Sequence record: ON529860.1
Direction: 5' to 3' (one strand)
DNA: 64,000 bases
Shown here: positions 1 to 64,000 of the stretch, piece after piece
Layout of the letters: each line of letters begins with the position of its first letter
How positions within the stretch are numbered: position 1 is the first letter of the stretch
Notes under the pieces: generated by a model
Told to the model about the DNA's origin: nothing
Databases searched by the model: none
Seen by the model: the letters and a program-made list of their open reading frames with translations, nothing else
Position numbers and translations under genes: made by a program

Positions 1-40
1 TCCTCGGTCGTCAGGTGCAGGTCGTGATATGAGGGCGCGG

Positions 41-343
41 TCACCGCTTGACCTCGAAGGTCGTGCCGTTGGGGCTCTGGAGGATTTCGCCGTAGAGCGG
101 CACGACGTCGAACACCTCGGTCGAGCCGTCGGCCCAGCCCTTCGCCCCGCGCAGGTCCCGCGTTTGCAGCAGGCGCAGGTGCGCTTCGCCGATGTCGAAG
201 TCGTGGAAGATCGTGCCGTGGTGGGGCGCTCGGGTCCAAGTCGACGGCGTCATGTAATAACGGACCTGGACGGCGCCGTCGGGCGCAGTCTTGGTCGAGC
301 GCAGGACGTAGCAGTTCTCTTCCAGCAGGGTGATCTTGCTCAC
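41..343 (-). CDS. hypothetical phage protein (100 aa)
   Basis: ORF in co-directional run, overlaps neighbour; no motif recognised. Confidence 0.7.
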   Translation of the reverse strand: MSKITLLEENCYVLRSTKTAPDGAVQVRYYMTPSTWTRAPHHGTIFHDFDIGEAHLRLLQTRDLRGAKGWADGSTEVFDVVPLYGEILQSPNGTTFEVKR

Positions 344-651
344 AGTCCGGCCGCCTGGCGCGCCGCCTTGATGTCGCCGATGCGCACCGAGACCTGATTG
401 AGCATGACCCGGTCATTGTCCTTCAGCCCGTGCCAATCCCCGTCGCTCGGCCCGCCGTAATACCCGGCAGCGGTCTTGGCGACCTGATCCAAGGCGCCAA
501 GACGCACGAACGCCGCGCTCAACAGATCACGGGCGTGCCCGCCTAGTCCGTGCGGCACCAGGGCGTCGGCCTCGTCCAGGGCCAGTACGGCGCCGATGCT
601 GCCCAGGAGGTTGGCGTTGTCGCCCCGGAAGGTGTCGGTGATTTCGGTCAT
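340..651 (-). CDS. hypothetical phage protein (103 aa)
   Basis: ORF in packed minus-strand run. Confidence 0.7.
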   Translation of the reverse strand: MTEITDTFRGDNANLLGSIGAVLALDEADALVPHGLGGHARDLLSAAFVRLGALDQVAKTAAGYYGGPSDGDWHGLKDNDRVMLNQVSVRIGDIKAARQAAGL

Positions 652-654
652 GGC

Positions 655-1092
655 TTATCCAATACGGAAGACGATGCGTTCGACGCCGAGCGCCCGCATC
701 TGGTGAAGGTCAGAGAAGTAGGCCTCGCCCAGGTGTTCGCGCACCGACATGGACACGCCGGCGTCAGGCGGCCGCTGATTGACGAAGGTCTGATCGTAGT
801 CGAACGCCAGCATCTCCTCCAGCGTCAGCCAGGACTTGACCCCGTCCCCGAGATCGTAGGCGTCGGCCCAGGCGGTCCAGCGGGCGAACCCGCCCATCTC
901 GTAGGGCGGTTCGTCGGGCCAGTCGGCGGGCAGGTGCCGGGGTTCTGCGATGCTGGGCGCGGCCGCGTAGTTGCGTTGGTTCGCCAGGACGCCGAAGATG
1001 TCATAGGCGCCCCATTCCGGATCGAACGCGATCGGCTCCCAGACCCCGGCGCCGTTACGGCGTTGTGCGACCAGTTTGAGAGAGGCGCTCAC
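655..1092 (-). CDS. hypothetical phage protein (145 aa)
   Basis: GTG start overlapping upstream stop; globular-looking sequence (YDIFGVLANQRNY). Confidence 0.75.
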   Translation of the reverse strand: MSASLKLVAQRRNGAGVWEPIAFDPEWGAYDIFGVLANQRNYAAAPSIAEPRHLPADWPDEPPYEMGGFARWTAWADAYDLGDGVKSWLTLEEMLAFDYDQTFVNQRPPDAGVSMSVREHLGEAYFSDLHQMRALGVERIVFRIG

Positions 1093-1412
1093 GACACCAT
1101 ATCCGCAAGCACCGTCTGCGCTTTCCTGTATTCGATCTCCAGGAGCCCGGCGATGTGGGCCTCAGGATCGTATTGAAGGGCGAAGTCCGGGTGGAACCAG
1201 AACCGGGCATGGTTGGAAATCCCGTCCGGCTCGCGGTAGGTCCAGAGCCCGCCATGGCCCTGCATCAGTCCTTCCGACAGGCTGTAGCCGGGGCGCCGCG
1301 TGATGCCGTCGAAATGCCCGCCGTCGATGTAGCCGGGTGTCGCCGCCCCGCCGAACGCCGCGTAGATGGCCTGGAACATGAGACGTTCCTTTTCCGTGGC
1401 GTAGCGGATCAT
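1089..1412 (-). CDS. hypothetical phage protein
   Basis: start moved to ATG of MIRYATEK (ATGA overlap). Confidence 0.7.
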   Translation of the reverse strand: MIRYATEKERLMFQAIYAAFGGAATPGYIDGGHFDGITRRPGYSLSEGLMQGHGGLWTYREPDGISNHARFWFHPDFALQYDPEAHIAGLLEIEYRKAQTVLADMVS

Positions 1413-1696
1413 GCGGCGGCCTCCCGCGCCAGGAACCGCCGCCTCGCCTCGCGCGCCTTCATCCCGCACTCGGTCGTGATGGAGCCGAACGGCTCACCGA
1501 CGCCCTCCAGGCAGGCGTCCTCGTCGTTGGCGTAGCGCGCCAGCGCTTCATCGACCAGGGCCAGTTCGGCCTCCAGAGCCGCGATATGTTGGGCGGCGTC
1601 CTTGACCACGGCCGGTCCGCGCCAGTTATCGCAGCCCAGCTTGCCCGACTTGTCGAGGAAGTAGGCGGCGCGGGGTTTGATCAGATCAGGACCCAT
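1409..1696 (-). CDS. hypothetical phage protein
   Basis: start moved to MGPDLIKP. Confidence 0.65.
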   Translation of the reverse strand: MGPDLIKPRAAYFLDKSGKLGCDNWRGPAVVKDAAQHIAALEAELALVDEALARYANDEDACLEGVGEPFGSITTECGMKAREARRRFLAREAAA

Positions 1697-2393
1697 AGTC
1701 GTCCCCCAGCTTGATTTCCAGGTTGGCGTACAGGTCCTCGGCGGCGGCCTTGAACCATTCATGTCCGGGCCGGAAGGCGTTGAAGTCGATCTCCGACCCG
1801 GTCTCGCGAGGCTGTAGCGCGGCGTTGTGCCAGTTGTTCGGATCGATGCCGGCCTTGCGCGCCAGGGCGAAAGAGATTTGCCGGATGGCGCCGGGGCGTT
1901 TGACCATGGAGCCGTGCTCCAGCGCCGACACCATCACCTCGACCAGATCGACCAGAGCCATGACCACCGAAGGATCGGCCTCGGCGGCGAAGGCGTTCTC
2001 TTCATGCCCGTCGAAGTTGGCGATCCAGTCACCGTTCTTGTCGGCCAGATAGCCTGCCTCGTTCCCATAGAGCGTGCGGGTGCGTTCGGTATGCTGCCAA
2101 GGGGTCGGCGACAGTTCCTGGGCGTCCTGGGCGGCCGCCCGCAAGCGACGCAGGCGCGCCCGGTCGATCACGGTGTCGTCGGGTTTGTCCGCTGCGGGCG
2201 CGTAGCCGACCTGACGGGCGGCCGCCGGCCCCAGCACCAGGGCGTAGTGGCGCGCACAGACATAGGCCGTCAGATTGTGCCGGGAGGGGTGGGGGTCGTC
2301 GTGCTGGATTTCCTCGCCGATCTTGGCGACGGCGGGCGCGCCGCAGCGGCAGGTCTCGCCCTCGCAGGTGCTGGAGATGAAGGGCGCGCTCAC
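1686..2393 (-). CDS. hypothetical protein with N-terminal Cys/His cluster
   Basis: start moved to GTG of MSAPFISS; CEGETCRCG...YVCARH possible metal site. Confidence 0.7.
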   Translation of the reverse strand: MSAPFISSTCEGETCRCGAPAVAKIGEEIQHDDPHPSRHNLTAYVCARHYALVLGPAAARQVGYAPAADKPDDTVIDRARLRRLRAAAQDAQELSPTPWQHTERTRTLYGNEAGYLADKNGDWIANFDGHEENAFAAEADPSVVMALVDLVEVMVSALEHGSMVKRPGAIRQISFALARKAGIDPNNWHNAALQPRETGSEIDFNAFRPGHEWFKAAAEDLYANLEIKLGDDYGS

Positions 2394-2929
2394 AGTTCCA
2401 GCCCCGCGTCGAACAGCACCGTCTTCGCGCGCTCGATTTCGGGCGCGTCTTCCTGGCCCTCGGCCAGCATGCCTTCGCCGACCGCCCAGTCCATCGTCGG
2501 GTAGATGCTTTCCCACGCGGCGCCCCAGTCGTCGCCTTCGCCGGCGGCGCGCGCCATCTCCATGGCCCACTGCGCCATCGGCAGGACGCCTTGCAGGGCC
2601 AGGGCGGCTTCACTCGGCGCGGGTACGCCTTTGCTCCAGCCTTCCAGCGCCAGGGCGTTGTCGCGCACGCGTTCGATCAGGGTAGTGTAGGTCGAGGCGA
2701 GCGCACCCGTCTCCTCGGCGTCGAAGCCTTGCAGGAAGACGTGCAGGTCGCACAGGTCGTTGTAGGTGTCTCGGACGCACTCCGCCTGCACCGCGATGAC
2801 GGCGCGTGCGCGCTCCAGCGACAGGTCGGTCGTGATGCCCAGGAACTTCGCCTTCTCGGCGCCCTCGGCGTCGAGGATTTCCCAAGCGCGCGGGTCGATG
2901 ATGCGGGCGATCCGTTCGGTCGGGGTCAT
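2390..2929 (-). CDS. hypothetical phage protein
   Basis: start moved to MTPTERIA (ATGA overlap). Confidence 0.7.
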   Translation of the reverse strand: MTPTERIARIIDPRAWEILDAEGAEKAKFLGITTDLSLERARAVIAVQAECVRDTYNDLCDLHVFLQGFDAEETGALASTYTTLIERVRDNALALEGWSKGVPAPSEAALALQGVLPMAQWAMEMARAAGEGDDWGAAWESIYPTMDWAVGEGMLAEGQEDAPEIERAKTVLFDAGLEL

Positions 2930-3348
2930 GGCTGCGCGGCCTTCGTGATGTCGTTGCTGCTGGTGGCGTGGAGACGCGGCGCCAGGACGTCTTTGATGGC
3001 GTCGTGAATGATGTAGCGGCTTGCTTCGTTGAAACCCGTGCTGTCCCCATAACAATGGGTCTGGTTGGCGCAGACCCGGATTCCCCATGCGCCGCTCGGC
3101 CACCAGATCGCCAGAGAACCGTCGAGCCGGGTGGCGGTGTGGGAGGTGATGGCCCAGCGTTCAGGGCGTTCACGGATGTCGCGGGCGACCGCCACGGCGG
3201 CGGGGTCAGGCTTAAGCCAGAAGGGGTAGATCAGGCCCTGGTTCGAGGCGAAAAGGGCGAGACCCGCCACCATCCCGACCAGACAAAGGAGGGCGAAGGC
3301 CCCCGCGAGGGGCGTTCCCGGCGTGCGGGAAGTCTGGTCCGGCTTCAT
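2926..3348 (-). CDS. membrane-anchored hypothetical protein
   Basis: hydrophobic N-terminal segment LAGAFALLCLVGMVAGLALFA. Confidence 0.7.
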   Translation of the reverse strand: MKPDQTSRTPGTPLAGAFALLCLVGMVAGLALFASNQGLIYPFWLKPDPAAVAVARDIRERPERWAITSHTATRLDGSLAIWWPSGAWGIRVCANQTHCYGDSTGFNEASRYIIHDAIKDVLAPRLHATSSNDITKAAQP

Positions 3349-3623
3349 GCGGCGTCCTGACGAATCATGGCGGCGGCGCGCCGATAGATGGTGTCGTGCG
3401 GCGCGCCTTCATGCGCGGTGCGGTCGATGGTGTCGGCGATGTAGTCGAGGATGGCAGCGACGGCGTGGCGCTCTTCAGGGGCGTCATGGTCGTTCGCCAG
3501 AAGCGGCAGCGCGCGGCGGTAGACGTTGGTGGCGCGATAACGCACGTCCATCTGGAGGGCCTTGAAGATGAAGACTTCGGCGATGTCGCCGCAGCGCTGC
3601 GGCGTCACATAGACTGGCGTCAC
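3345..3623 (-). CDS. hypothetical phage protein (92 aa)
   Basis: packed ORF with overlaps on both sides. Confidence 0.7.
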   Translation of the reverse strand: MTPVYVTPQRCGDIAEVFIFKALQMDVRYRATNVYRRALPLLANDHDAPEERHAVAAILDYIADTIDRTAHEGAPHDTIYRRAAAMIRQDAA

Positions 3624-3997
3624 CGCTGCATATCCTCAAAGGCGCCGAGACGGCAGCCCGCATGGAAGACCGATCCGTTACGGGTCCGCGCCATGTTGGG
3701 CGTCAGGCTTTCAGAGCCAGACATCAGGTACTCGCAACCCGTTTCGGGCTGGGTGACGATGTAGAAGGTGTCCGCGTGCCCCGCCGGATACCGGACGGTG
3801 AAGGTCCGAACGGCGCCAGGCGCGGGCGCCGTCGTAACGGTGCGGCCCAAGGGTTCAGGCTTGGCTTCCGCCGCTGCGGGCGCAGGCCTGCACCCCTCCA
3901 GGGCCACGCCCGCGCCGAGCAAGGCCGCCAACATCAACACGCTCACGGCGCGGCGGCCGAAGAAGAAGGCGCTCAAGGCGTCAACCGGATCACGCAT
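3620..3997 (-). CDS. exported/lipoprotein-like small protein (DUF6440-like C-terminus)
   Basis: hydrophobic signal ending LEGC, Pro/Ala linker, YIVTQPETGCEYL motif. Confidence 0.65.
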   Translation of the reverse strand: MRDPVDALSAFFFGRRAVSVLMLAALLGAGVALEGCRPAPAAAEAKPEPLGRTVTTAPAPGAVRTFTVRYPAGHADTFYIVTQPETGCEYLMSGSESLTPNMARTRNGSVFHAGCRLGAFEDMQR

Positions 3998-4193
3998 GGC
4001 GGCGCCTCCCCAGGTAGTGGAAGAACAATCCCACGGCGACAGCGGTCAAGCCCGCCGTCACCTGGGTCTCGATGGTCAGGGCGTGTGTCACACCGAACAG
4101 CGGCAGCCCGGCGTAGACGGCCGCCACCCCTGAAACAGCCACGAAGAAGAGGGCCGCAGCGAGCGACAGCCCGGCGAAGACGCGGTCGACCAT
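3990..4193 (-). CDS. small two-TM membrane protein
   Basis: start moved to MVDRVFAG; two hydrophobic stretches. Confidence 0.65.
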   Translation of the reverse strand: MVDRVFAGLSLAAALFFVAVSGVAAVYAGLPLFGVTHALTIETQVTAGLTAVAVGLFFHYLGRRRHA

Positions 4194-4387
4194 CAGCGCT
4201 TGCCGAAGTCCACCGAGATGACGCGACCGGAAACCCCCGTCACCTGGGGATGGCGCTCGCGCATGGCGGCCTTCTGCCGCGCCGCGATGGTCTCGTGGAC
4301 CTTGTCGATGGCGCGGGCGGCCTTGGACGCCGGCCGCAGCAGCGCCCCCAGGGTGTATTCCAGATCGGGTTCGAAGGTGTTGCCCAT
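4193..4387 (-). CDS. hypothetical protein (64 aa)
   Basis: stop/start overlaps on both sides. Confidence 0.65.
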   Translation of the reverse strand: MGNTFEPDLEYTLGALLRPASKAARAIDKVHETIAARQKAAMRERHPQVTGVSGRVISVDFGKR

Positions 4388-5073
4388 CAGTCTGCGCTCC
4401 TCGCCAGTTCAGCGGCCTCGGCCTCTGCAAATTCCGTTTCGTCGAACCGATCGCGCAGATAGGTCCGCATTTCCTCACCGACCCGCGACAGGCGCACGCC
4501 TTCCGGGGTCATCGGATCGGCGATCACGAACCCCTTCATCTGAAGGTATTTCAGCGTGCGATCGTAACTCATCTCCGGTCGGCTCGACTGCTCGATCGCC
4601 TTGGCAAGGCCGACCTCCGGCATCAAGCGGATGACCTGCCGGACCTCCAGCCCGAGCATGACCGCGCGGCCGTACATCAGCGAATCTTCATCCCGGACGC
4701 GCGCGGCCTCGGCGACGGCGTCAGAGGAGCCGCGCATGTTCATTTCGGCCAGAGAGCGCAACATGGCGCAGGCGAGGGTATTGGACTGTTCGGCGGCCTC
4801 GACCTGTTCGGGGAGAATTCGATACGCCGACCAGACTTCCATACCGAAGTGGACGTAGTCGCGTCCGCTGTCCGGGTCGATCGTGCCGTCAGAGTTCAAG
4901 CCGGCCGATCCCTGGATGCGGAACCGCGCCGTCTGCATGAGCGCGCGCCACAGGCGCGCATCCTCCAACGCCGCCAGGACCGTCTCCAGTGCGGCGTAGG
5001 GCGGGTTCCCCGAGTTTTCCACGACCGTGCGCAGTTCGGCTTCGGCGGCGTTCAGGTCGATGGCTTGGGTCAT
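4387..5073 (-). CDS. hypothetical protein, possible C-terminal winged helix
   Basis: first gene after promoter 5104-5129, SD GGAGG; LKYLQMKGFV...VRLSRVG resembles a wHTH wing. Confidence 0.75.
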   Translation of the reverse strand: MTQAIDLNAAEAELRTVVENSGNPPYAALETVLAALEDARLWRALMQTARFRIQGSAGLNSDGTIDPDSGRDYVHFGMEVWSAYRILPEQVEAAEQSNTLACAMLRSLAEMNMRGSSDAVAEAARVRDEDSLMYGRAVMLGLEVRQVIRLMPEVGLAKAIEQSSRPEMSYDRTLKYLQMKGFVIADPMTPEGVRLSRVGEEMRTYLRDRFDETEFAEAEAAELARSAD

Positions 5074-5525
5074 GGGTCCTCCGTGGCGTCGTCACCAGCA
5101 CGCGTAAAGGAACGTCCAGCGACTGTCAACAGTGCTGACATTCGGCGCCGCCGGTTTTTTAGGCGCGTCTCGACCAACTGGCGAAGCCTGTCGGGGTCAG
5201 CGGTGAAGGCGCGCTTCATCGCCCATTTCTCCTCCAAGGGTTTTGAGCCGGCCTCGGAATTGCAGATGGCGTGGGAGACGACGACGTTTTCCGGCAGGTA
5301 GCCGTCGGGGTGGTCCCGTCCCAGCAGGTGCTCGATCGTGCAGATCAACGCACCGCTGCCGAAGGGCCTGGCGCAGAACCAGCAGACGTCGCCGTCGCGG
5401 GCTCGGGCGTTCTCTCTCAGGAAGACGCGATACTCGTCGCGATGCTGGCGCGGGTCCTTGTCGGACCAGACCCTCATCCCGAGGTGATAGACACGGCGCC
5501 ACGATAGGGGCGTGGGCAGGGTCAT
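5070..5525 (-). CDS. HNH endonuclease-family protein
   Basis: CWFC...TIEHLL...ENVVVSHAICNSEAG (CxxC plus H-N-H/N pattern); start moved to MTLPTP. Confidence 0.75.
   Translation of the reverse strand: MTLPTPLSWRRVYHLGMRVWSDKDPRQHRDEYRVFLRENARARDGDVCWFCARPFGSGALICTIEHLLGRDHPDGYLPENVVVSHAICNSEAGSKPLEEKWAMKRAFTADPDRLRQLVETRLKNRRRRMSALLTVAGRSFTRAGDDATEDP
5104..5129 (-). promoter_or_regulatory. conserved phage promoter copy 1
   Basis: plus strand GTAAAGGAACGTCCAGCGACTGTCAA. Confidence 0.8.
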
Positions 5526-5863
5526 GCGTGAGGCCGGCGCGCCTTGATACGGGCGATGATGTCGGCCATGACGGCCTCGTCGTCGACGCCGTGCTTGTCC
5601 TTGAGGGCGTTCATGCGTCGGCGTGCTTTCCACTCAGGTTCGCCGCGCCGCCCCACTTTCGACCGGCGGCGGAAAGTCGGGCTGAACATGAACAGGCCGA
5701 AGAACACCACCGCCGCCAGGATCAGAGGGAGCCACAGGAAGGTCACGGCCAGCAGGCACAGGAACTGGTCCTTCAGGCCCATCATGTGGACCCGGAACCA
5801 ACTCAAGAGCGCCAGGACCAGGCCGATGCCGATATAGGCGCCGGTGATGTCGTTCCAGGTCAT
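5522..5863 (-). CDS. two-TM membrane protein
   Basis: two hydrophobic helices then a basic tail. Confidence 0.7.
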   Translation of the reverse strand: MTWNDITGAYIGIGLVLALLSWFRVHMMGLKDQFLCLLAVTFLWLPLILAAVVFFGLFMFSPTFRRRSKVGRRGEPEWKARRRMNALKDKHGVDDEAVMADIIARIKARRPHA

Positions 5864-6435
5864 AGGCCCTCCTTGGCGATGCGGTTCTCCAGAAGCTGGA
5901 GCAGGTAGAGGTAGGCGTCGAAGTCCGTCAGGACCGGTTGGGTCGGCGTCCCATCGATCTTGACGAAGACCCAGTCAGGATCGCCTTCGGCGTCAAAGGG
6001 TCGGTTGTCGCGCTGATAGATCATGACGTGCAGGGCGTGGTGAACCTTCTCCACCAGCTTGCGCGCGTCCATCCGTGTCAGACTGGCGTAGCTGAAGCGG
6101 ACGTTCGCCTTGTGCGCGTCGCCCATGCCTTTCGGGTAGCCGAAATTCGTCCCCCAAGGCAGGGTCAGCTTGATCAGGTAAAAGAGGTAGCGAAGCGCCA
6201 CCAGGCGCCCGCCAAGCATCTCGTCCCCGCGCAATACGAGAACGGTTGTCCAGATATGCTCGCCGTATTGATGGCGCGCCGCCTCGTCGTATTCGGGCGC
6301 CAGGGAATGCGGGTCGCGGTGGGCTTGCACGCCCTGGCGCAGCGCCGCCAGCAGTTGCGCACGGCTCATCGCCTTCAGATCGTCGACTTGGTAGGCGAGG
6401 ACGTGTCTCTGCCAGGGTTCGCGGCGGTAACTCAA
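5860..6435 (-). CDS. hypothetical phage protein
   Basis: start moved to TTG overlapping upstream TGA. Confidence 0.65.
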   Translation of the reverse strand: MSYRREPWQRHVLAYQVDDLKAMSRAQLLAALRQGVQAHRDPHSLAPEYDEAARHQYGEHIWTTVLVLRGDEMLGGRLVALRYLFYLIKLTLPWGTNFGYPKGMGDAHKANVRFSYASLTRMDARKLVEKVHHALHVMIYQRDNRPFDAEGDPDWVFVKIDGTPTQPVLTDFDAYLYLLQLLENRIAKEGL

Positions 6436-6623
6436 AGCGTGGAACTCCCGTCTTCGTCCAGATTGTGCCACCACTCGCCGATCGTGCTGCGGCTCAGCGC
6501 TTCGATCATTTCGGCGGTCAGGGTGCACCCGGTGCCGCGTTCGCTGGCGCGCTTCATGCGGCGCAGGGCGTCGCCCTGGAGCCGCTGCACCCGATCGTTC
6601 TCCGCTCGCCAGTCCTCCACCAT
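6432..6623 (-). CDS. hypothetical protein (63 aa)
   Basis: start moved to MVEDWRAE. Confidence 0.6.
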   Translation of the reverse strand: MVEDWRAENDRVQRLQGDALRRMKRASERGTGCTLTAEMIEALSRSTIGEWWHNLDEDGSSTL

Positions 6624-7420
6624 CACCAGTAGGCCGTGACGCTGCGATGGTCGGGGAAGGTGGCGTTGAGCCAGGCCAGGGCCTCGGCCTTCAGCGGCGC
6701 TTCGGCGATCTCGTGGTCGCGGTAGGCCATGGGCTCGCACTGGTAGGTGCCGGTCTCGAACACGAAGACGTCGCAGGCGCGATCCTTGACCCCGAAGCCC
6801 TTGGCGAAGGCCTGAGGCTGCGGCTGCTGATCATCCGGCAACGGCACCTCGACCTCGCGCATCTCGTAACGCGGACCGGGCTCGTAACGCTCGCCGTAGT
6901 AGCCGTCCACGTCAGGGAAGAAGAGGCCGCGCGCCTGGACCCACTCGGGATCATAGGAGTCGGCATGCCGCGCGCGCGCCTCGTCCTTGACACGGACCTT
7001 GCGCATGACCTTCTGGGTCAAGGTTTCGGGGCGATGCAGGCGCCACCAATTCTCGGGGCGCACGTCATCGATCGCGTAGCGGGTCAGGAAGTAGAAGCTG
7101 GCGAAGCGGTCATGCCAGGAGCCCTTGTAGCCCAGTTGACCCCGGACGCGTCCCTGAGCGTCCACGGCGTGCGAATACATATAGTGGTCGGTCGACACCA
7201 GGCCCCAGCCGGCCGGGGCCGTCACGGCGGTGAACAGGTCATCGACCGCCTCGCCGATGATGAACCCCAGGGTCTCAAGGTCGACGCGGTTCTCCGCGAC
7301 CGCGACGAACTCGGTCGGCAGGCGATTCAGGTCGCGCGGCTTGGTCGCGCGGGTCACCGTGTCCGGACCCGACAGCAGGGTGGTCAGGGCTTCTTCCTGG
7401 ATGCTCATCTGGGTCGACAT
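6623..7420 (-). CDS. hypothetical phage protein (265 aa)
   Basis: SD GAGGAGG, directly downstream of promoter 7451-7476. Confidence 0.8.
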   Translation of the reverse strand: MSTQMSIQEEALTTLLSGPDTVTRATKPRDLNRLPTEFVAVAENRVDLETLGFIIGEAVDDLFTAVTAPAGWGLVSTDHYMYSHAVDAQGRVRGQLGYKGSWHDRFASFYFLTRYAIDDVRPENWWRLHRPETLTQKVMRKVRVKDEARARHADSYDPEWVQARGLFFPDVDGYYGERYEPGPRYEMREVEVPLPDDQQPQPQAFAKGFGVKDRACDVFVFETGTYQCEPMAYRDHEIAEAPLKAEALAWLNATFPDHRSVTAYW

Positions 7421-7440
7421 CGGGTCCTCCTCGGCGGTGA

Positions 7441-7770
7441 TCAGAGGCGTGTAAAGGAATGTTTTGCGGCGGTCAAGCCGTAATCGTTGGAGGCCTGCAC
7501 GCGATCGGCGTATTTGAGCCCCGTGTTGAGCAGGGCTTCCAGATGATAGGCCTGGCCCTGGGCCAAACCGCGCCGCACCACGTATTCGTTTCGTCGGGGA
7601 CGGCCTTTCGATTCGTCATGGGCGTAGGCGACACCGTCGAGCAACACAACGGCGTAGCTGTACCAGGGGTGGACGCGCCGCCGGCGCTCGACGTAGGCCT
7701 GCAAGCTGGCGCCAAGCACCAGCAGCAGCAGGACGCCGTAGCCGGCGTTGAGCAGGGCATGGCCCGTCAC
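7441..7770 (-). CDS. membrane-anchored hypothetical protein
   Basis: N-terminal TM helix; GTGA overlap. Confidence 0.65.
   Translation of the reverse strand: MTGHALLNAGYGVLLLLVLGASLQAYVERRRRVHPWYSYAVVLLDGVAYAHDESKGRPRRNEYVVRRGLAQGQAYHLEALLNTGLKYADRVQASNDYGLTAAKHSFTRL
7451..7476 (-). promoter_or_regulatory. conserved phage promoter copy 2
   Basis: GTAAAGGAATGTTTTGCGGCGGTCAA. Confidence 0.8.
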
Positions 7771-8510
7771 AAGTAGCGCGCCCCGGCGTTCATCCGGCGT
7801 TCGGCGGCCTCGGCGCGATCGAACCAGGGCTCGGCCATCAGTTCGCCCGTCTCACCCGGATAGGCGCTGGACAGGTCCAGCCCCGCCGCGCGGCAGGCGC
7901 GGACATAGTCCTCCAGGGCGATCGGACCGGTGCTGTAGTCGCTGCGCGGCCGACGACCCGCCAAGGCGAGCCGGGCGTGATAGTGGGCTTGCTGGAACAG
8001 CGGAGTATTCTCGCGTTCGTGCAGCACCAGTTCAGTGGCGGTGAGGCCGCCCAGGAACAAGGCTTGGAGAATGCGGCCGCGCGCGCCCTCGATCGTCAGG
8101 CCGCCGAGGAAGTCGCCCAGAATGGTGCCGGCTTGGTTGGCGCCGATGCACAAAAAGGGGCCGCCCTCTTCCGCATCCCAGGTGACGTTGGCGAAGGGCT
8201 TGCCTTCCCATTCCTCGGGCCAGTTTTCAGGCGTCTCCGCCAGGGGCGCCTCGATCTGCGTGATCTGGGCCAAGGCGTCGTCGACGGCGCTCTGTCGGGC
8301 GATCAGCGGCCCCTCGACCGATTCCACCCGGCGCTGCTCGTCCAGCATGCCGTCGAACGGGTCCGCCGCCAGGGTTGTGAGGCCCAGCGCGGTCATGATC
8401 TTCTGAGCGGCCTCGCCCCGCACGCGGTCGGGGTCCTCGGCCGGCTGGGCGTAGGGGCAGAACAGGCGCAGAGCCTGCTTCAGGTCAGCGGTCGGCACGG
8501 TCGTGTCCAT
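7767..8510 (-). CDS. hypothetical phage protein
   Basis: start moved to MDTTVP (SD GGAGG, after promoter 8536-8561). Confidence 0.75.
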   Translation of the reverse strand: MDTTVPTADLKQALRLFCPYAQPAEDPDRVRGEAAQKIMTALGLTTLAADPFDGMLDEQRRVESVEGPLIARQSAVDDALAQITQIEAPLAETPENWPEEWEGKPFANVTWDAEEGGPFLCIGANQAGTILGDFLGGLTIEGARGRILQALFLGGLTATELVLHERENTPLFQQAHYHARLALAGRRPRSDYSTGPIALEDYVRACRAAGLDLSSAYPGETGELMAEPWFDRAEAAERRMNAGARYL

Positions 8511-8535
8511 CAGGTCCTCCATCGTTGAACCCGCC

Positions 8536-8561
8536 GTAAAGGAATGAGATGCGGATGTCAA
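8536..8561 (-). promoter_or_regulatory. conserved phage promoter copy 3
   Basis: GTAAAGGAATGAGATGCGGATGTCAA. Confidence 0.8.
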
Positions 8562-8602
8562 CCGGCTCGACATTTGTGTCGATAAGTGTCAGGTAAATCG
8601 AC

Positions 8603-9139
8603 ATGACCCAGTTGCGCCGCTACCACGTCGATCAGATCGAAATCACCGACCACCGGGAAGCGCGGCTTCCGCAGTCGGATGAATGGGCCTTCCCGATCCT
8701 CATCAACCACTCCAGAGAGATGGACACGGCCTACCTCCTGGGGGTCTGGCGCGCCAGCGTGCGGCTGGATGATCGACCGGGGCAGTCGGCTCCGCACGAC
8801 CCGGCGGCGGTCGCGGCGGCCCTGGAGACCTGGGCGGTGTCCTGGAACGGACGGAATTTCCAGAAACGGTTGAACGCCGTCCCCTTCGACGACGACCTGA
8901 AAACGACGCCAGGCCTGGAGCGGTTGGCGATCACCCTGTTCATCCAGGATCGAGAGTTCGACGGTCCCTACGAGGCCAGCGAAACCGAGGAAGGGAGCGA
9001 GATTTATCGCGCGGCCGACCCGAACGCCGTCACCCTGGTGACGGTGAACTATCTGGAGGACGAGAGCCTGGAGGACCATCAGGCGCGCGTGGCGGAGGTC
9101 GTGCGCGGCATGACCTGGGCGCTGCAAAACCCCGCGTGA
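8603..9139 (+). CDS. acidic hypothetical protein (178 aa)
   Basis: only long plausible ORF in the gap; divergent from the minus-strand block. Confidence 0.7.
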   Translation: MTQLRRYHVDQIEITDHREARLPQSDEWAFPILINHSREMDTAYLLGVWRASVRLDDRPGQSAPHDPAAVAAALETWAVSWNGRNFQKRLNAVPFDDDLKTTPGLERLAITLFIQDREFDGPYEASETEEGSEIYRAADPNAVTLVTVNYLEDESLEDHQARVAEVVRGMTWALQNPA

Positions 9140-9199
9140 TGTCTGGTATAACGCTGGGTTGTAAACCGTCAGGAAAACTGACAGTTACTGCGCGGAATC

Positions 9200-9228
9200 T
9201 TGACTTTTAGCCCCTGAAATGGTAACGG
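9200..9228 (+). promoter_or_regulatory. candidate sigma70-type promoter upstream of fibre island
   Basis: TTGACT-N17-TAACGG; a TG-extended TATAAC also at 9144-9152. Confidence 0.4.
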
Positions 9229-9282
9229 TCAAGGCTTGTTCCCTGCCAAAGGGTCCTTGCCTTCCGCCACCTTTCATGGGAG

Positions 9283-9314
9283 CGGCCGGGCCTTTGAGGC
9301 TGCGGCCGTTTTTT
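9283..9314 (+). terminator. intrinsic terminator-like hairpin
   Basis: CGGCCG-GGCCT/TTG/AGGCT-g-CGGCCG followed by six T. Confidence 0.6.
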
Positions 9315-9316
9315 AA

Positions 9317-9598
9317 TTGACGATTCTCGTTCTGGGCGCCCTGGGGCGTCACACCAATCTCCCCGTCAATGAACGGCCCGAGACCACTTTCACCGCCACC
9401 CGCCCTTCCGCTGATCACCTGATCAGCGCCACGGTGTCGGTCCACATCGCCCCGAGCGGCGAAAGCCCCACGTTCGATCACTTCAAGCTGCCCAAGGGCG
9501 TCTATGCGCGGGTTCGCCTGATGAAGGGCGAGACTCTGGGCTTCCTCGTCGGCGACGGCGAGCCCGACGGCGTCGTCTCCATCACGGAGGCTGTGTGA
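9317..9598 (+). CDS. small putative virion protein (93 aa)
   Basis: TTG start, beta-rich sequence, first of the co-transcribed structural-looking genes; no clear SD. Confidence 0.55.
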   Translation: MTILVLGALGRHTNLPVNERPETTFTATRPSADHLISATVSVHIAPSGESPTFDHFKLPKGVYARVRLMKGETLGFLVGDGEPDGVVSITEAV

Positions 9599-9996
9599 TG
9601 CCCGCTCTCTCCTACTACATGCACAACCGCCTGGTGAACTGGATGAAGGGGGCCTCGTTCGGCTTCCCGCCCACGGGCCTGCGTTTTGGTCTACTGACGG
9701 TCGAGCCCAGCGCCAACGGCCAGGGCGTCGTCGAGCCGCAGTCGTCTATGGGTTATGCGCGCCAGCCGATCACCCTGACTGACATCGAGCAGGCCAACGG
9801 CATCTCTTCGGTCAAGAACGTCCAGCCTCTGGTGTTCGGACCCGCCACCGGCAACTGGCCGGCGCTGACCTGGGGCGCGATCTTCGACCAGGACGGCAAC
9901 CTGCTGCTGCACGGCGCCCTGGCGGCGTCCCGTGTCGCCCCCACGGGAGATTCCATCTCCTTCGGCGCCGGCGCGATCCAGTTCCGCCTGAAGTAA
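9598..9996 (+). CDS. phage tail/fibre-associated protein (Gp80-like small beta protein)
   Basis: GYARQ...N...FGPATGNW...AIFD..GN.L.HG.L...GDSISF.AGAI pattern typical of this small tail-fibre family. Confidence 0.75.
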   Translation: MPALSYYMHNRLVNWMKGASFGFPPTGLRFGLLTVEPSANGQGVVEPQSSMGYARQPITLTDIEQANGISSVKNVQPLVFGPATGNWPALTWGAIFDQDGNLLLHGALAASRVAPTGDSISFGAGAIQFRLK

Positions 9997-9997
9997 C

Positions 9998-10369
9998 ATG
10001 GCGACGCTTGAGGGTCGTCTGGGCATCAACATCGAGGTGGACCTTGCGCTCGCCTCGGTGATGATCCGTCGCGGGGCGTGTGAGATGGACGGCTCCGTCG
10101 AGGTGAACTTTGTGGGTGAGGTCGGCCGCGCCGCCGCCTTCAGTCCCCTCTTCACTGTCGATGGCGACCCGAACTGGTTCAACGCCATCGGCTGGGCCAC
10201 TGACCGCGCCGGACCCATCACCCACGCCTTCGGCGTCATCGACGACGGCGTCCCGCTCTGCACCGCCTACGAATTCGATACCGGCCCCGTCGTCTATGCC
10301 GAAGGCGGGGGCGGACCCGTCCCTGATCCCGGCGACCTCACCCTTCTTTTCGACAACCGCCTGATCTAG
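9998..10369 (+). CDS. putative virion protein (123 aa)
   Basis: in structural operon; beta-rich. Confidence 0.65.
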   Translation: MATLEGRLGINIEVDLALASVMIRRGACEMDGSVEVNFVGEVGRAAAFSPLFTVDGDPNWFNAIGWATDRAGPITHAFGVIDDGVPLCTAYEFDTGPVVYAEGGGGPVPDPGDLTLLFDNRLI

Positions 10370-10387
10370 TCGGTCCGGAGTTCCCCC

Positions 10388-11191
10388 ATGTCTACGCTTA
10401 CGGTCCGTCTACAGGACCTCACCACCCGCATCGCCACGGAATGCAAGGCGATCCGCACGTTGATGAACGGCAATGCGGCGTCCAACAGCGCCTTGCTGAC
10501 GACGGCCAAGTCCAACCTCCTGGCGGCGATCAATGAACTGCACACCCGCCTGGCGTCCGCCGAAGGCGCGCTGGGTGGAAAGGCCACGATCGACGACGAA
10601 CTGTCGAGTCTGACGACGACCTTCTCGTCGAGCAAGATCAGCAACCTGATCAGCGCCAAGCCGTCGATCAACGACAGCGCGGCGTCGGCCACCACCGTCT
10701 ACTCTTCGTCCAAGACGGTCACGCTGATCGACGCCAAGGCGGCCATCAACGACGCCACGGGCTCGTCGGCGACCGAGACCTATTCGATCGACAAGATCAA
10801 GGCCGAGATCGCCGCCGCCGTCGGCGCCGTGGACGCCGGCGAAGTCATCAATGACGCCCTCTCTTCCTCGACCACCCGGACCTACTCGATCGACAAGATC
10901 AAGTCGGAACTGTCGGCGACCGCCATCGCCGTCAAGGATGAAATCCTGGGCGGCGCCGGCGCGGCCTATGATACGCTGAAGGAACTGCAAGACCTGCTGA
11001 TCGCCGCCGATGGCGACCTGACGGCCTTCAACACCGCGCTCGCCAACCGGGTGCGAACCGACATCAACAATCAGAACCTGACGGCGCTCCAGAAACAGAA
11101 CGCCCGCACCAACATCGACGCCTACGGCTCGCAGGAACTGGGCGACCCCGACACCGACCTCGTGGCGGTGTTCGTCGCCGCCCTGGTCTAA
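10388..11191 (+). CDS. phage fibre protein with I(N/D)D..S.T.T(Y/F)S..KI repeats
   Basis: TAKSNLLAAINEL, four ~23-aa repeats, ILGGAGAAYDTLKEL, QKQNARTNI fibre motifs. Confidence 0.8.
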   Translation: MSTLTVRLQDLTTRIATECKAIRTLMNGNAASNSALLTTAKSNLLAAINELHTRLASAEGALGGKATIDDELSSLTTTFSSSKISNLISAKPSINDSAASATTVYSSSKTVTLIDAKAAINDATGSSATETYSIDKIKAEIAAAVGAVDAGEVINDALSSSTTRTYSIDKIKSELSATAIAVKDEILGGAGAAYDTLKELQDLLIAADGDLTAFNTALANRVRTDINNQNLTALQKQNARTNIDAYGSQELGDPDTDLVAVFVAALV

Positions 11192-11194
11192 GCT

Positions 11195-12373
11195 ATGGCG
11201 ACGCTGATCAACCGCCTGTCGGCGGTGTTGCAACGCGTCGCCGACGAGTTCAACACCGTCGCCACGACTCTGTCGGGGAAGGCGGACAAGGCCGACACCT
11301 ACACCAAGGCTGAAGTCGACGCCTTGTCCGGAGGCGTAGCCGTCTGGACGGCTAAAACGGGAGCCTACACGGCCGTGGACGGAGACCGCATTCTTGCGGA
11401 TACGTCTGAGGCGGCCTGGACGCTGACCCTGCCTGAAGCCGGCGCCTTCGTCGAAGTGGCGGACCCGATCGGAGCCTGGGCGTCCAACGCCCTGACTGTG
11501 AAACCGGTTGCGGGCGAAGCCCTGCGCGGGGTGGCGGGAGACCTGATTTGCGATCAGCCGGCGAACCTCCAGTTTCAGAAGCTGTCTGGCGGCGTCTGGC
11601 TGGTGAAGAAGATCGCCGTGGTGCCCGGCAAGCCGCCGGTCTCGATCGACCCGCCTGTCATTACGGGTTCCGCATGGGTGGGCGAAACGCTCACCGCCTC
11701 GGCGGGGACCTGGGAGAATGCGCCGACCCAGTTCAGTTGGCGCTGGTATGCGAATGGCGTGGTGATCGCCGGCGCAACCGCCTCCACCTACACCGTCGCC
11801 CAGGCGGATGTCGGCAAAGCGATTTCGGTTCGGGTCACCGCCACCAATGGCGACGGAGCCACCACGGCTGTATCCGTCGCGACGAGCCAGGTGCCGAAGT
11901 CTCAGGCGGACTGGCTGGCCCACATCGCGAGCCGCGCGCCGACCTTCGCGGACCCGAACCGACAGATTTCCAACGTCGGCGCCGGCACGTTCCGCTATGT
12001 CGGAGGGACGTCGACCGAAACCAGCTACTGGGGCACGCCGTGGCGACCGCTCTATGCGAACGGCTTCGCCGGAGCCTTGCGTAGCGGTCTCATCCACGGA
12101 TTCGCTTCGGCGGCCGCCTTCACCGCCCAGAACGGCAAGACGATGCTGTTCGTCTCCCGTCTGCTGGGCGAGTTTGCGCAGATCGACGGCCACACCCGTA
12201 ACGGCCTCACCAGCGCCACCCTGACCCAGGCTCAGAACGGCGGGTCCCTGATCATGGGCTTTACGCTGGATGAAATCTCCTACTGGGACGCCGCGCTCGG
12301 CAAGCCGATGACCATGCGGCCGTCCGCCACTTCCAACAACGGCCCGAGCGATTACACGCACGCCGCCTGGTGA
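11195..12373 (+). CDS. fibre/receptor-binding protein with Ig-like domain
   Basis: KADKADTYTKAEVDA shaft, DRILADTS..WTLTLP module, Ig-like PVITGSAWVGETLTAS.GTW...ATASTYTV.QADVGKAISVRVTATN. Confidence 0.8.
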   Translation: MATLINRLSAVLQRVADEFNTVATTLSGKADKADTYTKAEVDALSGGVAVWTAKTGAYTAVDGDRILADTSEAAWTLTLPEAGAFVEVADPIGAWASNALTVKPVAGEALRGVAGDLICDQPANLQFQKLSGGVWLVKKIAVVPGKPPVSIDPPVITGSAWVGETLTASAGTWENAPTQFSWRWYANGVVIAGATASTYTVAQADVGKAISVRVTATNGDGATTAVSVATSQVPKSQADWLAHIASRAPTFADPNRQISNVGAGTFRYVGGTSTETSYWGTPWRPLYANGFAGALRSGLIHGFASAAAFTAQNGKTMLFVSRLLGEFAQIDGHTRNGLTSATLTQAQNGGSLIMGFTLDEISYWDAALGKPMTMRPSATSNNGPSDYTHAAW

Positions 12374-13296
12374 CCATGACCCTTCTCAGCGAACTCTTCC
12401 CTGACGGCTCCAGCGGCGGCTTGCGCCGTGGCGCTCGGATCAGCCTTACCACCTCAACCACGCTCCAAGTGGCGGACCATGTCGCCCTGGCGCCTCCGGG
12501 CTACGGCCTGTGGGGGTGGGACGTCATCTGCATCGGGGCCGGCGGCTCAGGCATGCGTTACTTCGGCGGTTCCGGCGGCGGCCGAGAACAACGTTTCGTC
12601 CCGGTCGCGGAAGTGGGGACGTCGGTGGCGGTCGTGGTCGGCGCCGGCGGCGTCGCCGCGAGCCACAGCATCGGCTCGCCCGGAGGCGACACCAGCTTTG
12701 GCGTCTCGCTCGGGGCGAGCGGCGGCGGCGCCGGGCTAGGGTCAGCGGCGGTCGACGGCATCTTCCCGGCGCGGACCTCAAAACGACCGCTCGTCGACGT
12801 CGGACCGAGCAGCGCGACCGCCTGGGCCAACTATCAGACCGGCTCTCCAGGGACTTCGGCGACTGCGACGGTTCCCACGAACGTGTTCGACGGCAGTCGG
12901 GGCGGCGGCGGCGGCGTGGGGGCGTCCCAGGCCGGAGGATCGGTCTGGCCTCACCCGAGCGCCATGAGCACCGTGCGTGCGGCGGGGGGCGGCTTTGGGG
13001 GCGTTGATGGCGGCGCCCCTGCTTCAGCCGCCCAACTTGCCCTGGTGCGCGTCCGCGCCGACATCGCTACAGCGGGGCCAGGCAACCCGTCCACAACGCC
13101 AGGCGCGCCCGGCCACCCCGGCGTGGGCGACTATCCGGGCGGCGGCGGCAACGGCAACGCAGGTTCCGCCGGCAATGCAGCGGGCGACGGCGGCTTTCCG
13201 GGCGGCGGCGGCGGCGGCAGCAACGGCACCAGCGGGACCCAGGGCAATGGCGCGGCCGGCGTCGTCTACCTCTATCCGATTTTCGAGCCTCTTTGA
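12370..13296 (+). CDS. glycine-rich tail/fibre protein
   Basis: IGAGGSG, GGSGGG, VVGAGG, GGDTSFG, GGFPGGGGGG, GNGAAGVV motifs. Confidence 0.8.
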   Translation: MTMTLLSELFPDGSSGGLRRGARISLTTSTTLQVADHVALAPPGYGLWGWDVICIGAGGSGMRYFGGSGGGREQRFVPVAEVGTSVAVVVGAGGVAASHSIGSPGGDTSFGVSLGASGGGAGLGSAAVDGIFPARTSKRPLVDVGPSSATAWANYQTGSPGTSATATVPTNVFDGSRGGGGGVGASQAGGSVWPHPSAMSTVRAAGGGFGGVDGGAPASAAQLALVRVRADIATAGPGNPSTTPGAPGHPGVGDYPGGGGNGNAGSAGNAAGDGGFPGGGGGGSNGTSGTQGNGAAGVVYLYPIFEPL

Positions 13297-13781
13297 TGCG
13301 CCACGCTCTCATCCGCGACGACCAGGTCGTCAACATCATCCTGTGCGGTCCTGAGTTCCAGCCGCCCGAAGGCCTCACGCTTGTTGCGTTGGGTGAAGCC
13401 GGAACGGCTGCGATCGGCTGGCTCTATGACGGCCAAAGCTTTGCACCCCCGCCCGATGCCGCGCCGGAGCCGCAAACGCCGGACCTGCGTCCGACCAAGG
13501 CGCGCTTCGGCGACCTGTTCACCGATGACGAGCACGCCGCTATGAACCTGATCCGGTGGCAATGCCGTCAGATGGACGCGGCCGAGCGCGCCATTCCCGG
13601 TAACCCGCTGGTCTACGCCGAGACCTTGTTCATCAAGTTCGATCTGCCGGCTGAATTCATTGAACTGGACCTGCCCATGGTGGCGCAGGGTCTGGGCCTG
13701 CTCGGCATGTTGGGTGTGTTCGGCGACCGCGCTGAGACGCGCATTCCCCAGGTCCTGGCGAACGAAGACCCGCCGGCCTAA
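13296..13781 (+). CDS. putative fibre assembly protein
   Basis: HALIRDDQVVNII...AIGWLYDGQSFAPP N-terminus typical of proteins that follow Gly-rich fibre genes. Confidence 0.65.
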   Translation: MRHALIRDDQVVNIILCGPEFQPPEGLTLVALGEAGTAAIGWLYDGQSFAPPPDAAPEPQTPDLRPTKARFGDLFTDDEHAAMNLIRWQCRQMDAAERAIPGNPLVYAETLFIKFDLPAEFIELDLPMVAQGLGLLGMLGVFGDRAETRIPQVLANEDPPA

Positions 13782-13966
13782 GTGATCGGCGGGTCGACCC
13801 ATTCGCCGAACTTGAAGACGCCTGGGCAGGTCTGTCCGTCTTGTCCCTTATGGCGGCGCGGAAATCGTTCGGAGCCGTCTCCTTTATGGCGCCCCTGTCG
13901 CGGCAGGCGTCCGTTCGCGGTCTCTTTACCACAGACGACGCACTGCACGATCAGCCAGGTCGCCAT
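13778..13966 (-). CDS. small zinc-ribbon-like protein (62 aa)
   Basis: CVVC...H...CPG. Confidence 0.65.
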   Translation of the reverse strand: MATWLIVQCVVCGKETANGRLPRQGRHKGDGSERFPRRHKGQDGQTCPGVFKFGEWVDPPIT

Positions 13967-14409
13967 CAGGCGTCCGGATTGAGCCGCCAGGTGGCGACCG
14001 CGCCGTGACGGGCGCCCACCAGGGTGTTCCTGCGTTCCGCCTTCCTGGCGTTAACCAGCATGCCGAGCATGCCTTGCAGCATCGCCGCGCTGCTGCGGTC
14101 GCCCCAGCGGCGGTGCAGAGCCTCGATGTCTTCCCAGTCGTCGGACAGGATGCCGAGGGCTTCCAGCGCCAGCGGCGGTATGGCGTCCTCGGCCAGACGT
14201 CGCGGCGGGCTCGTCGCCTCCCGCAGCGCCTTCTGGTGTTCGGCCGGCAGGCCGTAGAGCGCGATGAGGCCGTGGCTTAGCATTCGCGCCTGATCGTTCG
14301 ACAGGTCAAGCGTGAAGCTGCCCAGGCCGATCTCACAGCGACCGCTGCGATCGATCGATATGCCGCAGTCGCCGTGCGGGCGGAAACGCCCTGTAAATCC
14401 AGCGGTCAT
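13966..14409 (-). CDS. hypothetical protein, possible C-terminal wHTH
   Basis: start moved to MTAGFTGR (ATGA overlap). Confidence 0.65.
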   Translation of the reverse strand: MTAGFTGRFRPHGDCGISIDRSGRCEIGLGSFTLDLSNDQARMLSHGLIALYGLPAEHQKALREATSPPRRLAEDAIPPLALEALGILSDDWEDIEALHRRWGDRSSAAMLQGMLGMLVNARKAERRNTLVGARHGAVATWRLNPDA

Positions 14410-14855
14410 GCCATCTTCCAACGATAGGTCGGCGACCCCGCGCCCGTGGGCTTCGGGTTTTGCTCGATCCGACCTTCCGCCAGCAGGGTGGCGATGGCGC
14501 GGTTCAAGCGCGGGGTCGGAATGCCGGCTTCCCCCATGGAATCGTGGATTTGCAGCGGCGTGCGCCAGAAGCCGCGAATGTGCCGAGCAACCGTCTCGAC
14601 GTCCTGCACGGCGACCGACACCAGGCCCATGCGCTCCAGCCATTCCTTGTAGCGCAGGTCGCAGGCAGCCTTGGCCTGATCCACCGTCTTGAACTCGTCG
14701 GTGCGGAAGGGCTGGCTGTTGACGTAGTCGTAGACCGTGACCACCTCGCCGACCTTCTGGATGTCGAACACCGAAGGACCGGCATGACCATCCATGTCCA
14801 CAGCGCAGCCATGCGCCTCGTTCTTGTGTTCCGATTGCCAGATCAGCGCGCCCAT
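14406..14855 (-). CDS. hypothetical protein with C-terminal winged-helix-like segment
   Basis: start moved to MGALIWQS (SD GAGGAGG after promoter); RLNRAIATLLAEGRIE. Confidence 0.75.
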   Translation of the reverse strand: MGALIWQSEHKNEAHGCAVDMDGHAGPSVFDIQKVGEVVTVYDYVNSQPFRTDEFKTVDQAKAACDLRYKEWLERMGLVSVAVQDVETVARHIRGFWRTPLQIHDSMGEAGIPTPRLNRAIATLLAEGRIEQNPKPTGAGSPTYRWKMA

Positions 14856-14886
14856 ACGGCCCTCCTCGAATGTCGTTGAGGTGGTT

Positions 14887-14912
14887 GTAAAGGAATGATT
14901 TGCGGCTGTCAA
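14887..14912 (-). promoter_or_regulatory. conserved phage promoter copy 4
   Basis: GTAAAGGAATGATTTGCGGCTGTCAA. Confidence 0.8.
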
Positions 14913-15151
14913 TCCCACTGGAAGGCGTCCCAGTCGATCGCCAGCCGCGCCGCTTCCTCTTCCGAGATCGGGTGAGGGTCCGAACAGACCCGATAGGGCT
15001 CGCCCTTCAGGGTGACACGGCGGATGTGCCGCCCCTGGTGGCGTTCGTAGGCGCTGCACAGGCAATCGCCGCGAACTTCGTAAACCTCGACCACAATGCC
15101 AGGCTCGATCTTGCGCCGCCGTCGCCGGTTCATCGTCTTAAGGGTCGCCAT
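14909..15151 (-). CDS. small basic protein (80 aa)
   Basis: Arg-rich N-terminus. Confidence 0.6.
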   Translation of the reverse strand: MATLKTMNRRRRRKIEPGIVVEVYEVRGDCLCSAYERHQGRHIRRVTLKGEPYRVCSDPHPISEEEAARLAIDWDAFQWD

Positions 15152-15377
15152 GTCGCGCCTCCAGCTTGGTGTTGAGGTCAGCCCAGGCCTGGGCGACGCG
15201 ACGGTCGCGCTCCCGATCGGTAATGCGCCCTTGGTTCCGCAGCAGGTCTGCGTCCTCGATCTTCCAGCGGCAATGGCGCTTCAGTTCCGCCTCCGAGGCG
15301 ACATAGGCGCTCAATCGTCTAGTCCACGCAACGTGAGTTCCGAGAGTGCGCCGCGCCGCGCCATCGCCGCCCGACAA
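15138..15377 (-). CDS. hypothetical protein (start uncertain)
   Basis: fills gap between neighbours. Confidence 0.5.
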   Translation of the reverse strand: MSGGDGAARRTLGTHVAWTRRLSAYVASEAELKRHCRWKIEDADLLRNQGRITDRERDRRVAQAWADLNTKLEARHGDP

Positions 15378-15934
15378 CGGTTCAGGAAGTCGGGGTAGGC
15401 GGCGATCTTGTCCCGAGCGCAGTAGAGGATGCGCAGGTAGGTGACGATCTCGTTGTTGGACATCCGCGTCGGATCGCGCGCGGCGTAGACCTCCGACAGA
15501 TAGACCCAGTTCTCGGCGTGGGCATGGTCGCTCAGATCGCGCATCAACGCCGTCATCAGCGACGTCGACAGGGGCGCGGGGGTCTGGGCGATCGCCCAGC
15601 AGCGGTCCGCCGCCGACTGGGTGTGGAGGCAGGCGACCGTACCGCCGCTCGGATCGTATTCCCCGCCGTGACGGACATGGAATATGTCCCAGATGGCCCG
15701 GCCGATCTGCTCAATCTGCGCCTGCTCGTGCGTCAGTTGAGGCTCGGGAGGGCGGACCCAATCGGGACCTTGCGGATAGGCTTTTTCGAAATCGGTCCAG
15801 GCCTCGGCCGCTTCACGTCGGGCGTCGTCATGGGACAGATAGCCCAGGCGACGCCGCCTCGCGGCGGTTTCCGCCCGGTATTCGGTCACAGCGCGGGCGT
15901 CGTCCTCGGACGTCTCGGCGTCGAAGTAGGGCAT
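15311..15934 (-). CDS. hypothetical phage protein (207 aa)
   Basis: SD GGAGG upstream of ATG. Confidence 0.75.
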   Translation of the reverse strand: MPYFDAETSEDDARAVTEYRAETAARRRRLGYLSHDDARREAAEAWTDFEKAYPQGPDWVRPPEPQLTHEQAQIEQIGRAIWDIFHVRHGGEYDPSGGTVACLHTQSAADRCWAIAQTPAPLSTSLMTALMRDLSDHAHAENWVYLSEVYAARDPTRMSNNEIVTYLRILYCARDKIAAYPDFLNRCRAAMARRGALSELTLRGLDD

Positions 15935-15946
15935 AGGGCCTCCGGG

Positions 15947-16123
15947 TTAGGCGTTGGCGGCGGACAGGAAATAGCGCTGGGTTTGGTCCAGCCAGAGATG
16001 AAACGGCCGTACCGCCGCCTTTACGCCGCCACGCGGGGCCGTCTGGTCGAACAGGGCTTGTGCGCGGCCGACCTGGTCGGCGGTGACGCCGAGGCGTCGC
16101 ATCTCAGTCTCAACAGTCGTCAT
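15947..16123 (-). CDS. hypothetical protein (58 aa)
   Basis: start moved to MTTVETEM with SD GGAG. Confidence 0.6.
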   Translation of the reverse strand: MTTVETEMRRLGVTADQVGRAQALFDQTAPRGGVKAAVRPFHLWLDQTQRYFLSAANA

Positions 16124-16144
16124 GGGGCTCCAAGTACGCAGGAG

Positions 16145-16176
16145 GGGAAGAAGGCGGGCCGCCGGAGCGGCCCGCC
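16145..16176 (-). terminator. intrinsic terminator after HTH-ParB gene
   Basis: perfect 10-bp stem GGCGGGCCGC/TCCG/GCGGCCCGCC then TTCTTC on minus strand. Confidence 0.7.
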
Positions 16177-16184
16177 GTTGTGGA

Positions 16185-17486
16185 TTAGGCGCTTGCCTTG
16201 TCCAGGGTCGTCGAGGTGGCATCGCGCGGCTGGAACTTGCCGTCCTCGGCGCGGGTCATGTTGGCGAGGCGCTCGGCCGGCGAGACCTTGGGCGCCGGCA
16301 TGCGCAGGTCGGCGCGGGGGAAGGTCAGGCTGCTCGGGACATAGCCCATGATCGCCAGGTCCTTCTGGGTCGGGCTGGTGATGCCCCGGATCGTCGTCAG
16401 CGACTTGTCGACCGCAAAGGCGTTCCAGGCGCGGGCGGCGGCGCCGAAGGCGACGGACGGATGCACGATGTTGCGGCTGCGCGCGCGCTCCAGCGCCTCC
16501 CACTCACGCAGCGTCAGGCGCGGGTCGCCCTTCTCCAGTCCGGCGCCGGTTTCAAGCGCCTCCAGGAACTCGTCCACCTTCGAACTGAACAGGCCCTTGC
16601 TGTCGCCCAGCGCCAGCACGGCGGCGAGCGGACCCTTGGGGAAGCGAATCTTGCGCTTGGCGACCTTGTCGATGACGCCGTCCAGGACGGGGTTGGCTTC
16701 GATGAACTCCAGCAGGGCGACGCGGCCCAGCGGGCCGGTCAGCGACAGGTTGGCCCCGTAGTTGTGCACGAAGCGTCCGGCGGTCGCCAGCAGGCTGGAG
16801 TTCTCCTTGCCCGCCAAGGCGACGACGTCGCCGGCCGAACGGGTCTTGCCGTTGTCGATCGTGGTGAAGACTTCATCAGCCGCGTCGTAGGCGATCAACA
16901 TCTTCAGCGTGACGCCGGCGCGGACGATGGCGTGCAGGCGGTGCTGACCGTCCAGCAGGCGGTTGGTGAGGCTCACCACGATGGTGGCGCCGTTCTGTTG
17001 CCAGGACCCGGCGATCATATCTTGCGCGTACTTCCGCACCAACGCTTCCGAGAGCGGGCGGTTGTGGGTGTTGGCTTTCAGCAGGGCTTCGGCCTCGTCG
17101 GGGCCGATCATTTCGAACTGGATACGGGGCTGCATGGGCGCGGGTTGTCCTTTCGTGGCAGGGGCGGACGAGACCAGGGTCGCGGCCGGAGCAGATGAAG
17201 GTGAAGGGATGGACTTGGGGACCACCTTGAGCGCACGCGGTTGAGCGCCTCGGGTGGAGAAGAGCGGCGTGACGTCGCCGGCGGTTGCGGCTCCGGTCGC
17301 AGAGGCGGTCGTTTTACCGGCCTTGCGGTCGGCGCGCACGCGTTCGTAAATATCGGGAGCCTTGGCTTTCACCATCTGCTGCACGCCTGTGCGGTCGACG
17401 TTGAAATGACGCCCAAGTTGGGCGAAGGAGTAGTTGCCCGTCGCGAACATCTTGATCGCTTCGTCATGGTTATACTTGGCTTGCAA
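16185..17486 (-). CDS. HTH plus ParB/Srx-like (DGQHR) domain protein
   Basis: N-terminal SFAQLGRHFNVDRTGVQQMV helix-turn-helix; NRPLS..LVRKYAQDMIAGSW..NG..I...RLLDGQHRL.AIV. Confidence 0.8.
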   Translation of the reverse strand: MQAKYNHDEAIKMFATGNYSFAQLGRHFNVDRTGVQQMVKAKAPDIYERVRADRKAGKTTASATGAATAGDVTPLFSTRGAQPRALKVVPKSIPSPSSAPAATLVSSAPATKGQPAPMQPRIQFEMIGPDEAEALLKANTHNRPLSEALVRKYAQDMIAGSWQQNGATIVVSLTNRLLDGQHRLHAIVRAGVTLKMLIAYDAADEVFTTIDNGKTRSAGDVVALAGKENSSLLATAGRFVHNYGANLSLTGPLGRVALLEFIEANPVLDGVIDKVAKRKIRFPKGPLAAVLALGDSKGLFSSKVDEFLEALETGAGLEKGDPRLTLREWEALERARSRNIVHPSVAFGAAARAWNAFAVDKSLTTIRGITSPTQKDLAIMGYVPSSLTFPRADLRMPAPKVSPAERLANMTRAEDGKFQPRDATSTTLDKASA

Positions 17487-17487
17487 T

Positions 17488-17838
17488 TCAGAACTCCTGG
17501 GTCTTAGGGGGCTTGGAGACGCAGACGCGCCGGGGCTTGACGGGGGTTACGTGGTCGGGGTGGCGTTTCAGCGCCCGGCCGGGATGGCCCAGACGTCGGA
17601 GCGTGGCGTGATTGGCGCGCGAGGAGACCCGTCCGACCGGGAAGGCGCCTTTGACCGGGACCACCTTGCCGTAGCAATCGGGGTTCAAAGGGTCGTCGCC
17701 ATACCACAGGCCCGTGAAAAGGTAGTCCCCCGGCACACGGATCAGGGAGGTCGGACGCTCGACGTCCGCCTTGGACAGCGACAAACGCACCCACAGGCGG
17801 TCGCTGCGATCTCTCGGGCGGCGGTAGAGCGCGCTCAT
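17488..17838 (-). CDS. hypothetical protein (116 aa)
   Basis: ATGA overlap; packed run. Confidence 0.6.
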   Translation of the reverse strand: MSALYRRPRDRSDRLWVRLSLSKADVERPTSLIRVPGDYLFTGLWYGDDPLNPDCYGKVVPVKGAFPVGRVSSRANHATLRRLGHPGRALKRHPDHVTPVKPRRVCVSKPPKTQEF

Positions 17839-18188
17839 GCCGGGGCGTCCAGGATGGCCGAGAGCGATTCGATCTCGGCGGTCGTCAGGTGCGAAGGCGG
17901 GTCCATGTCATCCGCAAGCTTCCGGAGCCGACGCCAGGCCGCCTTGCGACCCTGCTCGGCGTCGAAGGCGTCTCGGCTCGGCCAGAGTTGGGCGCGATGG
18001 CCGAAGTCGGAATCCTGGCGCCCCGAGAAGTCATAGCGGTCCTGGGACCAGGTTGCCGATTGCACCGTCAACCAGGCGCGACCGATCTTCACGACCTTCG
18101 CCTCGGAGGTCTCGATCCCGCGCCGGCCCGGATAGGCGATGATCACCGCTTGGCCTTCGGTCCAGGTGCTTTTATCGAACGTCGGCAT
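17835..18188 (-). CDS. hypothetical protein (117 aa)
   Basis: SD GGGAGG after promoter 18218-18243; SH3-like beta N-terminus. Confidence 0.75.
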   Translation of the reverse strand: MPTFDKSTWTEGQAVIIAYPGRRGIETSEAKVVKIGRAWLTVQSATWSQDRYDFSGRQDSDFGHRAQLWPSRDAFDAEQGRKAAWRRLRKLADDMDPPSHLTTAEIESLSAILDAPA

Positions 18189-18397
18189 CAGCCCTCCCTC
18201 TCGTCTGAAGAGATGACGTAAAGGAATGGTTTCCGGCTGTCAACAGTCTCGCGCTGAATATTCGCAACGTCGTAGCCGCTCGCATCGAGCAACGCGTAGG
18301 CGATGTCTCCAGCCCTTTCAAGCGGCGCCGCGCCGCTATGGACGAGACCCGCCGCAATGGCGTTGAGTTGACGCCGGGTGGCGACGGGGGCCGTCAT
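18188..18397 (-). CDS. hypothetical protein (69 aa)
   Basis: start moved to MTAPVATR. Confidence 0.55.
   Translation of the reverse strand: MTAPVATRRQLNAIAAGLVHSGAAPLERAGDIAYALLDASGYDVANIQRETVDSRKPFLYVISSDEREG
18218..18243 (-). promoter_or_regulatory. conserved phage promoter copy 5
   Basis: GTAAAGGAATGGTTTCCGGCTGTCAA. Confidence 0.8.
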
Positions 18398-18741
18398 GCG
18401 TGACCTCGCGTGCGAACGGCCTCGCAGACCTCGCTGGCGGGGTCGCCGTCGTTGTTGCGCCGTCGTTCGCTGGCAGGGTGTTTGCGCCATCCTGACGGCT
18501 CGCCCTGGAAGTCCCGCTCGGACCATTCGATCAGGGCGAGCAGGGCGCGGCGGAAGTCCGCATAGCAGTAGCGGTCGAGATAGCCCGAACGGTCGCCCAC
18601 CTCCCCGATGTGCAGGGTCCAGTGGAAGAGCAGCGGCTTGACCCCGCACCACATGGCGTCCGGCATGATCAGCGCGGCGGCGTATCCCTGGCTTTCCAGC
18701 CAGGTCAGGAACTCGGCTTCAGCGGCGTCCGGCTTAAGCAT
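18394..18741 (-). CDS. hypothetical phage protein
   Basis: start moved to MLKPDAAE; GYLDRYCY...W....GEP.GWRKH pattern. Confidence 0.7.
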   Translation of the reverse strand: MLKPDAAEAEFLTWLESQGYAAALIMPDAMWCGVKPLLFHWTLHIGEVGDRSGYLDRYCYADFRRALLALIEWSERDFQGEPSGWRKHPASERRRNNDGDPASEVCEAVRTRGHA

Positions 18742-19081
18742 CGGGAGAACAGGCTGCGGCGCAGCGCAGCCCCATCGCCCAGCCGGCGGCGTTCGGGCGG
18801 AACCGGGCGATCGGCGAGAGAAAGTCGACGGATTCGCTGAAGTGCGGATCGACCACGCCGCGATTGCGCGCCACCACCGCCTCAAAGCAATCCGCCTGGA
18901 ACAACATGATCTTGCGACCCTCGTAGTTGCTGGCGTCCGGATACTGGACCTCGACGAGCACGAAGGCGCCGACGCGCAACTGTTGGATCAGGCGGAAGTT
19001 CGTTGCGACGGGATTTCCCGGCGGCGGCGCCGCCGGGCGATCGAAGGTGGAGCCGCTCAACCGGTAGCCGACCCCCATCAC
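18734..19081 (-). CDS. hypothetical phage protein (115 aa)
   Basis: YPDASNYEG.KI..F...DPHFS...SPIARFRP...GW pattern seen in phage hypotheticals. Confidence 0.75.
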   Translation of the reverse strand: MMGVGYRLSGSTFDRPAAPPPGNPVATNFRLIQQLRVGAFVLVEVQYPDASNYEGRKIMLFQADCFEAVVARNRGVVDPHFSESVDFLSPIARFRPNAAGWAMGLRCAAACSPDA

Positions 19082-19407
19082 GACGCCCTTTCGCTCAGGT
19101 AGACGACATTGGAGCCGTCGATCGCGCCCAGCCCCTGGTCGGCGTTGAGCGCACGTTCGACGCGGCGCTGCGCGTCCAGGCGGAACTGATCGCGATCCGC
19201 CATCGTCACCAGCGGAAGCGTCAAAGGCCCGCCCGTCAAGGCCAGGCCGTGGGACCGCGCGGCATCGGCCGCGCCCGTCCGGGTGCCGAAAGCGCCGTAG
19301 TGCGGCTGCGCCTTACCGGGGAAGAGCGTGCTTTCACTGACCAGGCGGTATTGGTGGGGATGGCTGCGGTAGCCGGTAGACTCTTCTATGATCCAGGCCT
19401 TGCGCAT
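19078..19407 (-). CDS. hypothetical protein
   Basis: start moved to MRKAWIIE. Confidence 0.65.
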   Translation of the reverse strand: MRKAWIIEESTGYRSHPHQYRLVSESTLFPGKAQPHYGAFGTRTGAADAARSHGLALTGGPLTLPLVTMADRDQFRLDAQRRVERALNADQGLGAIDGSNVVYLSERAS

Positions 19408-19408
19408 C

Positions 19409-19870
19409 TCAGACCGCCTTGCTCTTGGGCCAGTGCCGCAGCACACCGGCGGCGATCTGCTGCCCGCGCGCGGTGAGCGTGGTCTTGCCCGTCAGCAGCC
19501 CCAGGCGGATGAGATGGTCGAAGATCGGTTGCAGAGACCCGACTTCGGCCGGCATCGGGCGCTCCTGATGCAGACGGATCAGCACCCGGCGATCGTCTTC
19601 GTCAAGGGCGCTGTAGATTTGTTGACGTTCGCTGGCGTCGACTTCGCCCGTCTCGATCAACGTGGAGTCGATCTCCAACGCGCGCGCCGTCAGCATGTCG
19701 GCGATCTCCATCGCGGTATGCATGGCGCTGTTGCGATCCTGCGTGCGGAACGCGGCGACAAGGCGATGGCCCATCTGCGCAGCCGCCCAGGCCGAGATCA
19801 CCTTGGGAGAGCCTACAGGCTCCGCCGCCATCACGGTGTCCAGGGGAACTTCGATGTCGAACTCTTCCAC
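19409..19870 (-). CDS. hypothetical protein, C-terminal wHTH-like
   Basis: GTG start with SD AGGAGG after promoter 19901-19926; HLIRLGLL...TLTARG. Confidence 0.7.
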   Translation of the reverse strand: MEEFDIEVPLDTVMAAEPVGSPKVISAWAAAQMGHRLVAAFRTQDRNSAMHTAMEIADMLTARALEIDSTLIETGEVDASERQQIYSALDEDDRRVLIRLHQERPMPAEVGSLQPIFDHLIRLGLLTGKTTLTARGQQIAAGVLRHWPKSKAV

Positions 19871-19900
19871 GCAGCCTCCTATGTGTCGTCGAACCACCGC

Positions 19901-19926
19901 GTAAAGGAATGAATCCTGACTGTCAA
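19901..19926 (-). promoter_or_regulatory. conserved phage promoter copy 6
   Basis: GTAAAGGAATGAATCCTGACTGTCAA. Confidence 0.8.
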
Positions 19927-20074
19927 CCACCGCCAGTTCTGCTGACGTAGCTTGTCCTTTCACTGGGCGTCCTGTTTTCAGCGCGTGCTGAAACCACCGT
20001 GGGGAGTGAAACCGGCCGTCTTGCGCCATCGGCTGGCCGAGATATGGTGTCGGACGGCCATGGGAGGCAAGCGC

Positions 20075-20374
20075 ATGACTTACATGACGATCGGGCAGGT
20101 GGGCGCGATGGCGCGAGGTCGGGGCATGGTTTTCAGCCGGACCGCCGACACCTATCAATTCCGGCTGCGGTATCGGGACCCGACCGCCTCTGATGCGGAC
20201 GGCCGTTCAGAATGGATCACGGCGGACCTTCAAGAAATCATCGCGGTGCTGCGAACCATGGAGCCGTTCGAACCGCCTCCGGTCGTCACCATCCCCCGCC
20301 AGGCGAACTTCAGCAACAATCGGGCGTGCAGCGACCTGGAGCCGCGCGACAAGCGCTCGTCCAGCGACTACTAG
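20075..20374 (+). CDS. hypothetical protein (99 aa)
   Basis: SD GGGAGG upstream of ATG 20075. Confidence 0.65.
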   Translation: MTYMTIGQVGAMARGRGMVFSRTADTYQFRLRYRDPTASDADGRSEWITADLQEIIAVLRTMEPFEPPPVVTIPRQANFSNNRACSDLEPRDKRSSSDY

Positions 20375-20437
20375 GACAACGCCTAAGGACAGGATGTCCG
20401 CCTAAGTATACATCACGGGTAAAAAGAGTCCGATGGC

Positions 20438-20481
20438 TCACTCGTGGGCTTCGCCCCCTCGTGACCGGCTGCCGCCGGCCC
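20438..20481. repeat. 44-bp dispersed repeat, copy A (copy B at 31735-31778)
   Basis: 41/44 identity between copies; two hairpins. Confidence 0.85.
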
Positions 20482-20546
20482 CCTCCGGACGCCCTGCGCT
20501 CAGACCGACCCGGACCGGCACAGCCGTTTCGGTCGATGTGGATTTT

Positions 20547-20583
20547 TTCATGTTGCTTAAGTCAGCTTCATGTTGTTTAAGTC
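20547..20583 (+). promoter_or_regulatory. tandem 17-bp direct repeat (operator-like) upstream of HTH gene
   Basis: TTCATGTTGCTTAAGTC and TTCATGTTGTTTAAGTC, 20-bp period, AT-rich. Confidence 0.6.
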
Positions 20584-20611
20584 GCGTCATCGCTCAATCA
20601 AGGAGACCGCG

Positions 20612-20935
20612 ATGCGCTACACGCAAGAACAGATCGCCGCCCAGTCGCAACTGGTGACGGACGCCCTGGAGGAACTGACCGAGCATCAAGCCCGGCTCGC
20701 CCACATGCTGAAGCAGAACGCCGCGCCGCTGAAGCCGGGGCCGAAACCGGCCCTGCTGAACATGTACGGCAAGCTGACCGAGTACGGCACGATGGTCATG
20801 TTCGGCATGTTCGCGGCCGGCGATCGCGATAGCGACATTGCAGCCCACTTTGAGATCACGCCCTCGGCCGTGTACGCGCGCCGTCAGCGCTGGGAGAGCG
20901 CCCAGCGCAAGAAGAAGGCGCTTCAGTCGGCCTGA
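20612..20935 (+). CDS. small DNA-binding protein with C-terminal HTH
   Basis: SD AAGGAG; RDSDIAAHFEITPSAVYARRQRW. Confidence 0.75.
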   Translation: MRYTQEQIAAQSQLVTDALEELTEHQARLAHMLKQNAAPLKPGPKPALLNMYGKLTEYGTMVMFGMFAAGDRDSDIAAHFEITPSAVYARRQRWESAQRKKKALQSA

Positions 20936-20943
20936 CGCAGCCT

Positions 20944-20977
20944 TCGTGTTGCCGTATCGGCTGATACGGCAACACGA
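20944..20977. terminator. perfect 15-bp hairpin between convergent genes
   Basis: TCGTGTTGCCGTATC/GGCT/GATACGGCAACACGA. Confidence 0.6.
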
Positions 20978-20990
20978 TCTTTACACGAGG

Positions 20991-21114
20991 CCGGACAGTA
21001 TCCGGACATAAGCGGACATCGTGGCCGTCCATATATGGACGTTTAACCCGCATAACGCCCCTCAAACGTCCATATATGGACGGCAGGCTCGACAATCCGG
21101 ACATTATCCGGACA
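20991..21114. repeat. nested palindrome and ~11-bp direct-repeat array
   Basis: 21-bp perfect inverted repeat (21024-21044/21064-21084), each arm holding palindrome CGTCCATATATGGACG; CGGACA repeats on both flanks. Confidence 0.85.
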
Positions 21115-21645
21115 TCAGGACGGGCGAAGCTGGCTCAGCCGCATCTCGTCGATCCCCTTCGCCAGGGCGTAGTTGGAATAGGCGCGGTCCCCGGTGATCT
21201 CGGCGTCGACGGCTTCGGCGAACCAGGCCGGCATGTTGACGCCGTGGTTCTCGTCCGGCAGTTCGACCTCCAGGATCATCAGGTGGCGCAGGGCGGGGTG
21301 ATCGAACATGTCGAACTCCAGCGTCAGGTCGCCGTGCGGGATCGACCAACGCGTCTTCTCGATACAGGCGCCTTTTGTGTGGTGGATCGCCAGGTTCAGG
21401 TAGGTCATCCCGTCGATCTCGAACTCGATCTCATGGCTGGCGAAGGCAGAACCTTCGACGGGCCGCTTCATCGTCAGGTGATAGCGCGGGTTGAACAGCT
21501 TGCACGAGGTCTGGCGGATGCGCACGATCCATTCGCCCGTCCCCTGGATGTAGGCCTGGGTGATCTTCACCATGCGGGCGGCGTCCAGGACGGCTTCCGG
21601 CGGCAGCGACTTGAGCCGGAACCGGCGTTCGATCTCCACGCTCAT
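21115..21645 (-). CDS. CYTH / triphosphate tunnel metalloenzyme
   Basis: VEIERRF (ExExR), VRIR, LTMK, HEIE, IEKTR, LEVEL motifs. Confidence 0.85.
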   Translation of the reverse strand: MSVEIERRFRLKSLPPEAVLDAARMVKITQAYIQGTGEWIVRIRQTSCKLFNPRYHLTMKRPVEGSAFASHEIEFEIDGMTYLNLAIHHTKGACIEKTRWSIPHGDLTLEFDMFDHPALRHLMILEVELPDENHGVNMPAWFAEAVDAEITGDRAYSNYALAKGIDEMRLSQLRPS

Positions 21646-22358
21646 GCCGGCGCTCCGACGCTGTAAGCGGCTTCCTGCATCCGGCGCAAGGCTTGCGGCC
21701 GGAACGGGACTTCAGCCCGCACAACATCACGCGCGGCGTCCGACGGCTTGAACGTCACATGGGCGCCATGGGGCGACCAAACCGCCCGCACCGGATAGAC
21801 GAGGCCCGCCTGAACGGCGCCGGCGTACTCGTTGTGAATGAACGGCTCGTGGGTCCCGAACTCGACGCCGCGCACCGGCAGCAACAAGCGGGCCACCCGC
21901 CGGTTCACCGCCATCGGCTTAAAGTCCCATCCGCCCCGCTCGACCACTTGCTGGAAGGTGCAGACTTGGTCTGGATCGCCCTCCAGGGTCTTTTCACAGG
22001 CGTAGAGACGCCCCTTCAGGGTCACTTCCCATACGACGTCCTGGCCCTGCGCATCCTGTTCGCACGGCCGCAGGCGGCCGTCGGCGACCGCCGTCACGAC
22101 CAGAGCGCGAAGCGTCGGGTCTTCCCGCATCGGCGTGCGTCGCGCCTCGCCCAGCCAACTATACCGCAGGGTGTCGGCGCCGGTGTCGGCGGTGATGACC
22201 ATGGCGCCGGAGCGGGCGACCGCCGCCCACATGGCGTCGTCCTCCATCTGGGCGCTCTCGGGGTCCATGCCTTGCGGCGCGCGCGCGATGTCGGCGACGG
22301 CCGGCAATCCGACCAGGGCGGCGAGCGCGGTGAAGACGGTGCGTCGGTTCATGTTCAT
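21642..22358 (-). CDS. hypothetical protein with Tat-like signal peptide
   Basis: start moved to MNMNRRTVFTALAALVGL; twin Arg plus hydrophobic core. Confidence 0.65.
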   Translation of the reverse strand: MNMNRRTVFTALAALVGLPAVADIARAPQGMDPESAQMEDDAMWAAVARSGAMVITADTGADTLRYSWLGEARRTPMREDPTLRALVVTAVADGRLRPCEQDAQGQDVVWEVTLKGRLYACEKTLEGDPDQVCTFQQVVERGGWDFKPMAVNRRVARLLLPVRGVEFGTHEPFIHNEYAGAVQAGLVYPVRAVWSPHGAHVTFKPSDAARDVVRAEVPFRPQALRRMQEAAYSVGAPA

Positions 22359-22364
22359 GCCGCT

Positions 22365-22437
22365 TTTCTGCCTTGTCGATTTTTTCGTGTCAACCGCAAC
22401 GGCGCCGGTTGACAGCAATCCCGGCACATGCGAGAAA
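22365..22437. promoter_or_regulatory. back-to-back divergent promoters
   Basis: inverted repeat TGTCAACCG-N9-CGGTTGACA gives TTGACA on both strands, each followed at 17 nt by (C/G)AGAAA. Confidence 0.5.
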
Positions 22438-22443
22438 GAACAC

Positions 22444-22909
22444 CTCGGCGGCGCGGTCCCAGGACAGCGCCGTCGGGCGATCTCGACCGGCACACGGGCT
22501 TGGGAAGATCAGAGGAATAGATGGGGAACCACAGCAGCGCTCCGGCGGGCTGCCCGATCACCGCGCTATCCTTGCGGACCCCTCAGGGGATAGGCTCTGA
22601 CGCCGCAAAGATGTCGAGAGGACGGACCCTGCTGAACGGCGCTGTAACGCCGCCTCGGCAGGGAGCAAGGTTGACCCGACGCGTCTTCAGGCGCGTCCTC
22701 GACTGGACCCCGCCCATTACCAGTATCGTAGGTGGCTAAGCGTTCGCCTCCCCCGTCCGGGACATGTACCGGCCGGACCGAGAGGTATTCGCGAGGCGAG
22801 CACGCCAGGGTTACGTCACCGAAGCCGGTTCACCCGCCCGGCGCGATCGAGGGTCCATGGCCCTCCTTACCAAACCCCCGTCGGCTCGCGTCGGCGGGGG
22901 TCTCTTCTT
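22444..22909 (+). ncRNA. candidate long structured non-coding RNA (RNA1, ~465 nt)
   Basis: no convincing protein ORF; many hairpins; bounded by TTGACA promoter and terminator-like hairpin 22874-22909; family not recognised. Confidence 0.45.
22874..22909 (+). terminator. terminator-like hairpin
   Basis: ACCCCCGTCGGC/TCGC/GTCGGCGGGGGT followed by CTCTTCTT. Confidence 0.55.
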
Positions 22910-22917
22910 GAGGGCCT

Positions 22918-23136
22918 ATGCCGTACCAGATCAGGATCACCACCGCCGACTGCGAAACCCTCTCGGGCCAGACAGGCCTCAAGGGGATGATCTCAGGCTT
23001 GCGCGCCATGAAGGCCTGGGCCGAGGAACACACGCCGGGATGGACCTACATCGCGGGCCTTCAGCGGTTCCAATTCCAGACTGCGGATGACCTCGACCGG
23101 TTCGAAGCGACGTTCAAAAGCGCGCCGGAAGCCTGA
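22918..23136 (+). CDS. hypothetical protein (72 aa)
   Basis: SD GAGGG; protein-like composition. Confidence 0.7.
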   Translation: MPYQIRITTADCETLSGQTGLKGMISGLRAMKAWAEEHTPGWTYIAGLQRFQFQTADDLDRFEATFKSAPEA

Positions 23137-23410
23137 CGAGTCTTCAAGGCTGTATCGGGCGCTAACCCGGAGTTGCCTGGTCTCGTGATGATCAGGGCTG
23201 ATTTTCCTGGTGTTTCCTGCGCCGTATCCCAACAATTTGTTAAGACCTCAGGAGGCGTCTCCAGGCGGACTCGCTGCGCTTTCGGGCGAGGCTTCCCTGC
23301 CGCCGGGGATGGCGGGGCCTCGCGGCCGGAGCGTAATCGGGGGGCGTCATGCGCTCGCACAGGGAAGTGTCCTGCCAAGGACAAGCCTTTGTGGCACACT
23401 TGGGGCGAAA

Positions 23411-23442
23411 CGAAAAGCCCCGCCGGCGAACCGACGGGGCTT
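23411..23442 (-). terminator. intrinsic terminator
   Basis: AAGCCCCGTCGG/TTCG/CCGGCGGGGCTT then TTCGTTT on minus strand. Confidence 0.75.
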
Positions 23443-23658
23443 ATCCACAAGGGAAGGTCCTAAGACCTCGCTCGATGCCTCTTGCCTTACGGCTATCCCG
23501 CATAACGCGTGGACCCCTCACAGGGCGGGTGGACGCTTTTGCCCCGAATGGCGCAACCGATCTATCGTCCGAAACAGGGTGAGACCTCGGCGGCCGCACG
23601 AGGTCTCGGGCGTTCTCAAGCCGGCGTTCCGATCCTCGTACTGACCGGCGATTGAACA
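23411..23658 (-). ncRNA. candidate structured non-coding RNA (RNA2, ~245 nt)
   Basis: promoter TTGACT-N17-CATACT, internal 9-bp stem, ends at UUCG-capped terminator with U-tract; no plausible ORF. Confidence 0.5.
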
Positions 23659-23664
23659 GGCGGG

Positions 23665-23693
23665 AGTATGGCCCAGCTTGACTGTAAAGTCAA
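23665..23693 (-). promoter_or_regulatory. sigma70-type promoter for RNA2
   Basis: TTGACT (23693-23688), 17-nt spacer, CATACT (23670-23665); the -35 sits in palindrome CTTGAC-N6-GTCAAG. Confidence 0.6.
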
Positions 23694-24034
23694 GACCGCG
23701 CGGTGATGGAGCAGGCCATGGAGTTCGGGTCGTAGTCGTTGGATCGGTAGCCTTCCGCAAAAAGGTAGGTCTGGCCGCCGGTCTGGAACGTGTAGACGAT
23801 GCAGTGTTCGCCCGTGAAGACCCGTGTCAGGCCAACGGCGGCGCGTTCCTCAGCGGCCTTGTCGGCGGCGAAGCGCCGGCGTTCCTCGGCGGTCATCGGG
23901 CGGGTCTGATTTGGACCCACCTCGACAATGGTCGGGACGTTCTCGACCGGCGGAGAGGGGCTCTGCGACGGCGCATTGCAGGCGGCCGTCAGCAGCATGG
24001 CGGCGGCGGCGAGGATGAGTGTGGTCTTGGTCAT
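23690..24034 (-). CDS. putative lipoprotein
   Basis: signal ending LTAAC; C-terminal C..YTF..GGQTYL...CSIT. Confidence 0.8.
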   Translation of the reverse strand: MTKTTLILAAAAMLLTAACNAPSQSPSPPVENVPTIVEVGPNQTRPMTAEERRRFAADKAAEERAAVGLTRVFTGEHCIVYTFQTGGQTYLFAEGYRSNDYDPNSMACSITARS

Positions 24035-24091
24035 GAGGTCCTTTCGAGGGAGCGGCCGGGATTCCTCCCGAGGGCGGTGCCGGGGGTGGGA

Positions 24092-24418
24092 TTAGTCGTC
24101 TAAGTCAGGATGCCAGCCTGCTGGACGCGGCTCCGGCTTCCAGCGGCGATCTTCTCCGGTCGGGAAGCCGAACTTCAGCACCATGTCGTAAGATTTCCAG
24201 AACGCACGGGCCTGGGGATAGGAGACCAGGATCAGATACAGCGCCATAAGGCCGTTCAGTGCGGGGATCAGGAAGAACATCACCACCGGGAACAACATCA
24301 AAGGTCGGAGGACCGCGTTGCCGTAATCAGACCGGCTCCACCAGTGGGCGCTCTGGATGATGAAGACCCCGCAGACGCACATAGGTGCGAGCCAGTAGAT
24401 CAGGAATGGATCAGGCAT
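24092..24418 (-). CDS. two-TM membrane protein (108 aa)
   Basis: SD GGAGG; two hydrophobic segments. Confidence 0.75.
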   Translation of the reverse strand: MPDPFLIYWLAPMCVCGVFIIQSAHWWSRSDYGNAVLRPLMLFPVVMFFLIPALNGLMALYLILVSYPQARAFWKSYDMVLKFGFPTGEDRRWKPEPRPAGWHPDLDD

Positions 24419-24427
24419 GGGGACCTC

Positions 24428-24484
24428 CTAGAGACAGATCAGGGCGAGGATGAAGGTGAAGATGAAGACGCGTAGCGCGATCAT
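24428..24484 (-). CDS. 18-aa hydrophobic micropeptide MIALRVFIFTFILALICL (not in ORF track)
   Basis: ATGA overlap with upstream stop; exactly fills the gap; entirely hydrophobic. Confidence 0.5.
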   Translation of the reverse strand: MIALRVFIFTFILALICL

Positions 24485-24789
24485 CGGGGCGCCGGGGTGA
24501 TGGCGCAGCCCGCCCGAGAATACCGCGCGCTGGCCGCAACGAGATAGGTCTGCCCGTCGTAGGTAAAGGCCCCGACCTCGCACTCACTCACCTGCGCCAG
24601 CGGCGTGTAGGTCCACAGGGGGTCGCCGGCCGGCTTGTCTTCGGTCTGGATCGCCGCCTGCGACGGGCCAAAGGCCGCCGGCGCGGTCACCGCCGACGCT
24701 GCGGGCGCAGGGGCCTGGTTCGCCGGCTGGCAGGCCGCCAGTGAGGAGCCCAGGGCGGCGGCGAGCAGGGTGAGTTTGATACGGGGCAT
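24481..24789 (-). CDS. putative lipoprotein, paralog of 23690-24034
   Basis: signal ending SLAAC; C..GAFTYDGQTYL...CAIT. Confidence 0.8.
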   Translation of the reverse strand: MPRIKLTLLAAALGSSLAACQPANQAPAPAASAVTAPAAFGPSQAAIQTEDKPAGDPLWTYTPLAQVSECEVGAFTYDGQTYLVAASARYSRAGCAITPAPR

Positions 24790-24825
24790 GAAAAAGTCCT
24801 CCAGGCGTTGTCGTCTGGAGGACTT

Positions 24826-24850
24826 GTAAAGGAATGATTTGCGGTGTCAA
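24826..24850 (-). promoter_or_regulatory. conserved phage promoter copy 7
   Basis: GTAAAGGAATGATTTGCGGTGTCAA (one base shorter). Confidence 0.8.
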
Positions 24851-24948
24851 CCCAGGAAGAAGCGGATCAGCAGCCCGGCGGCCCCGAACAGACCGAAGAT
24901 CAGCACCAGGTCGAGCGCCATGCTCGGCGGCTTGTCTCGCTGAGGCAT
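24847..24948 (-). CDS. 33-aa single-TM peptide (not in ORF track)
   Basis: MPQRDKPPSMALDLVLIFGLFGAAGLLIRFFLG; start abuts upstream stop. Confidence 0.55.
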   Translation of the reverse strand: MPQRDKPPSMALDLVLIFGLFGAAGLLIRFFLG

Positions 24949-25445
24949 CAGGCGCGGTTGAAGTTGAACGGGGTGAAGGGTCGCCCTTCGCCAGCGTCCA
25001 GCAGGGTGTCCAGCAAGGCCTGCCCCGCCGCCGACTGCGGATCGAGGGCGGCGCCGAAGCCGCTCGCATAGAGGTCCAGGGCCAGGAACCGCAGGTTGGC
25101 CTCGGTGTTGGCGACGGGTGCGCCCCGATCCATCGCGGCGTGATAGGCCTCGTGGGCGTCCTCGTCATGGGGCACGGCGACTGTCGTCTCGGGCTCATCC
25201 GCATCAAGCAGTAGCGGAATGTCCGGGTCCAGGGTCAGGCCGTACTGCTTGGCGAGTGCCCGCGCATAGGCTTCTGCGCCGGGCTCGTCATCATAGAAGT
25301 CGCGGCGCGCCGCCAGGGCGTAGTCACGTCGCTCGTAGTCGCACGCCGGGGTGATCTCGGCGATGCCGATCCGGGTCCGGTCGCCGCGCGGATAGATGAT
25401 GATCCAAGTGCTGGGGACTAGGTCCCGATCAAGATGGTCGGTCAT
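24948..25445 (-). CDS. hypothetical acidic protein (165 aa)
   Basis: packed run, ATGA overlap. Confidence 0.7.
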   Translation of the reverse strand: MTDHLDRDLVPSTWIIIYPRGDRTRIGIAEITPACDYERRDYALAARRDFYDDEPGAEAYARALAKQYGLTLDPDIPLLLDADEPETTVAVPHDEDAHEAYHAAMDRGAPVANTEANLRFLALDLYASGFGAALDPQSAAGQALLDTLLDAGEGRPFTPFNFNRA

Positions 25446-25861
25446 GCGGGCGCCAGGGTCAGGTGAATGGGCTCGAACGTCGGGTAGTCGACGCCGCCGC
25501 CGGTGGCGTTGGTCATCTGGGCCATGCCTTGCCGCTCCAGAAGAACGGCGGCGGCGATCGCCTCGGCGCGCGTCATCCAGAACCCTTTCCGGGTGTTCAG
25601 GATGTCGTCATCCAGGCTCACGGTCTTGGCGGGACCGGTTTCCAGCAAGGTCAGCCAGATCGCGCCGGCGGCCGTCGTCACCCAGCGCTTGTTCAGCACG
25701 ACTTCCCTGATTTCGACGAGACCGCACCGCTCCAGCATGCGCAGTTGCGGCAGGCGGGCCAGGTTGATGGAGTGGCCCACCACCGACTCGTCGCGGGCGT
25801 AGGCGGCGACGAGGTGCCGTAGGACGTCTTCGGCGTCGCGAGGGTTGTCAGTCGTTCGCAT
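25442..25861 (-). CDS. hypothetical protein, wHTH-like
   Basis: SD GGAG; LRMLERCGLV...WVTTAAG. Confidence 0.7.
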   Translation of the reverse strand: MRTTDNPRDAEDVLRHLVAAYARDESVVGHSINLARLPQLRMLERCGLVEIREVVLNKRWVTTAAGAIWLTLLETGPAKTVSLDDDILNTRKGFWMTRAEAIAAAVLLERQGMAQMTNATGGGVDYPTFEPIHLTLAPA

Positions 25862-25870
25862 CTTGTTCTC

Positions 25871-26866
25871 CTAGTGATCGACGTCGCTGAAGATGTCTTC
25901 GATGGTGGCGCCTTGCAGGGCGAGCAGTCCGGCGGCGTTGGGCAGGATGTCGCCGCCGGCGATTCCGGCGGCCGACGGCGCCCACCCTGGACCGGTGATG
26001 AACTGCAACCACTGCTTCGCCGACAGGCCGTCCGAGTAGCGCAGGGAGAGGGACATGTAATCCGCCAACACCTCCGGGGTCGAGAACACCGGGGAGATCG
26101 GCCCGTCCGAAACGGTCTGCCACATCTGCCAGCCCTCGCCCTCGGGCGGCTCGGTGCGTTCCCAGGCGTCGAGCGCCGCCTTGATCTCGGGGCTGTCATA
26201 GACCACGCCGTCGTGGCAGTCGGGGTTAGGGCAGGTCCAGCTTTCGCCGGCCTCACGGATCACGCGGTCCATGCAGGCGCCCATGCCGATCTGACTGTGG
26301 CTTATGTTCATCGCTGAAAGCTGACGCGCCGTGAAGGACGGCGCGGGATCAAACGGAACCCAGACCTTAGCCTCGCGGTCGAACGTGCCCGTCAGATGCG
26401 GCGGGATGCCGTGCTCGGCCGCCAGGATGGCGTCCAGGTCGGCGTCGGACAGGCGGTACATCCAGGACTCGTTGAACAGAGCCGCCAAGCGGACCGATTC
26501 GTGTACGATCGCCGCCCTAACTTCGGGGCGAGACAGATCATCCTGGGTCAGGGGCGTTTCATCGCGCAGGGCGCCGATGCGGCCATAGACATAGTATCCT
26601 GGCGACTGCATGACGTTCTTTTGAGCAAACTGTCGCACTTCGGGGTCTTCGGCAGTCCAGTGGTGCGCGCCGGCGTCGTCGCCCCTCCGAGTATAATCCT
26701 CGCCTTGCCCATACCAGCGCTTCTGGAGTCGATTGGCGAAAGGGGATTGCCCCATGCCGTTGCAGGCCGAGCAGTTGTGTACGCCCTCCGACGGACGGAT
26801 GTAGCCCGCCCAGGCCGACTTTGGGGCGTCGAAGTCCAGGGCGACGCGTTTGACTTCACGACCCAC
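25871..26866 (-). CDS. hypothetical protein with split DnaJ-type zinc finger
   Basis: GTG start with SD GAGGAGG; CSACNGMG and CPNPDCHDG; WQMWQTVSDGPISPVF. Confidence 0.8.
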   Translation of the reverse strand: MGREVKRVALDFDAPKSAWAGYIRPSEGVHNCSACNGMGQSPFANRLQKRWYGQGEDYTRRGDDAGAHHWTAEDPEVRQFAQKNVMQSPGYYVYGRIGALRDETPLTQDDLSRPEVRAAIVHESVRLAALFNESWMYRLSDADLDAILAAEHGIPPHLTGTFDREAKVWVPFDPAPSFTARQLSAMNISHSQIGMGACMDRVIREAGESWTCPNPDCHDGVVYDSPEIKAALDAWERTEPPEGEGWQMWQTVSDGPISPVFSTPEVLADYMSLSLRYSDGLSAKQWLQFITGPGWAPSAAGIAGGDILPNAAGLLALQGATIEDIFSDVDH

Positions 26867-27131
26867 TGGGCAGGCCCTCCTCATGCAGTTGCTCTTGAAA
26901 GTCCGCGTCCGTCCAATCCAGCGGCTGGAAAAACCGGATGTCGCCTCGAACAGACCAGTACCGAGAATTGTGCTCGTTCTTGCGCACCCACGCCGGCTTT
27001 TGCTTAAGACGCCGGCCGACCTCGTCGAAGTCGAATCCTTCGCCGCGCGCGCCGAGTTCCAGGACGTGTTTCCATTGCGCGTCGCTCAGGCGCCAGAAGG
27101 CGCCGAACTGGCAGACATAGACGAACCTCAT
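26856..27131 (-). CDS. hypothetical protein (91 aa)
   Basis: packed run. Confidence 0.7.
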   Translation of the reverse strand: MRFVYVCQFGAFWRLSDAQWKHVLELGARGEGFDFDEVGRRLKQKPAWVRKNEHNSRYWSVRGDIRFFQPLDWTDADFQEQLHEEGLPSGS

Positions 27132-27718
27132 GCGACTTCATCCTTTGGCAGGATCGCCAGTTCAGGGAAGTCTCGGCCGGCGACGAAGACGAAATCGGGC
27201 TGGCCCTGGGCGACGCGCCACATGGAATGCGCCAGGTCGTCGTGCAGCCTTTCGATCGGCAGGCCGTAACGGGTGCTGTAGGCGCGGTACTGGTCGTCGA
27301 ACTGTTCGAACAGGGCCTTGACCGACGGGTCCGCCTGGAGCCGACGATAGGCGACCGCCCGAGAATGCTGCATCACCGCGCGCATGTCGGAGACGGTGTA
27401 TTGCTGATCCTGGGACAGATTGCGGTAAGGCGCTTCAGGCGCGTCGAAGATTTCTTCGATCATCTCGTCGTCGGTCCAGCGGAAGCGCTCGCCGTCCATG
27501 ACGAAGTGGTCGACGCTGGACGACAGCAAGGTGCGGGCGCCGGGGTGCTTGATCTGAGCCGCGTAGGCGATCTGCTGCGCCCGCATGTAGTCGACGTCTG
27601 GAGCGAGGGAATAGATGGTGAACTCACGCCCGCCGGGCAGGGTCAGGACCACGCCGCGATAGGTCGACTGATCGCCTTCATCATAGTCGATTGCGATGTG
27701 GAAGTTCGGCGTCGCCAT
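27128..27718 (-). CDS. hypothetical protein
   Basis: start moved to MATPNFHI with SD GAGGAG. Confidence 0.75.
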   Translation of the reverse strand: MATPNFHIAIDYDEGDQSTYRGVVLTLPGGREFTIYSLAPDVDYMRAQQIAYAAQIKHPGARTLLSSSVDHFVMDGERFRWTDDEMIEEIFDAPEAPYRNLSQDQQYTVSDMRAVMQHSRAVAYRRLQADPSVKALFEQFDDQYRAYSTRYGLPIERLHDDLAHSMWRVAQGQPDFVFVAGRDFPELAILPKDEVA

Positions 27719-27729
27719 GGGTCGCTCCT

Positions 27730-27927
27730 CTAGGGTTTGGCGGTCAGGGCGCAGCGCCGGCAGACATCTCCCTCGTAGACACGCTTCTCTTCGATGTTGT
27801 GCCACTCGATGGGGCCGCCGAACCCGTGGTTGGGCTCAGACTCCATCACCGAGATCGGCACCACCGAATAGCGGGGGCGCATCTTGTGGCCGAAAACTCG
27901 GCACCACCAGGGGGTCTCCTGCGTCAC
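27730..27927 (-). CDS. small Cys/His zinc-binding protein
   Basis: WCRVFGHK...VCRRC; start moved to GTG downstream of promoter 27950-27975. Confidence 0.6.
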   Translation of the reverse strand: MTQETPWWCRVFGHKMRPRYSVVPISVMESEPNHGFGGPIEWHNIEEKRVYEGDVCRRCALTAKP

Positions 27928-27949
27928 GATCTGACCTTTCGAGGGTTCT

Positions 27950-27975
27950 GTAAAGGAATGTTTTGAGGTCGTCAA
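27950..27975 (-). promoter_or_regulatory. conserved phage promoter copy 8
   Basis: GTAAAGGAATGTTTTGAGGTCGTCAA. Confidence 0.8.
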
Positions 27976-27995
27976 GCGCCGGCGCGCCCAGAGCG

Positions 27996-28388
27996 TCAGC
28001 GCCGTCGTTCACCGACGACCAGTCGGGCGCGTTCCAGCATTTCTGGCGCGCAGCCCGTCTCGCCGGCCGCCAGGCGCTCCGCCACGAAGGCGCGGCCCTT
28101 GTCGGTAGCCTCGTAGTCGCCCCGGCAGCCGCAGGGGCAGCCGTCAATCAGACCGCGCCGGATCAGGTTCGCCATCTTGCCGCGAAGCAGTTTTTCGGGG
28201 ATGTCCTCGGGAAAGAGCGGCGCGACCGAATGGAACCAGAACTGGGGATCGGCGTGGACGGTGTCGGTCCAGCACCAGGTCCCCCAGACGCCGTCCAGGG
28301 CGGTGACGAACTGGACGATCGGAAGGTCGGGGATGTCCTTGAGTTGACGCGGCATGGGGCCGGTCCAGTAGGAGACGAACGCGGTCAT
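27996..28388 (-). CDS. hypothetical protein
   Basis: KMANLIRRGLIDGCPCGCRGD motif, wHTH-like. Confidence 0.75.
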   Translation of the reverse strand: MTAFVSYWTGPMPRQLKDIPDLPIVQFVTALDGVWGTWCWTDTVHADPQFWFHSVAPLFPEDIPEKLLRGKMANLIRRGLIDGCPCGCRGDYEATDKGRAFVAERLAAGETGCAPEMLERARLVVGERRR

Positions 28389-28663
28389 CGCGCAGCGCCC
28401 TGGCGCAGGCTGTCATAGACCCCCGAGGTGATGTCGGCGATCTCGCAGGCGGCCTTGCGGAAGATGCCGCGATAGGGTTCGGCGTGGGCCTCGATATGGG
28501 TGATCACGTCGATGACCTCCAGATCGGTCGACGCGGGGGTCAGCCGGGCGATCATGGCGGGGATCGGCGCCTCGGGGTGAAGGACGCCGGCCTCGCAGCA
28601 GGCGTCGTCCGGCTCGGCCTTGATCTTCTCCATCAGCCATTCGCGGGTGATGTGCATCTTCAT
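28385..28663 (-). CDS. hypothetical protein (92 aa)
   Basis: SD GAGGAG; packed run. Confidence 0.7.
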   Translation of the reverse strand: MKMHITREWLMEKIKAEPDDACCEAGVLHPEAPIPAMIARLTPASTDLEVIDVITHIEAHAEPYRGIFRKAACEIADITSGVYDSLRQGAAR

Positions 28664-28908
28664 GCCTTGATCTCCTCAGGCGGACGATCCAGCCAACCCG
28701 GTTCTGACTTGAACCGGGTTGGCGCGGGCTCGTAGAGTTTCTCGATCGTCTCTCGTCGGCCCCAGTGCTGGACGTAGCCCTTGGCGTCGGTTACGACCCA
28801 CGCCCCGACCCAAGGGCCGCTGACGACGCCCTCGAACTCCGCGAGGTTCTCGGCGGTGATCTGCTCGACGATGCAGGGCGCCGAACGACCCTTGAGGGCG
28901 ACCTTCAT
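28660..28908 (-). CDS. hypothetical protein
   Basis: start moved to MKVALKG (ATGA overlap). Confidence 0.65.
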   Translation of the reverse strand: MKVALKGRSAPCIVEQITAENLAEFEGVVSGPWVGAWVVTDAKGYVQHWGRRETIEKLYEPAPTRFKSEPGWLDRPPEEIKA

Positions 28909-29339
28909 GCGCGACGGCCGTCGCACGCCAGGCAGGCCATCAGCGCCAGGGTCAGGCCGGAGGCGGAGCCGGCGGCGTCCACATGGAAGTAATCATCCGT
29001 GTGATCGTCCGTGATGTAACCGGGACCGGCGACCCAGGCCCGCACCTCGGTCGCGCCATCGTCTCCTGCGCCCGGCATGGTGCAGTAGCCATGCACCCAC
29101 TGGGGCAGGATGGCCTCGATCAGCCGGACGATCGAATCCACGGAGGCGGTGTAGCGCGGGACCGGCGTGCGGTCCGAAGCCTGGGGGTAGAGCAACGCAT
29201 GAAGGTCGCGATCAATGGCCCGATCGGCGCCCTTGACGAGGCGCTCGGACAGGGACTGGAGATGGGCCTTGGCGTCCGGGTCCAGCAGGATCGCGGGTTT
29301 CTGGACGGCGCCCGAGGCGGGGTCGTAGGCTTCAGTCAA
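28905..29339 (-). CDS. hypothetical phage protein
   Basis: VPRYTAS.D....LIE..LP.W motif common in phage hypotheticals. Confidence 0.75.
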   Translation of the reverse strand: MTEAYDPASGAVQKPAILLDPDAKAHLQSLSERLVKGADRAIDRDLHALLYPQASDRTPVPRYTASVDSIVRLIEAILPQWVHGYCTMPGAGDDGATEVRAWVAGPGYITDDHTDDYFHVDAAGSASGLTLALMACLACDGRRA

Positions 29340-29766
29340 GGGTCGTGCTCCCCGGTTTGATAAGGGCTTTGCCGCGTCGCATCAGGTCAACCAGTAACGG
29401 GCTGGGCGCGCCCAGGGCCATGAACATCCTCACGAGCAACAGCTTGTGCGCCTTGGGGATGGTGATGGATTCGTCCGGATTGATGACGCACAAGCGGGTG
29501 AGGGTTTTTGCGGCCTCTTCGCCGCCGGCGCGGTCCCGGTAGTGCAGGTCGAGGCGATCGACGAGCGTTTCTTCGGCCTCCGGCTCCCAGGGCTTTCCAT
29601 CCTGGAGCGCCAACATGAGGGCGCGAATCTGACCGGCGACCACCGGCGCGTCGATCAGATTATCGCGTTCAGCGAACTCGTCGAGCATCCCCGCCGCCGC
29701 CGCCATGACGTCGGGAAGCGGGGTGCGGCCGATCTTGTGCGGGACCTTCCGGGTCAGGAACTCCAC
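29332..29766 (-). CDS. hypothetical protein (144 aa)
   Basis: packed run. Confidence 0.7.
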   Translation of the reverse strand: MEFLTRKVPHKIGRTPLPDVMAAAAGMLDEFAERDNLIDAPVVAGQIRALMLALQDGKPWEPEAEETLVDRLDLHYRDRAGGEEAAKTLTRLCVINPDESITIPKAHKLLLVRMFMALGAPSPLLVDLMRRGKALIKPGSTTLD

Positions 29767-29768
29767 GC

Positions 29769-30056
29769 TTAGACGCTCGTCTTGGCCTTGGTGCGGCTGG
29801 CCGGCGACAGGGCGTCAGGCCCTTCGAATTCCAGGCCCTTGTAGAAGTGCGAGACCGGTTTGCCCAGCAGGCTCGCCAAGGCGAACAGGTTGTCCACCGT
29901 GATGCGGCGGTTGCCCTTCTCGTAGTGGTGCATCGCCACTTCGGAGATACCCATGCCGCGCGCCAGTTCGGCGCGGCTCAAACCGCGCTTCTCGCGGGTC
30001 TCGGCGACGACGGCGCCGACATGATCGGAAACGCGTTGATCGGTAGGTCTGGGCAT
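29769..30056 (-). CDS. XRE-family HTH transcriptional regulator
   Basis: RGLSRAELARGMGISEVAMHHYEKGNRRITVDNLFALASLL. Confidence 0.85.
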   Translation of the reverse strand: MPRPTDQRVSDHVGAVVAETREKRGLSRAELARGMGISEVAMHHYEKGNRRITVDNLFALASLLGKPVSHFYKGLEFEGPDALSPASRTKAKTSV

Positions 30057-30069
30057 GGAATGTCCTTTC

Positions 30070-30540
30070 TTAGAACGGATTGACGGCGGCCTCGAAGGCC
30101 GCGATGAACTGGTGATGTCGGTCCACAGGCTTGGCGGTCATCCGTGCGGCGAGCGCGTTCAACCCCTGGCGATTACGCACGAACCCCGTCAGCCAGTCCG
30201 GCACCTGGTAGGCGGTATGCCCGGTCTCCACGCACTGGATCGACAGGGTCTGATTCCGCTTGACCACGAAATAGGTGAACACCGCCGGATCATCCTTGGT
30301 GTAGGGCAGGGCCGGCTGGAACCACCGCAACAGGCGACGGGCTTGCTGCCGGGCGTAGACGCCGGCCTCGAAATCGCCCGACCGCCCCGAGCCGATCAGC
30401 GGAATCTTGTGACGTGAGCCGTCCGGCGCGATGATCCGCGCCATGTTGTGCTTCTTGGCGGGCTCGAAATCCACGCGGAATCCTTCGGGCTCCAGCACCG
30501 CACGGATGGCGTCAAGACCGGCTCGTTCGTGGGATGTCAT
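30070..30540 (-). CDS. hypothetical protein (156 aa)
   Basis: SD AGGAGG after promoter 30565-30590. Confidence 0.75.
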   Translation of the reverse strand: MTSHERAGLDAIRAVLEPEGFRVDFEPAKKHNMARIIAPDGSRHKIPLIGSGRSGDFEAGVYARQQARRLLRWFQPALPYTKDDPAVFTYFVVKRNQTLSIQCVETGHTAYQVPDWLTGFVRNRQGLNALAARMTAKPVDRHHQFIAAFEAAVNPF

Positions 30541-30564
30541 AGCGCCCTCCTTTCCCTCTGCGCT

Positions 30565-30590
30565 GTAAAGGAACGAGGGCGGGATGTCAA
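30565..30590 (-). promoter_or_regulatory. conserved phage promoter copy 9
   Basis: GTAAAGGAACGAGGGCGGGATGTCAA. Confidence 0.8.
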
Positions 30591-30606
30591 ACTATTTGTT
30601 AAGCCT

Positions 30607-30993
30607 TCAAGGCGCTCTGCCAAGAATCTCGGCAGCCTTTGCCCATGCTCTTTGGGTCGGGGGCACGATCACAGGAAGGCGCATGTTATAGCGCGAGGCG
30701 CTGACCACGTTGGCGACCCACTCCAGTTGCTGGTCCCGCAGCCGGGCGAACCAGTATTGCGCCACCAGACGCTCATCGTCGCCGCCGTCCTGCGCCCGAC
30801 GCTTGGCGTCTTCGGTATCCTGGCGTGCGGACGCCAGCAGGCCTTTGAGATCGTCAGCGTCGACCGTCTCGCGGGCCTCGCTGAACCCGCGCAAGGCTCC
30901 GGCGCGCTTGTAGGGGTCGGTATAGGCCAGGCCCACCTCGGCCTCGCCGTCGGCGCAGATTCGGCCTACGAACTCTCTATAGGACAGACCCAT
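30607..30993 (-). CDS. hypothetical helical protein (128 aa)
   Basis: SD GGAGGA; stop/start abutment. Confidence 0.7.
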   Translation of the reverse strand: MGLSYREFVGRICADGEAEVGLAYTDPYKRAGALRGFSEARETVDADDLKGLLASARQDTEDAKRRAQDGGDDERLVAQYWFARLRDQQLEWVANVVSASRYNMRLPVIVPPTQRAWAKAAEILGRAP

Positions 30994-31667
30994 CAGGATT
31001 CCTCCTCCTCCGGCGACAGTTCATCCAGCGGGCCGAAGGACCAGTCCGGCCCCGGAACCGCGCAATGCAGGGCGACGTCGTGTTCAGGTCGCCACAAAGG
31101 AAGCAGTTGACTTTTGGCGAGGTGGAGCGTGCGCGCGTCCTCGGATTCCGCCTTCACGGCCCGCAGATAGAGCCACAGAAGGATTTGCAGCCCGCCGAAC
31201 ACGGCGCCGGCGAAAAATCCCGGCAAGCCCATGAGGTAGACCGACCCGGCGATGATGCTCGCGGCGCCCGACCATACGAGGGCGATTCGCCGCGCCTTGC
31301 GCGCCCACTGGCGCTCAATCCGCTCAACCGCCGCCGCCCGCTCGGCGGCGGCTGCTTCGAAATGCGCCTTGACGAGTTCGGCGTGTTCTCGCCGAAGCCG
31401 GTTCAGGGTCTGCTTCTGCCGCAGATAGAGGTCCATGTTGCCGGGCTTGCGCAACCAGGCGACCAGGGCGTCGTCGCGCGCCTGGCGCACCGCCTGCTTA
31501 GCCTGCACGAGTTCGCGTAGCGCCGCCATCTCTTCCTCGGTCTCGTGGATCGTCGAGGCGGCGGAACCGCCGGATGAACGGTGCGACGCACTGGAACCGC
31601 TGTCCATGAACGCCAGGGGCAGCAGTCCTGGGTTGGCGACGCCCAAGGCGAGAAAAGCGGCGTTCAT
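30993..31667 (-). CDS. membrane protein with coiled-coil N-terminus
   Basis: two adjacent TM segments; first gene after promoter 31701-31726. Confidence 0.75.
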   Translation of the reverse strand: MNAAFLALGVANPGLLPLAFMDSGSSASHRSSGGSAASTIHETEEEMAALRELVQAKQAVRQARDDALVAWLRKPGNMDLYLRQKQTLNRLRREHAELVKAHFEAAAAERAAAVERIERQWARKARRIALVWSGAASIIAGSVYLMGLPGFFAGAVFGGLQILLWLYLRAVKAESEDARTLHLAKSQLLPLWRPEHDVALHCAVPGPDWSFGPLDELSPEEEES

Positions 31668-31700
31668 GGGAGGCTCCTTTGGTTCAGCGACGGTCCTGCC

Positions 31701-31726
31701 GTAAAGGAATGATGCGAGGTTGTCAA
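31701..31726 (-). promoter_or_regulatory. conserved phage promoter copy 10
   Basis: GTAAAGGAATGATGCGAGGTTGTCAA. Confidence 0.8.
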
Positions 31727-31734
31727 CAACGGCG

Positions 31735-31778
31735 TCACTCGTGCGCTACGCGCCCTCGTGACCGGCTGCCGCCGGCCC
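31735..31778. repeat. 44-bp dispersed repeat, copy B (copy A at 20438-20481)
   Basis: 41/44 identity; 8 bp from the -35 of promoter 31701-31726. Confidence 0.85.
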
Positions 31779-32147
31779 ACCTTCGGTCGGCTCTTTCACT
31801 GGAACATCCACGGCTCCGCGTCGGTCGCGTTGCCGCCAGGTCTCGCGCATCCAGATCAACCACCGATCATGAAGAAGGTCCGCCAGCATGTCCAGTTTGG
31901 CCGCCAGCACGGGATGATCCTTACTCACCCTCGCCTGGGTCGCCCTGACGACTCTGAACCACTCGTGGAGGTCTTGTTCTGACACGTCGTCGCGGCGGAT
32001 CACCTTCATGGTCAATCCGCGAAACGTCTGCGCCAGGCGATCGACCTTATCGGGGTGTTCGTCCAGGAAGGCGCGCAGGATCGGCCGCGCCTCGGCGGGC
32101 GTGCAGGTCCAGCACTGGATGCGGTGGAGACCGGGGTAGACGATCAT
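31746..32147 (-). CDS. hypothetical protein (133 aa)
   Basis: ATGA overlap. Confidence 0.65.
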   Translation of the reverse strand: MIVYPGLHRIQCWTCTPAEARPILRAFLDEHPDKVDRLAQTFRGLTMKVIRRDDVSEQDLHEWFRVVRATQARVSKDHPVLAAKLDMLADLLHDRWLIWMRETWRQRDRRGAVDVPVKEPTEGGPAAAGHEGA

Positions 32148-32401
32148 CGGCCCGCCTTGCGCGCCTGTTCGTCGGCGCAGTGTGGGTCGCCGTAGCCCCC
32201 ATGCATGGGAGAGGTGCAGCCCGCCATGCAGGCCCAGTTGCAGGGGTGTTCTTCCGGCGCGATCGGCTCCGCCAGGGCGGCGCGCACCGCCTCGACCATG
32301 ACGTCGTTCTGGGTCCGGTTGTTGCGGAAGGCATGGACGCGCAGCTTCTCGGCCAGTTCAGGCGGAAGGTAGAAGGTGCGGCCGACAGGACGATCGCTCA
32401 C
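32144..32401 (-). CDS. ribbon-helix-helix (CopG/Arc-like) DNA-binding protein
   Basis: RTFYLPPELAEKLRVHAFRNNRTQNDVMVEAVRAAL. Confidence 0.75.
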   Translation of the reverse strand: MSDRPVGRTFYLPPELAEKLRVHAFRNNRTQNDVMVEAVRAALAEPIAPEEHPCNWACMAGCTSPMHGGYGDPHCADEQARKAGR

Positions 32402-32712
32402 CAGCCGTCTCCGTCATCGCCGGGCAGACTGCTCAGATAGCGCTGCCGATCTTCCTCGTTGATTTCGCGCTGAAGCGCCGCTTCACGCTCCTGCTCCTCG
32501 CGCGCCCACTTGGCTTCCAGGTAATCCTGATAGACGTCATTCGCGCCGGCGCCCCAGTAGTCGCATTCCAGGCCGCAAGAGCGGCACTTCTCCCGCGACA
32601 CCGTTTCCACGTAGTCGGTGGAGTTGCACTGCGGACAGCGCTTCTGCCGGCTGGTCGCCAGGAGCGGAGCGCCGGTGTCGACGTGGCCGTTGCGGTAACG
32701 CGGATAGGTCAA
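32398..32712 (-). CDS. zinc-ribbon protein
   Basis: CPQC...CRSC then charged helix. Confidence 0.75.
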   Translation of the reverse strand: MTYPRYRNGHVDTGAPLLATSRQKRCPQCNSTDYVETVSREKCRSCGLECDYWGAGANDVYQDYLEAKWAREEQEREAALQREINEEDRQRYLSSLPGDDGDGW

Positions 32713-33332
32713 GAGACCGACACCCGACAGCCTGCGGCGCGAACCTCGGCGGCGAACTCGCCCAGTGAGACGCGCCCGTCCGTCATCGCCAGGTTGGACC
32801 GGAGCCCGGCGTTGTTCGTCAGGTCGATGCGCGCGGACTGCGGCGGGTTCAGCCGCAGGCGGCGGTCCGTCGGGTCCTCGTAGGCTTCACCCTCTTCATA
32901 AGGGTCGAAGTTCAGAGCCTCGGACCGCACGCCTGTGACGTCTTCCTCGACCACGTAGGTGATGGTGAACTCCAGGTCATGGCGCGCCGTGGCCGCTGTG
33001 GGTTCGGCGCCGTCCACGTCTTCGTCCTGGACCACGCGCCCCACCACCGGCAACCGGTGGGCATCAACGTATTGCCGCAGGGCCAAACGCGCCAGTTCAT
33101 TGGCCTCGTCGTCGCTCAGCAGGTCGGCCTCGTCTTCTCCGTCCTCGGGGGCTTCGATGTAGTCCGAGTAATAGGTCAGGCTGAACACCTGCACCCGTGT
33201 GGGGAAGGCGGTGGCCCGGCCGCCGCGCGAGTTCGAGCGCCGCCCGGAGCCCAGGGACACCTCCACCGAGGGCGCGTCCAGAACATAGCGGCTGGCGAGG
33301 AAGGCTTCAGGGGTTGTCGGGGGCGTCGCCAT
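32709..33332 (-). CDS. acidic hypothetical protein (207 aa)
   Basis: SD GAGGAG. Confidence 0.7.
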   Translation of the reverse strand: MATPPTTPEAFLASRYVLDAPSVEVSLGSGRRSNSRGGRATAFPTRVQVFSLTYYSDYIEAPEDGEDEADLLSDDEANELARLALRQYVDAHRLPVVGRVVQDEDVDGAEPTAATARHDLEFTITYVVEEDVTGVRSEALNFDPYEEGEAYEDPTDRRLRLNPPQSARIDLTNNAGLRSNLAMTDGRVSLGEFAAEVRAAGCRVSVS

Positions 33333-34026
33333 GCTTGATCTCCTCGCCGTCGATAAACAGGATGCCGGCGCCGTCGTTGGCGTCCAGCGCGGCGAGGTAG
33401 GTGCGCCACCCCGCGTCCGTAATGGGCAGGTTCCCCGGCGGATCGCCCAGGATGAAGTGGGTCGTCGCAGCCGCGTAGGCTTCGAGGTCCTGCGCCATCT
33501 GCTCGGCGACCGCCTCGGGCATGACGCCGTCAGGGAACAGCGGCGGTGTCGTTTCGTCCGTCCAGAGCGGGGACGACCAGGTGGACATGGTCATGCCCAT
33601 GCGGGCGGGCCACTCCTGAGGGAAGAGGCGCGTGAACCATTCCTTGGCCTTCTCGCGATGCTCGGGCGTGTCCGGACCGCTGACGTCGTCAATGATCTGC
33701 AACGGGGGCTTGAGGTCCTCGCCGCGCCAGTGCATCAGGAGGTCCTCCATCGCCTGCCGCTGGTGCGGGTAGAGGCCGTCGGTCTCGATGTCCATGAGGA
33801 CGGTCGGCGGCGCCGCCAGACCGGCGCGGGCGCGGCTGACATGACGGCCAGTGCCGGCGCAGACGCGGCAGGGTTTGTAGTAGGGCGGCATGGTCATGTA
33901 GACGTCGGGACCGCCGCGCTTCAGTTGCGCCAGGTATTCGTCTTCCCCGTCGACACGACCGGTCCCCTCGCAGGTCCGACAGCGCAGCGGCTCCAGTTCG
34001 AAAGAGGTGACATAGGCGATGGTCAT
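33307..34026 (-). CDS. DnaJ-type zinc finger protein with mosaic C-terminus
   Basis: CRTCEGTG and CRVCAGTG; start moved to MTIAYVTS. Confidence 0.7.
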   Translation of the reverse strand: MTIAYVTSFELEPLRCRTCEGTGRVDGEDEYLAQLKRGGPDVYMTMPPYYKPCRVCAGTGRHVSRARAGLAAPPTVLMDIETDGLYPHQRQAMEDLLMHWRGEDLKPPLQIIDDVSGPDTPEHREKAKEWFTRLFPQEWPARMGMTMSTWSSPLWTDETTPPLFPDGVMPEAVAEQMAQDLEAYAAATTHFILGDPPGNLPITDAGWRTYLAALDANDGAGILFIDGEEIKHGDAPDNP

Positions 34027-34637
34027 GCGGGCATCTCGGTGAAGACGTCTTCGGTCAGGCGATAGGAGCGCCGCGAGACAATCCGCAGGGGCTCGTCGCC
34101 CCGGCGGTAGTCGCCGCACCTGGCTTTCGCCAAGGCGAGGGAATGGAATTCCACCACGTCGCCGAGGCTCAGGCCGATGTCCCGCCACTCGTCGCCGACC
34201 TTGCGTTGCACGAAATGGGTTTCGTCCCACTGGCTTCGGCCCTGGGGCCGAACGACCGGCAGCGTCGGGTTCTGGATATGGGCGACGAGCGCCTTCAACG
34301 CCCGGTCCAGATCGGGCGCCGAGTCGAGGTCGCCTTCATCGTCCGGCGGCGGCGGCGTGTCCCAGCTAAAGGCGGCCGTGCCGCGCATGAGGGTGGAGAG
34401 GTCCAGCGTTTCCAGGACCTTCAGCGCCAGGCTGGCGTGTTCCAAGTAGGCGGTCCAGGCCGGTCCGCCCATGTCCACCTTCCGTTTCGGATTGTAGTCG
34501 AACCAGTGTTCGTCCTCATGATGCCCCTCGGCCAGGCAGATGGCGCGCGCCATCTTCTCCAGCGCCGGATGGATCGTCGTGATGTCGACCAGGGGCTCGC
34601 GCGGGACGGCGCAGGGCGGCGGCGCGTCAGCGGCCAT
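34023..34637 (-). CDS. hypothetical protein (204 aa)
   Basis: packed run; LEKMARAIC motif. Confidence 0.7.
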   Translation of the reverse strand: MAADAPPPCAVPREPLVDITTIHPALEKMARAICLAEGHHEDEHWFDYNPKRKVDMGGPAWTAYLEHASLALKVLETLDLSTLMRGTAAFSWDTPPPPDDEGDLDSAPDLDRALKALVAHIQNPTLPVVRPQGRSQWDETHFVQRKVGDEWRDIGLSLGDVVEFHSLALAKARCGDYRRGDEPLRIVSRRSYRLTEDVFTEMPA

Positions 34638-35229
34638 GGAGCGCTTCCTTATGTTGATCGAGAAAGGCTTGGGCGGAGGCCCCGGCGGCGGATTGCTGCG
34701 CCCCTTGGCCGCCGCCCTGGGCGATCGCCGTCAGCACGCCGAGGGCGCGATCCAGCAAGGTCGCTTCATGATAGGCGCGGTAAGCCATCTGCAAGGTTTG
34801 GGTCAGCAGGGTGCTTTCGCTGCGCTCCCACCCCCGGTGCTGATCCAGCAGGGTGAGGAGGCCCGCCTTGTCGTGCTGGATGAGGTCCAGCAGGGCGTCG
34901 GGCGTCATCCAACCTTCGCGGTCGATGCGCACAAAGGCCGCATGGGTGTCTCTCGCGGTGATGCTGACGTTGGTCCCGCCGACATGGTTGGTGCGGATGG
35001 TCAGGGCGTTGGTGTCGCGGATCACGAAGCCGAGGCTGGTCGAGCCGTCGGCGGCGAAGGCTCGAACGGTGACGTCGGACCCTTCATCCTGCTCGATTTC
35101 CGGCTCCAGATAAAGGACGAGGTCGCCGCCGGCGCAGGCCGGGCAAGGCTTCATCACCGGACCGTGGTCGGTCGGGACCTTGATCTCGCGATGGTCGCCG
35201 CAGAGGCGGCAGCGGACGTCAGCACCCAT
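34627..35229 (-). CDS. hypothetical protein with N-terminal zinc finger
   Basis: CRLC...CPAC; SD GGAG. Confidence 0.7.
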   Translation of the reverse strand: MGADVRCRLCGDHREIKVPTDHGPVMKPCPACAGGDLVLYLEPEIEQDEGSDVTVRAFAADGSTSLGFVIRDTNALTIRTNHVGGTNVSITARDTHAAFVRIDREGWMTPDALLDLIQHDKAGLLTLLDQHRGWERSESTLLTQTLQMAYRAYHEATLLDRALGVLTAIAQGGGQGAQQSAAGASAQAFLDQHKEALHGR

Positions 35230-35431
35230 GACGGCTCTCCTGGATGATCAGGGCCATGTGCTCCGCCTGGGCCTGTCGCAGGCGTTCGGCCGCCTCGGTC
35301 ATGCGACTGGGCTGGGCCACCACCATGGCGTCGATCGCCGCCGAGACCCGATCCCAGGACGCGATCACAACGTCGGGCACGCGGCGGTAGGATCGCGGCG
35401 GGACTCCGCCCATGCCGTCGCCGCCGGTCAT
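35219..35431 (-). CDS. hypothetical protein (70 aa)
   Basis: ATGA overlap. Confidence 0.55.
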   Translation of the reverse strand: MTGGDGMGGVPPRSYRRVPDVVIASWDRVSAAIDAMVVAQPSRMTEAAERLRQAQAEHMALIIQESRHGC

Positions 35432-35661
35432 TCCACCAGCTTCCGGTCGATCCAGTAGACGTCGTCGTCGCGCGACGACGTCGCCTTGATGACGTAGCCG
35501 ATCAGGTCGCCGTTGTGGCGCCAGTCGACGCGCGGCGGCAGGCCCGGCACGGGATTCTCGAAGGCGAGGCCGCCGTGGCGCATCTCGTAGCGGCGGACGG
35601 CGTCATGGAAGGCGCGCTTGCCGATGCGGCGGTAGTCGGTACGGATCATGGTCTGGATCAC
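35428..35661 (-). CDS. hypothetical protein
   Basis: start moved to GTG overlapping upstream TGA. Confidence 0.6.
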   Translation of the reverse strand: MIQTMIRTDYRRIGKRAFHDAVRRYEMRHGGLAFENPVPGLPPRVDWRHNGDLIGYVIKATSSRDDDVYWIDRKLVE

Positions 35662-36449
35662 GAGCGCTGCGCCTGCGCGAAGATGACGTCCACGGAGCAG
35701 TCGTCGCACAGGGTGACGCCGTCCACGATGTTCTCGTTGCCCAGGGCGCCGCCGCGCGCGCCGTGGCAGCGCTTGCAGTTGTCGGGACCAGGGGCCACGG
35801 ACAGGCTGCTCGCCAGTCCGCCGGCGTTCTCCAGGTCGGTGTGGATTGTATCGAACAGGGCGCGCTCGCCGTCCTGGAGGTGCAGGGCGTCCTCCACCTG
35901 GAAGAGGTCATCACGGGCGCTCTGGATCAGGGTCGCGGCCTCGGCCGCCATGGCGGCGTGCTTCTCCAGCGGCTCCAGGGTGCGGGCGATCCGCATCGAC
36001 ATGATCAGGTCCGACTGGGCCTTGTCCCGCAGGTCGGCCGGCACGCGGTCTTCCTGGAGGGCGCGTTCCAGATCAACCGCCCATTGACGGTGATGGGTGA
36101 CGATCTCGGCCAGGGTCAGCGGCGGGACCTTGTCCTCGGCGCGCCCCGGCAGATAGCCCATCTGGGTCTGGATGCCGTCCGGATAGCCCAACGCCTTGTC
36201 GCGGGCCGACATGCGCGGCGCCGGCTGGGGGTTCTTGGGGTCGTGCAGCGGCCGCGCGACGGCGTCCTCCAACTTGCGGAAGACGTCGACGAAGTCGCGT
36301 TCCTCCGACCACAACAAGGCCTGGCCGACGGAAACCGGAAGACCGTTGACGTAGGAGACCTCGTGCAGGCCGAATTCCATGCCGTCCTCGGTCTGATAAC
36401 CCACCACGCGGTAGCCCCAGGTGTGCGTCGGTTCCACTTCATCAGCCAT
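35658..36449 (-). CDS. multi-domain hypothetical protein
   Basis: N-terminal WGYRV...GLHEVSY module; C-terminal CKRCHG...LCDDC. Confidence 0.75.
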   Translation of the reverse strand: MADEVEPTHTWGYRVVGYQTEDGMEFGLHEVSYVNGLPVSVGQALLWSEERDFVDVFRKLEDAVARPLHDPKNPQPAPRMSARDKALGYPDGIQTQMGYLPGRAEDKVPPLTLAEIVTHHRQWAVDLERALQEDRVPADLRDKAQSDLIMSMRIARTLEPLEKHAAMAAEAATLIQSARDDLFQVEDALHLQDGERALFDTIHTDLENAGGLASSLSVAPGPDNCKRCHGARGGALGNENIVDGVTLCDDCSVDVIFAQAQRS

Positions 36450-36588
36450 GCAGATACATCTCCTTGTCGTCGTAGCGGCTCCAATGGAGCCCGGCGTAGA
36501 CCGCCAGCGCGAGAGGGATCGCCACCACCAGAAGAACCAGGGCCGCTGGGATCATCCACAGCAGGTTGAGGGCTTCGAGATCGGTCAC
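36442..36588 (-). CDS. 48-aa single-TM peptide (not in ORF track)
   Basis: GTG with SD AGGGAG; MTDLEALNLLWMIPAALVLLVVAIPLALAVYAG... Confidence 0.65.
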   Translation of the reverse strand: MTDLEALNLLWMIPAALVLLVVAIPLALAVYAGLHWSRYDDKEMYLHG

Positions 36589-36663
36589 GGTCGTCTCCCT
36601 TATCATTTTGTTACGACCACGCTAGTCTGTGCCGCCAATCCTGACAAGAGGCGCCAGCGATTT

Positions 36664-36885
36664 TTAAGTCCAGCCGATCGCCTTGCTGAGTTCGGGCGTC
36701 CAGTCGCCCAGGGCGCGGAACCGCGCCTGGATGCGTTCCAGGATGGCGATCTCGGCGTCGAGGACCTCATGAAAGTCGTCGCGGCCCAGGGCATGGTTGG
36801 CGGGGGACGGCAGATGCCGCAGCCAGCGGCCCAACTGCATCTTGTCGGCCGCCTCGACCTGATCTGGCGTCGGATAGCGGCTCAT
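36664..36885 (-). CDS. hypothetical protein (73 aa)
   Basis: start moved to MSRYPTPD; GGW/GDWTPELSK.IGW-type C-terminus. Confidence 0.7.
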   Translation of the reverse strand: MSRYPTPDQVEAADKMQLGRWLRHLPSPANHALGRDDFHEVLDAEIAILERIQARFRALGDWTPELSKAIGWT

Positions 36886-37511
36886 GCGCACGCTCGCCAT
36901 TCCGCGTGCTCGCGCAGGATCGCCGCCACTTCCCGCTCCTGCGGAGTTTCCGCATAGAGGGCGTCATGGCGCCGGCGCTCGACCCAGGATGCGGGCGGCC
37001 GGTAGGCCGCCAGCGCCTTGATGAAGAAGGGTGCGATCTCGTCCCACTCTATATAACCGTCCAGCGGATGGACGCTGGTGCGGCGATGCTCGGCGTGGGG
37101 ATGCTTGTTGACGCCGGCGTCGATCGCGCCGTCCCGACTATGCGGGTGCAGGCCGATGCGAACGCGGGCGCCGCGATACCGGGCGTAGAAGACCGTGCCG
37201 TCGGACAGTCGCCCTTCCCACTGACTGGGGCAGACCCGACAGGTCTGGACGACCTCAGCGAACACGTCGGGGTCCAGGCGGAAGTCACGCACGTCGAAGC
37301 GCGTCCAACTGAAGCCGAGGTGCTTGTGGATCGCCCGGCTGCGGCGTCCAGGACGGGCCTGGGCGGTCATCGAATGGAACTGGGCGAAGACCGACCGCGC
37401 CAACAGGGCGGCAGGCGCGTTGCGCCAGGCCCGTGAAGGTTCGTTTCGAATCAGCGCGCGCTGCCCACGCAGATGAGGGATCGGGCCGACATAGGTGGCG
37501 ACAACGATCAT
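36882..37511 (-). CDS. two-module hypothetical protein
   Basis: YVGPI..LRG.RAL module plus QTC.VCPSQWEG..SDG...YARYR module. Confidence 0.75.
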   Translation of the reverse strand: MIVVATYVGPIPHLRGQRALIRNEPSRAWRNAPAALLARSVFAQFHSMTAQARPGRRSRAIHKHLGFSWTRFDVRDFRLDPDVFAEVVQTCRVCPSQWEGRLSDGTVFYARYRGARVRIGLHPHSRDGAIDAGVNKHPHAEHRRTSVHPLDGYIEWDEIAPFFIKALAAYRPPASWVERRRHDALYAETPQEREVAAILREHAEWRACA

Positions 37512-38008
37512 TGCTTGGCTTTCAAATGCCGCTCGACGCTCGGCGGCACGAGCCAGGACATGTCCTCGCCGATACGCGCGAGTTCACGCGCCATGCTGGA
37601 GGAGACGTGCAGGTAGTCCGACTGGCAGATCAGATAGACCATAGGCAGGTCCGGGGCGATCCGTTCCATGACGCCGTGAATACCGAACTCGTCGTTGAAA
37701 TCGCTGGCCTGGCGGAAGGCGCGCACGAGGTGGGTCGCTTCCACGGACCGGGCGGCGGCCGCCAGGCTGCCTTCGAAGGCGAGCGTAAAGATGCGCGACG
37801 CGTCCTCGGGGAACTGCGCCTGGCATGCCTCGTAGGCCATAAAGGACCGTTCTTTGGGATCGAACAGCCCCTGTTTGGCGGCGTTGCTGCCCACCGCCAC
37901 ATACAGAACGTCAAAGACGGTCAGGGCCTGCCGGATCACGTCGAGGTGCCCCCGCGTGATCGGATCAAACGACCCAGCGTAAAAGCCGATTTTCAGGTCA
38001 CGGCTCAT
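37508..38008 (-). CDS. coaD: phosphopantetheine adenylyltransferase-like nucleotidyltransferase
   Basis: YAGSFDPITRGHLDVI.QA..VFD.L.VAV..N..K..LF...ER; DF..E; VSSSMAREL. Confidence 0.88.
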   Translation of the reverse strand: MSRDLKIGFYAGSFDPITRGHLDVIRQALTVFDVLYVAVGSNAAKQGLFDPKERSFMAYEACQAQFPEDASRIFTLAFEGSLAAAARSVEATHLVRAFRQASDFNDEFGIHGVMERIAPDLPMVYLICQSDYLHVSSSMARELARIGEDMSWLVPPSVERHLKAKQ

Positions 38009-38250
38009 GACGACTTCCAGCCTTCCCAGAAGTTCGCGGTCTCGCCCGTCCCCCGGAAGACCCTGATGTCCTCAATGCGATGCTCGTCTTCGTCGAGGCA
38101 GACGCTGTCCGGGGCGCCTGGGCGCATGTGCCAGGGCGACGCTAGGCGCGCGGCCTGAATCGCCTCGCCCCGCGTCAAACCCTTGATCAGCGAAACCTGC
38201 CCGCCTTCAGTCTTGGTGAAGAGGCACCAATCCGCGACGTCGCCGCTCAC
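38005..38250 (-). CDS. hypothetical protein (81 aa)
   Basis: start moved to GTG of MSGDVADW (GTGA overlap). Confidence 0.65.
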   Translation of the reverse strand: MSGDVADWCLFTKTEGGQVSLIKGLTRGEAIQAARLASPWHMRPGAPDSVCLDEDEHRIEDIRVFRGTGETANFWEGWKSS

Positions 38251-38675
38251 GGATGCAGGTCCAGCGGCGCCACGGCGCGTTCGATGGCGATCTTCGGGCC
38301 GAAGATGTAGGCGCAGGTGTCCAGCGGGAACAGATGCACCACCGAGCCGTCCAGCAGCGGGTAGGACGGATCGTTGACCACGGCGCAGGGGAAGCCCAGG
38401 CGGGTGGCGATCGCCAGCGCCTCGTTCATCTGCCGGTTGTCGCAGCCCATCGTGAGCACGGTGCCGAAACCGCGCGACTCGGCCCAGTCCCGAAGCCAGT
38501 TCTGTTGCGTGACCGTCCAGGTCTGGCGATCCTTCAGCGCCATCTGGGTGCCGGCGTGGTGCGACTGGGCATGACCCTTGCCCGCGTTCATCGACGCCAT
38601 GTCGGTGCGCATCAGCAGGTAGACGCACAGCAGTTCGGGAGCGGCGCCTTCGGGTGGCGTAGTCTGGTCGATCAA
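38247..38675 (-). CDS. Pth2-type peptidyl-tRNA hydrolase
   Basis: YLLMRTDM..MNAGK..AQSHHA, VVND, IFGP pattern of the PTH2 family. Confidence 0.75.
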   Translation of the reverse strand: MIDQTTPPEGAAPELLCVYLLMRTDMASMNAGKGHAQSHHAGTQMALKDRQTWTVTQQNWLRDWAESRGFGTVLTMGCDNRQMNEALAIATRLGFPCAVVNDPSYPLLDGSVVHLFPLDTCAYIFGPKIAIERAVAPLDLHP

Positions 38676-38971
38676 GCTTCATGTCCTTGCAGGGCGGGGA
38701 AGGCGTCGATCAACGCATTCGCCAGCCGGGTTTTCGAACCCCCCAGCGGACCGGGGTAAAAATGGTGGTAGATGACCTGCTCCAGGGTCTCGACCAGCGC
38801 CGGGCCGGCGGCGGCCGGCGGGCGCATCAACGCGGCGACGACCGCCTCGCGATGCTCCAGCACGAAGAGCGCCAGGACTTCTCGCGCGTCGAGGTCTTCG
38901 GAAGACGGGGCCGCGTCGCACGCCGCCATCAGCGACCTCAGCTTCTCGACCCGTTTCAGATCAATCGGCAT
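38672..38971 (-). CDS. hypothetical protein
   Basis: start moved to MPIDLKRV. Confidence 0.65.
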   Translation of the reverse strand: MPIDLKRVEKLRSLMAACDAAPSSEDLDAREVLALFVLEHREAVVAALMRPPAAAGPALVETLEQVIYHHFYPGPLGGSKTRLANALIDAFPALQGHEA

Positions 38972-39497
38972 CGGGGTGTTCCTGGGCGCCAGGCGTCTTA
39001 GGCATCGGCGCCCAGAGGCTCGGCGCCGGACCGTCCCAAGGGACGCACCGATCATCGTCGGCGTGATACCAGGTCCACTCGTACTCCTGCCCAAACCAGT
39101 GTGCGCCGGAACCGGTGAACGCCGTCCATTCCTCCAGCGTGCCCCAGCGAGTGACCATGCCGGAAAGCGGGGTCGCCCAGTCGGGACCACAGAAGAGGAC
39201 ATCGGCCTGATGCCCGACGGCGCATGGTGCGCGATCGAGCAAGCGGTGCCAGGTCGAGGGGCGTCCGTAGAGGCGGTCGCGTGCGTCCTGCACGAACTCC
39301 GAACACTGGCGGCCCGAGAAGGGCGCGGCCGGGTGCTCGCGTAGATGCGCCGCGATCGTCGTCATCGCGTCATAGTCGTGCTGGTTCTGGTCGAACCGCC
39401 CCGCCAAGTCTCGGGCGATGGCGACCTGATCCGCCGCAGGCGAGAGCCTTACGTTGACCATGGGCGTGACCAGATTCATGCGGTCCTGGATGCTCAT
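38961..39497 (-). CDS. hypothetical protein
   Basis: start moved to MSIQDRMN; C-terminal WHRLLDRAP..V.....VL...GP.LWAPMP resembles Lar/ead-type small domains. Confidence 0.7.
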   Translation of the reverse strand: MSIQDRMNLVTPMVNVRLSPAADQVAIARDLAGRFDQNQHDYDAMTTIAAHLREHPAAPFSGRQCSEFVQDARDRLYGRPSTWHRLLDRAPCAVGHQADVLFCGPDWATPLSGMVTRWGTLEEWTAFTGSGAHWFGQEYEWTWYHADDDRCVPWDGPAPSLWAPMPKTPGAQEHPDAD

Positions 39498-39670
39498 GCG
39501 CACACACACTGGCCCAGCAGCAGGCGCGCGCGCTGGGCGCGTTCGGCGGCACTCGGAATCGCCTGGCGCTTGCCGTGCTCCTGACGGCGACGCGGCGGGA
39601 GGACGGGACTCTGGACAAAGGCTTCAAAAGCCTCGTCGCGGCCGGGGATGGTGTAGGTCGTCGAGTGCAA
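39494..39670 (-). CDS. 58-aa hypothetical protein (not in ORF track)
   Basis: TTG start after SD GAGGAGG downstream of promoter 39700-39725; its TGA overlaps the next ATG. Confidence 0.55.
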   Translation of the reverse strand: MHSTTYTIPGRDEAFEAFVQSPVLPPRRRQEHGKRQAIPSAAERAQRARLLLGQCVCA

Positions 39671-39699
39671 TAGGTCCTCCTCAAATCGTCGGAGAGGGC

Positions 39700-39725
39700 G
39701 TAAAGGAACGATCAGCGACTGTCAA
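39700..39725 (-). promoter_or_regulatory. conserved phage promoter copy 11
   Basis: GTAAAGGAACGATCAGCGACTGTCAA. Confidence 0.8.
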
Positions 39726-40189
39726 CCATCCTGACTCACTTTCGGACGCCGGCGCGCCTCCTTCTCAGCCCGACGCCATTCGCTGATGTCACGGGCGATC
39801 TCGATGGTGTTCTCGGCGCAAACCTTCTGGCCCACGACCTTGACCAGGGCCTCGACCTCGTGGCGCTTGAGGTCCAGAGCGCACTTCATCGCCCGCACGA
39901 ACCGCTCGAATTCCATGCTGGTCCGCTCACTCGCCACATAGAGGCGGATGATGATTTCGATTTCCTCGGTGCTGGCGGTCGGTTTCAGGCGGGCGACGCA
40001 ATCCAGCCGGTAACACTCTTCGATGTAGCGCCCAAGCAGGGACAGGTTGAAGCGTCCGTCCAGACCGATGTCGTGGTCGTCTTCCTCCCAGACGTGCGGC
40101 GCGCGCGACGGCAGGATCGCGTCGCGGTAAAGGGCGAACGCGCGGCGCAGGACTTCGGGCGTGATGTGGGTCGGGTCAAGCAGGTTCAA
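39722..40189 (-). CDS. hypothetical protein
   Basis: start moved to TTG (TTGA overlap). Confidence 0.65.
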   Translation of the reverse strand: MNLLDPTHITPEVLRRAFALYRDAILPSRAPHVWEEDDHDIGLDGRFNLSLLGRYIEECYRLDCVARLKPTASTEEIEIIIRLYVASERTSMEFERFVRAMKCALDLKRHEVEALVKVVGQKVCAENTIEIARDISEWRRAEKEARRRPKVSQDG

Positions 40190-40398
40190 CGACGCGCCTC
40201 CAGAAGCCGCAGCGCTTCTTCGAGCGCCTGCGAGCGTTTGACAAATGCCTTGTCGCTGATTTCTCCGGCGAGGTAGGCGTCGTGGGCCTGGCGCAGGCGC
40301 GTCAGGAGGAGACGACGGACGCGGTCGAGGTTCGCCTGACGATACCACCGCCAGCCGAACCACGCCCCGACCACCAGGAGGATCAACGGTTCAGCCAT
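40186..40398 (-). CDS. small single-TM protein (70 aa)
   Basis: SD GGAGGAG; N-terminal hydrophobic helix. Confidence 0.75.
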   Translation of the reverse strand: MAEPLILLVVGAWFGWRWYRQANLDRVRRLLLTRLRQAHDAYLAGEISDKAFVKRSQALEEALRLLEARR

Positions 40399-40431
40399 GT
40401 TCTCCTCCTACTCTACGTCAAAAACGGTCGC

Positions 40432-40797
40432 CTAGTTCGTGAAGCCCTCTGATTCGGCCCTACGGTCATTGTAGGCCTGCATCCAGGGATTCGCCGCGTA
40501 ACGCCAGGTCCAGGGAGTTTCACCTGGTTTCGCCCCGTTGAAAGCGCACAACCATTTATAGGCGCGCGCTGACAACGGGTAGTTGTAAGCTTCACCGGTC
40601 CGCCCGCCAAGCCTAAAACTGGCGTGAATCTGTTCCGGCGTCAGATTTGCGGGCTCGTCACGACCCACCTTGATCTTGATCTCCGGAGCATGAACGTCCG
40701 ATGACTCCGGCGGCTCCACGCTCCACCCGGCTTTTCGCAGCAGCTTGATGGCCGCCTTGAGGTCTGCATTCATGTCGCCCGCCTCAATTCGGTTCAA
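40432..40797 (-). CDS. hypothetical protein
   Basis: packed run; somewhat lower GC. Confidence 0.6.
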   Translation of the reverse strand: MNRIEAGDMNADLKAAIKLLRKAGWSVEPPESSDVHAPEIKIKVGRDEPANLTPEQIHASFRLGGRTGEAYNYPLSARAYKWLCAFNGAKPGETPWTWRYAANPWMQAYNDRRAESEGFTN

Positions 40798-41069
40798 TAT
40801 GAGTAGCCATCATCGACCTCGGTCAGGGGATGGGACTCCTCCAGCATCTCCAGAGCGCGTGTGCGCCAGCGCGCCCGCTCCTGCCGCTCCAGTTCCGCCC
40901 ACGGGGCGTAAGAGGCGGTGGCGACAACGGCGGCGCGAACCTGATTATCCTGGGTCGACAGCCCGCCGCTGTACCAGGACGCCCTGCCCTTGTCGAAAGA
41001 CCGGCAATCGCTCTCGTAAAGGGCGATCGCCACCATTTCGATGTCTGCCCGTGTCGGCGCCTCGGTCAT
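40794..41069 (-). CDS. hypothetical protein
   Basis: start moved to MTEAPTRA (ATGA overlap). Confidence 0.65.
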   Translation of the reverse strand: MTEAPTRADIEMVAIALYESDCRSFDKGRASWYSGGLSTQDNQVRAAVVATASYAPWAELERQERARWRTRALEMLEESHPLTEVDDGYSY

Positions 41070-41449
41070 TGGACGACGTCCGGCGCCGGGACGATAGGCT
41101 GGGTCACGGCCGCATACTGGTTCATGAAGGCCGACACCAGGGAGGCGTCCTCCAGGGTGGCGTGGAAGGTGTAGACGCCCAGTCGCCAACGATCCTTGTC
41201 CGCCTTGATCTCAGCGGTCACGACGCCGTCGCCGGCCTCGGGCACGCCGGTGCGCACCCACGTCAACACGTCTTCCTTGATCCGGTCCCCCAGCCAGCGC
41301 GCCTCGCCTTCGGTGACGATGTCCTCAATCACCATGATCGCCAGGATGTGATCGTTCGGCCCCTTCATGACGCCGACCTTGATAGACTGGTCGGCGACGG
41401 TGAAGTGTTCCGCGTCGTCGAGGTGCTTGGTCAGATCATGTGTCAGCAT
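41066..41449 (-). CDS. hypothetical protein (127 aa)
   Basis: SD GGGAG. Confidence 0.7.
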   Translation of the reverse strand: MLTHDLTKHLDDAEHFTVADQSIKVGVMKGPNDHILAIMVIEDIVTEGEARWLGDRIKEDVLTWVRTGVPEAGDGVVTAEIKADKDRWRLGVYTFHATLEDASLVSAFMNQYAAVTQPIVPAPDVVQ

Positions 41450-41903
41450 TGCGGGTGCTCCCCGCCAGGCGGGCGAACCAGCCGGGCTTCTTGACGTCGG
41501 GCGCCGGCGCTGCGGCGGGTTGAGGATGGTCGGGCACCCCGAAGGCGCGGGGGCTGAGCCCGCCGACCGTGACAGGCTTCACCGTAGGTTTGTGGCCCAG
41601 CTTGGCGATTCGGTCCAGTTCCTTTCGGACATCCTTCCACAGGTGATCCTCATCGAAGTAGATTTCCCCGACCACGCGACATTCCGCACGCCGGCGCACC
41701 AGGATGCCCATGCAGAACAGCCAGAACTCATCCCGCGCCTGGCGCTTCAGATAGTCGGAGTGACCGGTGAACAGCGTCTGCTGCTCGAACATGATGTCGA
41801 AGGCAGAGAAACCGGTCTTGCCGTGTTCGGGGCACTCCCAAAGGCGCGGCGCCATGTCGCCGGCGCTCGCCTTGGCGCTGCACACGCAAGGGACCCGGCC
41901 CAT
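41436..41903 (-). CDS. hypothetical protein with N-terminal Cys cluster
   Basis: CVC...WECPEH. Confidence 0.7.
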   Translation of the reverse strand: MGRVPCVCSAKASAGDMAPRLWECPEHGKTGFSAFDIMFEQQTLFTGHSDYLKRQARDEFWLFCMGILVRRRAECRVVGEIYFDEDHLWKDVRKELDRIAKLGHKPTVKPVTVGGLSPRAFGVPDHPQPAAAPAPDVKKPGWFARLAGSTRNADT

Positions 41904-43651
41904 CAGCGGCGCTCCGCCAGGGCGTGCAGCCGCTGTTCGAGGTCGATCACACGGTCTTCGATGGCGGCGGCCTGGTCTGAGACTTTCTCGGCCGCCGCAT
42001 CCAGCATCACCTTGGTGTCGACCCTGATCTGCTCCATCAGGGCGGACTGACGCGCCTCGATCTGCTCGACTTCATGAGCGCCGTCGTCGAACAACTTCTC
42101 CTGAAGCGTCTTCAAGGCCTTGACCTCGTCCTTCAGGGCCTCGATCTCAAGCGAGTCCTGCGAGGACGTCTCATTGATGTCGGGGCCGTACAGCATGGCC
42201 TCACGCCGTTCCGCCACCCACTCGGCAGGAACCCCCAGAAGGGCCGCCAATGCGGCGTCCGAGAAGTCCCCGGCGTAGTAGCCGCCCTCGCCGTTGCTGG
42301 TGGCGCGGACATAGTGATCGTTCAGCGCCTCGCCGATCTTGATCCGGTCCAGAACGCCGGGGGCCGACGGCGTCACGGTGTTGTCGTGGATAGGCATGGG
42401 AGCCGGTTTGGCGTTCATCGGGGTCTCCGGCTTGGGGGTCTGAGGGGCAGGCTCGACGAGCCGCAGGCGGGGTGGGGCGGACGCGCGCACGGCCTTTGCC
42501 TGTCGGCGCGTTTCGGCTTCGGACTTGCGCGCCTCGTTGCGCTCGGTCCACTCTTCGAGGGACAGGCCCGCCTTGGCGGCGAACTTCATATTGCGCTTGA
42601 GGGACATGCGCGCGACCCGGTCGGCGTGCTCCTCCGGCGTCATGCTGTCCCAGCCTCCGGTGCGCTTGACCCGGTTGGGCGCCTTGCGCGCCGGCGCGGG
42701 CTCCGGTGAGGGGACGACCTCCGTCGGAGCGGCGATGGGTAGGGGTGCGGATTGCTTGGATTTCACGACCGGCAGAGGCGCCTTGCGGGCCTTACCGACC
42801 ATCTTGACGCCTCGACGGTCGTCGCGGGCCTGATCGGAAATCAGCTTGTCGAGCGTCGCCTGGTCCTCAGGCGAGCGTGGCGGCCTCTGGGCGCCGGCCT
42901 GCTTGATCTTGTCGGTCTGCGCCTTGACAAAGGCGGCGCCCAACGCGGTGTCGGGACGAGCGGAGCGGGGCTGCATGGGTTCGGCCTCCTTTGCGGGACG
43001 GGGCTGGGGCATGTCCGTCGCGTTGACCTGCTCCATCAGGGGGATCAGCGTGACGGCTTGTTCGTCCAGTTCCGCCATCAGGGTGTGGATTTGCGCGATT
43101 CGGTCGTCGATCTCGGACAGCATGGCGTCGTCCAGAAGGTGATCGCGCCGGGCGCGCTTCAACGCGGCCTGGAGAAGGACTTCCGCGCGCGTCTGGAAAT
43201 TGGACGGCAGGGCGCGCCCCTGCTCGGCGTGCTCAATCTCCACGGACGCCATAAGGATCGCCAGCAGAGGGAAGTCCTGATAGAGGACGTCATATTCCTT
43301 CTGGCGCGTGTATTCCGGGTCGAGCGCCACGCGGCTTTTCAGCTTCTCGCTGAGGTCCGCCAGCGTTGCCTGGCGCTTGTCCTGAGGCACGCAGGCGATC
43401 TTGCTGCGCGCGGCGCAACTAGGGCAGACGTCCTTGTTGCGGTGGGCGCCCATCTTCCATCCGAGCCTGCGGCGGAACATCTTGGAGCCGGCTTCCGGCG
43501 GCACAGACCCGGCGTTGTTCGGGATCAGGATGGCGCCCTCGGCGTCGCAGTTTCGGCAGAAGGCCAGAATATGCGATTTGTAATCGTCGGTGCCAGGAAC
43601 TTTACGGGTTTCGGTCGGGAACGCGGTACGCGATGACGCTTGACGAATCAT
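41903..43651 (-). CDS. large multi-domain protein (zinc finger, low-complexity linker, HTH-like, coiled coil)
   Basis: CRNC...CPSC; Pro/Ala/Lys linker; SDAALAALLGVPAEWVAERRE; coiled-coil C-terminus. Confidence 0.8.
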   Translation of the reverse strand: MIRQASSRTAFPTETRKVPGTDDYKSHILAFCRNCDAEGAILIPNNAGSVPPEAGSKMFRRRLGWKMGAHRNKDVCPSCAARSKIACVPQDKRQATLADLSEKLKSRVALDPEYTRQKEYDVLYQDFPLLAILMASVEIEHAEQGRALPSNFQTRAEVLLQAALKRARRDHLLDDAMLSEIDDRIAQIHTLMAELDEQAVTLIPLMEQVNATDMPQPRPAKEAEPMQPRSARPDTALGAAFVKAQTDKIKQAGAQRPPRSPEDQATLDKLISDQARDDRRGVKMVGKARKAPLPVVKSKQSAPLPIAAPTEVVPSPEPAPARKAPNRVKRTGGWDSMTPEEHADRVARMSLKRNMKFAAKAGLSLEEWTERNEARKSEAETRRQAKAVRASAPPRLRLVEPAPQTPKPETPMNAKPAPMPIHDNTVTPSAPGVLDRIKIGEALNDHYVRATSNGEGGYYAGDFSDAALAALLGVPAEWVAERREAMLYGPDINETSSQDSLEIEALKDEVKALKTLQEKLFDDGAHEVEQIEARQSALMEQIRVDTKVMLDAAAEKVSDQAAAIEDRVIDLEQRLHALAERR

Positions 43652-44430
43652 AGGCGGCGCAGACCCAGGCTGGAGACGCGATCGTCGGTGTAGAGCACTG
43701 AGCGAACGACGTAATCGCCCCAGAGGTCCTCATTGTCCGTGCGGTCCCAACCGAGCGACAAAGTCGCGTGGGTCTCGGCCAGGTCGATTTCGTCCTGCGT
43801 GAGGGTCAGGCTGACGTCGTCCATATCGGCGAACGTCAGCGTGACCGCGTGGCCGTCGGGCGCTACATCCCCCGGTAGATCACCGACCGAGGCAAAACGG
43901 CCGTCCTGCATCTCGGCGGGTGGACGCAGGAACCAGGCGCCGTCGATCTCGTCGCGATAGATGGTCAGGGCGGCGCCGTCGGTCAGGGGGCGCTCGGTCT
44001 GGAGCATGCCCACCGCGTGCACGGCGTAGGTGGTGCCGCGTTTCTTGTGGCGCAGCGTGGGGCGCTCCGCCGCCTCCGCCAGCAGGATCAGCGCGGTCTG
44101 GACAGCCTCGGCGCGCTCGTCGCGCATCTTGATCTCGCGATCCATTTCTTCGCGCGAGAAGGAGCCCTTTTCCGTCCCTTCAACCAGGCGGTCCAGCCGC
44201 TTGGACTCGAACCGATCATCGATCAGCAGCGCGTTGAGAATGTCCAGAGCCTTGCCGGCGCGGACGCCGCTGATCGGCTGCGTCAGTTCAGTCCATATAG
44301 CCCTATGCTCCTCCAGGGCCTTGCGGGCCGCTGCGCGATGGTGATCGCTGTAGAGGTTGCCGTCGGTGTCCAGGACCTGCTGGTTCTGGCGAATCTGTTC
44401 TTGATGGAAAGCTAGGGCGCGCTCGAACAT
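43648..44430 (-). CDS. hypothetical protein with DUF1653-like domain
   Basis: LRHKKRGTTY.V......IYR...G.WFLRP..EM.DGRF; start moved to MFERALAF (SD GGAGG, downstream of promoter 44458-44483). Confidence 0.75.
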   Translation of the reverse strand: MFERALAFHQEQIRQNQQVLDTDGNLYSDHHRAAARKALEEHRAIWTELTQPISGVRAGKALDILNALLIDDRFESKRLDRLVEGTEKGSFSREEMDREIKMRDERAEAVQTALILLAEAAERPTLRHKKRGTTYAVHAVGMLQTERPLTDGAALTIYRDEIDGAWFLRPPAEMQDGRFASVGDLPGDVAPDGHAVTLTFADMDDVSLTLTQDEIDLAETHATLSLGWDRTDNEDLWGDYVVRSVLYTDDRVSSLGLRRL

Positions 44431-44457
44431 GGGGCCTCCGTTGATGTCGTCACCGGT

Positions 44458-44483
44458 GTAAAAGAATGATTTGCGGTTGTCAA
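44458..44483 (-). promoter_or_regulatory. conserved phage promoter copy 12
   Basis: GTAAAAGAATGATTTGCGGTTGTCAA. Confidence 0.75.
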
Positions 44484-45166
44484 CCAAGCGCGGCGTCGAA
44501 AGCCTTTTGGCGCTCTTCGGCCAGGCCGACGAACACCGTCACCGCCCAGTACGCAACATCCTTGTCGCCGGCCCGGTCCAGGATGAGGGCCTTGGCGGCG
44601 GCGAAGGCCTCATCATAGTCCGACGCTGCGAGCACTGAGGTCTGGCCCTGGATTTCCACGCTGTAGGCTTCGTCCGCCTTGGCGTAGCGCAGCCATCCGA
44701 CGGGAGTGCTCGCGACCGCCAGGATGCACTGAAGCGTGAGATCGGAGCGGTGCGGCAGGCGGTTGGAGACGTCCTGGATCGTGATCTGATCCTGCGCAGG
44801 GTAGTCGGCCGTGGCGGCGATCGTCGCCAGGGCGTCCGCATGCAAGGCTTTCAGTTTGGCGCGCACAGATGTGAACGAAGGGCCTTTGAAATCTCGCAAG
44901 AGATCATTCAGCGTTCCCAGCGATCGCAACGCGGCGGCGCAGGCCGTCTTGTTCGGGGTCAATCCCTCGGGGTCGGCGGAGACGAAGCGGTCCGGGTCAT
45001 AGCCCACGACCTTGCCGTCATCCGAAGCGACCCGGCACCATTCCTGGACGCCGCAGCCGGAGTGTCCGTCGTAGGAGGAGTGGACCCGGTAGGCGCGCCC
45101 GGCGGTCATGCGATCGCTGTCGATCAGGTTGACGACAAGCTGGTTGGCCGCGAAGGTGTGGGACAT
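44480..45166 (-). CDS. hypothetical protein (228 aa)
   Basis: SD GAGG; SH3-like N-terminus. Confidence 0.75.
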   Translation of the reverse strand: MSHTFAANQLVVNLIDSDRMTAGRAYRVHSSYDGHSGCGVQEWCRVASDDGKVVGYDPDRFVSADPEGLTPNKTACAAALRSLGTLNDLLRDFKGPSFTSVRAKLKALHADALATIAATADYPAQDQITIQDVSNRLPHRSDLTLQCILAVASTPVGWLRYAKADEAYSVEIQGQTSVLAASDYDEAFAAAKALILDRAGDKDVAYWAVTVFVGLAEERQKAFDAALG

Positions 45167-45177
45167 GCGGGTTCCTC

Positions 45178-45978
45178 TCAGAAAGGGCGGATGACGGCGT
45201 CGGTCAGGCGGATCGCCAGGGGATCGCCGGAGGTGGAATAGCGCAGGAAGACTTCGGCGGTCTGGGCGGCGATCAACTTGCGCACCGTCTTGATGTCGAC
45301 GCTCCAGGCGTCTTCGGCCAGGGTGACAGCGCCGGGGTTCGAGACGTCGCCGATGACCGACTTGACCGACCAGCGCCCGCCATGGGTCTTGAACAGGCTG
45401 TAGGCCTCGCCGGGCTCCAGCATCCGGCGCTTAGCCTCGGCGAGCGCATCTTCGGCCGCCTTGTCCTTTTCAGCCTTGATGCGCGCCTGCACGGCGCGGC
45501 GCGCCTCCCGGCGCATCTCCCGCTCATTGGGCTGGAGACTTGACCACAGGATGTCGCCGTCGAGCCGAGCGGCGAAGCCGTAGCGCCGTGTCACGTTGAA
45601 GACGGACTGGTTGCCGCCGATCAACGGCGTGAAGACCTTGCGGAGCGACTGGGCGTCGGCGGCGTGCGCCTTGGGCGCCCGCGCGAAGAGTTCCGCGCTG
45701 GTCAGGGCGACGATGCTGTCGTCCAGACTGGCGACCCAGAACCACCCGCGTCGCCAGGCGTAACCGGGCTCGTCGCTCTCGATCGGCCCTTCTTCCGGCT
45801 CAAACTGCGGCCAGGCGGCGTGGACTTCGGCGCTGAGTTCGCTAGAGGCGAAATGGCTCTGGAGCGCCATGTCTTGCGCCGACTTCAAGGCGGAGGCCTC
45901 GTCGCGCGCCATGACGTGAATCTGAATGCGGTTGGTCTGCGTGACCAAGACGCTGTAGTTCCGAAACTCGTCGCTCAT
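45178..45978 (-). CDS. hypothetical protein (266 aa)
   Basis: SD GGAGG. Confidence 0.75.
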   Translation of the reverse strand: MSDEFRNYSVLVTQTNRIQIHVMARDEASALKSAQDMALQSHFASSELSAEVHAAWPQFEPEEGPIESDEPGYAWRRGWFWVASLDDSIVALTSAELFARAPKAHAADAQSLRKVFTPLIGGNQSVFNVTRRYGFAARLDGDILWSSLQPNEREMRREARRAVQARIKAEKDKAAEDALAEAKRRMLEPGEAYSLFKTHGGRWSVKSVIGDVSNPGAVTLAEDAWSVDIKTVRKLIAAQTAEVFLRYSTSGDPLAIRLTDAVIRPF

Positions 45979-46008
45979 AAGCCCCTCCGATCTATTCTAC
46001 GTCACTCC

Positions 46009-46034
46009 CTACGGCAGTGATTGCCGGCTGTCAA
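46009..46034 (-). promoter_or_regulatory. degenerate promoter variant
   Basis: CTACGGCAGTGATTGCCGGCTGTCAA; -35 intact, proximal box diverged; upstream of 45178-45978. Confidence 0.5.
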
Positions 46035-46039
46035 CGACC

Positions 46040-46543
46040 TCAAGCCAGAACATCATGCTCCGTGAGAACGGGCTTCGTTGACAGCGCCTTGACCACCTCG
46101 GTCCAGATCGTGGCCCGTTTCAGCCGAGCGTGGGCCATCAGCTTCTCCACGACGCCGGACGTATCAAAAACAGCCCGGATACCAAAGTCGCGCATGGATT
46201 GTGTCTGAGCCTGTGCGATCTTCTCGCCGTGCTGGGCCAAGACCGGCTCGATTTGCGCGCGATAGGCGCGGAGCCCCTCGCCGGCGTCTTCCCAGGCCTT
46301 GTCCAACATCGTCTTCAGCGTCATGATCTGGGCGACGTCGTTGCTTCGGGTGACGATGGTGTTCGGCGGGATCGCGACGGGTTCGTCCTTAGGGTCCCGA
46401 TCGTGCCGCAGTCCCAGGCATCCGCCAGGAAACTCATAGAGGAGCCGGTAGACCGAGCACGTTCCGGGATCGCTGACGACGTCCGCCACCAGGGCATAGG
46501 CATGCTGGGTCACTGCATGGGCGGGATCAGGAGTCAGGGTCAT
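46040..46543 (-). CDS. hypothetical protein (167 aa)
   Basis: ATGA overlap. Confidence 0.7.
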   Translation of the reverse strand: MTLTPDPAHAVTQHAYALVADVVSDPGTCSVYRLLYEFPGGCLGLRHDRDPKDEPVAIPPNTIVTRSNDVAQIMTLKTMLDKAWEDAGEGLRAYRAQIEPVLAQHGEKIAQAQTQSMRDFGIRAVFDTSGVVEKLMAHARLKRATIWTEVVKALSTKPVLTEHDVLA

Positions 46544-46857
46544 GCGCCTTGAATGTCCTTGCGATAGTCGTCAATGGCGCCGACGGACCGACCAATCTCC
46601 AGGATGGCCTTGTTCACATCGAACTCCGCCCGGACGAGATAGGGGAAGATGTCGTGGTCGTACCAGCACTCCAGAACGAAGTCCCAGCCGCCCGTTTCAT
46701 AGTGGGCCTGGGCGTGGGTCTTGATCTCGTCGATCAGAGCGCGCTGCTCGGGGGTCGCGGCCGCCATGGCGGCCTTGCCGGCCTCCTCCTGGGCCACGAA
46801 CTCTTCATGGGACGTCGGCGTCTTATACATCAGGGTTCTCGCGTTGAAGCTTTTCAA
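46540..46857 (-). CDS. hypothetical protein
   Basis: HAQAHYETGGWDFVLECW motif; start may be ATG 46830. Confidence 0.7.
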   Translation of the reverse strand: MKSFNARTLMYKTPTSHEEFVAQEEAGKAAMAAATPEQRALIDEIKTHAQAHYETGGWDFVLECWYDHDIFPYLVRAEFDVNKAILEIGRSVGAIDDYRKDIQGA

Positions 46858-47173
46858 GTCGGCGGCGCCAGCCCTGAATCCAGGTGTTCACGCGGCCGCG
46901 CATGTAGACGTCGGACAGCGCGCCGCCGCTTTCGACGAAGATGACAGTGAAGGCGTCCAGCGACTTGATGCCGTCGGCGATCGTGACGGTGCGATTGGCG
47001 AAGGCCTGAAAGACATGGCGCTCGGCCACAGCATCGACCAGGGCGTTGGAGGCGCCCGCGCGTTCGAGCACCTCATAGGCGTCATCCGCCAGACCCTGGA
47101 CAAACTGACCGATCACGAGATCAAGCCGTTTTCCGTGCTCTGTCTTGAAAGCTGCGTAGGCAACGTGAGGCAT
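46823..47173 (-). CDS. hypothetical protein (116 aa)
   Basis: stop/start abutment. Confidence 0.65.
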   Translation of the reverse strand: MPHVAYAAFKTEHGKRLDLVIGQFVQGLADDAYEVLERAGASNALVDAVAERHVFQAFANRTVTIADGIKSLDAFTVIFVESGGALSDVYMRGRVNTWIQGWRRRLEKLQRENPDV

Positions 47174-47673
47174 CAGAAGTCCACCTGAGTACGAAAGTCG
47201 AGGATGCGGAAGAAGCGGGAGCAGGCGTCGTCGAAGAACCGATGCGCCTCGCCAAGGTCGTCGAAATGACGGGAAATGCGGTGGGCCGCGAAGGCGTCGG
47301 CCTTGACGAACCCCGCCGCCTTGACGAAGCCCTCCACGTCGTAGGTGAAGTCCACCGAGTCGACCGCCAACTTCAGGGCGAAGCAGTTGGTGCGGACCTC
47401 GGCCAGGGTCGCGCTGGTGTCACGATAGGGGTCGTTGGTCAGCATCGCCGGCGCGTACCCGCCCCTGGCGTAGACTTCATCGGCGCGCTGACGCATCATC
47501 TGCGCCGTGTCCAGCTTGGCCTGATTGACCGCGACCGTCAGCCGCGACTTGGCCTTCAGGCGCTCGGACTCGGCAATGCGTTCGTGCAGACGTTGTTGGC
47601 TCGCCAACAGTTCAGCCATGGCGACCGGGGTCACGACGCCCTCGGGGGTCTGGTTCGGGTTGGGAGTCTGCAT
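47173..47673 (-). CDS. hypothetical protein
   Basis: start moved to MQTPNPNQ (SD AAGGAGG, downstream of promoter 47708-47733). Confidence 0.75.
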   Translation of the reverse strand: MQTPNPNQTPEGVVTPVAMAELLASQQRLHERIAESERLKAKSRLTVAVNQAKLDTAQMMRQRADEVYARGGYAPAMLTNDPYRDTSATLAEVRTNCFALKLAVDSVDFTYDVEGFVKAAGFVKADAFAAHRISRHFDDLGEAHRFFDDACSRFFRILDFRTQVDF

Positions 47674-47707
47674 GGGAAAGCCCTCCTTGTTGTCGTCTAG
47701 GTGGGCT

Positions 47708-47733
47708 GTAAAGGAATGATTCGAGGTTGTCAA
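47708..47733 (-). promoter_or_regulatory. conserved phage promoter copy 13
   Basis: GTAAAGGAATGATTCGAGGTTGTCAA. Confidence 0.8.
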
Positions 47734-48017
47734 GCGGCCACGGCCGCCGGGCGGCGTTTTCTGGGCGGGCCTTTGATCCGCGCCGGTTTCAGCCTCGCCG
47801 GCGCGGTCTGCAAGCCGGCGAACTTGCCGTTGCGGGTGACGCCCACGGGATCGACGCCGGCGATATACCAGCGCTTGTCCTTCTCGTAGATGTAGGCGAT
47901 CCCGTCAGGGTCTCTCATGTTATAGCACCGAAACTCGCCGTCCCACCCGCTCGGGAGCGGGACGATATAGACCGCCGCCGGCGTCCCGCGCGGCGGCTTT
48001 ACGCTGTAATCCATCAT
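47730..48017 (-). CDS. hypothetical protein
   Basis: start moved to MMDYSVKP. Confidence 0.6.
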   Translation of the reverse strand: MMDYSVKPPRGTPAAVYIVPLPSGWDGEFRCYNMRDPDGIAYIYEKDKRWYIAGVDPVGVTRNGKFAGLQTAPARLKPARIKGPPRKRRPAAVAA

Positions 48018-48262
48018 CCCTTGAGGGCATCCTGCATCACGTTGCGCACCCACTGCGCGGTTTCCTGGGTCTGGTAGCGCGCGATGACGACCTCGCCCTG
48101 CGCGCTGATTTCGATGACGCCGAGACGCCCCTGGGGGCCGGCGGGCGGCAGGGGGCGGACCTCGTAGCGGGTGGTCGGGCGCTTGCGCGGTGCGGCGAGC
48201 CTCGCGTCGATGCGCTCGACCATGCGCTTCATGGCCTTCTTCTTTTCAGCCTTCTTGCCCAT
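48014..48262 (-). CDS. small basic protein (82 aa)
   Basis: stop/start abutment. Confidence 0.7.
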   Translation of the reverse strand: MGKKAEKKKAMKRMVERIDARLAAPRKRPTTRYEVRPLPPAGPQGRLGVIEISAQGEVVIARYQTQETAQWVRNVMQDALKG

Positions 48263-48498
48263 CAGTCGGCACGCTCATAGTCGACGAAGGTCGCGCCGCC
48301 GGTCAGGTCGTCGATATAGCCTTCAGGGCCGTTTTCGCAGCGGGCGGCGATCTCGTCGATCAGGGCGGTCCAGTCGGCGCCGCGTTTCCTGGCCTCGCGC
48401 TGGGCCACCTCGCGGAAGCGGGCGATACAGGCCTCGGGCGTGTCCGCGAACACCTCGATCTTGAGGTAGGCGCGCATATTGGCGATCAGTCGATACAT
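48262..48498 (-). CDS. hypothetical protein (78 aa)
   Basis: SD GGGAGG with GACGAC leader. Confidence 0.7.
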   Translation of the reverse strand: MYRLIANMRAYLKIEVFADTPEACIARFREVAQREARKRGADWTALIDEIAARCENGPEGYIDDLTGGATFVDYERAD

Positions 48499-48530
48499 GG
48501 GGTCCTCCCTGTTTGTCGTCAGCCTTTCTC

Positions 48531-48556
48531 CTAGAGGGCCGAGTGACGGTTGTCAA
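48531..48556 (-). promoter_or_regulatory. degenerate promoter variant
   Basis: CTAGAGGGCCGAGTGACGGTTGTCAA; follows terminator, precedes GACGAC leader. Confidence 0.5.
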
Positions 48557-48568
48557 CGCTCTCGCGCC

Positions 48569-48599
48569 AAAGAAAAAGCGGCGGGATTGCTCCCGCCGC
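48569..48599 (-). terminator. intrinsic terminator ending the hfa-like operon
   Basis: GCGGCGGGA/GCAA/TCCCGCCGC then TTTTTCTT on minus strand. Confidence 0.85.
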
Positions 48600-48625
48600 C
48601 TCTCATTCAGCCTTGATCCGAAGAC

Positions 48626-49621
48626 TTACGGACGGGTGCCGGCCGTCACGGTCACGGTGTTGCCGATAGCGGTGGCTCCCACCGTGGCGCTGCCGCCGAT
48701 GAAGCTGTTGTTCAGGTTCATCGTGGCGATTTGCGGCGTATTCAGCCCTTGCGCGCTGATGTTGGCGAGGACGCCGCCGGCGCCGTTGATGTTGACCATG
48801 TTACCGAACGCCCCGGCGTTGCCCGTCAGCGAGGAGCCGAACGACGCCGAAGAGATGTTGGTGGTCGCCGTCTGGGTCGCGCCCGGATAGCCGCCAGTCC
48901 CGAAACCATTGGTCTGGAGGACCGTGGCGTTGACGAAACCGTCGGCCGACACGTCAAGGGCCGTGCCAACCGCTTGAGAGATCAGGCCGGCGGAGCCGCC
49001 GACGCTGCCGTTCGAGTAGTTCAGCGCCGCGTTTTGGACTGCACCGGAGTTCACCAGCAGGGGCACGTTGCCGCCATTGATCAGGACGTCACGGTCCGCA
49101 TCAATGTTGATCGCGGCGCCCACTGCGCCAGAGACGCCATCCAGGCGACCATCCACGCGGGTCGAGCCCATGTTCAAGGTCGAGGATTGGTTGCCTTGGT
49201 TGACGATCGCGAAGTTCGAGTTGACCACCGCGTCGAACGCACGCACGTCGAGCGCCCCGCCCAGGGACTGAGCGCGCAGGTCAGCGCGATCGATGGACGA
49301 GGAGTTGACGTTGAGCGTCGAGGTTTGCACGCCGCCATTCGCGATGTGCGCGCCGCCGATATAGGGGTTGTTGTAGTAGGCGGCATTGCCCGAAATCGTG
49401 GCGGTTCCGAACGCCTCGACGTTCAGTGCCGAACCCACGGCCGCAGCTTGGCCCGTCAGCAGGTGATCGACACGGACGTTGGCGACATTGGCCGTGGCGG
49501 TTTGAGTGTTCGGCGAGTGGATGCCGAGGTTACTGCCGACGCGGACGTCGACCGACTGCGCCGAAGCGGCGCCGGCGAACAGGACGACCGAAGCGGCCGC
49601 CAGAAGGAAAGTCTTACGCAT
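48626..49621 (-). CDS. secreted beta-repeat protein, HfaD/curlin-like
   Basis: Sec signal (AGAASA-Q); six repeats Q-x-(A/S)-(T/A)-x-N...A.G..(L/V).V; rich in Asn/Gly/Ala/Ser/Thr; downstream of hfaB homolog. Confidence 0.7.
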   Translation of the reverse strand: MRKTFLLAAASVVLFAGAASAQSVDVRVGSNLGIHSPNTQTATANVANVRVDHLLTGQAAAVGSALNVEAFGTATISGNAAYYNNPYIGGAHIANGGVQTSTLNVNSSSIDRADLRAQSLGGALDVRAFDAVVNSNFAIVNQGNQSSTLNMGSTRVDGRLDGVSGAVGAAINIDADRDVLINGGNVPLLVNSGAVQNAALNYSNGSVGGSAGLISQAVGTALDVSADGFVNATVLQTNGFGTGGYPGATQTATTNISSASFGSSLTGNAGAFGNMVNINGAGGVLANISAQGLNTPQIATMNLNNSFIGGSATVGATAIGNTVTVTAGTRP

Positions 49622-49770
49622 TGAGATATTCTCCCGTTGATGAATGGACGAGGCTCGAATGAGCCCCGCTTAATCCCGACCGCTGAACTGGGAGCGGTCG
49701 TCCCTCCCGCCGGGAAGCCCCGGAGGTTGGCGACGCGGTGACCCAGGGCCGCCGCGAATAGGGGTGCGGC

Positions 49771-50661
49771 TTAAGACCGGAAGCTGGCGTCGACGAGCGG
49801 CGCGCAGTCGCGGAAGTAGTTGCCGTAGAGCGGGTTCAGCAGTTCCAGCGTGGCGTATTCCAGCGTGGCGCGGACGCCGAGTTGGAGCGGCTCCTGGCCC
49901 TGCTTGCCGGTGTTGATGTCCACCAGATAGTCGCCGAAGAAGCGGAACAGGCCGGCGCGGGTCTCGTAGCCGATGATCTGCTTCTGCACCGAGACGGTCT
50001 TGACGACCTTCAGCGACTTGGTGTCGACCAGGCGCAGGTCCACCGCCGTGTTGATCACGTAGTAGCGCATGCCGGCCTCGAACAGGCTGACGCCCAGTTC
50101 GGCGCCGCCCGAGACGATGTCGTAGTTGACCTCGGTGATGCCGCCGACGATGTAGTAGTCGGAGCCCTGATACTGACCAGCGGTCAGGTTCAGGCGGCGC
50201 AGCGTGGCGGCCTGAGGGTTCGCGGGATCGTAGGCCGGGTCCTGGATCAGTTGGTTCTGGGTCAGGGTGGCTTCGTTGGAGGCGATGTCCATGTCGAAGC
50301 GCTCGACCTGTTCGATGCCGTCCAGCTTGCCCAGAGCCGACATGACCATGAGCGAGCCGCCCTGGGTGATGCGGAAGCCGCCTTCACTGGCCTCGTTCGA
50401 GAACTTGCCGGTGTAGTCGCGGATTTGGCCCACGGCGATGCGGTTCGGAACCACGCTTTGACGCGTCGCCTGGGCGAAGCATTGCATGGCGGGGTCCATC
50501 GGGCTGGAGTTCAGCGTCGGGCGGGTGCCGACCACGACCGGGGCCTGGCCTTGGGCGTTCAGAACCGGCGAGACGGGGGCGGTCGTTGAGGCGCAGGCAG
50601 CCGTCGACAGGGCCAGCACCGACAGCGCGGCCAGGGTGATGATGCGGTTCTTCATGCTCAA
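49771..50661 (-). CDS. hfaB: CsgG-family outer-membrane secretion lipoprotein, holdfast anchor HfaB-like
   Basis: lipobox STAAC; IAVGQIRDYTGK, ITQGGSLMVMSALGK, VERFD, YIVGGITE, VDLRLVDT, VRSLQKQIIG-type and EPLQLGVR motifs. Confidence 0.88.
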   Translation of the reverse strand: MSMKNRIITLAALSVLALSTAACASTTAPVSPVLNAQGQAPVVVGTRPTLNSSPMDPAMQCFAQATRQSVVPNRIAVGQIRDYTGKFSNEASEGGFRITQGGSLMVMSALGKLDGIEQVERFDMDIASNEATLTQNQLIQDPAYDPANPQAATLRRLNLTAGQYQGSDYYIVGGITEVNYDIVSGGAELGVSLFEAGMRYYVINTAVDLRLVDTKSLKVVKTVSVQKQIIGYETRAGLFRFFGDYLVDINTGKQGQEPLQLGVRATLEYATLELLNPLYGNYFRDCAPLVDASFRS

Positions 50662-51155
50662 GCAGCCCCGCCCGGTTGACCATTCGTCTGCGAGCCGGAG
50701 CCCGTGTTCGTATTGGTCTGGTTGCCCTGGCTCGTGACGGTGTTGTCACGAATGGTGTTGGTCGCGTCCTGGGTGTTGCCGGTCGAGGTCTGGTTGTTGC
50801 TGACCTGATTGGACGAACCCGAGCACGTCAGCGAGGCGCCGACGGCGGAGGCCGAGCAGTTGTTGTGGGTCACCGACTGGTCGATGAACTGGAACACGTT
50901 GTTGGTGTTCGCGGCCGAGCCGCCCAGAAGACCGCCGGCTCCAGCGACGGCGGCGGGATTGCCGGCCTGAAGCTGATCGAAATAACCGGCCTTGTTCAGT
51001 TCGAACAGTTGCAGGCTGTTCTGCTTGGCGACGCGGTCGTTGGCCGTCCCGAAGCGCCACGGGGCGTCTTCGCCGATGGCGCGATCCTGGGCGTGCGCGG
51101 CGCTCGCCGCCATGGCGAGGGCGACAGCCACCCCCGCGAGAATCTTCATTCTCAT
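50658..51155 (-). CDS. secreted N/Q/S/T/G-rich protein, HfaA/curlin-like
   Basis: signal peptide AASAAHA-Q; GG.LGGSAANTNN linker; Asn/Gln/Thr-rich C-terminus; first gene of hfaB operon. Confidence 0.6.
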   Translation of the reverse strand: MRMKILAGVAVALAMAASAAHAQDRAIGEDAPWRFGTANDRVAKQNSLQLFELNKAGYFDQLQAGNPAAVAGAGGLLGGSAANTNNVFQFIDQSVTHNNCSASAVGASLTCSGSSNQVSNNQTSTGNTQDATNTIRDNTVTSQGNQTNTNTGSGSQTNGQPGGAA

Positions 51156-51244
51156 ATAAAAGTCCCTCCGTATCGGCGCGTGCGCCTTGATGATGGGCCG
51201 GGGCGCGGGAGAGTTCCCGCCGGCCCCGGTCAGTGATCGAGGGT

Positions 51245-51270
51245 GTAAAGAAACGATTTACGTCTGTCAA
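51245..51270 (-). promoter_or_regulatory. conserved phage promoter copy 14 (drives hfa-like operon)
   Basis: GTAAAGAAACGATTTACGTCTGTCAA. Confidence 0.75.
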
Positions 51271-51866
51271 CACTCGACGTCATTTTTCTTGAATCGGTTG
51301 ATCGGGATGCCGCTCAGCGCCTCCCGATACCGCGAGACCGCCGCCTCTGGCGTCAGGAATTCTGACGTGCTCAAGGTCGCAGCGATCCACAGGCGTTGAG
51401 GACGATCCGCCCACACGCCGCCCCAGTCCGCCGCCAAATGTCGGGAATCCTGCCGTTCAGACCCGCATTGAGTCAGAGCGTGTAGATGGGTCTGCTGTTT
51501 CAGGCAGATCAGATCGCCCGCGAGATGCGGGGCGTCGAGCCCGCGCCAGACGCGCGGACCGGTCACATTGTAGCCCGAGGCCCGGAGGATCAGGAGGTAG
51601 CCGTAACGGGGGAAGCCCTGGTCGCGGTGGAAGCCGATCTCGCCGTTGGCCGAGATCACCTGGACCTCGCCAAAGGCCTGACCCATGTTGACCTCGGATT
51701 CCCACAGGCGGTGGCGCATGTGCGGCCGTTGCTGGCGAACGTAGTCGAGTTGCTCGCGCTTGAGGTTGGCGATCCACTCGGGCGGCACCAGAGGCAGCAG
51801 GGCCTTGCCGACGCCGCGCGCCACCCAGCCGATGGCGTCGTATTTAGGCGGGCTCAGGTCGTGCAA
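51267..51866 (-). CDS. putative 2OG-Fe(II)/cupin-fold protein
   Basis: start moved to TTG; FHRD (HxD), distal HLHAL and late Arg. Confidence 0.55.
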   Translation of the reverse strand: MHDLSPPKYDAIGWVARGVGKALLPLVPPEWIANLKREQLDYVRQQRPHMRHRLWESEVNMGQAFGEVQVISANGEIGFHRDQGFPRYGYLLILRASGYNVTGPRVWRGLDAPHLAGDLICLKQQTHLHALTQCGSERQDSRHLAADWGGVWADRPQRLWIAATLSTSEFLTPEAAVSRYREALSGIPINRFKKNDVEC

Positions 51867-52435
51867 GGCAGGCCTCGCCGCAGACGCCCGACACCGAGTT
51901 CGACCGCCGCCTTGGCCTCGCGCAGCGAGGGCGCTTCCCCCTCGGCGAGCGGCGGACCGCCGGGCGCGGCCGGGTTGTCGATCAACCAGGCGTAGGTCTT
52001 GCCGTCCCAGAGCCCCGAAGGCCCGATCGAGACCCGGCCCAGACGCGGCGCCTCGCGGGTGTTGCGCGGCTCGTCGAGGTCGATCACGGGGGTGTTGGAC
52101 CACAGGCCGTGACAGCGATGACCGCGCTCCCAGTGCGCGCCGCGCATCAGGTCCTTGCGCGCCTGGCGTGCGACGCGCTCCAGGACGCGCCCTTCTTCAG
52201 CGAGGATTTCCCGGCGCCCGAGGCGGGTCAGAATATAGGCCGGCTCACCGGGCGCGAGGCGTGCGTTCCGGCCCTGCCAGACGATGAAGCCCGCCCGTTC
52301 CGCCGCGCTCAGGGTCGCCCCGCGCCCGACGGTGCGAGACTGCGACCCCCGCCCGTTCACCAGCGGGACCCAGGACGGATCGTTCCCGGATTCCAGCAGC
52401 TTGAGGACGTGCATGATTTCGGCGGAAACGCTCAA
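51854..52435 (-). CDS. hypothetical protein, N-terminal wHTH-like
   Basis: TLSAAERAGFI...YILTRLGR. Confidence 0.7.
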   Translation of the reverse strand: MSVSAEIMHVLKLLESGNDPSWVPLVNGRGSQSRTVGRGATLSAAERAGFIVWQGRNARLAPGEPAYILTRLGRREILAEEGRVLERVARQARKDLMRGAHWERGHRCHGLWSNTPVIDLDEPRNTREAPRLGRVSIGPSGLWDGKTYAWLIDNPAAPGGPPLAEGEAPSLREAKAAVELGVGRLRRGLPCTT

Positions 52436-53034
52436 GACGCGAGGCTTTCAGCTTCGCGTTCCAGACCCTCGGCGCGGGCGATCACGGCAGCGCGCGCCTC
52501 GCCGTCCAGAACCCTCGCGGTGTCGCGCATCTCCTGCGCGGCGCGGCGCAGGCCGGCGATCTCCAGGTCCAGGCCGTTGGACGGTTTGTCGATGACGATC
52601 ACGCGGACCTTGTCGGCGCGGGCGCGATCGCTGGACTGCTTCTTGGGCTTGATCCGGTTTGCGATCGGTTTGTAGCCGCCACTCTGGCCCTCGATCGGTC
52701 CATAGGTATGGTCGAGCGTGAACCAGCCCGGCTGCGTGGCGCTCGGGCGGCGAATCTGGCGCGCCTGGATGGGGAACTCCGGCGCGGCGATTCTCACCCA
52801 GCGCTCTTCGTCGAAGGGGATGAAGGGTTCGAACGTCTTGGGACCGCCCATGTCGGGGCTGTCGCGGCCGATCTTGACCCCGTCCATGGCGAAGAGCACG
52901 AGGTCCATAAAGACCGCGTCGCCGGAGAAGTAGGCCTGACGCACGCGGCCGACGCGCACGGCGCCGAGGCCATCGCGCCTTTCAGCCACCCAGTCGCCCT
53001 GCGCGATAGGGAGAACCCGTTCTGCTTCGGTCAC
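52432..53034 (-). CDS. hypothetical protein
   Basis: start moved to GTG of MTEAERVL; GRDSP..GGPK.FEP motif. Confidence 0.7.
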   Translation of the reverse strand: MTEAERVLPIAQGDWVAERRDGLGAVRVGRVRQAYFSGDAVFMDLVLFAMDGVKIGRDSPDMGGPKTFEPFIPFDEERWVRIAAPEFPIQARQIRRPSATQPGWFTLDHTYGPIEGQSGGYKPIANRIKPKKQSSDRARADKVRVIVIDKPSNGLDLEIAGLRRAAQEMRDTARVLDGEARAAVIARAEGLEREAESLAS

Positions 53035-53276
53035 GCGGCGGCCTCCAGTTCTTCTTCCAGGGACGCCAGCGCCAGGAAATGGGTTTGACGATAGGTGCGC
53101 CACACGTCGCCGGGGCGCTTGATCCACCACATCCGTTCCAGTCCGTCGCGTCGGACCTCCACGCCCAGCTTGGCGGCGGCGGCCTCCACCTGCGCACGGG
53201 TGACGCGCGGCGCGCCCGGCGGGTTGAGCGGCGGCGGCTTGGCCTGATCCTGGCCCATGGTGTGGCGGGTGCGCAT
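53031..53276 (-). CDS. hypothetical protein (81 aa)
   Basis: stop/start abutment. Confidence 0.65.
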   Translation of the reverse strand: MRTRHTMGQDQAKPPPLNPPGAPRVTRAQVEAAAAKLGVEVRRDGLERMWWIKRPGDVWRTYRQTHFLALASLEEELEAAA

Positions 53277-53623
53277 CAGAGGCTGTCGATCCCGATGGTG
53301 AACGCCTGGCCGTCGACCGTGACGAGGTTGATCGCCATGACGGTGACGGTTTCGACTTCGAACTCGGGGTTGACCACCGGCAGGGTGATGCCGGCGTCGG
53401 ACAGGGCGCGCACGATGCGGCCCATCAGGTCGGCTTCGTTCTCGACCTCAGCGAGGTCATGCAGGGTATGGGCCATGGCAGGCTCTCCATAAAAGCGATG
53501 ATGGGCGGCGATGTAGGTGTCGGCGAGGGCGAGCCGCGCCGCCTGTTCGTCGGGCGGCAGGCGGTCAAACTCCTGCGCCAGGTCCTCGTCAGTGGGTAGG
53601 GTGGTGACGTAGCTGTCGGTCAT
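53276..53623 (-). CDS. hypothetical acidic protein
   Basis: start moved to MTDSYVTT. Confidence 0.7.
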   Translation of the reverse strand: MTDSYVTTLPTDEDLAQEFDRLPPDEQAARLALADTYIAAHHRFYGEPAMAHTLHDLAEVENEADLMGRIVRALSDAGITLPVVNPEFEVETVTVMAINLVTVDGQAFTIGIDSL

Positions 53624-53937
53624 CAGTCGAACCCGTCGTCGAGGCCTTGAGCCGCGCACAGGGCGCTGTGCTCATCCATTTCGCGATCCCCTTCGGCGAC
53701 GAAACGTCGACGGGTCTCTTCGTCCAGACCGGCGAAGACGCCGACGCGGAACAGGCCGTAGCGGGGGTCCGCCAGGACGGCGGGGTCCGGTTCGGGGATG
53801 CCCTTGAGGATGTCCGAGATCGGCCGCTCATGACCGAAGCGGACGTCGAAGATCATTTCTTCGGGCGTGTCGTCCGTCGTCAGCGGCTCGCAGGCGGACC
53901 ACTGGGCGTCACAGGCGATTTCATCCGCAGGGTGCAT
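53623..53937 (-). CDS. hypothetical acidic protein (104 aa)
   Basis: first gene after promoter 53968-53993. Confidence 0.75.
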   Translation of the reverse strand: MHPADEIACDAQWSACEPLTTDDTPEEMIFDVRFGHERPISDILKGIPEPDPAVLADPRYGLFRVGVFAGLDEETRRRFVAEGDREMDEHSALCAAQGLDDGFD

Positions 53938-53967
53938 TCCATCTCTCCGTCGTTGTCTTGAGCGGTT

Positions 53968-53993
53968 GTAAAGGAATGTTCTGAGGCTGTCAA
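53968..53993 (-). promoter_or_regulatory. conserved phage promoter copy 15
   Basis: GTAAAGGAATGTTCTGAGGCTGTCAA. Confidence 0.8.
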
Positions 53994-54439
53994 TCGCCTT
54001 CGTCTTCGAGCGCGGCGGCGCCGGCCTCCAGGGCGACGATCACCTCTTCGGCCGTGCGATCCTTGCGGTTGTTCCAGGCGTTGGCGTGTTGCGGCAGGTC
54101 CATGATCCGGGTCGCTTCGGACATCATGGCGAAACCGTAGGAGTCGGCATCGGTCCAATCGCCGTTCCAATGGGATAGGCTTGCCTGGGGATGGAACAGG
54201 TCCAGATCGACGCCGGCGCGCACCAGGGCGCCCATGATGCAGAAGCAGGCTGCCTCGGGAGCCTCGATGTTGCACACGCGGCCGCCCTGGTCATGCGGTC
54301 CGGTGGCCGCGAACACCTCGCGGGTGTGTCCCTTGGTGCGGATCAGATCGGCGGCGGCCCGGTAGACGGCGGGATTGCGCACCGCCGTCTCGACCTCTTG
54401 AAGCACCTGGCTGTAGCGGGCGTCGCGTTCCGGCGTCAT
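53990..54439 (-). CDS. DUF6197-like phage protein
   Basis: AADLIRTKGHT..., CFCIMGAL, WNN..DRTAEEVIVAL; start moved to MTPERDAR. Confidence 0.7.
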   Translation of the reverse strand: MTPERDARYSQVLQEVETAVRNPAVYRAAADLIRTKGHTREVFAATGPHDQGGRVCNIEAPEAACFCIMGALVRAGVDLDLFHPQASLSHWNGDWTDADSYGFAMMSEATRIMDLPQHANAWNNRKDRTAEEVIVALEAGAAALEDEGD

Positions 54440-54828
54440 CAGGCGGCGTCCTGTGCGACGCGGCACGCGTCGAGCGATTGGATGAGGAAGTCGAGGTCCT
54501 GCCCCTCGATCCAGGACGCCGAATCGGACAGGCAGATGTCGCCGACCATGCGCACGATCTCCGACAGGCAGGTGATCGAGCCTACGGGCGCCATGTCCGG
54601 CATGACGTCGTAGACGTCGGTCATGCCCTTTGCGCGGTTCGCGATGGCCGCGCGATATTTCTCGCTCCGCTGCACGGCCCTCTGGGCGTCGGCGATCAGA
54701 TCATAGACCGGTCGGGCGTAGATCGTCGGCATCGGTTTCACCGCCGCGCTCATGCGGCGCAGCGCGTTCAGGCTGGCGCGCCCGCGCGCCTCGTTGGCGA
54801 TCTCGGTCTCGGTCTTTTCGCGGGGCAT
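54439..54828 (-). CDS. hypothetical protein
   Basis: start moved to MPREKTET (SD GAGGAG after promoter 54861-54885). Confidence 0.7.
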   Translation of the reverse strand: MPREKTETEIANEARGRASLNALRRMSAAVKPMPTIYARPVYDLIADAQRAVQRSEKYRAAIANRAKGMTDVYDVMPDMAPVGSITCLSEIVRMVGDICLSDSASWIEGQDLDFLIQSLDACRVAQDAA

Positions 54829-54860
54829 CGGGCTCTCCTCTCGTCGGTGTCGGGAGGGTT

Positions 54861-54885
54861 GTAAAGGAATGCTGCGCGGTGTCAA
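54861..54885 (-). promoter_or_regulatory. conserved phage promoter copy 16
   Basis: GTAAAGGAATGCTGCGCGGTGTCAA (one base shorter). Confidence 0.8.
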
Positions 54886-55709
54886 CCCATCGCGTCGCCG
54901 TAGTCGCGTTCAATCGGGTCCGCGCCCGCCATGATGAACTCGGTGCGGTTGACGATGCGCTGGAGCGGCGGGACCGACAGTCGGGTCATGGAGGAGCGAA
55001 CCACCGACGTGTCCTCAAGTCGCGCCGGGCGCATGGCGGCGGGAATGCGGGCGGCCTCGGCCGGCGTCAGGGGCCGCTCGACCGTCTCCTTGCGCACGAA
55101 CGTCCCCAGGCGGAACGCCTCGGGGTAGTCGGCGAACACCACGCCCTTCCCGGCGATCATGTCGATCATCGCCTGGCGCCCCTTGCCATGCATCTGACTC
55201 GGCGAGTATTGCGCCCGGCACGCCATGGAGGCGGCGTTCTTCTGGCAGTCGAGGTTGCGCCACAGGAACATGTTGGCGGCTTCCCAAGGATGAGGAAGCT
55301 GACAGACGCGCGCGTCGAACGCCGGCAGGCGATCGTTGAAGGGCTCCCAGAAGCGGATGGCGTGCGCCATGCGCGCGGCCGCCATCGACGCCAACACCGA
55401 GGTCATCTTGACGATCTTGCCGGAGAAGAAGATGTCGCTCTCGTAGTCGGGCGCCTCCCACACCAGGCTGATCTCGTCAGACTGAACGTAACCGATCTTG
55501 GCGTGGGTCTTGTCGACCAGATACTCCGCCACCACGATCATCGCCTCGGTCATGCGCGGATCAAACGGCCGCTCCATGCCCTTGGTGAACTTGGAGAAGC
55601 CTCGGCCGTCGATGCGGGCGTAGACTGGCAGGGACGGGAAGAAGCGGCGCGCGGTCTCGCGGCGCTCATAGTCCTTCATCCGGTCGCCGAGTTCGTCCTT
55701 TGTCGTCAT
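54882..55709 (-). CDS. tRNA(His) guanylyltransferase Thg1 / Thg1-like 3'-5' polymerase
   Basis: RMKDYE, RIDGRGFSKFT, PFD, YVQSDEIS, FFSG...KM.S..AS, PAFDAR, WR..DC.KN. Confidence 0.9.
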   Translation of the reverse strand: MTTKDELGDRMKDYERRETARRFFPSLPVYARIDGRGFSKFTKGMERPFDPRMTEAMIVVAEYLVDKTHAKIGYVQSDEISLVWEAPDYESDIFFSGKIVKMTSVLASMAAARMAHAIRFWEPFNDRLPAFDARVCQLPHPWEAANMFLWRNLDCQKNAASMACRAQYSPSQMHGKGRQAMIDMIAGKGVVFADYPEAFRLGTFVRKETVERPLTPAEAARIPAAMRPARLEDTSVVRSSMTRLSVPPLQRIVNRTEFIMAGADPIERDYGDAMG

Positions 55710-56176
55710 GGGAATCGTTTCCTCCGCGCTGCGGCGACGATGGGATCGGGCTTCTTTGCGACCACCGCTCGGGGTGATCGCTCGCTGGCCTTCGGCTGCG
55801 CTCGCGCCCGGCTGCCGCCGGCCTGTCCTTCGGACGCCGAGGCGCCCGCTTCGGCCGCTGCGCCCTTCTTGGACGTCTCGGCCTTCTTGCGCTCCGCCAT
55901 CTGGGCCATCACGGCTGGATCGGGCGGGGCGATCTCGTATTTGATCGGCGCCAGCTTGTCCCAGCCGAGCGTCTTTTCGTTCTCCATGGCGGCGCGCCCC
56001 GCGTCCTCCAGGCTCAACAGCCGCCCGACCTTCTTGGTCCGGCCCGATTCGGTCGGCAGGTGGACCTCGTAGAGGACGCGCCCGGTCTTGGTCTCGACCT
56101 TGCCGGTCTGGACCAGATGCATGATGACCATGCCGGCCTTGTTGGCGTAGGGGCAGCTATGCAGAGGCGCGCTCAA
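55706..56176 (-). CDS. hypothetical protein with basic low-complexity tail
   Basis: TTGA overlap. Confidence 0.65.
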   Translation of the reverse strand: MSAPLHSCPYANKAGMVIMHLVQTGKVETKTGRVLYEVHLPTESGRTKKVGRLLSLEDAGRAAMENEKTLGWDKLAPIKYEIAPPDPAVMAQMAERKKAETSKKGAAAEAGASASEGQAGGSRARAQPKASERSPRAVVAKKPDPIVAAARRKRFP

Positions 56177-56394
56177 GGCAGACCCTTCCAGAACGGCACG
56201 AAATGGAGGGTGACAGCGCTGACGTCGCCCAACCGCATGTAGAAGGGGAATCCTCTGTGGTCGTCGGCGGTGAGATTGGTCAGGGCGCCCGTCTCGGTGT
56301 TGTAGGTCCGGGTAACGCCGCGCGCGAAGAATCGCAGCACCTTACCGCTCTTGAGGTGCACGCGCACCTCCTGCTTGACGAAGGGATTCCGCAT
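56173..56394 (-). CDS. hypothetical protein (73 aa)
   Basis: stop/start abutment; beta-rich. Confidence 0.7.
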   Translation of the reverse strand: MRNPFVKQEVRVHLKSGKVLRFFARGVTRTYNTETGALTNLTADDHRGFPFYMRLGDVSAVTLHFVPFWKGLP

Positions 56395-57038
56395 CAGCGG
56401 GTGTTCCTCATGATGCGGGTGGCGCGGACCCAGGGGATGTAGTGCTCAATCAGGAACTCGGCGGCCTTGGCCTCGACGTCGCCGTAGCTTTCAGGCCAGT
56501 GGATCGGCCAGATGTCGCCCTTCTGGGTCGTGACGGAGGTCTCGACGAACAGCAGGTTGGTCCACCAGGAATGGTTCCCGTGGAACTCGGCCTTGAAGCC
56601 CCCACGGTCGGTCCAGGCGTAGATGGCGCCCTTGCCGATGTCCAGTTCGTAGAGGGTGGGGATGTGGGTGGTCGGCTTGAAGTCAGCGGCCTGCAACACC
56701 TCGACCACCGTTCCGACGGCCGGTCGCGGGTCACGAAGGCGCTCGATCAGCGCGATCAGCATCTCCATGCGCGAGCAGTAGATGATCTCGCTCTGGGGAG
56801 AGATATGCGCCCAGAGTTTGCGGAACTCGGGATCGGCGATGTAGTCGTGCGTGTCGTCCTTGGGCCAGGCCTGATAGGCCGCCATCTTGTCCGGCGTCAT
56901 CGGCAGCGTCAGGCTGCCGTGGGCGACGTCGTCGCGGCGGTCCGCCAGCCACCAACGGCAGCCGTCAGGCTGGAACCCTTCGCGGACGTCCGATGTCGAG
57001 CCCTTGATCGGGACGGTGCGAAATTGAATCGGTTCCAT
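56394..57038 (-). CDS. hypothetical protein
   Basis: start moved to MEPIQFRT (SD GGAGG after promoter 57066-57091). Confidence 0.75.
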   Translation of the reverse strand: MEPIQFRTVPIKGSTSDVREGFQPDGCRWWLADRRDDVAHGSLTLPMTPDKMAAYQAWPKDDTHDYIADPEFRKLWAHISPQSEIIYCSRMEMLIALIERLRDPRPAVGTVVEVLQAADFKPTTHIPTLYELDIGKGAIYAWTDRGGFKAEFHGNHSWWTNLLFVETSVTTQKGDIWPIHWPESYGDVEAKAAEFLIEHYIPWVRATRIMRNTR

Positions 57039-57065
57039 GGGGTCCTCCGTTGCGTCAGAGGTTGC

Positions 57066-57091
57066 GTAAAGGAACGATCCGCGAATGTCAA
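57066..57091 (-). promoter_or_regulatory. conserved phage promoter copy 17
   Basis: GTAAAGGAACGATCCGCGAATGTCAA. Confidence 0.8.
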
Positions 57092-57099
57092 CTATCCTG

Positions 57100-57411
57100 T
57101 CAGCCGCATCCGCCGCAAATACCCCCGCCGATCGGCCCGCGCCCGAAGCAGGAAGTGCAGACCTCGGGACCAGCGACGCGCACCAAGCGCGCCGCCTCCT
57201 CAAAGGCCTTCGCCAGGGTCTCGCGTCGCGCCTGCGAAGCCGGAAGCCAGAAGGTGACGGCCGAGCGATCGTCGTCCATGGGCGGATGGTGAAGCTGCCC
57301 TGACGAATGCAGCATGAACATGACGGCGCTGTAGGTCTCCCCGTCCTCGCCGTCCTTGGTCGTCAGGTTCACCTCGTCGGTGAGTTCCTGGCTATAGACG
57401 TTGACCCGCAT
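57100..57411 (-). CDS. hypothetical protein with C-terminal Cys cluster
   Basis: start moved to MRVNVYSQE; CTSCFGRG..CGGCG. Confidence 0.75.
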   Translation of the reverse strand: MRVNVYSQELTDEVNLTTKDGEDGETYSAVMFMLHSSGQLHHPPMDDDRSAVTFWLPASQARRETLAKAFEEAARLVRVAGPEVCTSCFGRGPIGGGICGGCG

Positions 57412-57668
57412 CAGGAGGCCTTGCCAGCCCGTGCGTCGTGCTTCGCCTTGCGGTCCTCCTCGCGCTTCCACACGGCGGCGGACATGCGCAGCAGGCGCGC
57501 CTCTTCCAGGAGCGGTTCAGCAGGATGGTGGTCGCCGGTCCACATGCAATGCTCCAGGTTCTTGGCCTGGGCTTCGGCGGCCTCGGCCTTCTTGATCAAC
57601 TGCGCGCTCATCGGCAGACGGGAGGTGGCGAGCATGTCGGCCAGCCAGTCGGGCGGGGCGGTGTCCAT
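57411..57668 (-). CDS. hypothetical protein (85 aa)
   Basis: packed run. Confidence 0.65.
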   Translation of the reverse strand: MDTAPPDWLADMLATSRLPMSAQLIKKAEAAEAQAKNLEHCMWTGDHHPAEPLLEEARLLRMSAAVWKREEDRKAKHDARAGKAS

Positions 57669-57669
57669 C

Positions 57670-58065
57670 TCAGAATTCCCGAAAGCTGTAATGATACTCC
57701 AGGCTCGTCTCTTTGTAGTCCATCGACCCCGCCGAAGCGATGTCGACCAGACGACGCGTATGGGGCCACACGCGGCGCGACGACAGGTTGAAGCCAGGGT
57801 ATTCGCCCTTGATCAGCGGATGCAAGTGCGCGGCGACCGCGACGTCATCGGACGACACATAGCATCCGGCCCAGTTTTCGATCAGGTGTTTGGTGGCCTG
57901 ATGGCGCCGATTTCTGTTCTCTCGGACCAGTTGCGCATCCAGCCACTGGAAGGCGATCAGCACGGGGTCGACTTGATCGGCCGGCAGGTTAAGCGCGACA
58001 CGCGCCGCGATGACCTGCTCGGGGGACGGGGGTGTATGGGGCCGCAGGGTTTCGATGGTCTTCAT
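57670..58065 (-). CDS. hypothetical protein (131 aa)
   Basis: KHLIENWAGCYVS..DV.VAAHLH motif. Confidence 0.7.
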   Translation of the reverse strand: MKTIETLRPHTPPSPEQVIAARVALNLPADQVDPVLIAFQWLDAQLVRENRNRRHQATKHLIENWAGCYVSSDDVAVAAHLHPLIKGEYPGFNLSSRRVWPHTRRLVDIASAGSMDYKETSLEYHYSFREF

Positions 58066-58068
58066 GGG

Positions 58069-58275
58069 TCAGTCTTTCGGAGGAGGTGAATAATCAGGCC
58101 CGCGTTCGATCACGTCGGGGTCGGGGTCGCCGGGCTTCCAGTCGGACGGCACCAGAGTCATAGGCCCTTGCGGGTAGGCCTTGCCGCACTTCTCCTCTCG
58201 CGTCCCGTAGCGGGCGATGAAGGCTGCCTGGCGCAGGGCCTCCAGAATTTGCTCCGGCGTGCCCAGCAGGCTCAC
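58069..58275 (-). CDS. hypothetical protein (68 aa)
   Basis: GTGA overlap. Confidence 0.65.
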   Translation of the reverse strand: MSLLGTPEQILEALRQAAFIARYGTREEKCGKAYPQGPMTLVPSDWKPGDPDPDVIERGPDYSPPPKD

Positions 58276-58616
58276 GACAACAGGCTCTCGTCGAAGGTGG
58301 GCCAGGTCAGCACCGGCTCGATCACGGCCGCCTTGCCGTTCTTGAAATAGTGGCGGCTCTCGTAGGTCATGTCGTACTCGACCGTCGCCTCGACCACGAT
58401 CAGCACCTTGGGATGCTTGAGCGAGAAGACCTTCATGTCTTCGTCAAACTCCCACTCGCTGCCGGCGCCGATCGGCTTACCGTCCTCGTCGATGAAGTGC
58501 TTCGCGTCGGGAACCTGCTTGCGCAGGCTGTAGATGAAGTAATCGAGATCGAAGCTTTCGAGGTCGCTCGGCGACACCATCGGCTTCAGGGTATAGCTGG
58601 CGGATTCCACGCCCAT
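58272..58616 (-). CDS. hypothetical acidic protein (114 aa)
   Basis: MKVFSLKHPKVL..V..T.E.D....R.YFKNGK motif; SD AAGGA. Confidence 0.75.
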   Translation of the reverse strand: MGVESASYTLKPMVSPSDLESFDLDYFIYSLRKQVPDAKHFIDEDGKPIGAGSEWEFDEDMKVFSLKHPKVLIVVEATVEYDMTYESRHYFKNGKAAVIEPVLTWPTFDESLLS

Positions 58617-58639
58617 GGGTCAGTCCTTTACTTGAGGCG

Positions 58640-59794
58640 TCAGCCGCCTGGCGCCTGGCGCACGCCGTCGAGCGCCTTCAACATGTCTTCACGGGTCGCG
58701 GTGTAGTCGCTCAAGGCCCAGGTCAGGCGCGCCGCCATCAAACCGGCGCCGATTTCCTTGGGCTTGAACCCCTTCGCGACGAAATCATCCCCATTGATGG
58801 GCAGCGTCGGAACCGTCCAGGAAGAGACTTCGGCGAAGACTTCGGGGACCCCGGTTGCTCGCGCCCAAGCCTCGGCATAGGCGGGCGAGGCTTTTTCGCA
58901 TGCCAGGAGGTATTTCAGGTTCTTCAGGGACGGCGGGATATACTGGCGGTTCTCCAGGAATTTCGCCAGAGCCGTCTCGGGATTCGACCAGCGCCAGCGC
59001 TTGGCGATCGGCGGCCAGTTCTTGGCGAGCGCGCTCATCAGGACCACAGGATCGCGGGTGTGGGCATGCGCGATGTCCATGCGTTCCGGCAGGACTTCTC
59101 CGGAGACCTCCAGATGTTCCAGCAGCCCCAGGCGGCGCATCTCGCGCACCATGCGCGGCCCGCTGTCGTGGGCCACCACCTTCTTCATCTCGACCCAGAT
59201 GCGTTCGCCGGAAATGCCGCGCAAGCCGTGACCGAACAGGGCGCAGGCCGCCGCCGCCGCCGGGTCTAGGGGACCTCGCCCGTAACGCCCCTGGAAGCGG
59301 AAGAAGCGCAGGATGCGCAGATGGTCTTCCTCAATCCGCTCGGAGGCGTCGCCGACGAAGCGGACCACGCCGGCGTCCAGATCGTCCGCGCCCCCGTAGG
59401 GGTCGATCAGGACGCCTTGGAAGGTCATCGCCATGGCGTTGATCGTCAGATCGCGTCGCGCCAGGTCCTCATGCAGATCGCGGGTGAAGGCGACCGTGGC
59501 GTGGCGGCCGTCGTGCTCCGATTCCGTGCGCAGGGTGGTGATCTCATAGGGCTCCGCGCCGATCACGACCGTCAAGGTGCCGAACTCGATCCCCGTCGGA
59601 TAGCAGACCAGGCCCAGGGCCTCATAGAGGGCCTGCTGCTCGTCGGGCGTGGCGTCCGTGCACAGGTCGACATCCTTGTGGGCTTCGCCCCGCAAGGCGT
59701 CACGCACGCAGCCGCCGACGAACCACAGACTGAAGCCGCGCTCCTGGTAGGCGCGTTCGACCGCCGCCAGTTCTGGGGTGACCGGCATACGCAT
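58640..59794 (-). CDS. cca: CCA-adding tRNA nucleotidyltransferase (class II, no HD domain)
   Basis: VGGCVRD, DVDL, GIEFGT, EITTLR, DLARRDLTINAMA, DPYGG..DL, RIEEDHLRILR..RF. Confidence 0.9.
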   Translation of the reverse strand: MRMPVTPELAAVERAYQERGFSLWFVGGCVRDALRGEAHKDVDLCTDATPDEQQALYEALGLVCYPTGIEFGTLTVVIGAEPYEITTLRTESEHDGRHATVAFTRDLHEDLARRDLTINAMAMTFQGVLIDPYGGADDLDAGVVRFVGDASERIEEDHLRILRFFRFQGRYGRGPLDPAAAAACALFGHGLRGISGERIWVEMKKVVAHDSGPRMVREMRRLGLLEHLEVSGEVLPERMDIAHAHTRDPVVLMSALAKNWPPIAKRWRWSNPETALAKFLENRQYIPPSLKNLKYLLACEKASPAYAEAWARATGVPEVFAEVSSWTVPTLPINGDDFVAKGFKPKEIGAGLMAARLTWALSDYTATREDMLKALDGVRQAPGG

Positions 59795-60325
59795 CTATTC
59801 GATCTCCAGGTCGGCTTCGGTCCAGCCGAATTCCCGCAACAGACTGGCGCGAAGCGCGCCGCCAGTGGAGCGGATGCGCTTCACCTGTTCTTCCCGATAA
59901 AGCCTGGCCTTCTCCAGCACCGCCGCCACGTCTGCGGCGCGGCCGCCGGCGGTGTCATAGAGGCGCAAGGCCCGCTGGAAATCGTTGAGGTGCACGGCGT
60001 TCTCGATCACCGTGAGGTCTTCGGGGCGAACGGGATAGCCGTCGATCTCCAGTATGGCGCCTTCGTCTTTGGCGTAGGCGACGACGCCCTGGAGAGCGCC
60101 CGAGCGAGCGTACTTGCCCACCAGGCAGTCCGCATCGGTGTAGTCGTCGACGCTACGCCACCGGCCCGACCAGGTCAGAGGATCGCCCCGCTCCAACACG
60201 CGCCACTCGCGGGTCGAACGGCGCAGCGAGGTCGAATAGGAGCCGTAGCGGGCGGGGATGCGCGGCCCCGGCACGACGTCGTCGCGTTGGTGTTCGGGCA
60301 GCAGAGGCAGATCGGACTGGCTCAC
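59795..60325 (-). CDS. hypothetical protein (176 aa)
   Basis: GTGA overlap. Confidence 0.7.
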   Translation of the reverse strand: MSQSDLPLLPEHQRDDVVPGPRIPARYGSYSTSLRRSTREWRVLERGDPLTWSGRWRSVDDYTDADCLVGKYARSGALQGVVAYAKDEGAILEIDGYPVRPEDLTVIENAVHLNDFQRALRLYDTAGGRAADVAAVLEKARLYREEQVKRIRSTGGALRASLLREFGWTEADLEIE

Positions 60326-60921
60326 AGGGTCACCGGGGTCTTGATGATGCGCAGACCGTGCGCGGCGGCGTAGGCGCGGTAGCGGTCGGTCTTTGTGGTG
60401 TATCGCCCGAACGCCCGGTCATAGTTCATCTGCTGGATCACCGCCGCATGACGTCTGATCTGGAACGACCACCGTTTCGTCAGCGCCAGCTTTTCGTTGA
60501 GCGTCAACCGCGACACATCCACGTCCGGTTCGAAGCTGAGCGCGTATTGCGTGGCGTGCACGGCGGCCGTGTAGGGATCGGCGCTGAAGCAGACGACGTC
60601 GCGTCCCTTCAGGGTCACGTAGATCGTGCGCGCGCCGTCCTGGAAGGTGAAGGTGTAGATCACCCCTGGCGCAGCCGTGCGCCGGATCAGAGTCAGGCCT
60701 TCAGCGGTCTCACCCTTGCGCAGCTTGCTGCTCAGGCGCCGGATCGCCTTCAGACGGTCTTCACCGAACTGACGCGCGAAACCGTCGGACGGGTCCTTGA
60801 CTTCGTCTTCACGGATGATGCGCTCGGTACCGCGCCGGGTGTATTTGTCCAGCACCACGGGCGCCTTCGGCTCGGCGGGCGGCGTGCGCTTGGTGTTCCA
60901 TTGTACGGTGGCGACGGTCAC
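60322..60921 (-). CDS. hypothetical basic protein (199 aa)
   Basis: GTGA overlap. Confidence 0.7.
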   Translation of the reverse strand: MTVATVQWNTKRTPPAEPKAPVVLDKYTRRGTERIIREDEVKDPSDGFARQFGEDRLKAIRRLSSKLRKGETAEGLTLIRRTAAPGVIYTFTFQDGARTIYVTLKGRDVVCFSADPYTAAVHATQYALSFEPDVDVSRLTLNEKLALTKRWSFQIRRHAAVIQQMNYDRAFGRYTTKTDRYRAYAAAHGLRIIKTPVTL

Positions 60922-61367
60922 GACGGTTCAGGCCCTTTCGGCAGCATCGAGCCCAGGTCGATCAGGGCGTCTCGGGCTTCGACCCCTCGCGCCATTTCGG
61001 CCGTCAAGGCGGCGACCTCGCCCAACTGATGCTGGAGCGCGTTGATCTGCTCGTCGCGGCGGCTGACCATGTTGAACAGGTCGATCACCGTGTCGACCAG
61101 GTCGGGGTAGGTTTCATACAGCAGGTCGTGTTCGGCGTCGTCCTGCCGGGCGTCGCCGTTCTCGATGACGTCGGCCAGCAGCAGGACCTTGACCCAGTCG
61201 TCACCCTTCATTTCCTGCACCTGCGTGCGGGCGTTCGGGCTCAGCCAGGGGCCGTCGCGCAGCAGGGCGCCGACCAGCAGGCTCTGCACCCGGTTGTCGC
61301 GCGCGCTCGCCGTCCACTCGCGACCGCCCATGGAGGGCTCGTGGCTCAGGTCGATGGTGTGATTCAT
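60918..61367 (-). CDS. hypothetical protein (149 aa)
   Basis: SD GGAG; coiled-coil C-terminus. Confidence 0.7.
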   Translation of the reverse strand: MNHTIDLSHEPSMGGREWTASARDNRVQSLLVGALLRDGPWLSPNARTQVQEMKGDDWVKVLLLADVIENGDARQDDAEHDLLYETYPDLVDTVIDLFNMVSRRDEQINALQHQLGEVAALTAEMARGVEARDALIDLGSMLPKGPEPS

Positions 61368-61368
61368 A

Positions 61369-61635
61369 TCAGTCTACTCCGTAGGTGCCGGGTTCGTGGA
61401 TGTGCATCTCGCATCCATGCAGACCCACGATTCGCTGCGCCGCTTCAAGTGGCATGCCGGCGTTTTCCACACAATAACCCAGCAGACGCCCCACCAGGTC
61501 CTGCAAATCGGTGATGTCGGCCGCCATCCGATCGAGCGTGTCGCTTCGGTCGTTCGGGTCCGGCGTCAGCGCGTCGTCCACCGCCATCACCTGGGGCGCG
61601 CGGCCGGACCATTTGCGGGTGACGACGACCTTCAT
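61369..61635 (-). CDS. hypothetical protein
   Basis: start moved to MKVVVTRK (ATGA overlap). Confidence 0.65.
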   Translation of the reverse strand: MKVVVTRKWSGRAPQVMAVDDALTPDPNDRSDTLDRMAADITDLQDLVGRLLGYCVENAGMPLEAAQRIVGLHGCEMHIHEPGTYGVD

Positions 61636-61928
61636 CGGGCGGCCCCCTCGGCGCGGCGCAGCAGGGCGATGACCTCGTCCTGGGTGCGGGCCTCGTCGTT
61701 CAGCCAATCCGTCAGCGACCACACCTCCAGAATGTATCCCAGAAACCAGACGGCTTCCTGGTAGAGGCCTGAGATGCTCTGTTCATCCGTCTGAACAGGG
61801 TAGTGTTGCCGCGCCGCGCGATAGACGGCGGCGTGCAGGCTAAGCCCCGCGCCATCCGGGGCGAACCGGGGCGGCTTCCAGACAGACGCCGTGAGCATGT
61901 TGGCGGCCAGATCGTACACGCTATGCAC
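61632..61928 (-). CDS. DUF6197-like phage protein
   Basis: LSLHAAV...[20 protein letters not shown]. Confidence 0.7.
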
Positions 61929-62868
61929 AGGACGTTTCCTTCAAGCCCGCCAGCGCCTCCGGCTCCAGGAACATGCCGCACGACGCCTTCACGTCCAGCC
62001 CCACACGGGGCACGATGCGCGATTTCGGCGCGTCGAAGGCCGTCGCCAGCTTGGCGGTCAGGTAGGCCAGGTCGCGCTCGTCGGGCTCGACCCCCTGGGC
62101 GGGACTGTATGGATTGTAGCGCACGCAGTTGAACCGGGTCTTGAGCCCGCGATCCTTCACCGCCTGGATGATCTCGTCGACGGTGTCTTCGTCGTCGTTC
62201 TGGCCCTTGATGAAGGACCAGTGCAGGACGATTTCGCCGGGCTCGCGACCGTAATCCGGGGCCGTGCGTTGGAACTCCGCCAGCATGTCCAGGGCCGTAT
62301 TCGGGTCCATCGCCTTGGGCAGCCAGCGCTTCCGGAACGCGGGGCGCATCGAATAGAGGCTATAGTAGATGTTGAGGCCAGGATGCGACGGCCCCAGCAC
62401 ATCTACCAGCGAGCGCCCCTCCAGGTCGCGAGGCATGATGGTGCTGTAGTTCAACTGCGCGCGCGGCACGCCGGCGAACAACGCCTCCTCGCGCAGCGCC
62501 TTGAACAGCGCCCGATGCCCGCCGTTGAGGATGTCAGGGTTGGCGAAGGGCTCGCCCCGCGCCATGAAATTGAAGTTGACGAATTGGGGCTCGTCGTCGA
62601 CCGCTCGCTCGACCTTGTAGCGCGCCAACACCTGTCGCGCCTGGTCCAGATAGTCCCCATGGCGCGCGGGCGTCATCATGGTCTGACCAGTCTGGGTCAG
62701 GTGACACATCCGGCAGGCCTTGTCACAGCCGGAATGGCTGGACAGGTAGACGATGAAGTAGGCGTCGGCGCGGCGCACGAAGCGGCACTCGAAGGCGCCC
62801 CCGTCCTCGGTTTTGAGGACGTGGTTGACCGAGGCGTCCTGGGTCGAGACGAGAGTCTCGTAGGTCAC
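61921..62868 (-). CDS. divergent RlmN/Cfr-like radical SAM enzyme
   Basis: [14 protein letters not shown] (CxxxCxxC), MARGEP, SLYS, W.FIKGQND, RYNP, ASCG C-terminal Cys. Confidence 0.85.
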
Positions 62869-63194
62869 GACTGGCCCATCCGATCCACGCCTGTCACGCG
62901 ATAAGCCTGGGCCACGATCCGCGAGCCCTTCGGCGGGGTCGCGGGGGCTGAGGCCGTCAGGCTGCTGCGGTTCAAGGCGTCAATGAAGGCCTCGACCTCC
63001 TCCGCCGGCATCTCCACCAGGACTTCGCGCATCTCCTGGAAGCGCAGCTTCACGGTCGGGATGTTGCTGTTGGGGCAGACCTGTTGCAGGCGCGTATCGC
63101 CGGCGGCGTCCGTTCCGCGACAGTGGATGCAGATTTCGTCATACAGGGACGAATCCGAGAAGCGGGTCTCGTGCCCCAGGCTCTCAAACGACAT
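62865..63194 (-). CDS. hypothetical protein with Cys motif
   Basis: [17 protein letters not shown]...L.Q.CP. Confidence 0.7.
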
Positions 63195-63402
63195 TACGGA
63201 CCTCCGTCAGAGCCGCCCATTCGGCGGACAGCAGCGCGCCCTGGGCGGGCGTCGCCTCGATGCAGTCGGCCATCGCGCCTTCACCCACAACGCAACCGAT
63301 TTCGCGGGCGTAGGCGGCGAAAGCGGACATGATCGACTGGGCGGCGATCTCCTGGGCGAGCAGGGCGTTCAGATCGACCGGCCGGATGGTCCCCGTGGTC
63401 AT
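63184..63402 (-). CDS. hypothetical protein (72 aa)
   Basis: packed run. Confidence 0.65.
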   Translation of the reverse strand: MTTGTIRPVDLNALLAQEIAAQSIMSAFAAYAREIGCVVGEGAMADCIEATPAQGALLSAEWAALTEVRNVV

Positions 63403-63761
63403 GCTCGCGCGATCCGGTTCAACATCCGCTGCTTGTCCCAGCGCCCGACGTTGTAATAGACGCGGACGGGCGCGCCTTCATACTGCCAGCGGGGCGGGCG
63501 CGAGGAGGTGGTGCGGCGATCGGATTCGCCGAGATAGGCGACCTCGACCGCCCACTCCTCGGCGCACCACTTCGTCTTGGACTTGCCGTTGGAATCGGTG
63601 GTGGTGCCGCAGGTCCGGCGGGGACGGTGGTCGATGTCGGTGATGCGGCCCTGGGCGACCTGGGTCGGCGTGCCCGCGTAGTTGCCGATCATATAGCTGA
63701 CGCCGCCCACCAGCAGGAGGACGATGGAGACGCCGATGGCGATGAGACCCTTGTCGGTCAT
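63399..63761 (-). CDS. membrane-anchored OB-fold-like protein
   Basis: N-terminal TM, Cys pair, beta-rich. Confidence 0.7.
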   Translation of the reverse strand: MTDKGLIAIGVSIVLLLVGGVSYMIGNYAGTPTQVAQGRITDIDHRPRRTCGTTTDSNGKSKTKWCAEEWAVEVAYLGESDRRTTSSRPPRWQYEGAPVRVYYNVGRWDKQRMLNRIARA

Positions 63762-63762
63762 G

Positions 63763-63966
63763 TCAGGTTTCCTCCGGAAATTCGTTGTGCAGGCTGAGCG
63801 CCAGGCGGATCACCGCGTCTTTGGACATGGCGCGCAGTTCGGCGTAGGTCGGCGGCGCCTTGTCCAGCGCCCGACACATGGACTGGATGTTCATCTCGGC
63901 CACGGAACGGTTGCGCTTCTCGTAGTAGCGGTAACTGACCGAAGAGACAGAGGTCACGATCGCCAT
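63763..63966 (-). CDS. hypothetical protein at window edge
   Basis: start moved to MAIVTSVS; start uncertain. Confidence 0.55.
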   Translation of the reverse strand: MAIVTSVSSVSYRYYEKRNRSVAEMNIQSMCRALDKAPPTYAELRAMSKDAVIRLALSLHNEFPEET

Positions 63967-64000
63967 CAGTCTGGCCGTCCGTGCGCAGCATTCCACGTCG

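What the first reader, a model, noticed from the sequence alone, without database searches (positions are those of the whole stretch)
20944..21114. Nested palindrome/iteron-like array between convergent genes: origin, recombination or protein-loading site?
Seen within 170 bp: a perfect 15-bp hairpin; CGGACA repeats at about one helical turn (20992, 21003, 21013); a perfect 21-bp inverted repeat with 19-bp spacer whose arms each contain the 16-bp palindrome CGTCCATATATGGACG; then TCCGGACA twice at 11-bp spacing (21096, 21107). GGAC is the common core. It lies downstream of both flanking genes, so it is not an ordinary promoter operator. Inference: a multi-site nucleoprotein platform such as a replication origin, centromere-like parS for the ParB-domain protein, resolvase/recombinase site or cruciform-forming signal. 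A related GGACA-N3-TGTCC occurs near 20392-20404.
Basis: partly seen in the sequence, partly recalled or inferred. Interest (0 to 1): 0.7.

Follow-up and report, generated by a model that had tools for sequence, protein, structure and literature searches.

The report
Orphan operator-and-iteron array in jumbo phage
Between two converging genes of a 357-kb Brevundimonas phage lies a single-copy, conserved set of protein-docking DNA sites whose core matches the operator of bacterial hipBA toxin-antitoxin genes that the phage lacks, so it looks like a borrowed repressor-binding site, not a replication origin or centromere.

Summary
The described sequence is real and non-random. The window is Brevundimonas phage vB_BpoS-Papperlapapp (record position = window + 124000).

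The 170 bp splits into three separable parts:
- **Hairpin (15 bp):** of the same kind as hairpins at other operon ends in this genome, so probably a terminator. It is missing in one relative that keeps the rest.
- **Two 16-bp palindromes:** 24-25 bp apart, 94% and 75% invariant across relatives. The linker between them is only 28% invariant.
- **Flanking units:** five to six ATCCGG(A/C)C units with a 10-11 bp period, all on one helix face.

All motifs occur only here in the 357 kb.

The palindrome pair has the same 14-mer and the same 25-bp spacing as the operator abutting hipB in a metagenomic hipBA locus. It resembles eight further alphaproteobacterial hipBA operators. It also fits every sequence rule for NrdR boxes, but with an unusual spacing and in the wrong context. 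The phage encodes no HipB, HipA or NrdR.

The neighbouring HTH protein has its own conserved upstream repeats. Its homologues elsewhere lack the array.

Nothing supports an origin, a parS site, a recombination site or a cruciform. The function remains inferred: a protein barrier or sink for a host repressor.

The parts
20944..20977 (+). Perfect 15-bp stem with a 4-nt loop, followed by TCTTTACACG. Probably the intrinsic terminator of the HTH gene (stop codon at 20933-20935). Separable from the rest of the array.
   Evidence: Invariant in five phages but absent in relative L260, which keeps boxes and units. Same class as the perfect 12-15 bp, 4-nt-loop hairpins at other +|- gene junctions (record 259340, 262140, 286383). 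It does not meet the scan tool's T-run rule.
20990..21019 (+). Left set of three direct units (CCGGACA at 20991 and 21002, CGGACA at 21013). Period 11 and 10 bp. Family consensus ATCCGG(A/C)C.
   Evidence: 56% of columns are invariant in five relatives, with spacing to box 1 kept. Tandem units of this kind occur only at this locus in the genome.
21026..21041 (.). Box 1: perfect 16-bp palindrome CGTCCATATATGGACG. Operator-type dyad site.
   Evidence: 94% invariant in five relatives. Same 14-mer as the hipBA operator of L306. Meets all six conserved NrdR-box positions (PMC13584703).
21042..21066 (.). 25-bp linker between the boxes. Length is constrained (24-25 bp in all relatives); sequence is not.
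   Evidence: 28% invariant.
21067..21082 (.). Box 2: second copy of the same 16-bp palindrome, 41 bp (about four helical turns) from box 1.
   Evidence: 75% invariant. Positions 2-13 never vary; positions 1 and 14-16 do.
21095..21114 (+). Right set of two direct units (TCCGGACA at 21096 and 21107), same orientation as the left set. It ends at the stop codon of the CYTH gene (21115-21117, minus strand). Bambus and Marchewka carry a third unit through a 10-bp insertion.
20547..20583 (+). Context, not part of the array: two 17-nt direct repeats TTCATGTTG(C/T)TTAAGTC, 20 bp apart, just upstream of the HTH gene. Likely this protein's own promoter or operator.
   Evidence: The same tandem motif lies upstream of homologues at 47-72% identity in other contexts (L260, L313, L314, L315).
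20612..20935 (+). Context: 107-aa protein with an N-terminal coiled-coil-like part and a C-terminal homeodomain-like HTH. A lone plus-strand cassette (with ORF 20075-20374) inside a minus-strand gene run.
   Evidence: Weak Pfam HTH_23 and HTH_28 hits below cut-off. Atlas neighbours are of HTH_23, HTH_7 and IS630 type. Annotation.
21115..21645 (-). Context: CYTH-domain (triphosphate tunnel metalloenzyme) gene that converges on the array.
   Evidence: Pfam CYTH, E 6e-06. Annotated as inorganic triphosphatase.

Best explanation
The 170 bp holds two things.

**1. A terminator.** The 15-bp hairpin right after the HTH gene is an ordinary terminator-type hairpin.

**2. A single-copy nucleoprotein platform (20990-21114).** Its core is a pair of identical dyad operators four helical turns apart. 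This core is of the type that sits on the start of hipB in alphaproteobacterial hipBA toxin-antitoxin loci. Two dimers of an XRE/HipB-type repressor would bind it on one face of the DNA, possibly bridged by a partner protein. Three units on the left and two to three on the right, all ATCCGG(A/C)C in one orientation and in helical phase, would load a second, unidentified protein.

The phage has no hipB or hipA, and no gene starts at the site. It is therefore an orphan operator. Most likely it captures a host (or still unrecognised phage) repressor at the 3'-3' junction of two converging transcription units. There it would act as a protein-bound barrier and/or as a sink for that repressor.

**Shown:** the anatomy, uniqueness, conservation pattern, helical phasing and sequence identity with hipBA operators.

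**Inferred:** which protein binds and what binding achieves.
For: - **Identity and uniqueness:**
- **Selection on the sites:** box 1 is 94% invariant and box 2 is 75%. The linker is 28% and the spacers 0-17%. The linker length stays at 24-25 bp. A whole 10-bp unit is gained in two relatives. All seven sites fall within about a quarter of a turn.
- **Match to a hipBA operator:** metagenome contig L306 carries GTCCATATATGGAC twice with a 25-bp linker, abutting the start codon of a 105-aa XRE protein. That protein is 56% identical to Phenylobacterium HipB. It is followed by HipA (tblastn E 7e-143).
- **More hipBA operators of the same design:** eight further alphaproteobacterial hipBA loci carry (A/C)GGCCATATATGGCC pairs with 24-25 bp linkers directly before hipB.
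- **Caulobacterales have hipBA:** Caulobacter has three hipBA modules, with identical inverted repeats at set intervals in two of their promoters (PMC7029023).
- **Long-linker pairs avoid RNR genes:** 0 of 59 such pairs lie near RNR or nrdR genes.
- **Hairpin class:**. Separability of the hairpin.
Against: - Whether B. pondensis has a hipBA module of this family was not tested. L306's HipB is closest to sphingomonad proteins.
- Box positions 14-15 are conserved and symmetric in true hipBA operators. In the phage relatives they vary (GGAC, GGGC, GGAT).
- hipBA loci show no flanking ATCCGG units.
- CCATATATGG palindromes recur in many unrelated settings, including giant-virus tandem repeats and a bacterial dispersed repeat. 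The motif alone is therefore weakly diagnostic.
- No binding, transcript or phenotype data exist.
- The array is absent from Gurke and Kikimora and from a relative whose HTH and CYTH genes point the same way. It is dispensable in the wider group.
Confidence: 0.42

Rival explanations
1. The two boxes are an NrdR operator. The host's dATP/ATP-sensing repressor NrdR binds as a tetramer and kinks the DNA at each box. The phage uses it as a nucleotide-level sensor, a roadblock or a decoy.
For: - Both boxes have all six conserved NrdR positions (C4, A6, A8, T9, T11, G13).
- AT content between C4 and G13 is 75%, above the 63% limit.
- The non-conserved 24-25 bp linker lies inside the 24-27 bp window that four NrdRs bind in vitro and that is natural in Streptococcus (PMC13584703, PMC12051234).
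- This is the only such pair in the genome.
- The invariant core (positions 2-13) covers the NrdR-critical span, and the outer positions vary.
- Natural NrdR operators next to nrdR and RNR genes can have the CCATATATGG core (L223 and others).
- Caulobacter encodes nrdR (PMC12186491).
Against: - The site is in no promoter and far from the phage RNR operon, which itself has no boxes.
- Of the sampled CCATATATGG pairs, RNR or nrdR neighbours appear only with 14-17 bp linkers (10 of 41). None appear with 23-27 bp linkers (0 of 59).
- C5 plus G12 lowered affinity 5-10 fold in a synthetic site.
- The identity with a hipBA operator is far more specific.
- Host nrd promoters could not be retrieved for comparison.
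Confidence: 0.15
2. Iteron-type replication origin. The ATCCGG(A/C)C units load an initiator, and the ATATAT centres of the palindromes melt.
For: - The site is single-copy, with phased iterons in two sets around an AT-containing centre.
- CCGGACA arrays with an 11-bp period are common in unrelated viral contigs: 66 of 120 scan hits hold three or more copies.
- The most frequent neighbour (8 loci) is a Prim-Pol + AAA_25 replication protein whose 3' end abuts the array.
Against: - Papperlapapp has no homologue of that replication protein, and no replication gene is nearby.
- Cumulative GC skew follows gene orientation and shows no turn at 145 kb.
- The region is 54% GC and is not among the lowest-GC windows.
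- There are no DnaA boxes.
- The array is absent in Gurke and Kikimora and in L313.
- The best-conserved parts are the palindromes, not the iterons.
Confidence: 0.1
3. Centromere-like partition or positioning site (parS/parC-like). It would be bent in the middle, with repeats on both arms.
For: - It has two sets of roughly 11-bp direct repeats around a central element, as in R1 parC.
- It lies downstream of a DNA-binding protein gene, as in P1 parS. Both comparisons rest on my own knowledge.
- It is single-copy and helically phased.
Against: - No ParA, ParM or TubZ type gene is adjacent.
It hits only PHROG 5931, of unknown function.
- The neighbouring HTH protein has a different, gene-linked operator.
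- The array is absent in sister phages.
Confidence: 0.07
4. It acts at the RNA or DNA-structure level only, as a bidirectional terminator or cruciform made by the 21-bp inverted repeat, with no dedicated binding protein.
For: - Both strands fold far better than shuffled sequences (z = -9.1 and -8.6).
- The site lies where two transcripts must end.
- In L260 the linker adds its own GGGCG/CGCCC stem.
Against: - In Bambus, Marchewka and L260 the two arms are no longer fully complementary, yet each box keeps its own core.
- Each arm being self-palindromic is unnecessary for a hairpin.
- No U-tract follows the stem on either strand.
- The phased direct repeats are left unexplained.
Confidence: 0.1
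5. Site-specific recombination site, for example a crossover palindrome with accessory repeats, used by a phage recombinase or by the Hin-like HTH protein.
For: - The palindromes have an AT centre.
- The neighbour has a resolvase or transposase type HTH.
- Relatives differ in CYTH gene orientation: L313 is co-directional and the Papperlapapp clade is convergent.
Against: - No catalytic recombinase domain is nearby.
- There is no second copy of the site in the genome.
- No rearranged form appears among six relatives or in the laid contigs.
Confidence: 0.04

Closest known systems
hipBA operators of Alphaproteobacteria (HipB, XRE-family antitoxin/repressor)
   Same: - Two 16-bp perfect or near-perfect palindromes with a CCATATATGG core.
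- Outer bases are G(G/T)…(C/A)C.
- The linker is 24-25 bp and not conserved in sequence.
- L306 has the identical 14-mer and the identical 25-bp spacing.
   Different: - In bacteria the pair abuts the hipB start codon and autoregulates hipBA.
- In the phage no gene starts at the site, and the phage has no hipB or hipA.
- The phage pair is flanked by phased ATCCGG(A/C)C units that hipBA loci lack.
- Its outer positions drift among relatives.
NrdR boxes of ribonucleotide reductase promoters
   Same: - 16-bp partly palindromic boxes in pairs.
- All six conserved positions are present.
- The centre is AT-rich.
- The linker is free in sequence but fixed in helical phase.
   Different: - Usual NrdR linkers are 15-16 bp; here the linker is 24-25 bp.
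- NrdR boxes lie in RNR promoters; this site lies at a 3'-3' gene junction with no RNR gene within 140 kb.
Iteron arrays at the 3' end of Prim-Pol/helicase replication genes in other phages (P4- or SaPI-like origin layout, the latter from my own knowledge)
   Same: - Direct CCGGACA-type units with a 10-11 bp period.
- The units come in sets separated by a spacer (L070, L085, L018, L038).
   Different: - No cognate replication protein is present.
- There are only 5-6 units.
- In relatives the units read CCGGCC as often as CCGGAC.
- The centre is an operator pair, not an AT-rich unwinding stretch.
R1 parC / P1 parS centromeres (own knowledge)
   Same: Two arms of phased short repeats around a central element that is probably bent, all in one unique site.
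   Different: No partition ATPase or recognisable centromere-binding protein gene is present. The phage is lytic.

Membership tests
Alphaproteobacterial hipBA (HipB) operator | Palindromic box N-G-(G/T)-CCATATATGG-(C/A)-C-N | tested here: met
   Both boxes are CGTCCATATATGGACG. Reference boxes come from 9 hipBA loci.
Alphaproteobacterial hipBA (HipB) operator | Two boxes separated by a 24-25 bp linker of free sequence | tested here: met
   The linker is 25 bp in Papperlapapp and Kabachok, and 24 bp in Domovoi, Bambus, Marchewka and L260. The hipBA loci have 24-25 bp.
Alphaproteobacterial hipBA (HipB) operator | The pair lies directly upstream of hipB, followed by hipA | tested here: not met
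   Both flanking genes end at the array. tblastn with four HipB and one HipA query finds nothing in the phage genome.
Alphaproteobacterial hipBA (HipB) operator | A cognate HipB is present in the cell (host B. pondensis) | not tested
Phenylobacterium, in the same order, has such a locus (L160).
NrdR operator | Six conserved positions C4, A6, A8, T9, T11, G13, and at least 63% AT between C4 and G13 | tested here: met
   AT content is 6 of 8.
NrdR operator | Two boxes 15-16 bp apart (24-27 bp is tolerated) | tested here: inconclusive
   The linker is 24-25 bp. This is outside the usual class but inside the range bound in vitro.
NrdR operator | Overlaps the promoter of an RNR operon | tested here: not met
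   The site is at a 3'-3' junction. No promoter-like site was found. The phage RNR genes lie at record 291.6-296.4 kb.
Iteron-type replication origin | Adjacent initiator gene, AT-rich unwinding element, and a skew or coverage signature | tested here: not met
   Coverage could not be tested because only assembled contigs were available.
Partition centromere (parS/parC/tubC) | Linked NTPase and centromere-binding protein genes | tested here: not met
Intrinsic terminator (hairpin 20944-20977 only) | Stable stem-loop directly after a stop codon, followed by a U-rich tail | tested here: inconclusive
   The stem is 15 bp, starts 8 nt after the stop codon and is followed by TCTTTACACG. It resembles other end-of-operon hairpins in this genome.

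The most novel reading that the evidence does not exclude
A lytic jumbo phage carries an orphan copy of a host toxin-antitoxin operator. It is reinforced by phased accessory repeats, and the phage genome replicates to high copy number. The site would titrate host HipB or HipB-HipA complexes during infection. An alternative target is the nucleotide sensor NrdR. This would be a DNA decoy that tampers with a host growth-arrest or abortive-infection switch, a counter-defence made of DNA and not of protein.
Probability: 0.15. Interest if true: 0.8.

Novelty: new variant of a known kind. Interest (0 to 1): 0.5.

Why it matters
Operators are normally read as switches for the gene next to them. Here an operator of a recognisable bacterial type sits in a phage with no gene to control and no cognate repressor gene. 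It is kept under stronger constraint than the neighbouring coding sequence.

If a host repressor binds it, phages can use bare DNA sites to sense or drain host regulators. The candidates are a toxin-antitoxin repressor or a dNTP sensor. That would add a new class of phage-host interaction, and one that is easy to test in a non-pathogenic system.

If not, the locus still gives a clean, compact model of a two-protein nucleoprotein array in a poorly understood group of jumbo phages.

Tried and rejected
- **GC or AT skew as an origin signal.** Skew only follows gene strand.
- **Read termini and coverage.** Only Logan contigs of viromes were available. The one contig break, at 21067-21072, is an assembler effect of the palindrome.
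- **Rfam.** No family matched in 19500-23500.
- **A coding reading.** The 82-aa minus-strand ORF 20856-21104 is broken by indels in relatives.
- **A promoter inside the array.** There is no sigma-70-like site. There is also no match to the phage's own strong promoter family.
- **Iteron pairs as weak extra NrdR boxes.** The idea fits Papperlapapp and Bambus at 15-17 bp linkers. It fails in L260, so it was dropped.
- **The adjacent HTH protein as the array binder.** Its homologues keep the upstream tandem motif but not the array.
- **Hairpin arms as a third copy of that upstream motif.** They share TTC(A/G)TGTTGC only and lack the TTAAG part. This was judged to be chance.
- **Fetching host nrd promoters through the phage NrdB.** All near hits were phage loci.
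- **A phage-encoded NrdR, HipB, HipA or Prim-Pol initiator.** None was found.
- **The metagenome scan for more relatives.** It returned mainly unrelated tandem repeats.
- **IMG/VR tandem boxes with 31- and 42-bp periods (L265, L277).** These turned out to be giant-virus repeats and were discarded as evidence.

Full report
**Where this is.** The window is 100% identical to Brevundimonas phage vB_BpoS-Papperlapapp. This is a 356,874-bp jumbo siphovirus of B. pondensis (ON529860.1; record position = window + 124000). The finding covers the whole 179-bp gap between two converging genes. One is a 107-aa helix-turn-helix protein (20612-20935, plus strand). The other is a CYTH-domain triphosphatase (21115-21645, minus strand). 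The HTH gene and a 99-aa ORF (20075-20374) form a small plus-strand island inside a long run of minus-strand genes.

Only the outlying GGACA-N3-TGTCC is shifted, to 20387-20399.

I joined the window with the record pieces to scan the whole genome. The 14-mer GTCCATATATGGAC occurs only at these two places. Three of the four ATCCGGACAT copies are here, and the hairpin arm is unique. Tandem CCGG(A/C)C units at 10-11 bp occur only here, apart from two chance pairs. The 21-bp inverted repeat is the longest perfect stem in the genome. The two 16-bp palindromes are the only AT-centred ones.

**Conservation separates three parts.** The array is present in Kabachok, Domovoi, Bambus and Marchewka. It is also present in a more distant metagenomic relative, L260, whose HTH protein is 72% identical.

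Across five aligned sequences:

| Segment | Columns invariant |
|---|---|
| Box 1 | 94% |
| Box 2 | 75% |
| Left units | 56% |
| Right units | 33% |
| Inter-box linker | 28% |
| Short spacers | 0-17% |
| Adjacent CYTH coding end | 61% |

The linker length stays at 24 or 25 bp. Bambus and Marchewka gained exactly one 10-bp unit on the right. The box centres and unit centres all fall within about a quarter of a helical turn. This is the signature of protein-binding sites.

It is not the signature of an RNA or cruciform stem. In Bambus, Marchewka and L260 the two arms are no longer fully complementary, yet each box keeps its own core.

The relatives also correct the proposed 'GGAC core'. The units read ATCCGG(A/C)C, often CCGGCC. 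The boxes may end in GGGC or GGAT.

**The hairpin is a separate, ordinary element.** It is missing in L260, which keeps the boxes and units. Perfect 12-15 bp stems with 4-nt loops sit at other ends of plus-strand operons in this genome (record 259340, 262140, 286383). The stem starts 8 nt after the stop codon and is followed by TCTTTACACG. I read it as the terminator of the HTH gene, although it fails the scan tool's T-run rule.

**What the box pair is.** Two readings came out of the searches.

*NrdR reading.* The boxes meet all published sequence rules for NrdR boxes. They have C4, A6, A8, T9, T11 and G13, and 75% AT between C4 and G13. The linker is not conserved in sequence. Its 24-25 bp length lies in the second window (24-27 bp) that four NrdR proteins bind (PMC13584703, PMC12051234). 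It is the only such pair in the genome. The phage RNR operon has none.

The hits split by linker length:
- With 14-17 bp linkers, 10 of 41 lie beside nrdR or RNR genes.
- With 23-27 bp linkers, 0 of 59 do.
- Among the long-linker hits, eight alphaproteobacterial loci carry (A/C)GGCCATATATGGCC pairs with 24-25 bp linkers directly before a 103-105 aa XRE gene followed by hipA. These include Phenylobacterium, in the same order as the host.

A metagenome scan then found contig L306. It carries GTCCATATATGGAC twice with a 25-bp linker, which is the phage's exact 14-mer and spacing. The pair abuts the start codon of a HipB-like protein that is 56% identical to the Phenylobacterium HipB. HipA follows it (tblastn E 7e-143).

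For Caulobacter, three hipBA modules are described, with identical inverted repeats at set intervals in two of their promoters (PMC7029023).

The phage encodes no detectable HipB, HipA or NrdR.

The hipBA-operator identity is the more specific match, so I rank it first. NrdR remains a live rival. It is favoured by one detail: the invariant positions 2-13 cover the NrdR-critical span, while positions 14-16 drift.

One caution applies to both readings. This palindrome recurs in unrelated settings, including giant-virus tandem repeats and a dispersed bacterial repeat.

**The flanking units.** Their binder is unknown. A scan of IMG/VR for two CCGGACA units 11 bp apart returned 120 loci. Of these, 66 hold three or more copies within 160 bp. 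Several have the same TTATCCGGACAT unit (L018, L038, L104).

The most common neighbour (8 loci) is a Prim-Pol + AAA_25 replication protein whose 3' end touches the array. In those elements the arrays probably mark origins. Papperlapapp has no homologue of that protein. Its relatives use CCGGCC as readily as CCGGAC. The resemblance is therefore a lead, not a membership.

**The neighbouring HTH protein is probably not the array's partner.** Its family is small, with 17 representatives in 1.84 billion proteins. Homologues at 68% and 47% identity sit in other contexts:
- L314 and L315 lie beside IS and DUF4145 genes.
- L313 has the gene order HTH, a 57-aa ORF, then CYTH, all on one strand.

None of them has boxes or units. 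All keep a tandem motif TTCAYGTWGNTNAAGTC just upstream. In the window this motif lies at 20547-20583. That motif is the likelier operator or promoter of this protein.

Gurke and Kikimora carry a 40%-identical, syntenic homologue with no array. Their CYTH gene lies elsewhere, also without an array.

**Functions tested and not supported.**
- *Origin:* no skew turn at 145 kb, no very low-GC stretch, no initiator gene. The array is absent in sister phages.
- *Centromere:* no partition genes.
- *Recombination site:* no recombinase nearby and no second copy.
- *Promoter:* none found. This includes the phage's own strong promoter family, which I derived from 23 intergenic regions.
- *Read evidence:* only assembled virome contigs were available, so it was uninformative.

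**Most likely mechanism (inferred).** Two dimers of an XRE/HipB-type repressor, or an NrdR tetramer, occupy the boxes four turns apart on one face. A second protein coats the phased units on both sides.

The complex sits exactly where two converging transcripts must stop, and it controls no gene start. I take it to be a bound-protein barrier and/or a sink for a host regulator. I put 0.42 on this composite reading, with the HipB-type protein as binder. The rivals are:

| Rival | Probability |
|---|---|
| NrdR as the binder | 0.15 |
| Iteron origin | 0.10 |
| Purely structural or RNA role | 0.10 |
| Centromere | 0.07 |
| Recombination site | 0.04 |

The remainder goes to none of these.

**Novelty.** Operators, iterons and terminators are all known kinds. 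What is unusual is an orphan operator of a bacterial toxin-antitoxin (or NrdR) type, framed by phased repeats. It sits at a 3'-3' junction of a lytic jumbo phage and is held under strong constraint. That makes it a new variant of a known kind. The decoy reading is speculative but directly testable in a harmless phage-host pair.

Noticed in passing
window 20438-20481; also record 97677, 98502, 106783, 155735, 202683, 245904; L260 1-43; L312 2000-2045: A dispersed element of about 45 nt, TCACTCGTG(G/C)GCTTCGC(C/G)CCCTCGTGACYGGCTGCCGCCGGCC, with at least 7 copies, all on the plus strand. It holds two small stem-loops, and the first stem shows a compensatory G/C swap. It often lies just after the stop codon of plus-strand genes, also in Gurke. 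Possibly a terminator or an RNA-processing element. Virome contigs show it in several contexts.
   Followed up: partly
L007 (record 51-87 kb), e.g. record 53739, 60266, 64151, 83793: At least 23 near-identical promoters of the form GTTAACCTCTTGTTAAC, about 10 nt, then GCTAGAAC, upstream of small minus-strand genes. From my own knowledge, this is a full CtrA-box (TTAA-N7-TTAAC) over the -35 region plus a Caulobacter sigma-73-like -10 element. It suggests host CtrA-dependent phage transcription.
   Followed up: partly
window 22478-22621 (inside the 560-bp non-coding gap 22359-22917): A 144-bp non-coding stretch about 86% identical to non-coding DNA in the distant phages Kikimora and Gurke, where the surrounding sequence is not alignable. 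There is no Rfam match. Possibly an unannotated RNA.
   Followed up: no
window 20387-20412: GGACA-N3-TGTCC followed by CCTAAGTATACATC. It is conserved in five phages with a variable 3-nt spacer, just after the 99-aa ORF. It looks like a separate small operator and is not the same motif as the array units.
   Followed up: partly
It hits only PHROG 5931, of unknown function.
   Followed up: yes
IMG/VR loci L070, L085, L082, L042, L051, L056, L075, L099, L131, L133: CCGGACA iteron arrays with an 11-bp period are widespread in unrelated viral contigs. In eight loci they abut the 3' end of a Prim-Pol + AAA_25 replication gene, which suggests a recurrent origin type. L111 has a TTATCCACA DnaA-box-like sequence beside its array.
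   Followed up: partly
IMG/VR loci L263 (1571-1617), L272 (6059-6105), L280 (732-778): Canonical NrdR-type box pairs (CCCCCATATATGGGG, 15-bp linker) lie 26-31 bp upstream of endolysin (Glyco_hydro_25) genes in L263 and L272, and ahead of scaffold and capsid genes in L280. This hints that some phages put late genes under a host NrdR-like repressor.
   Followed up: no
Genome-contig loci L138, L153, L160, L179, L201, L216, L237, L240; metagenome L306: A consistent operator design for an alphaproteobacterial hipBA family: two (A/C)GGCCATATATGGCC boxes (GTCC…GGAC in L306) 24-25 bp apart, ending at the hipB start codon. I found no description of the sequence in the papers I could read.
   Followed up: partly
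L313 134-954; phage hits H45-H53: In a 47%-identical relative the HTH gene and the CYTH gene are neighbours on the same strand. In T4-like Aeromonas phages the CYTH homologue sits beside thymidine kinase. Together these suggest a link between CYTH and nucleotide metabolism.
   Followed up: no
L256-L259; record 289868-290647: In this phage group an XRE-type HTH gene is regularly found next to the RNR-glutaredoxin-dUTPase cluster. It is a candidate phage regulator that was not examined as a possible box binder beyond a negative tblastn with HipB.
   Followed up: no

What the first reader, a model, noticed from the sequence alone, without database searches (positions are those of the whole stretch)
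22388..22909. Candidate ~465-nt structured non-coding RNA (RNA1) in a gene-dense phage
Seen: about 550 bp free of credible protein genes, starting at a TTGACA promoter and ending in a GC hairpin with a pyrimidine tail. Internal stems include CCCTGCTGA-a-CGGCG/CTGTAA/CGCCG-cc-TCGGCAGGG (22627-22663), GACGCGTC/TTCA/GGCGCGTC (22678-22697), CTATCC...GGATAG, GCAGC...GCTGC and GAGGG...CCCTC. It lacks hallmark sequences of tRNA, tmRNA, RNase P, SRP or group I introns. Established: phages do carry large ncRNAs of unknown function (GOLLD, ROOL). Inference: a new large phage RNA family. Caveat: a 72-codon ORF (22521-22739) has a good SD (GAGGA) but a non-protein-like composition.
Basis: partly seen in the sequence, partly recalled or inferred. 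Interest (0 to 1): 0.7.

Follow-up and report, generated by a model that had tools for sequence, protein, structure and literature searches.

The report
New structured RNA gene in jumbo phages
A roughly 470-base gap between genes of a giant Brevundimonas phage is very probably a gene for a folded, non-protein-coding RNA of an undescribed family, seen so far in only seven related giant phages, and its function is still unknown.

Summary
The window is Brevundimonas phage vB_BpoS-Papperlapapp (357 kb). Positions 22359-22917 form one of only two gaps over 500 bp in 49 kb of tightly packed genes.

- **Not coding:** the 72-codon ORF is truncated, altered or lacks its start in relatives, and its substitutions show no third-position bias.
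- **Conservation:** RNA blocks are 96-100% identical in phages whose neighbouring genes are 74-93% identical.
- **Shared module:** a 190-nt 5' part is also present, in another genomic context, in the distant phages Kikimora and Gurke. It comprises a promoter, a 5' hairpin and a 133-nt multi-helix core.
- **Base pairing:** two helices there differ at about 47% of columns, yet every pair is kept (9 pairs changed on both sides). The rest of the core is about 94% invariant.
- **Lineage-specific 3' part:** the 3' 280 nt shows no detectable similarity between the two lineages.
- **No known family:** Rfam and ARAGORN find nothing, and no homologue turned up in IMG/VR, metagenomes, GTDB genomes or plasmids.

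Verdict: a real, new, narrowly distributed structured RNA. I infer a trans-acting binding platform with leaky termination into a small downstream gene. No expression data exist.

The parts
22409..22437 (+). Promoter-like element. The -35 TTGACA is at 22409-22414, followed by a 17-nt spacer ending in TGC (22429-22431), then a weak -10 GAGAAA (22432-37).
   Evidence: TTGACA and TG.GAGAA are invariant in all seven phages although the spacer differs (A2). This combination occurs once in the window. The tool's strict sigma-70 scan does not report it because the -10 is weak. The upstream mirror hexamer at 22387-22392 belongs to the divergent gene.
22442..22909 (+). Inferred RNA1 transcript, about 468 nt. 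Its ends are inferred from the promoter and terminator and have not been measured.
   Evidence: The homologous unit in Kikimora is of similar length and has its own strong terminator.
22444..22477 (+). P0, a 5'-terminal hairpin of 11 + 3 pairs with a CCAG loop.
   Evidence: 18 of 34 columns vary, yet all 14 pairs are kept in 7 of 7 sequences. Five pairs change on both sides, including one C-G/G-C swap between the near-identical Kikimora and Gurke.
22484..22616 (+). Conserved 133-nt core domain. It has closing helices (CGAC/GUCG, CGGC/GCCG, GGGCUUG/UAGGCUC) around a junction that carries Pc, Pd and Pe.
   Evidence: About 86% identical to Kikimora and Gurke in a different genomic context. Covariance-model alignment. 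The few single-base differences fall at unpaired positions or give G-U pairs.
22503..22519 (+). J, a 17-nt purine-rich segment (GGAAGAUCAGAGGAAUA) predicted to be unpaired and containing a Shine-Dalgarno-like AGAGGA.
   Evidence: 0 of 17 columns vary across both lineages. No complementary site elsewhere in the window.
22520..22559 (+). Pc, a long hairpin (GAU.GGG / CAGC / CGC stems) with a UCCG, CUCG or UUCG loop.
   Evidence: 17 of 40 columns vary and all 13 pairs are kept. Four pairs change on both sides between lineages.
22561..22589 (+). Pd (CCGCG, loop CUAUCCU, UGCGG) and Pe (CCCC, loop UCA, GGGG) hairpins.
   Evidence: Both stems are invariant, so covariation cannot test them. The only variable base (22572, U/G/A) lies in the Pd loop. 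Both hairpins are predicted in the Kikimora minimum-energy fold.
22627..22663 (+). H_a, a peripheral hairpin that can be lost.
   Evidence: A 39-nt deletion removes most of this hairpin in Marchewka. One-sided G-U-compatible changes occur in the others.
22670..22703 (+). H_b, a hairpin with an inner stem at 22678-22697 and a UUCA or UUCG loop.
   Evidence: Three inner pairs change on both sides among the five close phages: AU/UG/CG, CG/AU and GC/AU.
22736..22845 (+). Conserved 3' block of the Papperlapapp lineage. It contains a branched element at 22743-22800 (with an ACC-GAGA-GGU hairpin at 22777-22786) and hairpin 22824-22842.
   Evidence: 96-100% identical in all five phages. The closing pair of 22824-22842 changes from G-C to U-A. 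No detectable counterpart in Kikimora or Gurke.
22849..22865 (+). H_e, the GAGGG/CCCUC hairpin.
   Evidence: Present in three phages. In Bambus and Marchewka it is remodelled by a 4-nt insertion, and a 62-nt insertion follows it.
22874..22909 (+). Terminal hairpin (12 pairs) with a CUCUUCUU tail, read as an intrinsic terminator that is probably leaky.
   Evidence: Terminator scan. The stem is kept in 5 of 5 phages. Kikimora has a related penultimate hairpin followed by a separate strong terminator.
22521..22739 (+). 72-codon ORF, judged not to be a gene.
   Evidence: It is 46 codons in Domovoi and Kabachok, has a different C-terminus in Bambus and Marchewka, and has no start codon in Kikimora or Gurke. 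Differences by codon position are 7/9/4, with 3 synonymous against 12 non-synonymous codons. No Pfam or PHROG match.
22918..23136 (+). A real 72-aa gene immediately downstream. It probably depends on read-through from RNA1.
   Evidence: 17 of 26 differences are at third codon positions, with 16 synonymous against 7 non-synonymous codons. It starts 8 nt after the terminator tail and I saw no promoter of its own. It is present only in the Papperlapapp lineage.

Best explanation
RNA1 is a genuine gene for a structured, non-coding RNA of about 470 nt, transcribed rightwards from its own promoter and ending at an intrinsic terminator.

**Shown**
- It does not code for protein.
- Its core is under stronger nucleotide-level constraint than the neighbouring genes.
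- Several helices are maintained by compensatory changes on the plus strand.
- It is modular. A 5' module is shared by two distant phage lineages. It consists of a promoter, a 5'-terminal hairpin and a 133-nt multi-helix core with an invariant 17-nt purine-rich single strand. The 3' ~280 nt is specific to each lineage.

**Inferred**
- The 5'-terminal hairpin protects the RNA from decay.
- The sequence-invariant parts of the core (J, Pd, Pe and the closing helices) form a specific docking surface for a partner conserved in all these phage-host pairs. That partner could be a protein or the translation machinery. The RNA would then act in trans as a scaffold or decoy during infection.
- P0 and Pc only need to be helices, so their sequences are free to drift.
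- In the Papperlapapp lineage the weak U-tract lets some transcripts continue into the 72-aa gene at 22918-23136.
For: - **Identity and context:**
- **Non-coding:**
- **Conservation:** core blocks are 96-100% identical against 74-93% for flanking CDS.
- **Second context:** the same module sits in Kikimora and Gurke with its own promoter and a strong terminator, next to unrelated genes.
- **Pairing:** 53 pairs, 100% of 371 cells paired, 9 pairs changed on both sides. No shuffle in 500 reaches this, and slid controls give 36-46% paired.
- **Uneven variation:** 35 of 74 columns vary in P0 and Pc. Only 6 of 93 vary in J, Pd, Pe and the closing helices.
- **Strand:** 53 of the 371 cells are G-U pairs, which would be A-C mismatches on the other strand. 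This points to a plus-strand RNA.
- **Hairpin loops:** UUCG-type and GAGA loops cap several hairpins.
- **Peripheral hairpins** are deleted or inserted in relatives without touching the conserved blocks.
- **3' hairpins:** further compensatory changes.
- **Promoter:** the -35 and TG.GAGAA are invariant in 7 of 7.
Against: - **No expression data** exist for any of these phages.
- **Few sequences:** only seven sequences in two lineages, so the covariation amounts to few independent events. The alignment used for counting was fitted to the model.
- **Untested helices:** the core's closing helices and Pd and Pe never vary, so they are untested. The full-length consensus fold proposes a different pairing for part of the core.
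- **Weak thermodynamics:** z = -0.9 to -2.7.
- **Weak -10 hexamer:** the strict promoter scan misses it.
- **Possible transfer:** the module sits in non-syntenic places, so part of its conservation could reflect recent transfer between lineages.
- **No partner:** the trans-acting scaffold or decoy role is inference only. No partner has been identified.
Confidence: 0.5

Rival explanations
1. RNA1 is a cis-acting leader. The conserved 5' module would sense a signal (riboswitch-like) or modify RNA polymerase (processive antitermination, as phage HK022 put RNA does). It would thereby decide whether transcription passes the downstream terminator into the following genes.
For: In the Papperlapapp lineage the architecture is promoter, long structured leader, terminator, then ribosome-binding site and a real gene only 8 nt later, with no promoter of its own seen. 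The module begins right at the transcript start in both lineages. In Kikimora it points the same way as the downstream operon. The consensus fold pairs CUUGGGAAGA of the core with the terminator tail.
Against: The downstream genes of the two lineages are unrelated, and the 72-aa gene is absent from Kikimora and Gurke. In Kikimora the RNA is followed by a strong terminator and then a fresh promoter-like TTGACA before the next gene. About 280 nt of well-conserved, lineage-specific structure separates the module from the terminator, which is unusually long for an expression platform. No known aptamer or antitermination family matches.
Confidence: 0.2
2. RNA1 is a base-pairing regulator. Its Pd loop and Pe hairpin would pair with a second small RNA made from the minus strand of the neighbouring gap (23408-23658), or with another target.
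For: GCTATCC-N-GGACCCCTCA occurs twice in the window, at 22565-22585 and 23492-23520, against 0.00 expected. The second gap has a minus-strand promoter and terminator. A minus-strand transcript would therefore carry 7 + 10 nt complementary to RNA1. Kikimora also has both elements.
Against: Only GGACCCC(U) of the complementarity is kept in the other phages. The 7-nt part is disrupted in Bambus and Marchewka. The shared piece is itself a hairpin, so similarity and complementarity cannot be told apart. The J segment has no complementary site in the 64-kb window.
Confidence: 0.1
3. The region works at DNA level, as an origin, operator array or packaging signal, and the hairpins are incidental.
For: It lies at a strand-switch with back-to-back promoter hexamers that form an inverted repeat at 22389-22413. 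It is very well conserved as DNA.
Against: There are no iterons or other repeats. GC content is 67%, with no AT-rich stretch. Compensatory changes preserve pairing, not sequence, and 14% of the pair cells are G-U, which favours an RNA of one strand. Variation is concentrated in helices while the unpaired J segment is invariant.
Confidence: 0.05
4. The region encodes one or more small proteins, either the 72-codon ORF or another short frame.
For: A good Shine-Dalgarno-like AGAGGA lies 6 nt before the ATG at 22521 in five phages.
Against: The ORF is truncated, altered or lacks its start in relatives. No frame shows third-position bias, whereas the real neighbouring gene does. No family matches. 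Nucleotides are invariant where synonymous change would be expected.
Confidence: 0.03
5. The element has no present function. It would be a recently transferred or hitch-hiking piece of DNA whose conservation only reflects recent common origin.
For: The module sits in non-syntenic positions in the two lineages. The family is tiny and is absent from every large collection searched.
Against: Recent origin cannot explain about 47% variable columns in two helices next to about 6% in the remainder of the same 190 nt. Nor can it explain why all 25 variable paired columns keep pairing. Within the Papperlapapp lineage the RNA is more conserved than the adjacent genes.
Confidence: 0.05

Closest known systems
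GOLLD and ROOL (large structured RNAs often carried by phages and prophages)
   Same: A large (over 400 nt), highly structured RNA without a conserved ORF, carried by a phage and of unknown biochemical function.
   Different: No match to the Rfam models, even at E-values up to 10. No tRNA genes nearby. RNA1 is smaller, extremely narrow in distribution, and only its 5' third is conserved between lineages.
phi29-type packaging RNA (pRNA)
   Same: A phage-encoded RNA with its own promoter. It has a conserved, structure-constrained 5' domain and a 3' domain that is less constrained.
   Different: No Rfam match. The phage type differs. I made no fold comparison with pRNA, and nothing links RNA1 to the head or packaging genes. 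This is an analogy only.
Protein-sequestering RNAs such as 6S RNA or Y RNA
   Same: These are independently transcribed, stable, structured RNAs whose invariant segments serve as a docking surface. That is the mode of action I infer for RNA1.
   Different: No sequence or model similarity. The fold is a multi-helix junction, not a long bulged hairpin. No partner has been identified.
Transcription-attenuation leaders, riboswitches and put-type antitermination RNAs
   Same: In the Papperlapapp lineage the layout is promoter, structured RNA, terminator, then the ribosome-binding site of a real gene.
   Different: The downstream genes are unrelated in the two lineages. The Kikimora copy is insulated by a strong terminator and a new promoter. 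No known aptamer class matches.
tmRNA of phiCbK-like phages
   Same: Related giant Caulobacter phages can carry a tmRNA (PMC13459779). RNA1 is of similar size, and the Kikimora and Gurke 3' domains contain a T-loop-like hairpin.
   Different: ARAGORN and the Rfam tmRNA models find nothing in any of the seven loci. I saw no acceptor stem, CCA end or tag reading frame. The original genome paper also found no tmRNA (PMC10070969).

Membership tests
Independent structured ncRNA gene (generic) | No conserved open reading frame, and a substitution pattern that is not codon-like | tested here: met
   The ORFs are broken or absent in relatives. No frame shows third-position bias, unlike the neighbouring gene.
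Independent structured ncRNA gene (generic) | Base pairs maintained by compensatory changes | tested here: met
   9 doubly changed pairs, 100% of cells paired, 0 of 500 shuffles. Searches cover the 3' hairpins. Met only for P0, Pc, H_b and H_d; the other helices are invariant.
Independent structured ncRNA gene (generic) | Own promoter and own terminator | tested here: inconclusive
   The terminator is found by the scan. The -35 and TG.GAGAA are invariant in 7 of 7, but the -10 is weak and the strict promoter scan misses it.
Independent structured ncRNA gene (generic) | A discrete transcript accumulates | not testable with these tools
   No expression data are available for these phages.
tmRNA (one-piece or two-piece) | A tRNA-like acceptor and T-arm domain plus a tag reading frame, as detected by ARAGORN or the Rfam models | tested here: not met
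Bacterial RNase P RNA | Match to the conserved catalytic core (Rfam models) | tested here: not met
   no hit at E-values up to 10 in an 1.8-kb search.
GOLLD / ROOL | Match to the family covariance model | tested here: not met
6S RNA, SRP RNA, phi29 pRNA, known ribozymes and riboswitches | Match to the family covariance model | tested here: not met
   Only chance-level hits of 16-20 bits, all to unrelated families.
Attenuation leader / riboswitch | Lies in the 5' UTR with a terminator directly before the regulated gene | tested here: met
   Met in the Papperlapapp lineage only.
Attenuation leader / riboswitch | Conserved association with the same downstream gene family | tested here: not met
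   The downstream genes are unrelated, and the 72-aa gene is confined to one lineage.

The most novel reading that the evidence does not exclude
RNA1 is the founding member of a new class of large phage RNAs. Its invariant four-way-junction core would be an active centre or a specific ribonucleoprotein platform used by giant Brevundimonas phages to take over a host process such as translation. The lineage-specific 3' domains would be exchangeable functional modules.
Probability: 0.3. Interest if true: 0.75.

Novelty: new member of a known kind. Interest (0 to 1): 0.55.

Why it matters
Giant phages are mostly annotated as lists of hypothetical proteins, and their non-coding RNAs are almost unexplored.

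In this genome, genes usually abut or overlap. Yet two lineages that share little alignable DNA in the 20 kb compared have both kept the same 190-nt RNA module. About 94% of the columns are invariant outside two helices that covary freely. That degree of constraint implies an important and very specific interaction.

If a transcript is confirmed, it would add a new family to the short list of large phage RNAs. It would also give a tractable entry point for asking what such RNAs do during infection. One lead is the defined core with its invariant single strand resembling a ribosome-binding site.

The value is limited for now by the tiny family size and the absence of expression data.

Tried and rejected
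**Known families**
- Rfam at gathering threshold on the whole window, and at E-values up to 10 on the locus and on the Kikimora and Marchewka loci, gave only chance-level hits.
- ARAGORN found no tRNA or tmRNA in the window or in eight related loci.

**Search for more homologues**
- IMG/VR: exact and degenerate motif scans returned only chance hits, checked by reading them and by covariance model.
- JGI metagenomes: one chance hit.
- GTDB genomes.
- Plasmids.
- All GenBank phages at relaxed E-value.
- Neighbouring genes as anchors.
- Result: nothing beyond the seven phages.

**Other tests**
- Homology of the 3' half between lineages: none detected by nhmmer.
- A paralogue in the second gap: the covariance models do not detect it, and only a short motif is shared.
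- Repeats or iterons as an origin signature: none.
- Targets complementary to the J segment within the window: none.
- Coding potential of every ORF and frame: rejected.
- Literature: no description of this RNA. The genome paper reports tRNAs only and no tmRNA.

**Competing fold**
- The full-length consensus fold pairs UUGCGG with CCGCAA and the core with the 3' tail. I prefer the local-domain fold. All three single-base differences in that stretch then fall at unpaired positions, whereas two of them break pairs in the consensus fold.

Full report
**Identity and context**

The window is Brevundimonas phage vB_BpoS-Papperlapapp (ON529860.1, 356,874 bp, Dolichocephalovirinae, host B. pondensis). 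Window position plus 124,000 gives the record position.

In the first 49 kb of the window the genes abut or overlap. Only two gaps exceed 500 bp: 22359-22917, which is the finding, and 23137-23689. The finding lies between a leftward gene (21642-22358) and a rightward 72-aa gene (22918-23136). GC content is about 66% throughout.

**The observation**

Details are in the observation check.

Thermodynamics alone is not persuasive in this GC-rich DNA. The z-score is -2.7 for the full RNA, -0.9 for the 5' module, and -2.0 for the Kikimora 5' module.

**Relatives**

Blastn finds the region in exactly seven GenBank phages, all giant phages of B. pondensis.

- **Group A:** Papperlapapp, Domovoi, Kabachok, Bambus and Marchewka carry it at the same place.
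- **Group B:** Kikimora and Gurke share little alignable DNA with Papperlapapp. Of the 20 kb compared, only about 4% (Kikimora) or 1% (Gurke) aligned. Yet they carry an 86%-identical 144-nt stretch in a different genomic context. It sits inside a 1-kb unannotated gap with its own TTGACA and its own strong terminator.

**Not coding**

- The 72-codon ORF shrinks to 46 codons in Domovoi and Kabachok.
- It has another C-terminus in Bambus and Marchewka.
- It has no start codon in Kikimora or Gurke.
- Its differences fall 7/9/4 over the three codon positions, with 3 synonymous against 12 non-synonymous codons.
- The real gene at 22918-23136 shows 7/2/17, with 16 synonymous against 7 non-synonymous codons.
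- No reading frame across the RNA behaves like a gene.
- Pfam and PHROGs find nothing.

**Constraint**

Identity to Bambus and Marchewka, the two most distant group A phages, compares as follows:

| Region | Identity |
|---|---|
| RNA1 block 22435-22630 | 96-97% |
| RNA1 block 22736-22845 | 96% |
| Five neighbouring CDS | 73-95% (the two adjacent genes 88-92%) |

Variation in RNA1 is confined to peripheral hairpins. A 39-nt deletion removes most of 22627-22663 in Marchewka. A 62-nt insertion precedes the terminator in Bambus and Marchewka.

**Modularity**

Only the first ~190 nt are shared between groups A and B: the promoter, the 5' hairpin P0 and the core. A profile of the group A 3' half finds nothing in Kikimora or Gurke. 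MAFFT does align a short terminal hairpin and a CUUGAGG motif.

The downstream genes of the two groups are unrelated. The 72-aa gene exists only in group A.

**Structure of the shared module**

I built a covariance model with a local-domain fold and realigned the seven sequences to it. The fold has these parts:

- P0, at 22444-22477.
- Closing helices CGAC/GUCG, CGGC/GCCG and GGGCUUG/UAGGCUC.
- An unpaired 17-nt segment J, at 22503-22519.
- Hairpins Pc (22520-22559), Pd (22561-22577) and Pe (22579-22589).

On that alignment all 371 pair cells are standard pairs. Nine pairs change on both sides: five in P0 and four in Pc. No shuffle out of 500 reaches these values, and sliding the partners drops pairing to 36-46%. 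One of the double changes separates the nearly identical Kikimora and Gurke.

Variation is strikingly uneven:

| Part of the module | Variable columns |
|---|---|
| P0 and Pc | 35 of 74 |
| J, Pd, Pe and the closing helices | 6 of 93 |
| J alone | 0 of 17 |

Fifty-three of the 371 cells are G-U pairs, which would be mismatches on the opposite strand. The functional molecule is therefore a plus-strand RNA.

Caveats:
- The alignment was fitted to the model.
- There are only two deep lineages.
- The invariant helices are untested.
- The full-length consensus fold offers a competing pairing. I consider it less likely, because two of the three single-base differences there would break its pairs.

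**3' domain of group A**

- Hairpin 22678-22697 has three doubly changed pairs.
- The closing pair of hairpin 22824-22842 changes from G-C to U-A.
- The terminator stem is intact in all five phages.
- Several hairpins end in UUCG-type or GAGA loops, which I recognise from general knowledge as typical of stable RNA structure.

**Transcription signals**

TTGACA (22409-22414) and TG.GAGAA (22429-22436) are invariant in all seven phages, although the spacer between them differs. I read this as a -35 element plus an extended -10 with a weak hexamer. That is an inference. The strict scan does not report it, and the pattern is unique in the window.

A start about 7 nt downstream would put P0 at the very 5' end of the transcript in both lineages.

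The terminator tail in group A is interrupted (CUCUUCUU). The real gene at 22918 starts 8 nt later, and I saw no promoter for it. Partial read-through is therefore likely.

**What it is not**

Rfam (4,227 families) gives no hit at gathering thresholds on the window. At E-values up to 10 on the locus and on related loci it gives only 16-23-bit chance hits. ARAGORN finds no tRNA or tmRNA.

There are no repeats or iterons. No further homologues were found in IMG/VR, JGI metagenomes, GTDB genomes, plasmids or the protein collections.

The genome paper reports tRNAs only and no tmRNA (PMC10070969). I found no paper describing this RNA.

**Interpretation**

It is shown that a non-coding, plus-strand, structure-constrained element is conserved beyond the level of its neighbouring genes.

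The rest is inferred. I take it to be an independently transcribed RNA whose sequence-invariant core is a docking surface for a conserved partner, acting in trans. It would also act as the leader of a small gene in group A. I put about 0.85 on a functional RNA-level element and about 0.5 on the full statement.

The main rival is a cis-acting leader, at 0.2. The rivals section sets out the others.

In my private reasoning I twice began to write bacterial RNA sequences from memory (RNase P RNA and 4.5S RNA), along with some short textbook consensus motifs. I stopped each time. Every motif quoted in this report is copied from tool output for the window or the fetched loci.

Noticed in passing
window 23408-23693 (minus strand): The second large gap looks like another small-RNA gene of about 250 nt on the minus strand. 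It has a promoter TTGACT-17-CATACT (23693-23665) and a strong terminator (23442-23415) with a UUUUCGUUUC tail. It is conserved in the five close phages. A 70-nt block is also present in a 570-bp gap of Kikimora (L016 2213-2782).
   Followed up: partly
window 22565-22585 and 23492-23520: The motif GCTATCC-N-GGACCCCTCA occurs in both gaps on the plus strand (2 hits, 0.00 expected). If the second gap is transcribed leftwards, its RNA would be complementary to the Pd loop and Pe hairpin of RNA1. Only GGACCCC(T) is kept in the other phages.
   Followed up: partly
window 22512-22519 versus 22566-22572 and 22588-22593: The Pd loop CUAUCCU could pair with AGG(A)AUAG of the J segment (7 pairs, one bulge). 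It could also pair with GGAUAG just after Pe. This is a possible pseudoknot or a pair of alternative conformers. All positions are invariant, so covariation cannot test it.
   Followed up: no
L002 1938-2440 (Kikimora): Upstream of the Kikimora RNA1 homologue lie two further mini-units, each with a promoter and a terminator. They are at about 1940-2135 and 2138-2270, the second with TTGACG-17-CATACT. A 31-codon hydrophobic ORF follows (2313-2408). This looks like a cluster of small transcription units.
   Followed up: no
L002 2812-2829 and the same place in L003: The group B 3' domain has a 5-pair hairpin (one bulged A) with a 7-nt loop, UUCGAUC in Kikimora and UUCAACU in Gurke. It resembles a tRNA T-arm, and the differences are confined to the loop. 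ARAGORN calls no tRNA or tmRNA there.
   Followed up: partly
window 22440-22454 (minus strand): Read on the minus strand, the P0 hairpin is followed by a U-rich tail, and the terminator scan reports it. It could insulate the divergent promoter of gene 21642-22358 from antisense transcription.
   Followed up: no
window 22387-22414: The two TTGACA hexamers of the divergent promoters form an inverted repeat (GTCAACCG, 9 nt, CGGTTGAC). This may be an operator. In Kikimora the two hexamers are direct repeats instead.
   Followed up: no
window 23441-23449: TTATCCACA, which I recognise as DnaA-box-like, lies just beside the minus-strand terminator. It differs by one base in Domovoi and in Bambus and Marchewka. 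A single 9-mer is near chance expectation in 64 kb.
   Followed up: partly
window 21642-22358 (minus strand): The gene next to RNA1 encodes a protein with a signal-peptide-like N-terminus. It is unusually divergent in Kabachok (69% nucleotide identity against 96% in Domovoi), with many non-synonymous changes.
   Followed up: no
L003 1987-2598 (Gurke): The Gurke record annotates a 203-aa hypothetical protein on the opposite strand across the RNA1 homologue. Kikimora has no such annotation and the ORF is not conserved, so this is probably an over-call.
   Followed up: no
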